DNA of 19,876 nt from Promethearchaeota archaeon (lineage in GTDB: Archaea > Asgardarchaeota > Odinarchaeia > Odinarchaeales > JBHLKK01): NCBI GenBank assembly GCA_048939465.1, contig JBHLPL010000015.1, positions 1 through 19,876 on the forward strand, written 5' to 3'. Positions 1 to 19,876 of this stretch are shown here, piece by piece; position 1 is the stretch's first letter; each line of letters begins with the position of its first letter. The notes under the pieces were generated by a model. The model searched no databases, was not told where the DNA came from, and saw nothing but the letters and a program-made list of their open reading frames with translations. Made by a program: the position numbers and the translations under genes.

Positions 1-30
1 TTTTCTTCTTATATATTTGTTGCTCTTTAG

Positions 31-45
31 TAAAAGATTTAAATA
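31..45 (+). promoter_or_regulatory. Archaeal BRE/TATA promoter for the CoA cluster (TAAAAGA-TTTAAATA)
   Basis: Purine-rich BRE followed by TTTAAATA at 38-45, about 110 nt upstream of ATG 158; implies a ~90 nt leader. Confidence 0.6.
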
Positions 46-157
46 GACTTCCTCTCAAAAGCCTCACAGCGAGATACGTTCCTCCCTGAGGGGGTTACCT
101 AGTCCTTCAATTATGATATTCGAGATGGAAATGAAGAGTGACGTAGGAGGACCGTAG

Positions 158-961
158 ATGGGTAATGAATTCAGAATTCCAGACAAACATCCGAGGGCTG
201 AGTCCTTGAGGATTCGTGAGCTGCTCGTAAGAAACTGGAAGGAAGGTGTTGTTGCAACCGCCGGACTAATAGCGCATGGGAGAGGAGAGGCGTTTGATTA
301 CTTGCTGGGGGAAAGAACTACTGGAGCAGCGAGAAAGGCAATGAAGGCAGCTGCTGCAGCGCTACTGTTGGCTAATTACCCTGTTATATCGGTGAATGGA
401 AATGCTGCCGCTCTTGCTTCCCGAGAAATAGTTGAACTCTCCAGAATCATTGGATCGGGCATAGAGGTCAACCTGTTCCATCGTTCGTTAGACAGAGAAG
501 AGTCTATCGGAAGTCTGCTTAAAAAGGCTGGTGCACCGGACATATTGGGGATCGGTGACGCAGCCTCAAAAGAAATACCTGAAATCGGCAGTGAGAGAAG
601 ACGCGTCGATCCCAAAGGAATATATGTTGCAGATGTTGTTCTCGTTCCCTTGGAGGACGGGGACCGAACAGAAGGCCTAATTAAAATGGGAAAGACTGTC
701 ATAGCTGTTGATTTGAATCCTCTTTCAAGGACAGCCCAGTTTGCGTCGATTACGATCGTCGATAATATAGTAAGAGTGTTACCGACTTTGATCAAGATGT
801 CTCATGAATTAAAGATGGAAGATAGGATCGAATTGACAAAAATTGTTTCCGAATACAGCAACAAAGAAACATTATCGGACGCTATAAGTCAGATTAACTC
901 AAGACTCAAAGAACTGTCGGAGAAAGGGATTTACCTTGAAAGACCCGTCTGGAGGGAGTAG
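158..961 (+). CDS. 4-phosphopantoate--beta-alanine ligase (archaeal phosphopantothenate synthetase, PPS)
   Basis: Family motifs HPRAESL, GLIAHGRGEAFDYLLGERT, SVNGN, EVNLFHRS, VLVPLEDGDRTE, DLNPLSRTAQ; GGAGG SD at 146-150; clustered with panB, pantoate kinase and coaBC. Confidence 0.95.
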   Translation: MGNEFRIPDKHPRAESLRIRELLVRNWKEGVVATAGLIAHGRGEAFDYLLGERTTGAARKAMKAAAAALLLANYPVISVNGNAAALASREIVELSRIIGSGIEVNLFHRSLDREESIGSLLKKAGAPDILGIGDAASKEIPEIGSERRRVDPKGIYVADVVLVPLEDGDRTEGLIKMGKTVIAVDLNPLSRTAQFASITIVDNIVRVLPTLIKMSHELKMEDRIELTKIVSEYSNKETLSDAISQINSRLKELSEKGIYLERPVWRE

Positions 962-1012
962 CCGGCTTCTGTTAATTCTCGCCTAAAGTGTTCTAAATGG
1001 AGAAGAAAGAGG

Positions 1013-1780
1013 ATGGATCTGGATATCCTGAGCAAAAAGAAGGGTAAGAGCAAGATCATTATGTTAACTGCCTATGACTTTCAAATTGCCAAGATCCTCG
1101 ATGAAGTAGGGATAGATCTCATTCTTGTTGGAGACAGCCTCAGCATGGTAGTATTGGGGAACAAAGACACAAAAAGCGCAACTATGGAGGATCTACTTCA
1201 TCACACCAAAGCAGTATCAAGGGGAGCAAAAAACACACCGATTATTGGTGACATGCCCATTGGAAGCGATAGGAATGTAGAAGATGCACTGATCAACGCA
1301 AGGAGGTTCTTGAAGTGTGGAGCGAACGGAGTCAAAATCGAAGGAAATAAAACAGCGGTAGTAAAGGCGCTGATCGACGAAGGAATTCCCGTTATGGGAC
1401 ACGTAGGATTACTACCTCAGACAGCAGATGCTTATCGAGTTAGGGGAAAGACACAGAACGAGGCCTTGAGAATCCATAAGGATGCAATAGCGCTGGATAG
1501 ACTGGGGATCTTCTCCATGGTTTTGGAATGCATTCCCAGTAAGTTGGCAAAAAGAATCACTGGGGACATTGAAGCACCTACCATTGGGATCGGGGCTGGG
1601 AAATACTGTGATGGCCAGGTTCTGGTGATCAATGACATGCTGGGTCTTGATCCTACGTTTACTCCTAAGTACCTCAAGCGATATGCAAACCTAAACAGAA
1701 CAATAAAAGAGGCTCTAGGGAAATTCATGCAGGAAGTCCAAGAAGGAATCTACCCGGACAAGAAGCACACGTACCATTAA
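1013..1780 (+). CDS. panB: 3-methyl-2-oxobutanoate hydroxymethyltransferase (ketopantoate hydroxymethyltransferase)
   Basis: Motifs MLTAYD, LVGDSL, GDMP, VKIEG, GHVGLLPQ, LECIP, IGIGAGxxCDGQVLV. Confidence 0.96.
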   Translation: MDLDILSKKKGKSKIIMLTAYDFQIAKILDEVGIDLILVGDSLSMVVLGNKDTKSATMEDLLHHTKAVSRGAKNTPIIGDMPIGSDRNVEDALINARRFLKCGANGVKIEGNKTAVVKALIDEGIPVMGHVGLLPQTADAYRVRGKTQNEALRIHKDAIALDRLGIFSMVLECIPSKLAKRITGDIEAPTIGIGAGKYCDGQVLVINDMLGLDPTFTPKYLKRYANLNRTIKEALGKFMQEVQEGIYPDKKHTYH

Positions 1781-1879
1781 ACTTCAAAATAGGAGCATAT
1801 TTATAGGCCTTTGATGTAAAATTGAGAATAATTTTTTAAGGACATAAGGTGATTATCTTGGGCTAAGGAGAGTGAAAGT

Positions 1880-2107
1880 GTGGCGATACTGGCATTCGTA
1901 CTGATTCGAGCCAAGACGGGTAAAGAATTGGACATAATGTTAGAACTGGAGCAAATGGAAGAAGTAAAAGAAGCATATATGATTTACGGGGGATGGGACG
2001 TTATTGCCAGAGTTGAAGTTGAAAGCCTCCCCCAACTTGATACGCTGGTTGTAGATATCAGAGGACTAAGAGACGTCCAGCAAACAGCCACACTGATTAC
2101 AGCCTGA
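1880..2107 (+). CDS. Stand-alone Lrp/AsnC ligand-binding (RAM) domain protein, no HTH
   Basis: 75 aa with pattern AFVLI...EVKEAYMIYGGWDVIARVEV...IRGL..V..TATLI typical of archaeal RAM domains; GTG start with AAGGAG SD upstream. Confidence 0.85.
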   Translation: MAILAFVLIRAKTGKELDIMLELEQMEEVKEAYMIYGGWDVIARVEVESLPQLDTLVVDIRGLRDVQQTATLITA

Positions 2108-2194
2108 ATCGATCTCTCACCGGTTTTGCAGTTGCTTTTGAAGTTGAAATTTAATAGACTCATTCACCATAATCTGAAACCATGGGTGTTCAAG

Positions 2195-3121
2195 ATGGGT
2201 ATGAGTATTGCTTTTGTTCCTAGCCATATTTCGGGCTTTTTCGAGGTATGTGAAAAGCTGCCAGATGGCAGTTTGATAAAAAGTCCTCTGGAGGTCGGGT
2301 CTCGAGGAGCTGGACCTAATCTCAGCATAGGATGTAAGACTTCAGTTTTTGCGGAAAGAGCGGAAGATACGGATATCACGGTTCTCGTCAATGGAGTAGA
2401 AGTTACTGAAGCTGAGACAACTAAAGCTGCCATTTCCAAAGTTCTGCAATTGAAAAGAGAATCATTCGACGTTAGAGTTGAACACGAGTTTGGCGTTCCC
2501 ATAGGGTATGGATATGGAGCAAGCGGGGCCGGAGCCTTGGGAGCGGCAATTGCCCTAACCCACGCAATAGGATACGGGTTAACTGCAAATGGAGTCGGGG
2601 AAATTGCGCACGTTGCGGAGATTGAGTGTAAAACCGGATTAGGAACGGTTGGAACCGAACTCATGGGAGGATTTACCATATCACTGAAGGGAGGAGCACC
2701 GGGTTTAAACATAATAGATAAGATAATAGTTCCTCCCAACTTGAAGATCGTATCTGGATTCTATGGTCCGATTCTAACAAAGACTGTTTTGTCCAGTCCG
2801 GAGAAGAAAGAGAAGATAAATAGGGCAGGAAAACGAGCAATGATTAAACTACTGGCAAACCCCACAGTGAAGGAATTCACTGCCGTATCTCGAGAATTTT
2901 CAAAGACATGTGGTTTAATGACCAAGAAGGTTGAAGAGATTTTGATTGAGCTGGACAAAGTCTCACCATGGAGGGCAAGTATGAATATGATCGGAGAAGC
3001 GGTCTTCGCAATCACCAAAGAAAAGCACCTGCCTATTATTAGACAACAACTTGCATCCTTTCTCCCCGAAAAGAATATTCTTATAGCAGATCTAGACAAC
3101 ACTGGAGCAAGACTAATCTAA
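2195..3121 (+). CDS. Pantoate kinase (PoK, GHMP kinase family)
   Basis: AFVPSHISGFF, GSRGAG, PIGYGYGASGAGALG (GHMP ATP loop), HVAEIECKTGLG. Start moved from 2126 to ATG 2195 (or 2201) because a TATA-like TTTAATAG lies at 2150-2157 inside the longer ORF. Confidence 0.9.
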   Translation: MGMSIAFVPSHISGFFEVCEKLPDGSLIKSPLEVGSRGAGPNLSIGCKTSVFAERAEDTDITVLVNGVEVTEAETTKAAISKVLQLKRESFDVRVEHEFGVPIGYGYGASGAGALGAAIALTHAIGYGLTANGVGEIAHVAEIECKTGLGTVGTELMGGFTISLKGGAPGLNIIDKIIVPPNLKIVSGFYGPILTKTVLSSPEKKEKINRAGKRAMIKLLANPTVKEFTAVSREFSKTCGLMTKKVEEILIELDKVSPWRASMNMIGEAVFAITKEKHLPIIRQQLASFLPEKNILIADLDNTGARLI

Positions 3122-3151
3122 AATCGTAACTAGCTAAGGGTTGGTGGTACT

Positions 3152-3673
3152 TTGGTCCTAAGATCATTCAAAGGTGTATTTCCGCAAATTCATCCGACGG
3201 CTTACATCGACAAGACGGCGGTGGTCATCGGGAACGTTGAAGTAGGTGATTCGAGCAGCGTCTGGCCGAGTGCAGTCATAAGAGGAGACATAAGTCGCAT
3301 TAGTATCGGGAAGGGGTCCAGTATCCAAGACAATGTTAGCATCCACACAGATATGAAATATTGTGTGGAAATTGGAGATTATGTCATAGTTGGGCACAAC
3401 TGCGTCATTCATGGTTCCAAAATAGGGAATTATGTTGTAGTTGGAATGGGAGCAATTCTTATGAATGGTGTTGAAGTCGGGAGCGAATCAGTTATAGGAG
3501 CAGGATCAGTTGTAACAGAAGGTAACAAAATCCCTGAAAGGAGTCTGGTTATTGGTATTCCTGGCAAAGTAGTCAAGAAGGTAGACGACGCAACAGTAGG
3601 TCGTATCAAGAGGGGGTCTGAGATCTATGTCGATTTGGCAAGACACCACAAACTTGGGGAAGAAAGGACATGA
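3152..3673 (+). CDS. Gamma carbonic anhydrase family / hexapeptide-repeat protein (YrdA/CaiE/PaaY-like)
   Basis: Left-handed beta-helix repeats, AVIRGD, IQDNVSIH, VGHNCVIHG with the three Zn-ligand His, C-terminal GIPGKVVK helix; TTG start. Confidence 0.9.
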   Translation: MVLRSFKGVFPQIHPTAYIDKTAVVIGNVEVGDSSSVWPSAVIRGDISRISIGKGSSIQDNVSIHTDMKYCVEIGDYVIVGHNCVIHGSKIGNYVVVGMGAILMNGVEVGSESVIGAGSVVTEGNKIPERSLVIGIPGKVVKKVDDATVGRIKRGSEIYVDLARHHKLGEERT

Positions 3674-3709
3674 TTGATATGATCTGTTTTATCATCTGAC
3701 TTTAGAGGC

Positions 3710-3724
3710 AAAAAGGTATATTAA
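3710..3724 (+). promoter_or_regulatory. BRE/TATA promoter upstream of coaBC (AAAAAGG-TATATTAA)
   Basis: TATATTAA at 3717-3724 preceded by an A-rich BRE, about 45 nt upstream of ATG 3769. Confidence 0.55.
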
Positions 3725-3768
3725 CACAATGTGCACTAAGAGCACTAGAAGACGAACGAGGGTACGTT

Positions 3769-5022
3769 ATGTTCGGAGACCACACATCAAAATCCATCAT
3801 TGGCATAAAAACCAAAGAACTGCGGGGAAAGAAGATAGCTCTATGTATAACTGGAAGCGTGGCAGCCATACAGTGTTCCATCATTGCGAGGGAACTTATG
3901 AGGTGCGGAGCAGAGGTTTTTGGCGTCATGTCATTTAATGCCAGAAAGCTAATTACTCCTGAGCTTATTGAATGGGCGACCGGCAATCCGGTTGTCACTG
4001 AGCTCACGGGAAAAGTGGAGCATGTCACACTGGCCGGAGATCACCCAGACAGATGTGATCTGATTCTTGTTGCACCAGCTACTGCAAATACAATAAGCAA
4101 AATAGCCCATGCCATTGACGACACCCCAGTTACAACAGTTGTTTCTACAGCGATAGGCAGTGGAATTCCGATAGTGCTGGTTCCAGCGATGCACGAAAGC
4201 CTATATCACCATCCAACAGTTCGAGATAACATTATGAGACTTGAAGGACTCGGTATCGAATTCGTTGGTCCAAGGTTTGAAGAAGGAAAGGCAAAAATTG
4301 CCCATGTGGACGATATCGTAGAACGAGTCTTAAATCGCTTGATATACAGGAAAGATATGACTGGTCGTCAAGTCTTGGTCACAGCAGGACCTACGAGAGA
4401 ATTCATTGATGGTATCCGATTTCTAAGCAACCCGAGTTCTGGCAAGATGGGCATCGAGCTAGCAAAAGTAGCCAAAGCGAGGGGGGCAAAGGTCTGTTTG
4501 GTATATGGCTCTGTCAATATTGAGTTACCAAGTGGAATCAAACTGATTCATGTCGAAAGCACGAAGGAGATGGTTAGTGCTGTGATTTCTGAACTGAAGA
4601 AAAGCAAGTACGACATCATGGTTCATCCTGCCGCCGTTTCAGATTATGGACCGGAAGAAAGGGTCAATAAAAAACTCCCTTCGAACATGAAAAGCCTAAC
4701 GATCAAATTAAAGCCTCTTCCCAAGATTGTCTGCGAAGCCAGACAAACGTCGACAGACATGTTTCTTGTCGGATTTAAAGCCGAATACGACGTGACTGAA
4801 AAGGAATTGATTGAGAATGCGTATGAGCGTCTGAAGGAAACCGGCATGAACCTCATAGTTGCAAATGACGTAGCTAAGGACAATATTGGATTTGCTACTG
4901 AAACCAATGAAGTATATATCATTGATCCTGACAGAAATGTGACTCATGTTCCGCTTTCGCACAAGAAAGAGGTGGCATCAAAGATATTTGACATAATACT
5001 TGCCAAATCAGAAAGAAAATAA
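3769..5022 (+). CDS. coaBC: Bifunctional phosphopantothenoylcysteine decarboxylase / phosphopantothenate--cysteine ligase
   Basis: GSVAA, APATANTISKIAHAIDD, PAMHESLY, VTAGPTREFIDGIRFLSNPSSGKMG, AAVSDY, GFKAE, ANDV. Confidence 0.96.
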   Translation: MFGDHTSKSIIGIKTKELRGKKIALCITGSVAAIQCSIIARELMRCGAEVFGVMSFNARKLITPELIEWATGNPVVTELTGKVEHVTLAGDHPDRCDLILVAPATANTISKIAHAIDDTPVTTVVSTAIGSGIPIVLVPAMHESLYHHPTVRDNIMRLEGLGIEFVGPRFEEGKAKIAHVDDIVERVLNRLIYRKDMTGRQVLVTAGPTREFIDGIRFLSNPSSGKMGIELAKVAKARGAKVCLVYGSVNIELPSGIKLIHVESTKEMVSAVISELKKSKYDIMVHPAAVSDYGPEERVNKKLPSNMKSLTIKLKPLPKIVCEARQTSTDMFLVGFKAEYDVTEKELIENAYERLKETGMNLIVANDVAKDNIGFATETNEVYIIDPDRNVTHVPLSHKKEVASKIFDIILAKSERK

Positions 5023-5085
5023 CATGCTCGTTTTTGCCTTTCGCATCTTGATCGCTCCCTCAGCAGTAAACGAAAAAGACAAGCC

Positions 5086-5091
5086 TTTTTT
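5086..5091 (+). terminator. Possible oligo-T terminator after coaBC
   Basis: T6 run about 65 nt after the coaBC stop; archaeal intrinsic terminators are T tracts. Weak on its own. Confidence 0.3.
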
Positions 5092-5245
5092 CCCCAAAAA
5101 ATCAGTGGTCTCTTGCACGTCTGTCCACGGTCTGTAACGGAAGTAGTTTGCATTGGAGATGGAGAAGGAGGATTGAATTCGATCCGTTTAGAACTATTTT
5201 TAAATCTTATGATGAGTATGTTATGTATGAGTGTGGGACCAAATA

Positions 5246-5938
5246 ATGAAGCTCTATGACCTGTATATAATATACTACGATGGGAGAAGCATTATGCATA
5301 AGGAATTCGCAACATCTTCCTTGGATGAAACGATTACGAGTGGGTTCTTGAGTGCACTGAATGACTTCGCCAAGGAAGCTTTGCCTTCTAAGGAACCTCT
5401 GAGAGTCATAGAAAAAGGGAATATTAAAGTTGTATTCGTGAGTAGTCCCCACGTTAGAATGGCCCTCATATGCGAAACAAAGAAGGATTCCGAGGTCGAA
5501 TATGCCAAAACCCAGATGGAGTATCTACTCGAAAGAATAAGAGGGAAATATTCAAAATACCTGGCTGAGTGGGATGGGAATCTTAGAAGCTTCAGAGGAT
5601 TGAAGAAACTTATTGAGAATGTTTTCAAAGAGCTGGTTAAAGTTGCAGCTTCACCGTCTTATGAAGAATTGCTAAAAAGTGCAAATAGATATTATTATGC
5701 GGTAGAGGGAACAGGAAGAATCATATATGATGTTTTCTACAGGAATTCGAGAGGCTTCACGAAATTCCTGAATCGAAGAGCTATTCCTCCTGCCAAAGTT
5801 GACAGTCTCATTCAAGTCCTCATAGATAGAAAGATGAAAAGTAGAAAATTGGCAGAACAATTCGACCTGGATCTTCAAGATACGGTTGCATTACTGAGAA
5901 ATCTGAAGCTTAGAGGGGTCGTAAGTGTCTGGAAATGA
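5246..5938 (+). CDS. Longin-like domain protein with C-terminal winged helix
   Basis: N-terminal LYIIYYDGRS...TSGFLSALNDFAKE...LRVIEKGNIKV...KYSKYLAEWDG..F matches the Asgard longin-like pattern; C-terminal SRKLAEQFDLDLQDTVALLRNLKLRGVV is wHTH-like. TATA-like TTTTTAAAT at 5197-5205 favours ATG 5246 over GTG 5231. Confidence 0.75.
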   Translation: MKLYDLYIIYYDGRSIMHKEFATSSLDETITSGFLSALNDFAKEALPSKEPLRVIEKGNIKVVFVSSPHVRMALICETKKDSEVEYAKTQMEYLLERIRGKYSKYLAEWDGNLRSFRGLKKLIENVFKELVKVAASPSYEELLKSANRYYYAVEGTGRIIYDVFYRNSRGFTKFLNRRAIPPAKVDSLIQVLIDRKMKSRKLAEQFDLDLQDTVALLRNLKLRGVVSVWK

Positions 5939-7040
5939 GTTAGACATCATAGCTCTGGCCAAAGGATTGAATGCGTACGTGCGACGTTTAATTACACAGG
6001 TCGCAATAAGCGAAGGACTGTCCGATATCCTTAAGAGTCCAAGAAGCATTATTGAGCTGGCAGATATCCAAGGCTATAAGAACCTCAGACTGCTCAGGAA
6101 ACTCGTTCTCTCGCTTTCAAGTATCGGGGTCTTCAAGCAAGTTGGAGATGAGTTCGAATGGCTAGGCAGTGACACAAGAATTACCCCTGAAGAGAAAATG
6201 GTCGAGCAATATTGCGAGCCATGGCTTCTTCTTCTTCAGCTTTATGCGAAGGCATTTCCTAGGATCCTCAGAGGCGGTCCACCGAGTCCCACTCAAGATG
6301 TCGGAATATGTGACAGCATCAATGCAACGGAGCTCTATGAGTTCGTGTGGCGTGAAGCAATGAGGCTTAGTGAATTGCCCAAAGAGTCTGTAGTTCTTGA
6401 CGTAGGGTGCAGAACCGGGTGGAGTACCATATATCTGCTAGAAGAGCTTAAACCCAAGACTCTTGTTGCAATTGATAGCTCGGAGTCCTATATAGACGTA
6501 GCAATAGATAACGTCTCCGAGTTCAAACCTGAACAGGATAATGTGAGCTTTTTGATTCATGATTTCAGGAAAGAACTCTCTCCGGTTAAACTGGGCCTTG
6601 AGGAAAGTATAGGGGTTGTATTTGTATCTTATCTCTTTCACTGGTACGAGAAAAAGGATATTCTAAAGATACTCATCAATTTGAGAAAAATACTCGATAA
6701 GGGAGCTGTTGTATTCTTTCTGCAACCAGTTGTGGCCTACAGGGACCAACCCCGGCACTTCGAGGTCTTGCTGCATTCAGAAAAGGGATATAAAAACTAT
6801 CCAGAATACTCTGATTTTGCGAATATGATAGTTTCGGCAGGTTTCAGATTTCCTAGAAGAGAATATAACTTGTTTCTTTGGACCTACGTATGGGATGAGG
6901 AAGAGGAGGAGATCGGTAAGCTTACTTCAGACGCGCCGCGATTTTGCTCCAAATGCGGGAGAGAACTGCCGCTTTCTGCAATGTTTTGTGTCAACTGTGG
7001 CAACATTCTAAAATACAGGCTTGCTTATCCTCTCATATAG
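5925..7040 (+). CDS. Class I SAM-dependent methyltransferase with N-terminal wHTH and C-terminal zinc ribbon
   Basis: N-terminal PRSIIELA...LRKLVLSLSSIGVF (wHTH as in O-methyltransferases), motif I VLDVGCRTG, VAIDSS, LFHW, C-terminal CSKCG-x8-FCVNCG; GTG start overlaps the upstream gene by 14 nt. Confidence 0.8.
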   Translation: MSGNELDIIALAKGLNAYVRRLITQVAISEGLSDILKSPRSIIELADIQGYKNLRLLRKLVLSLSSIGVFKQVGDEFEWLGSDTRITPEEKMVEQYCEPWLLLLQLYAKAFPRILRGGPPSPTQDVGICDSINATELYEFVWREAMRLSELPKESVVLDVGCRTGWSTIYLLEELKPKTLVAIDSSESYIDVAIDNVSEFKPEQDNVSFLIHDFRKELSPVKLGLEESIGVVFVSYLFHWYEKKDILKILINLRKILDKGAVVFFLQPVVAYRDQPRHFEVLLHSEKGYKNYPEYSDFANMIVSAGFRFPRREYNLFLWTYVWDEEEEEIGKLTSDAPRFCSKCGRELPLSAMFCVNCGNILKYRLAYPLI

Positions 7041-7052
7041 ATAGATCTTGAC

Positions 7053-7113
7053 GGGGTTTTTACGCTACCCCATATTCTTTGCTGGAAGCTTGACCTAGAT
7101 AGGTTCTAAGCTT
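7053..7113. terminator. Two small hairpins between convergent genes
   Basis: GGGGT(7053-57)/ACCCC(7067-71) and AAGCTT-ACCTA/TAGGT-AAGCTT (7086-7113) in the 82-nt gap between converging stops. Confidence 0.3.
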
Positions 7114-7122
7114 ATTCCACGC

Positions 7123-8505
7123 TCAAGTTAACACGCTCGGTATTGGATCCTTGCGATGTTCCTCTTTACGCATTTTTGAGTGAGTAGATCCAGAGAAGAC
7201 TCGGCGTTTTCCAAAAGGTTTCAGCAATGAAACAAACTTCGAGAGATAAAGCAGATAACCCTTCGCGGTTTTGAAGTCAATATTATCTTGATTGCGTGGT
7301 GCTCGTTCTGCTATTTCAGTCCACTTTTTGATAACCTCGTCATGAGGAAGTGTCAGGCCACTTCTTCTGAGCTTGTTGACCAACTGAGAAAAAGAAAGAG
7401 TATCAGAGGAGTTGTTGGTTAGTTCAAAGTGCTTAGCTTTCAGCGCAGAATGCAGGGCTGATTGAGCCTCAACAAGGTATGAGGCGTAAGCTCCATTCTC
7501 AAAATGGGACCTAGCTTCCCCCAAACTCCTGCTGAAAGCTTTTAAATGGGCATTCAAGTCTCTTGCTGTTGAGTACGAGGGTAAATCTGAAAGAGATTTC
7601 TCAGTTGACCCAGAATATAATGAATTACCTGGATCGACAAGTGACGGGACCAAGACTTCATCTGATTCTATTGGCAAAATGAAACGATTCTCAAGAGCTT
7701 TAGCCAGTTTGATTCCTCCTATGATTATTGAAGATATGGCTCCCATAAGAACAGCGAGACTTAGAATCATAAAACTTGGCCAGTATTCAGTTAGCGGGAA
7801 TATGTTCGTCCTGAGAATAGTATCTAAGGCCGCGAACCCCCAAAAACAGCCCAGTATTGCGAACATCTTTTGCGAGATGGATAGAGGCCAGCCCAAATGA
7901 TTGATGTTGGCTGTAGATAGTTTTTCAACCACCCTTCTTACCGATTCTTTCTCCTTATCTAGGAATTTCCCAAGCTTCCTTATTGGCACTACGTATATAT
8001 TGTATCTCCTTTGGTCTCCAAAAGCTAGAAGCCACTCTCTCGAAGAATCATTAAGGTTCAGAGAATCGGCAGTTTCATCGTCTGTAAGCACAATCGGAGT
8101 CACCCGGAAGGTCGCCACATTACCATTGATGCGATGCACAGCTGCCCTAAGCATCGGTAGGGCCATCTTTCTCATTTCCATTTTCGGAAATAGCTTTCCT
8201 AGGGTCTCTAAGATGTGCAAATTGCCACCATCTTTGCTTTTTTTAAGAGCATCAAACTCGTTCTTTACTTCGTTCATAAAAGCTGCGCAATGCTGATCCA
8301 AAACATCAGTAACTTGATTCTCACCTTGAGGCGATTGGGAGAGGTTGAATCTGCTAATTAAGAGTAGGTCCACAAGAACAGCGGTCTTTTCAGAATGATT
8401 GAAGCATTTGCCAGCTATCCACTGGGTGATAATCCTCGGAGCACATGCTACTCTGTAATTCCTATCCTCCAATATCGTCTTTAGTTGGTCTGAGACACTC
8501 TTCAT
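7123..8505 (-). CDS. Membrane protein: uncharacterised N-terminal alpha/beta region, 2 TM helices, C-terminal HEPN-like domain
   Basis: Hydrophobic segments MFAILGCFWGFAALDTIL and FMILSLAVLMGAISSIIIGGI; ARSHFENGAYASYLVEAQSALHSALKA resembles the first two HEPN helices; no RxxxxH. Confidence 0.6.
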   Translation of the reverse strand: MKSVSDQLKTILEDRNYRVACAPRIITQWIAGKCFNHSEKTAVLVDLLLISRFNLSQSPQGENQVTDVLDQHCAAFMNEVKNEFDALKKSKDGGNLHILETLGKLFPKMEMRKMALPMLRAAVHRINGNVATFRVTPIVLTDDETADSLNLNDSSREWLLAFGDQRRYNIYVVPIRKLGKFLDKEKESVRRVVEKLSTANINHLGWPLSISQKMFAILGCFWGFAALDTILRTNIFPLTEYWPSFMILSLAVLMGAISSIIIGGIKLAKALENRFILPIESDEVLVPSLVDPGNSLYSGSTEKSLSDLPSYSTARDLNAHLKAFSRSLGEARSHFENGAYASYLVEAQSALHSALKAKHFELTNNSSDTLSFSQLVNKLRRSGLTLPHDEVIKKWTEIAERAPRNQDNIDFKTAKGYLLYLSKFVSLLKPFGKRRVFSGSTHSKMRKEEHRKDPIPSVLT

Positions 8506-8521
8506 TTTCTGACACCAAAGT

Positions 8522-8602
8522 GATGGGTTGGGCTGAGGAAAAATCAGTTAGGGATACTTAGACCTGGGAGCTTAGAGGACTTCCTCAGCCCTAACCTCTA
8601 TC
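8522..8602. other. Long inverted repeat / structured element in the 5' region of the 7123-8505 gene
   Basis: Perfect 11-bp IR GGGCTGAGGAA (8530-8540) / TTCCTCAGCCC (8581-8591), extended by GGTT/AACC across a 1-nt bulge; 40-nt interior. Confidence 0.7.
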
Positions 8603-8631
8603 TCGCCTTGGTTTGGAAGAATTAAGCGATC

Positions 8632-8647
8632 CATTTAAAGACTTTTC
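8632..8647 (-). promoter_or_regulatory. BRE/TATA promoter for the 7123-8505 gene (GAAAAGTC-TTTAAATG on minus)
   Basis: Canonical BRE + TATA about 125 nt upstream of ATG 8505; predicted TSS near 8606-8610. Confidence 0.6.
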
Positions 8648-8918
8648 TTGTGGGGCTTGATTAAAGGCAAACTCAGGTTATTTTTTGAAGAATAGCGTTC
8701 TACTCCTATTTTCTTGTGACTATTCCTAGGAAAGTGCTTTAGAAGTCAAGAAATCTTCATTGGCTCCCCATCTATCAAATGAAATGCAATTTCTCCTTAT
8801 ATTTCCACAATGAATCAATTCTTTTTTCATTATGATCCTGGCAAAAACGCGACAATTTACACCCAAAATATATAGAAGTTCCGACAATAAAAAATACGAA
8901 TCTCCCGTCAAGGAGAAA

Positions 8919-10052
8919 ATGACGATGATTAGAAGGAGCACCCTCAGAAGATCAAAAAGACTAACTGAAAAAGATGTTTTGATAGCAACACTGCTTAAGG
9001 AAAATCCAGACGCAAGTATACGAAAGCTTTCAAGCTTGTCAAGATTCAGCAAGGATGCGGTCTTTAGAAGCATAAAGAAAATGAGCATGGTTATGGATAT
9101 GAAGAGGAAGGCGTTAATAAACTACCCGATAGTAGGCCTCAAACCTGCATTTGTGTTTGCAATATCAAACATCGAAAAAGCAGACATTGCTCTAGCGTCC
9201 CTAAGAATGCCTTACCTAAACCACATCTTTACATTGATGGGGGGGGAAACATTTGCATTACTCGCTTTCTATGCGTTGCCTAATCCTGCAGTTCTCAAAC
9301 CCATTCTAGGATCCTACAGGAGCTGGAGATGGCACACAAAGCAGTACATCATGGAGTGCTCATCTGTAGGATCGGATATCTCATTTCAGTACTACTCTGT
9401 AAAGGCAGGGGAATGGAATGTCACGTGGCCTCTATGGGGCTTTTTTTTGAAGGAGATCTTGCTGAAGAAAGGATTTGCTGAAGTGCAAAGACTCACACGA
9501 CACAAGTACAAGTACCCAGAGGAGCAGCCGGAGATTGATCTTTTGCAGTTGGAGATTCTCAAAGAGCTTTGGTGTGATTCTCAAATTGATGTTCCTAATC
9601 TTGTAGAGAAGCACAGAACAAGTTACGCTACAATTAGAATGAAACAGCAAATCCTAAGGGACAAAGGTGCCTATTGGCTACATTTGTCTATTGATCCGAT
9701 AAAATCTAAGTTATTTGACAGAATAGTCCTAATAGTTGACGCGAAGGAAGAAGACGTGCTGGATGGTGTTCAAATCGCTCTTCAGGCTTTGCCATACTCG
9801 ATAAGTTACAGGGTTACCGGAGACTTAGACGGTATAGTAGCCATGCTCTCCCTGCCCTCTCCGGGAATTTCAAGGGTTTTTCATATTCTCTCAGAACATT
9901 TGTGGGATATGGTTGACAATTACTGGATCTTCCCCATAATTCGACATCTCGAAGTTAGAAACCCGTTTCCACTGAAGCTCTTTGATGCAGAAAAGCAAGA
10001 GTGGTTCTTCCCCCCCAAGATTGAGAATAGGAAATATGTATACTATGAATAG
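8919..10052 (+). CDS. Transcriptional regulator with two tandem Lrp/AsnC-like HTH + RAM-like repeats
   Basis: HTH1 LTEKDVLIATLLKENPDASIRKLSSLSRFSKDAVFRSIKKM; HTH2 IDLLQLEILKELWCDSQIDVPNLVEKHRTSYATIRMKQQILRDKG; each followed by a beta-alpha-beta segment. Start moved to ATG 8919 (AGGAG at 8911-8915, AATATATAG near 8867-8875). Confidence 0.7.
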   Translation: MTMIRRSTLRRSKRLTEKDVLIATLLKENPDASIRKLSSLSRFSKDAVFRSIKKMSMVMDMKRKALINYPIVGLKPAFVFAISNIEKADIALASLRMPYLNHIFTLMGGETFALLAFYALPNPAVLKPILGSYRSWRWHTKQYIMECSSVGSDISFQYYSVKAGEWNVTWPLWGFFLKEILLKKGFAEVQRLTRHKYKYPEEQPEIDLLQLEILKELWCDSQIDVPNLVEKHRTSYATIRMKQQILRDKGAYWLHLSIDPIKSKLFDRIVLIVDAKEEDVLDGVQIALQALPYSISYRVTGDLDGIVAMLSLPSPGISRVFHILSEHLWDMVDNYWIFPIIRHLEVRNPFPLKLFDAEKQEWFFPPKIENRKYVYYE

Positions 10053-10206
10053 CAAGCTAAGGAATATGGGTTGTCTGAGCTGGTTGACGGCGATTCTCGG
10101 TAAAATGTCTCTGGATGGGGCAGTTTCCTATGCATCAAAGATATCCCACAGAGTTGTTTTCATTTACGTTGGATGACTGAATTTAGCCAACCTGCTTTAG
10201 TGAATA

Positions 10207-10221
10207 CAAATAATTTATAAG
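10207..10221 (+). promoter_or_regulatory. TATA promoter for hppA (TTTATAAG)
   Basis: TTTATAAG at 10214-10221 with an A-rich upstream segment, about 60 nt before the start. Confidence 0.5.
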
Positions 10222-10283
10222 GAGGTTATCATTTATCGGGAAATGCGGCTAATCCCGCATATATGGGTATGAAATACTAGGAT

Positions 10284-12587
10284 GTGGGTCAAATAACTCT
10301 AGAATGGGCTCTTCTGTGGTTTATTCTGCTCGTATCCGTAGGTGGTTTGGTCTATGCAGTCCTGTTGGTGAGAGAAGTCCTCCGGCATGAGGAAGGGACC
10401 CCAGCCATGGTAAAGATTGCTAGAGCGATTCGCGGCGGTGCCAATAGCTATCTACGAAGACAATTTAGGTCAGTATTTCCAATTGTATCCATTTTGACCA
10501 TCGTTTTGTTCTTTACAGCGTACCTAGCAACGACACCTCTTTACACGGCGGGATCGCCAGAGGCTCTTTTTTACTCAATTGGCAGAGCTGGAGCCTTTGT
10601 AATGGGATCTGTCTTCTCAGCAACCGTGGGCTTCATAGGAATGAATATGTCGACAAGAGGAAACGTGAGAGTAGCAAATGCTGCGAGAAGAGATTTCGGA
10701 GAAGCATTGAAAATTGGCTACAGAACAGGAACGATAACTGGTATGTTAACGGACGGGTTAGGCCTGCTAGGGGGAGTAATCATTTTCATGATCTATCAGC
10801 AGTTTGCCTTTGAGGTCTTGCTCGGCTATGGATTCGGTGGTTCGCTAATTGCGTTGTTTATGAGGATTGGAGGGGGTATCTATACCAAGGCTGCCGATGT
10901 AGGAGCAGACATGGTGGGAAAAGTTGAAAAAGGAATACCAGAGGATGATCCTAGGAATCCTGCAGTAGTAGCCGATCTAGTGGGCGACAATGTGGGTGAC
11001 TGCGCAGGTATGGCTGCTGACATTTTTGAGTCATATGAAGTTACAATTGTATCCGCCATGATTCTAGGATACTTGGCCCTAGGGTTTGCAGGAGTGATAT
11101 TCCCATTAATTGTCAGGGCCATTGGAGTCATTTCATCAATAATTGGTACGTACTTCGTCAAAGCAAGGGGAAAAATGAAGGATGCCCTGAAGTCTATTAA
11201 AACAGGGTTTAATACTTCGGCTGCAATATCGATTGTTGGCTTCTTCATTGGAGCAATCCTTTACATGGGTCTTAGCAATCCTCCTGGAATTCCGGCGGGT
11301 GTGGATACGGTCATTCTGTCGATAAGAATGGCAGTAGCTACGTTAACGGGCGTGATTCTGGCAATCTCGATCAATGAACTGACGGATCGATTTACTTCAA
11401 TCAAGCATTCTGCAGTTGAAGGTATAGCTAGATCAACCAATACCGGTGCTGCGACTACTATTCTAAGAGGATTGGCAGTAGGTTATGAGTCCAGCGTTTG
11501 GAATGTTATTGTAATTGCCGCATCGATACTTGTATCCGCAATCATCTTCTTTGGATTAAGTCTTGTTTTCGTATTCTACGGTGTCGCACTCTGTGGCATT
11601 GGCATGCTTACACTAACGGGTAACAACATCTCAATGGACGCCTTTGGTCCCATATCGGACAACGCCCAAGGAATAGGTGAGATGGCGGATCTTGAAGACG
11701 ACGCCAGAAAAATACTAGAGCAGCTTGACTCAGTCGGCAATACCACAAAAGCAATAACGAAAGGCGTAGCAATAGCTTCAGCGGTCATTGCAGCAGTAGC
11801 CTTATTTTGGTCATACGTGGAAGACACACTGATCGGAGTAATAGATGTGGCAAATGTCTATGTTTTCATAGGTTTGCTGATCGGCGGAGCCATACCGCTC
11901 CTGTTTAGCTCTATTTCAATCCGAGCAGTAGATCGAGCAGCCTCCAAAATCATACTGGAAGTACGAAGGCAATTCAATCAGATACCTGGACTTATGGAGG
12001 GAAAAGCCGATCCAGACTATAACACATCGGTTTCAATATGCGTTTCAGCAGCCCAAAAGGAACTTATCGGACTAGGTGTAATCGCTATCTTGAGTCCTAT
12101 AGTCGTGGGTTACCTGTTGGGCGTAGCGGCCCTCGGAGGTTTCCTTGCAGGAGTGATACTTGTAGGTCAGCTGCTTGCGGTGTTTATGGCCATAGCAGGT
12201 GGAGCATGGGACAATTCCAAGAAGGCCATTGAAGCAGGTCTATACGGTGGTAAGGGATCCGAAGCCCACAAAGCAAGTGTCATAGGAGACACAGTCGGAG
12301 ACCCCTTGAAAGATACAGCCGGACCAGCAATCAATCCAATGATAAAGGTGATGAATCTTATCTCTTTGCTGGTAGCTCCGCTAATCCTGTATGGATTAAT
12401 CGAATTCGATGTGGCCGATTTAGGTTCGATAGTTATGGCAGCCGCAATCGGGTTCACACTCATGGCAGTAATTGGCGTAGCAGTCTGGTATAGCAAGAGA
12501 GAATCAAAAGAAACTTTGGAAATCATAGATCAACTTGCCAAGGAACAAGCTGGCCAAAAGGATAAACCTAAGGCAGGTCAGAAATAG
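10284..12587 (+). CDS. hppA: Membrane-bound H+-translocating pyrophosphatase, K+-independent type
   Basis: GGGIYTKAADVGADMVGKVE, EDDPRNPAVVADLVGDNVGDCAGMAADIFESY, DAFGPISDNAQGIGEM, GGAWDNSKK, GDTVGDPLKDTAGPAINPMIK; GNTTKAITKG has Lys at the K+-dependence site. Confidence 0.96.
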   Translation: MGQITLEWALLWFILLVSVGGLVYAVLLVREVLRHEEGTPAMVKIARAIRGGANSYLRRQFRSVFPIVSILTIVLFFTAYLATTPLYTAGSPEALFYSIGRAGAFVMGSVFSATVGFIGMNMSTRGNVRVANAARRDFGEALKIGYRTGTITGMLTDGLGLLGGVIIFMIYQQFAFEVLLGYGFGGSLIALFMRIGGGIYTKAADVGADMVGKVEKGIPEDDPRNPAVVADLVGDNVGDCAGMAADIFESYEVTIVSAMILGYLALGFAGVIFPLIVRAIGVISSIIGTYFVKARGKMKDALKSIKTGFNTSAAISIVGFFIGAILYMGLSNPPGIPAGVDTVILSIRMAVATLTGVILAISINELTDRFTSIKHSAVEGIARSTNTGAATTILRGLAVGYESSVWNVIVIAASILVSAIIFFGLSLVFVFYGVALCGIGMLTLTGNNISMDAFGPISDNAQGIGEMADLEDDARKILEQLDSVGNTTKAITKGVAIASAVIAAVALFWSYVEDTLIGVIDVANVYVFIGLLIGGAIPLLFSSISIRAVDRAASKIILEVRRQFNQIPGLMEGKADPDYNTSVSICVSAAQKELIGLGVIAILSPIVVGYLLGVAALGGFLAGVILVGQLLAVFMAIAGGAWDNSKKAIEAGLYGGKGSEAHKASVIGDTVGDPLKDTAGPAINPMIKVMNLISLLVAPLILYGLIEFDVADLGSIVMAAAIGFTLMAVIGVAVWYSKRESKETLEIIDQLAKEQAGQKDKPKAGQK

Positions 12588-12613
12588 GATAGATGTCGCC
12601 TCGTCATCTTCTC

Positions 12614-12620
12614 TTTTTTT
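12614..12620 (+). terminator. Oligo-T terminator candidate after hppA
   Basis: T7 run in a pyrimidine-rich stretch about 27 nt after the stop. Confidence 0.4.
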
Positions 12621-12686
12621 ATATGCAATACGGATATTCGTATTAGTTAAGGACAATCAAGAATCAGAAACCTATGGCGATGAAGA

Positions 12687-14279
12687 ATGGGTTCTTCAAT
12701 AGTGGGAGTCTTTGATAGAAAGGGTAGAGATGTTTTTGGCAGGATTTTGGGTATGCTTTCCGCTACCAAGCACAGAGGTTCAGAAAATGTCGGGATAGTA
12801 ATTAAGGGGAGAAGTATCTTCGCAACGGGTTTTGGAGAAGTTGACAGAGTTTACGTACCGGGGAATATTGGAATTGGAGTTACCTGGGACGGTACTGAAA
12901 AGAGATTTGGACAAGTCAATGATTCGTTTCGTGGGATTTTGGACGGGGAACTCTATGGGAGCGAGGAACAAAAAAAGAGACCTTCCGGGAGTGTCTTTGA
13001 AACACGATCAGATATTGAGACATTAGTTTACCTTCTCAAAGATGGAATCGTAGAGCAAAATACCAGAAAAGATGCTGAGAGATTTATACGCAAAAAGCTC
13101 AGAACCGTCGACGGGGTATATGCGTTAGCTATTCTTCACGAAGACAAAATATTCATTGCCAGAGACATGATTGGCATCAAGCCCTTGTACATTGTTGAAG
13201 ATGAGGATGTCATCGCCTTCTGTTCCGAGAAAAAGGGATTGTGGTCTATTGGATTGAAGAAGAAGATTCGTCCCCTCGAGCCAGGTAGCTTCGCAGTTGC
13301 CAATAGAAGTGGTCTACACATTTTTCGCAGATCTTGGATGTTTAGGACTCACAAGATTGAACTAGAAGAATCCGTTATGGGACTTGACCTTGTTCTGAGG
13401 AGATCGGTTGAAAAAAGAGTCAAAAATCACGATTCGATTGGGTTGTTGTTTTCCGGTGGTTTAGACAGTGCAGTGCTGGCTGCGATAACCAGGGATCTGG
13501 GAAAGGACCCTTGCCTATATTGCGTTGGCACTAAAAAGGCCAGGGATATAGAGAGAGCCCAGAGAATTGCAGGTATGATTGATTTGACTTTGAGAATAAA
13601 GATACTTCACCTTCACAATATTGAGCGCGATCTGGCCAGAATAGTCCATGGAATTGAAACCAATGATTTCAGAGCCATAGCCATTGGAATTCCTGTATTC
13701 TTTGCCAGTAAGTTAGCCAAGGATGACGGGATGGACACTGTTTTAAGCGGTCAGGGAGCTGATGAGCTCTTTGGCGGCTACGCTCGATATTTACGTATGC
13801 TGGAACAAGAAGGGTATCGCAGACTCCAAAAAGCTCTGGAGCAGGATGTTATGAAGATTGCAGAATTGAATATTCAGCGAGACGATCACGTATCCGTTAT
13901 GAATGGAGTACAGATACAACTGCCGTACCTGGACTGGAGTGTCGTGAAGTTCGGATTGGGAATTCCGATAAGGTTCAAGATACAAAGAGGGGTAGGCGGG
14001 TGGAGCAGGAAGTTTGTTCTCAGAAAATTGGCTGAGAGCATGGATTTACCTAAAGAAGTCTGCTGGGCACCAAAAATCGCCATGCAATATGGCTCTGGAT
14101 CTGAAAAAAGCTTGGGAAGGCTTGCAAAGGCGAGGGGGTTCTCTAAATCCTTTTCCAGGAAACATGGTTACGGTAACAACATCCAATTATTTGTAGATTG
14201 CATCGCCGAGCAAGTCGGAATACCTATGGAATTGTCTCGACTAGATAATATAATAAAGGAATTGGATTTTTCCCTATAG
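12687..14279 (+). CDS. asnB: Asparagine synthetase B-like protein (Ntn GATase-like domain + ATP-pyrophosphatase domain), N-terminal Cys absent
   Basis: HRG, DGELY, SDIE, DGVYA, ARDMIGIKPLY, LFSGGLDS, LSGQGADELFGGYARY, PYLD, PKIAMQYGSG; the N-terminus is MGSSIVG rather than MCGI. Confidence 0.85.
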   Translation: MGSSIVGVFDRKGRDVFGRILGMLSATKHRGSENVGIVIKGRSIFATGFGEVDRVYVPGNIGIGVTWDGTEKRFGQVNDSFRGILDGELYGSEEQKKRPSGSVFETRSDIETLVYLLKDGIVEQNTRKDAERFIRKKLRTVDGVYALAILHEDKIFIARDMIGIKPLYIVEDEDVIAFCSEKKGLWSIGLKKKIRPLEPGSFAVANRSGLHIFRRSWMFRTHKIELEESVMGLDLVLRRSVEKRVKNHDSIGLLFSGGLDSAVLAAITRDLGKDPCLYCVGTKKARDIERAQRIAGMIDLTLRIKILHLHNIERDLARIVHGIETNDFRAIAIGIPVFFASKLAKDDGMDTVLSGQGADELFGGYARYLRMLEQEGYRRLQKALEQDVMKIAELNIQRDDHVSVMNGVQIQLPYLDWSVVKFGLGIPIRFKIQRGVGGWSRKFVLRKLAESMDLPKEVCWAPKIAMQYGSGSEKSLGRLAKARGFSKSFSRKHGYGNNIQLFVDCIAEQVGIPMELSRLDNIIKELDFSL

Positions 14280-14308
14280 GTTAAAATACTGAGGTTGTTA
14301 ACGAACGG

Positions 14309-15148
14309 ATGAATAAGGTTCGGGGAACACCAATGTTGGAAAACATCGGCATTGCCACAATGATGAGGCATGAGTTTAGACTCTCTGACTTTTTGGATGA
14401 GATGAATCGGCTTGAGATTGGGGTTGTTGAGCTTAGGTGCGAGAAGCCTGTTCTTTATCCAAGGGACGTAAACTCCCGAATGCGAATAAATCTGAGACAG
14501 ATTTTGGAGAAGCACTCTATTACAGCCTTGGTTCACGCTCCGTTCCATGATGTGAATCTGGCAAGCCTTAACCCATTGATGAGAAGAGCATCTGTCAAAC
14601 AACTCAGGGAATGCATAGAATTTGCAAATGATGTAGGCTCAAAGCTAGTTGTTGTTCACCCGGGTCAACTTTCCAAGGATTATCCCAAGGTAATGCTAAA
14701 ACAAAGCTGTCTGAATCTCGTAGACAGTATCAACGGTGTGATCCCGTCAGTTGAGAAGTTGGATATGATTCTTGCCTTGGAGAACCAACACGATGGGAGT
14801 GCGTACGGAGTCATTAGTTTTCCCGAAGACTACATTGAGATTATCGAAGAACTTGATTCACCTTATGTTAAGGGGGCCTTTGATGTTGGGCATGCAAACA
14901 CCTTCAAGATCGATCTGGAAGCAGGTTTAATGAAGATATCAGGTTACCTTGTAAACATTCATATACACGACAATGACGGAAAAAGCGATTTGCACTTACC
15001 GGTAGGAGAGGGGATTATCGATTTTAGAGGTGTTTTGAGGACTTTAAAGAATCTGAATTATAAGGGTCCGTTAATCATTGAGAATAAGACTTTTGGAGAT
15101 GCAATAAAAAGCAGAGATAGACTCAGGCTAATCTGGGATAGTTTGTAG
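14309..15148 (+). CDS. Sugar phosphate isomerase/epimerase family (xylose isomerase-like / AP endonuclease 2 TIM barrel)
   Basis: VHAPFHDVNLAS, VVVHPG, LALEN, FDVGHAN, IHIHDNDGKSDLHLPVGEGIIDF, LIIE metal-ligand motifs. Alternative start ATG 14333. Confidence 0.85.
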   Translation: MNKVRGTPMLENIGIATMMRHEFRLSDFLDEMNRLEIGVVELRCEKPVLYPRDVNSRMRINLRQILEKHSITALVHAPFHDVNLASLNPLMRRASVKQLRECIEFANDVGSKLVVVHPGQLSKDYPKVMLKQSCLNLVDSINGVIPSVEKLDMILALENQHDGSAYGVISFPEDYIEIIEELDSPYVKGAFDVGHANTFKIDLEAGLMKISGYLVNIHIHDNDGKSDLHLPVGEGIIDFRGVLRTLKNLNYKGPLIIENKTFGDAIKSRDRLRLIWDSL

Positions 15149-15160
15149 GCTCTTTGAATC

Positions 15161-15733
15161 TCACATCTGCTCAAGCTTATGGCCGCAGTAAGAGCAGTAC
15201 ATCGCATCACTTGATGCGGGAGAACCACAGTATGGACAGAAAGAAGCTGCCTTCCCTTCGGTCTGCAAGAAGTCAGCTGTGCGCTCGGTTTGTATTTCGG
15301 CGAATCTCTTCTGAGTCTCCGGCTCATATTCACGATATTCCTTAGCTTCGTCTCCCAGGATGACTTCCCCTGTTTTTGGGTCAAATGCAGCCACCAGCTT
15401 CCCTTCGGCCCTTAGATCAATCACTGTTCGTTTTACATCTTTCTCCTTCATCTCCAATTCTTCGGCCAGCTCACCAATCGTTGTTCGAGTATGGAGTCTT
15501 AATGTACCCAGAACCGCTTTTCTTGTTTGGTAGCGCTGGTAGATCGTTACGATAGATATAAAGGAGCAGAATATGAATGGAAAATACCACCAGCCCGTTC
15601 CAAAGTCTGTCAGCTGTGCAATGTTCAGTATTCCAACTATCAGGAAGCCAACCGCGACCATTATGAAGAAAAACGGAATTTCTTCGTATTTATACCGCGC
15701 CACTCGAGCATGCCTCCTTTCCAGCCGGTTCAA
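15161..15733 (-). CDS. 2-TM membrane protein with PCI-like winged helix and C-terminal zinc ribbon
   Basis: Two N-terminal hydrophobic helices; TTIGELAEELEMKEKDVKRTVIDLRAEGKLVAAFDPKTGEV is a PCI-type wHTH; CPYCG-x8-YCSYCG at the C-terminus; TTG start. Confidence 0.7.
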   Translation of the reverse strand: MNRLERRHARVARYKYEEIPFFFIMVAVGFLIVGILNIAQLTDFGTGWWYFPFIFCSFISIVTIYQRYQTRKAVLGTLRLHTRTTIGELAEELEMKEKDVKRTVIDLRAEGKLVAAFDPKTGEVILGDEAKEYREYEPETQKRFAEIQTERTADFLQTEGKAASFCPYCGSPASSDAMYCSYCGHKLEQM

Positions 15734-15765
15734 CTAAATCGGCGGAGATTCCTCTTTCAGGATTT

Positions 15766-15793
15766 GGCGAATCAGATATAAGAATTTTTCGCC
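15766..15793 (-). promoter_or_regulatory. TATA box flanked by the inverted repeat GGCGAA-N16-TTCGCC
   Basis: Minus strand reads GGCGAAAAATTCTTATATCTGATTCGCC; the TATA-like CTTATAT lies between the arms, about 40 nt upstream of TTG 15733. Confidence 0.5.
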
Positions 15794-15873
15794 TATCCCC
15801 GCTTCTATTCATCAAAGATACGTATACCATTTTCGACTCAGCGAAGAAACTCATACCGAAGACCGGGATGAAA

Positions 15874-16182
15874 TCACCGCCGACGTCTAAAGGTCTGAAT
15901 CGAAGAGCTTAGTTCTTGAAGCGATAGAGGCGTGCCTTCTTCGCGCTCATCCTTCACAAAAAAGGTTTCTTCACGCCTACATATTGAAAGAATATGAATG
16001 TCTTGGATATAACATTCAACAATATCTCTTGAGACTATGATTGCACCGAAGTCAATACTCCCAAGTTGGTTCAGAATCTCTTCCTTTGTTGCTTTTATCC
16101 ATTGGTTGGTCGTCTCTACAGGGAAGTGAGTACTTCGCATCTCATCCAGAAGAGCGGAAGTTAGTTTTTCTGTATCGCTCAT
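15874..16182 (-). CDS. Small hypothetical protein (~102 aa)
   Basis: Open frame filling the gap between co-oriented genes; ATG 16182 has a GGGAG SD and a TATATATA element at about 16234-16241 upstream, favouring it over TTG 16227. No family recognised. Confidence 0.55.
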   Translation of the reverse strand: MSDTEKLTSALLDEMRSTHFPVETTNQWIKATKEEILNQLGSIDFGAIIVSRDIVECYIQDIHILSICRREETFFVKDEREEGTPLSLQELSSSIQTFRRRR

Positions 16183-16246
16183 TTGATGGATAGCTCTCCC
16201 TATTATTTCGGCATAAAAATCAAACAAAGGAAATATATATAGTTTA

Positions 16247-16951
16247 TTATGTCGTCAGACAAAGTCCGGGTACATATAAGGCAATGTCTATCAGTGATTC
16301 TGATCCGGTTGATGTCTTCTTCCGAACTGTCAGCAGTCTCTCTACTAGTGATTCCATCAGTAATACAAGTGCCCCTATAGCTGTTCCTAACAGGGCTCCA
16401 GCGACTACGTCCGAGGGGTAGTGAACCCCGACATAGACCCTTAAGAAACCTACCATTCCGGCGAATATCAACAGTGGTACTCTGAACCTTTTGCATTTAA
16501 CTGCAATAAAAGTCCAGACAAAGAATGCTAACATGGTGTCTGCAGAGGGGAAGGAGGTCTCACCAAATTGAGGAGCCAGTCTGCGCGTATAGTTCAGGGT
16601 TAGAGAAGGACGTGGACGGCCGAAGTATATCTTGAGACTACTGCCAAAAAGAATCACAAGCCAGAAACTGGCGGCCATTAACAGAACGGCCATCCTTGAT
16701 CCAGCATCTTTTCTTGCGGCAAGCAGAATAGTGCCAATCATGAAGAGAATTAATGCACCATAGCTGGCTATCGGGGGTCCTATTGCATCTAGTACCGGAT
16801 TCGCCAGTACTTGGTTGACTAAGTAAAACAGGCTCTCATCACCTATTAGAAGAATGGTTGCGGCAAGAGAGATAAGAATTAATCCAACGATCAGCAGATA
16901 CCTGTAGTCATCTTTTAGGCTTCTCCCGCCGACAGCCTCGTATTCACCCAA
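16247..16951 (-). CDS. PAP2 family membrane phosphatase (C2 motif PSAD instead of PSGH)
   Basis: C1 KIYFGRPRP, C2 SFPSAD, C3 LRVYVGVHYPSDV, about six hydrophobic segments. Confidence 0.88.
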   Translation of the reverse strand: MGEYEAVGGRSLKDDYRYLLIVGLILISLAATILLIGDESLFYLVNQVLANPVLDAIGPPIASYGALILFMIGTILLAARKDAGSRMAVLLMAASFWLVILFGSSLKIYFGRPRPSLTLNYTRRLAPQFGETSFPSADTMLAFFVWTFIAVKCKRFRVPLLIFAGMVGFLRVYVGVHYPSDVVAGALLGTAIGALVLLMESLVERLLTVRKKTSTGSESLIDIALYVPGLCLTT

Positions 16952-16999
16952 AGACCTTCCCCCAATTAGTACTTTAATATTAGACTTGGTAGTATTTAT

Positions 17000-19246
17000 C
17001 TATTCTGCAAATAGCTGTTTGACCCACTCAGTTTCCTTCTGGAACGGTGAAACATCGCCATCCCAAGAATAGAGCATAGAAGAGTATTTCTCCTCAAAGC
17101 CAGCAACCAAGTTTCTCAGTTTTAGTCTCAGGTCAGAAGTCTCTCGATCCGCCAGAAGTGCGGCAAAAACGTGATTGCCATATTCGATCAAAAGCGTTAT
17201 ATCCCCGTGATCAATCGTTCTAAGAAGATCTCTGCTTCTCGTCGTCTCCTTTACAAATGAAGAGATGGCAGACAGCATTCCCGCCACGAGCGTGGGCTCA
17301 GTCGGAGTCTCTATGAAAGAATAGCTGAACACGTTCCTTCCGTCATGAGTGACAATATACAGACCTTGAAGCGTAGCACGGTAGTACGTGAAGCAGAATT
17401 CTGAGGCTGAAACACTTAAGACCCTATACTTATAAAGATCGTCAAGTATGCCGTAGAGACGCTCAACAGATATCTTAGTCTTGGATAGTAGTTGGCCAAA
17501 CGTGTGGGGATCTTTTCTTATCAGTCCATAAATCCTCTTGGTGTCTTTTTTGGGAGAGAGAAGAGATATGTCTTCTTTCAAGTCGAACAAGAATCCATTC
17601 TTGGCAGTCAGAAGTTCAGGCTCTGATGGATATTCTGGGAATTCCGAGTATATTGCCTCCGTCACCTGAGATTCAGACACTTCTTTTCTGATCTTGAAAG
17701 GGTTGTTCCAATAATGGAATACAAAGGCAAAGAACATAACGGCCAATAATGATTTCAGGACGGTGAATGGAGTGGCAATAATGTCAAATGCGAGAACGCC
17801 TCCTGTTACTATCCTCAGCAAAGCTGTTCTAACTGTAAAAAGTGAAAAGGACGGCGTATCAATTAGGCTAGGAGACGGGGTAATCCAGAAGGTTTCCACA
17901 GGTACTATGAAGAAAGGTATTCCAAGGCCTAGTATTCCAATTGTGAATGTCAGAGAGTAGGAGATTATTACTGTAAGCATGAAACTTGAAGGAAGTATCC
18001 GCGAGAGCCAGCCACTGATGAGTCCCCAAAGAACAAGTCCACTGATGAGGAAGACTGCGCTTAAGATAATGTTTCCGCTCAGAAGAAGTTGCTGACTCAT
18101 TGTCGGTGTGCCGCCGACCAGGAGATAGTTGTTGTAATCTAAGCCCCCTCCTGTTGCAACCGCCCATCCAAATGAGATAAGGTAATTAAATAGGAAACTG
18201 AAACCAAACATAATTACTGAAAACGCAAAGGTGTATGTCAGCTTTTTTGATGTTACTGGCGTCCGAAAATCATCTGCCTTTGGCCTCAAACTCGAGCAGA
18301 TCTTTACTAAGATGAATGATGCTACTGCCTCAAAGAGAGGTAGAAATGCGATGAAAGTAATACTCAGCATGACATAATACGAGACAAAATATAGAACTGT
18401 TGAGGGAAATCCCAAACCGGGAGTAATGGCAGCTTGCTGGATGAAGAGAATAGCGGTTAAGAGAGAGAGAACAGCCCCAACAGCCATTAGATACTGGAAT
18501 GTTGACTCCTTTATCCTTTCTCCAACAGATCTACCCTCATAGGATGTGTTGCTTGAGTATAGTACGTAGACAGCTATCAGAGGGAACGTTAGATAGACCA
18601 GGAAGACCTCTATAAACCAGCCAAGATTGGTTGCAGAAGTAGTTATGGGATTTTCCGTAACACCCACGACGTTAACAATTCCTGTCAAAATATAGAGTGA
18701 AAGTGGAAGTAGCACAATAAGCATCTTTAGGAATTCTTTCTCTTCTCTCCATGTTGCAGTCAGTATTCTTGTTTTCATTCTCTCCACCGGGTTCACTCGA
18801 TAGTCGAAACTGAGTCTGCCAAATTTCTCTCTTATGGATCCGTTCTCTTTTCTGAGCTTGATGATCAAGATTCCTGCGCTAAGTAGAGGCGCACCCACAA
18901 ATATGAAAGGCCACGAGACGGCGATAAATGAAAAGATGTTAGACAGTAGTTCTACAGTCATCAGCAGAAAATACGAAGCCACCTGTCCTATGTCACCGAA
19001 GGATTGAACCTCGAATAGAGTGTGAGTTGTATACGAGGGGTCGTTTTGGAAGAAGAGATAGTCATACAGTATCCCAGGGAGCATATAGTACAAGGCCCAA
19101 AAGAATATGAAGCATAGTAATAGCCGTGCATAGAACTTCCTAAAAGTGGCTCTTGAGCGTAGTAGGATATAGGGAAGAAAGGCAACAACAATTGGTATGC
19201 TGTTAACGAGAAAGGAAAGGATTAGGTCAACCGCCATTTCTACCAA
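17000..19246 (-). CDS. Polytopic membrane protein (~11-12 TM) with cytoplasmic winged helix and C-terminal longin-like domain
   Basis: About 510 aa of repeated hydrophobic helices, then HTFGQLLSKTKISVERLYGILDDLYKYRVL (wHTH), then LYIVTHDGRN...VAGMLSAISSFVKE...LRTIDHGD...EEKYSSMLYSWDGDVSPF (longin-like). Start TTG 19246 or ATG 19237. Confidence 0.75.
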   Translation of the reverse strand: MVEMAVDLILSFLVNSIPIVVAFLPYILLRSRATFRKFYARLLLCFIFFWALYYMLPGILYDYLFFQNDPSYTTHTLFEVQSFGDIGQVASYFLLMTVELLSNIFSFIAVSWPFIFVGAPLLSAGILIIKLRKENGSIREKFGRLSFDYRVNPVERMKTRILTATWREEKEFLKMLIVLLPLSLYILTGIVNVVGVTENPITTSATNLGWFIEVFLVYLTFPLIAVYVLYSSNTSYEGRSVGERIKESTFQYLMAVGAVLSLLTAILFIQQAAITPGLGFPSTVLYFVSYYVMLSITFIAFLPLFEAVASFILVKICSSLRPKADDFRTPVTSKKLTYTFAFSVIMFGFSFLFNYLISFGWAVATGGGLDYNNYLLVGGTPTMSQQLLLSGNIILSAVFLISGLVLWGLISGWLSRILPSSFMLTVIISYSLTFTIGILGLGIPFFIVPVETFWITPSPSLIDTPSFSLFTVRTALLRIVTGGVLAFDIIATPFTVLKSLLAVMFFAFVFHYWNNPFKIRKEVSESQVTEAIYSEFPEYPSEPELLTAKNGFLFDLKEDISLLSPKKDTKRIYGLIRKDPHTFGQLLSKTKISVERLYGILDDLYKYRVLSVSASEFCFTYYRATLQGLYIVTHDGRNVFSYSFIETPTEPTLVAGMLSAISSFVKETTRSRDLLRTIDHGDITLLIEYGNHVFAALLADRETSDLRLKLRNLVAGFEEKYSSMLYSWDGDVSPFQKETEWVKQLFAE

Positions 19247-19302
19247 ATCCCATAATTGGATATAATGAATCTACAGTGATTTAAGTATTTTTGATCTGCT
19301 GA

Positions 19303-19876
19303 TTATGATTCTCGTAGAAGCTTCTGTGGACTTCGAAAATTGAGGACTTCAGGGTTTACAAGATTCGGAGGAGTCTTTCCTCTGAAAAACTTCAGGAGGT
19401 TCTCGGCCACCATAATTGCCATTCTTGTCCTGGTTTCAACACTGGCACTTCCAATATGAGGCACAAGAACTACATTGGCAAGTTTTAGGAGGGGGCTCTT
19501 TTGAGAAATTGGCTCTTCTTCGAATACGTCAAGGGCCGCACCTGCTATCCATCCTTCCTGTAACGCTTTTGCTAATGCGGCCTCGTCAACTATCGGTCCT
19601 CTAGCTGCATTCACAAGGTATGCAGTTCGTTTCATGGCCTTGAATTCACGTTCTCCAAATAGCCTACGGGTTCTTTCTGTTAGCGGCGTATGTATTGTAA
19701 CAAAATCAGATTCTTTAAGAATCCTCTTGAAATCCACAAACTCCAGACCGAATTCGGCCTCAATGTCCATCCTTCTGGTAATATCATAATACAGTACTTT
19801 CATATTGAAGCCAGTAGCCCTGCGAGCAATTGAGGCCCCGATTCTACCCAATCCAACTATCCCTAGAGTCTTTCCG
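19303..19876 (-). CDS. D-isomer-specific 2-hydroxyacid dehydrogenase (glyoxylate reductase-like), 5' part outside the window
   Basis: The frame stays open to the window edge: GKTLGIVGLGRIG (Rossmann), YYD, HTPLT, VNAARGPIVDE, ALDVFEEEP, PHIGSAS with catalytic Arg/Glu/His. Confidence 0.92.
   Translation of the reverse strand, partial: GKTLGIVGLGRIGASIARRATGFNMKVLYYDITRRMDIEAEFGLEFVDFKRILKESDFVTIHTPLTERTRRLFGEREFKAMKRTAYLVNAARGPIVDEAALAKALQEGWIAGAALDVFEEEPISQKSPLLKLANVVLVPHIGSASVETRTRMAIMVAENLLKFFRGKTPPNLVNPEVLNFRSPQKLLRES

Follow-up and report, generated by a model that had tools for sequence, protein, structure and literature searches.

How small GTPases and their longin or roadblock partners become attached to membranes in Asgard archaea is the question to which the protein described here speaks. 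These archaea are without the lipid anchors, the GDIs and most of the effectors of eukaryotes, and their GTPase genes seldom occur in operons with regulators (PMC10933270, PMC4917890). On the reverse strand of the window (the whole stretch of 19,876 nucleotides that was analysed) lies a gene whose predicted product is an 11-pass membrane protein with a cytoplasmic tail composed of a winged helix (wHTH) and a eukaryote-type longin domain. It joins a longin of the type found fused to GTPases to a polytopic membrane domain and is, as such, a concrete candidate for a membrane docking site. An abundance of longin domains, and of many fusions that contain them, has been described before for Asgard archaea (bioRxiv 10.1101/2020.10.19.343400; PMC10933270), so that a eukaryote-like output domain is not new in itself.

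The polytopic region, the wHTH and the longin were correctly recognised in a preliminary description of this DNA, which also stated that no characterised protein with such an architecture was known. Our searches agree with this: nothing comparable was found among PDB sequences, Pfam and NCBIfam searches with the window protein returned no family for the membrane-wHTH-longin arrangement, and a literature search found no paper on a polytopic protein of this design.

Gene model and distribution

The open reading frame list gives a single frame across 17000-19246 on the reverse strand. Translation most likely begins with the ATG at 19237, which yields 745 codons and a TAG stop at 17000-17002 (gene, 17000..19237); we prefer it because the database copy (P0002) and all orthologues begin MAV or MAL at this position. 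The in-frame TTG at 19246, upstream of this ATG, is probably not the start codon. An A/T-rich, TATA-like box (TTCATTATATCC; 19257..19268, reverse strand) can be read approximately 20-30 nt upstream of the ATG and is possibly the gene's own promoter, giving a leaderless or short-leader mRNA. Among public runs, no RNA dataset that contains the gene is listed.

An independent mangrove-metagenome contig of 2473 nt covers 16911-19350 with nine substitutions and no gaps, and closed single-contig genomes also carry full-length orthologues. The gene is intact and is not an assembly chimera, a possibility that the preliminary description had raised. A profile of the membrane domain matches in 148 of 400 Asgard genomes, usually once per genome, and most of the matches lie within an uninterrupted frame of 720-790 aa, which is longer in some lineages. 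A pattern scan of genome contigs, derived from a 9-sequence alignment, returned solely Asgard records; many of the sampled Asgard families are without the protein, and an orthologue is apparently present in one closed 4.32-Mb genome. By these profile and pattern searches the product is a conserved integral membrane protein, mostly present in a single copy and found only in Asgard archaea.

Membrane domain

The membrane domain (17708..19237, reverse strand; aa 1-510) comprises about 11 predicted TM helices and an external β-hairpin (aa 450-475). The AF2 model of aa 1-520 has a mean pLDDT of 84.3 and a pTM of 0.85, and shows this hairpin together with long helices at 2-28, 30-65, 80-128, 163-191, 205-228, 238-271, 276-317, 330-362, 380-414, 419-436 and 482-508. 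Lys and Arg are absent from the three external loops examined (66-79, 192-204, 363-379), and nine such residues are found in the first cytoplasmic loop. The helix set and the charge distribution of the loops fit a topology in which 11 TM helices lead from an external N-terminus to an internal C-terminus, in keeping with the earlier estimate of 11-12 TM helices in about 510 aa.

The most conserved part of this domain is a core spanning TM4-TM7 (18287..18751, reverse strand; aa 163-317), with a per-segment conservation of 0.53-0.65 versus 0.29-0.32 for TM8-TM10. In a 28-sequence alignment W163, E166, P178, G206, W207, E210, Y215, G239, Y287, F295, E303 and K312 are near-invariant, and the acidic residues E210 and E303 are located within predicted TM helices. 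The extracellular loops are short, variable and poorly conserved, which argues against a role as a receptor for an extracellular ligand.

Fold searches, including Foldseek, with the model of this domain recognised no transporter or receptor fold, and revealed no likeness to SLC38A9 or to any APC-fold carrier. Comparison with known transporter, receptor and membrane-enzyme superfamilies (MFS, APC/LeuT, ABC TMD, GPCR, GT-C, MprF-like and others) by sequence family and fold gave no clear assignment. Comparison of its halves and thirds by hhalign gave no internal sequence repeat (probability ≤0.9%). A lead to MprF/LPG_synthase_TM, consisting of the top Foldseek row (MprF, E 1.1) and a Pfam match in one family member (E 0.0058), was judged to be noise. 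The membrane domain is a well-predicted fold for which no relative was detected, and is of interest by itself.

Conserved charged residues inside the TM helices of the best-conserved core would also suit a transporter or channel that moves a solute or ion by way of the buried E210, E303 and K312, and whose wHTH-longin tail serves to gate it, to stabilise it or to bind a metabolite, with no GTPase involved. Many carriers have cytoplasmic regulatory domains, a longin of the same type is found at the C-terminus of bona fide MFS transporters, and there is no GTPase gene among the conserved neighbours. Against this, no transporter fold or family was recognised, the sequence lacks the internal repeat typical of carriers, the conservation of the longin lies on a protein-protein face and not in a pocket, and fusions of this longin with GTPases, KaiC-like ATPases and coiled coils occur as well. 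On balance we consider this explanation rather unlikely.

Linker and winged helix

A poorly conserved cytoplasmic linker (17549..17707, reverse strand; aa 511-563) leads from the membrane to the winged helix by way of a β-hairpin, a short helix and a strand (residues 4-42 of the AF2 model of the tail, aa 512-745, mean pLDDT 89.2). The winged helix itself (17381..17548, reverse strand; aa 564-619) is a bundle of three helices (H53-64, H69-76 and H80-92 in tail-model numbering) followed by a β-hairpin wing (E96-108, E112-119) that continues into the first strand of the longin. It had been placed at 17411-17552 (aa 563-610) in the preliminary description, and the longin at 17000-17377 (aa 621-745); the AF2 model, with the three helices and wing at aa 564-619 and the longin at aa 623-742, bears out both positions.

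The domain is homologous to the winged helix situated C-terminal to the longin in free longin-wHTH proteins (hhalign probability 94.4%, E 8.7e-8). The comparison indicates that the domain order is permuted, wHTH-longin here versus longin-wHTH in the free proteins, which is a new observation. Pfam hints are weak and each occurs in a single family member (HTH_45, 0.0029; MarR, 0.13; TrmB, 0.14; DprA_WH); the match to PDB entry 2qlz is likewise weak (E 1.1), and fold searches are dominated by the longin portion.

The presence of a wHTH module raises the possibility of a membrane-tethered transcription factor, with a DNA-binding winged helix whose activity or release is governed by the membrane domain; bacteria possess membrane-bound wHTH regulators of this kind in ToxR and CadC. 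In our protein, however, no folded part is less conserved than the wHTH (0.29-0.39), its third helix (VERLYGILDDLYK) reads as acidic and hydrophobic rather than basic, and the same wHTH accompanies longins that are soluble, fused to KaiC or attached as receptor tails, as befits an adaptor module. A transcription factor of this kind is highly improbable on this evidence.

Longin domain

The longin (17003..17371, reverse strand; aa 623-745) occupies the extreme C-terminus and has the order β-β-α-β-β-β-α-α. In the AF2 tail model DSSP assigns E112-119, E124-129, H137-155, E163-165, E170-175, E179-185, H190-212 and H219-231, that is, a five-stranded antiparallel sheet with no N-terminal helix and with the C-terminal helices opposite α1; the model superposes on solved longin domains across the full domain. 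Judged by this model, the C-terminal domain is a genuine eukaryote-type longin. It does not belong to the Roadblock/LC7 proteins: the helix beneath the sheet is C-terminal and not N-terminal as in α-β-β-α-β-β-β, and Robl_LC7 (PF03259) matches neither the window protein nor the family members, while eight genuine Robl_LC7 matches occur elsewhere in the same genome. Sequence-profile searches of the PDB with the tail and with a longin-only profile gave nothing below E 0.15.

Nowhere in the protein is conservation higher than in helix α1 with the following loop and strand β3 (17201..17296, reverse strand; aa 648-679, PTLVAGMLSAISSFVKETT...LLRTIDHGD), which is a new observation. The frequency of the top residue is 0.80 in α1 and 0.86 in β3, versus 0.43-0.48 in α2/α3. 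Longin and roadblock dimers use β3 and α1 as their interface and bind the GTPase by the α1 face (PMC3747258). By analogy, the conserved face corresponds to the canonical dimer and GTPase-platform face, and may serve in dimerisation and GTPase binding.

A SNARE-like function in membrane fusion or vesicle formation merits almost no credence in this case. Longin SNAREs have the longin first, then the SNARE coiled coil and then a single C-terminal TM helix. The present protein runs the other way round: it begins with the polytopic membrane part, the longin comes last, and the chain ends three residues past its final helix with no coiled-coil or heptad SNARE motif, which sets it apart from VAMP7, Sec22 and Ykt6. 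The longins of CPLANE, Mon1-Ccz1 and TRAPP match it equally well.

Paralogues and other fusions

A profile of this longin finds 10 copies in the 1.96-Mb genome to which the window belongs, a new observation; the genome also has 18 Ras-like matches. Two of the ten, C31 (325 aa) and C138 (285 aa), share their reading frame with Ras/Arf/Rag-like G domains in which the P-loop, DxxG and NKxD motifs are intact; the longins of C31 and of the membrane protein are 27% identical (E 5e-13). Fusions of this type form a large Asgard family annotated as Arf-like, and are also named in Jord-, Frey- and Hermodarchaeota. If the lineages with such fusions overlap those without the membrane protein, the pairing of the two is not obligatory.

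The second-best match of the profile in the genome is a soluble paralogue of 235 aa (5231..5938, forward strand), in which the cassette is reversed, longin then wHTH; BLASTP aligns it with our protein at 31% identity over 127 aa (E 3e-19), and its wHTH is homologous. The same longin is joined to MFS domains (P0070, P0073), occurs in Ig-TM-longin-KaiC surface proteins (P0076-78), forms the tail of many proteins with 6-7 TM helices and of sensor-like proteins with 2 TM helices, and is also fused to coiled coils; its occurrence as the tail of MFS transporters, 6-7-TM proteins and receptor-like proteins is a new observation.

The preliminary description had linked the protein to small GTPases. The two cis fusions in the same genome and the conserved platform face support this link indirectly. 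Co-folding of the longin tail (A4 residues 96-234) with C31 (A6 residues 1-295) gave ipSAE values of 0.19/0.18 with the mark at 0.32 and without controls, and is evidence neither way.

Genomic neighbourhood

A gene for a PAP2-superfamily membrane phosphatase (16247..16951, reverse strand; Pfam PAP2 7.1e-24) follows on the same strand, 48 nt downstream. No other neighbour is conserved, and this one only in this genome and the Odin-type lineage: the order membrane protein, PAP2, Asn synthase and H+-PPase is syntenic in two Odin-type genomes and absent at eight other Asgard loci. The close and syntenic PAP2 gene would be explained if the two products together formed a membrane enzyme or handled a lipid carrier, for example polyprenyl-phosphate-linked intermediates, the longin serving only in localisation or assembly. 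The non-significant MprF row at the head of the Foldseek results and the weak LPG_synthase_TM match of one family member point the same way; even so, we hold this to be very unlikely.

No operon that unites the gene with one for a GTPase, a roadblock protein or a longin is conserved across the Asgard lineages. A gene with μ-homology (Adap_comp_sub) and DUF11 stands next to it in divergent orientation in four genomes that belong to one family (G143, G141, G133, G134) and lies 2.4 kb off in one other family. As this gene is of a multi-copy family that occurs in 332 of 400 genomes, and is a direct neighbour nowhere else, we made no use of it.

Proposed mechanism

The reading that we favour, tentatively, is that the longin tail pairs, docks small GTPase machinery at the inner face of the membrane and couples the state of the membrane domain to it. 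The longin would pair through its invariant β3/α1 edge, either with another copy of itself or with a different longin protein, and the pair would present the conserved α1 face as a docking platform on the cytoplasmic side of the membrane. This platform may receive a small GTPase or a longin-GTPase fusion, whose recruitment or regulation would be coupled to the state of the membrane domain, that is, to occupancy of an intramembrane site around E210, E303 and K312 (TM4-TM7) or to transport through it. The winged helix would act as a protein-protein adaptor and not as a DNA binder. The whole protein might then resemble a single-chain version of the eukaryotic membrane anchor with its longin/roadblock platform.

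GTPase docking is supported because the same longin is fused in cis to GTPases and conservation peaks on α1/β3, and also because the longin is repeatedly fused to membrane proteins and the family is conserved. It is weakened because no operon shared with genes for GTPases, roadblock proteins or longins is conserved across lineages. Longins also have GTPase-independent roles, as in SNAREs and adaptor small subunits, which likewise counts against it. In a more specific form, a substrate or ion site within the new 11-TM fold would control, by way of a dimeric longin, the recruitment or nucleotide state of Arf/Rag-like GTPases or longin-GTPases, making the protein a single-chain transceptor. We think this decidedly unlikely; if true, the eukaryotic arrangement in which a nutrient sensor of the membrane is linked to a longin/roadblock platform and to a small GTPase would have a prokaryotic precursor in this protein.

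Comparison with known systems

Asgard fusions with the longin N-terminal to an Arf/Rag-like G domain have been described by Klinger et al. 2016, as cited in PMC4917890, and also by Liu et al. (bioRxiv 10.1101/2020.10.19.343400) and Tran et al. 2024 (PMC10933270). They share with our protein one longin subfamily, covered by a single profile, and the motif SG(F/M)LSA..SF..E...LR.I..G. They are, however, soluble, measure about 290-325 aa and carry the G domain on the same chain, whereas ours lacks a G domain and its longin is preceded by a winged helix and an 11-TM domain.

A further comparison is with the first longin domains of the tri-longin Rab-GEFs (Fuzzy/Inturned of CPLANE, Mon1/Ccz1, HPS1/HPS4), soluble eukaryotic proteins with three tandem longins that form obligate heterodimers. 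Our protein possesses one longin (aa 623-745), the remainder being winged helix, linker and TM helices. It gives no match to Intu_longin_1 (PF19031) or Fuz_longin_1 (PF19036) even at E values up to 10; among 28 family members three match the former and two the latter, at best with E 0.0056, and these scores are under the curated cut-offs.

In eukaryotic lysosomal nutrient sensing (Ragulator/LAMTOR-Rag with SLC38A9) and in bacterial MglB-MglA, the membrane anchor, transporter and platform are separate subunits, and the Ragulator/LAMTOR and MglB platforms have the roadblock topology with an N-terminal helix; here a single chain has the longin topology. Close counterparts of the tail are the unannotated free and receptor-tail longin-wHTH cassettes of Asgard archaea (in this genome C20:5231-5938, C10, C78, C142 and C39), in which both domains are homologous to ours. 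The receptor-tail proteins are membrane-attached, as is the protein described here, but by a single TM helix under a large extracellular domain instead of a polytopic 11-TM domain.

Gene identification and genomic context

A single long ORF lies at 17000-19246 on the minus strand in the ORF list of the window. It opens with TTG; the ATG at 19237, three codons inside, is the start in the database copy (P0002, 745 aa) and in every orthologue (MAVD.../MALE...), and the gene is therefore 17000-19237. Its product is a conserved membrane protein of unrecognised fold that carries a cytoplasmic winged helix-turn-helix (wHTH)-longin cassette; the searches found it in Asgard archaea only. Pfam and NCBIfam gave no match to any stretch of it, with E values of up to 10 allowed. 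An independent mangrove-metagenome contig of 2473 nt spans 16911-19350, where it shows 9 substitutions but not one indel, and contigs from a second metagenome study cross both domain junctions. Together with the full-length relatives, these contigs establish that the gene is real and rule out the assembly chimera considered in the preliminary description.

The D-2-hydroxyacid dehydrogenase gene upstream ends 65 nt before the start, and an A/T-rich TATA-like box can be read in the spacer. Within this dehydrogenase gene the window stops at a scaffold gap of 10 N (about 19877-19886 of the contig); a frameshift there (frames 19303-19851 and 19844-20320) was rejected, the apparent split being the assembly gap. 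On the other side, 48 nt downstream, lies a PAP2 phosphatase gene (Pfam) of the same orientation. This neighbour is common only to the source genome and the Odin-type genomes, which genome search places in the same taxonomic order as the source, and a lipid or PAP2-linked enzyme is a less likely reading of the protein. Among the Asgard loci compared, no conserved operon pointing to a partner was found.

The H+-pyrophosphatase, asparagine synthase and PAP2 genes and the membrane protein gene (window 10284-16951 compared with loci L013 and L014) are syntenic in the source and two Odin-type genomes; this synteny is absent in the Loki-, Thor- and other Asgard loci compared. Two genes downstream, the product of 15161-15733 (-) is 190 aa long: it starts with two hydrophobic helices, matches PCI/winged-helix-like domains weakly in its middle part (PCI E 0.04) and ends in a zinc ribbon (Zn_Ribbon_1 1.8e-7). 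From its sequence it looks like a small membrane-anchored wHTH/zinc-ribbon protein. Elsewhere, L015:11150-13312 (+) in genome G143 encodes a protein of about 700 aa that combines DUF11 with a mu-homology domain of the adaptor-complex type (Adap_comp_sub 9.6e-9). Its gene is the divergent neighbour of the orthologue in four genomes of one family (G143; G141, contig C280; G133, C556; G134, C1) and lies within 2.4 kb of it in a second family; L018 and L021 are further loci with such a gene. The mu-homology family is multi-copy, occurs in 332 of 400 genomes and is mostly not adjacent to the orthologue.

Distribution

Full-length relatives from a MAG labelled Hodarchaeota share 82% identity. Those from Odinarchaeia are 41-44% identical, and representatives at about 30% carry the labels Promethearchaeota, Thorarchaeota and Hodarchaeales. 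Scanning species genomes with a pattern also revealed a member in a MAG labelled Heimdallarchaeota. The membrane-domain profile matches 148 of 400 genomes of the phylum, usually once per genome and mostly in an uninterrupted 720-790-aa frame. Several of these genomes are closed, and an orthologue is present in a closed 4.32-Mb genome. Whole families lack a match (e.g., 0/31, 0/19 and 0/12 genomes). None of the searches gave a member outside Asgard; the exhaustive one yielded only 47 representatives at E < 1e-30.

Longer versions of 860-1130 aa occur in some Thor and other lineages (genomes G057-G078, G135 and G137; proteins P0034-P0044). Some carry an insertion at cytoplasmic loop 3 (aa 318-329, after TM7), an insertion hot spot of the family, and others have extended N-termini; these versions suggest that TM1-7 and TM8-11 are separable modules.

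Membrane domain

Residues 1-520 were folded with 28 sequences (pLDDT 84.3, pTM 0.85). In the AF2 model, eleven long helices are accompanied by a single beta-hairpin on the external side (aa 450-475). Lys and Arg are absent from the three outer loops that were counted (aa 66-79, 192-204 and 363-379), and the first cytoplasmic loop has nine. Model helices and loop charges give a predicted N-out/C-in topology with 11 TM helices, bearing out the 11-12 previously proposed and consistent with a cytoplasmic tail.

Conservation peaks in TM4-TM7 (aa 163-317), where E210 and E303 are near-invariant and K312 invariant, all inside predicted helices; conservation is poor in TM8-TM10 and throughout the external loops. 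External loops this short and variable speak against a receptor of the classical extracellular kind. Any sensing would more likely rely on an intramembrane or transport-type site around E210, E303 and K312. The chief alternative to the platform model proposed below is a carrier whose tail regulates it in cis. Foldseek against PDB (best E 1.1) and an Atlas comparison (best TM 0.25) gave no fold relative, in keeping with the earlier failure to recognise a transporter motif; both used the whole 520-residue model, so a match limited to a sub-domain could have escaped. No internal sequence repeat was found in the domain.

Cytoplasmic tail

The tail (aa 512-745), folded with a 28-sequence alignment (mean pLDDT 89.2), comprises a beta-hairpin and small alpha/beta linker, a wHTH of three helices and a beta wing (aa 564-619), and a longin domain of order beta-beta-alpha-beta-beta-beta-alpha-alpha (aa 623-742). 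In an exhaustive comparison with 48,161 PDB chains, longin domains ranked top: CPLANE chain C (7q3d_C, 14.4; 121 aa, rmsd 2.4), VAMP7 (4afi_B, 13.0), Sec22 (3egd_C, 12.7), TRAPP (3cue_A, 12.1) and Mon1-Ccz1 (9rs7_A, 12.1). The sole recurring sequence-level hints were sub-threshold matches to the first longin domains of INTU/CCZ1/HPS4 and FUZ/MON1/HPS1. A SNARE-like role is considered less likely.

Topology, weak wHTH family matches and homology to the free longin-wHTH module support the predicted wHTH. The positions first assigned to the wHTH (about 17411-17552) and longin (17000-17377) were correct. The pre-longin module is homologous to the post-longin module of free longin-wHTH proteins (hhalign 94.4%, E 8.7e-8, 79 columns), and the cassette therefore occurs in permuted order.

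Within the family, helix alpha1 and strand beta3 of the longin are by far the best conserved (top-residue frequency 0.80 and 0.86), against 0.43-0.48 for alpha2 and alpha3 and 0.29-0.39 for the winged helix; a membrane-tethered transcription factor is another of the less likely readings. Solved longin/roadblock dimers pair through beta3 and alpha1, with the GTPase bound to the alpha1 face (PMC3747258).

The longin subfamily

The longin is a member of an expanded subfamily, found joined to membrane proteins time and again and also, as cis fusions, to small GTPases. With a limit of E 1e-3, the exhaustive search produced 1058 proteins, the majority matching only aa 620-748. The domain forms the C-terminal tail of MFS transporters (P0070, P0073), of many 6-7-TM proteins of 350-380 aa and of about 780-aa proteins with sensor topology (TM - large external domain - TM); in P0076-78 it is flanked by a KaiC-like ATPase on one side and, on the other, by an Ig-domain ectodomain with a single TM.

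A profile built from the domain picks up ten copies in the source genome (1.96 Mb). Besides the membrane protein, the architectures are a longin with a coiled coil, two surface-protein tails, KaiC-longin-wHTH (C10:20909-22405, +), a free longin-wHTH and two longin-GTPase fusions. The free longin-wHTH (235 aa; 5231-5938, +, same window) is the closest paralogue of the tail (31% identity, E 3e-19), with the two modules in opposite order; it shows no synteny with the membrane protein gene in Odin-type genomes. The fusions, at C31:19784-20761 (-; 325 aa) and C138:81431-82318 (+; 285 aa), have G domains in which the P-loop, DxxGQ and NKxD motifs are intact and which match models of Ras, Arf and Gtr1/RagA. 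The C31 longin is 27% identical to that of the membrane protein (E 5e-13). This fusion family is large, Asgard-wide and annotated 'ADP-ribosylation factor-like'; such fusions are a known class (PMC4917890; 10.1101/2020.10.19.343400; PMC10933270).

We propose that the longin of the membrane protein pairs with itself or another longin, that the pair would serve, close to the membrane, as a platform for a small GTPase or longin-GTPase, and that the state of the membrane domain may be coupled to GTPase recruitment. The protein could give the GTPase and longin machinery of Asgard archaea a concrete candidate site for docking at the membrane. The abundance and promiscuous fusions of Asgard longins are already published (10.1101/2020.10.19.343400; PMC10933270). 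The architecture and the membrane-domain family are absent from Pfam, NCBIfam, PDB and the literature searched, in agreement with the preliminary description, which knew of no characterised counterpart. The present analysis contributes the cis-GTPase link of the subfamily, the map of conserved elements, the permutation of the cassette and the count of genomes across the phylum.

KaiC/RecA-like ATPase domains are joined to this type of longin as KaiC-longin-wHTH (C10) or Ig-TM-longin-KaiC (P0076-P0078), and also in P0085, which suggests a second, ATPase-linked output for the subfamily. The source genome further contains 8 Robl_LC7 and 18 Ras-family matches; four Roadblock/LC7 matches, three on the plus and one on the minus strand, lie within 1.7 kb at C84:23293-24957.
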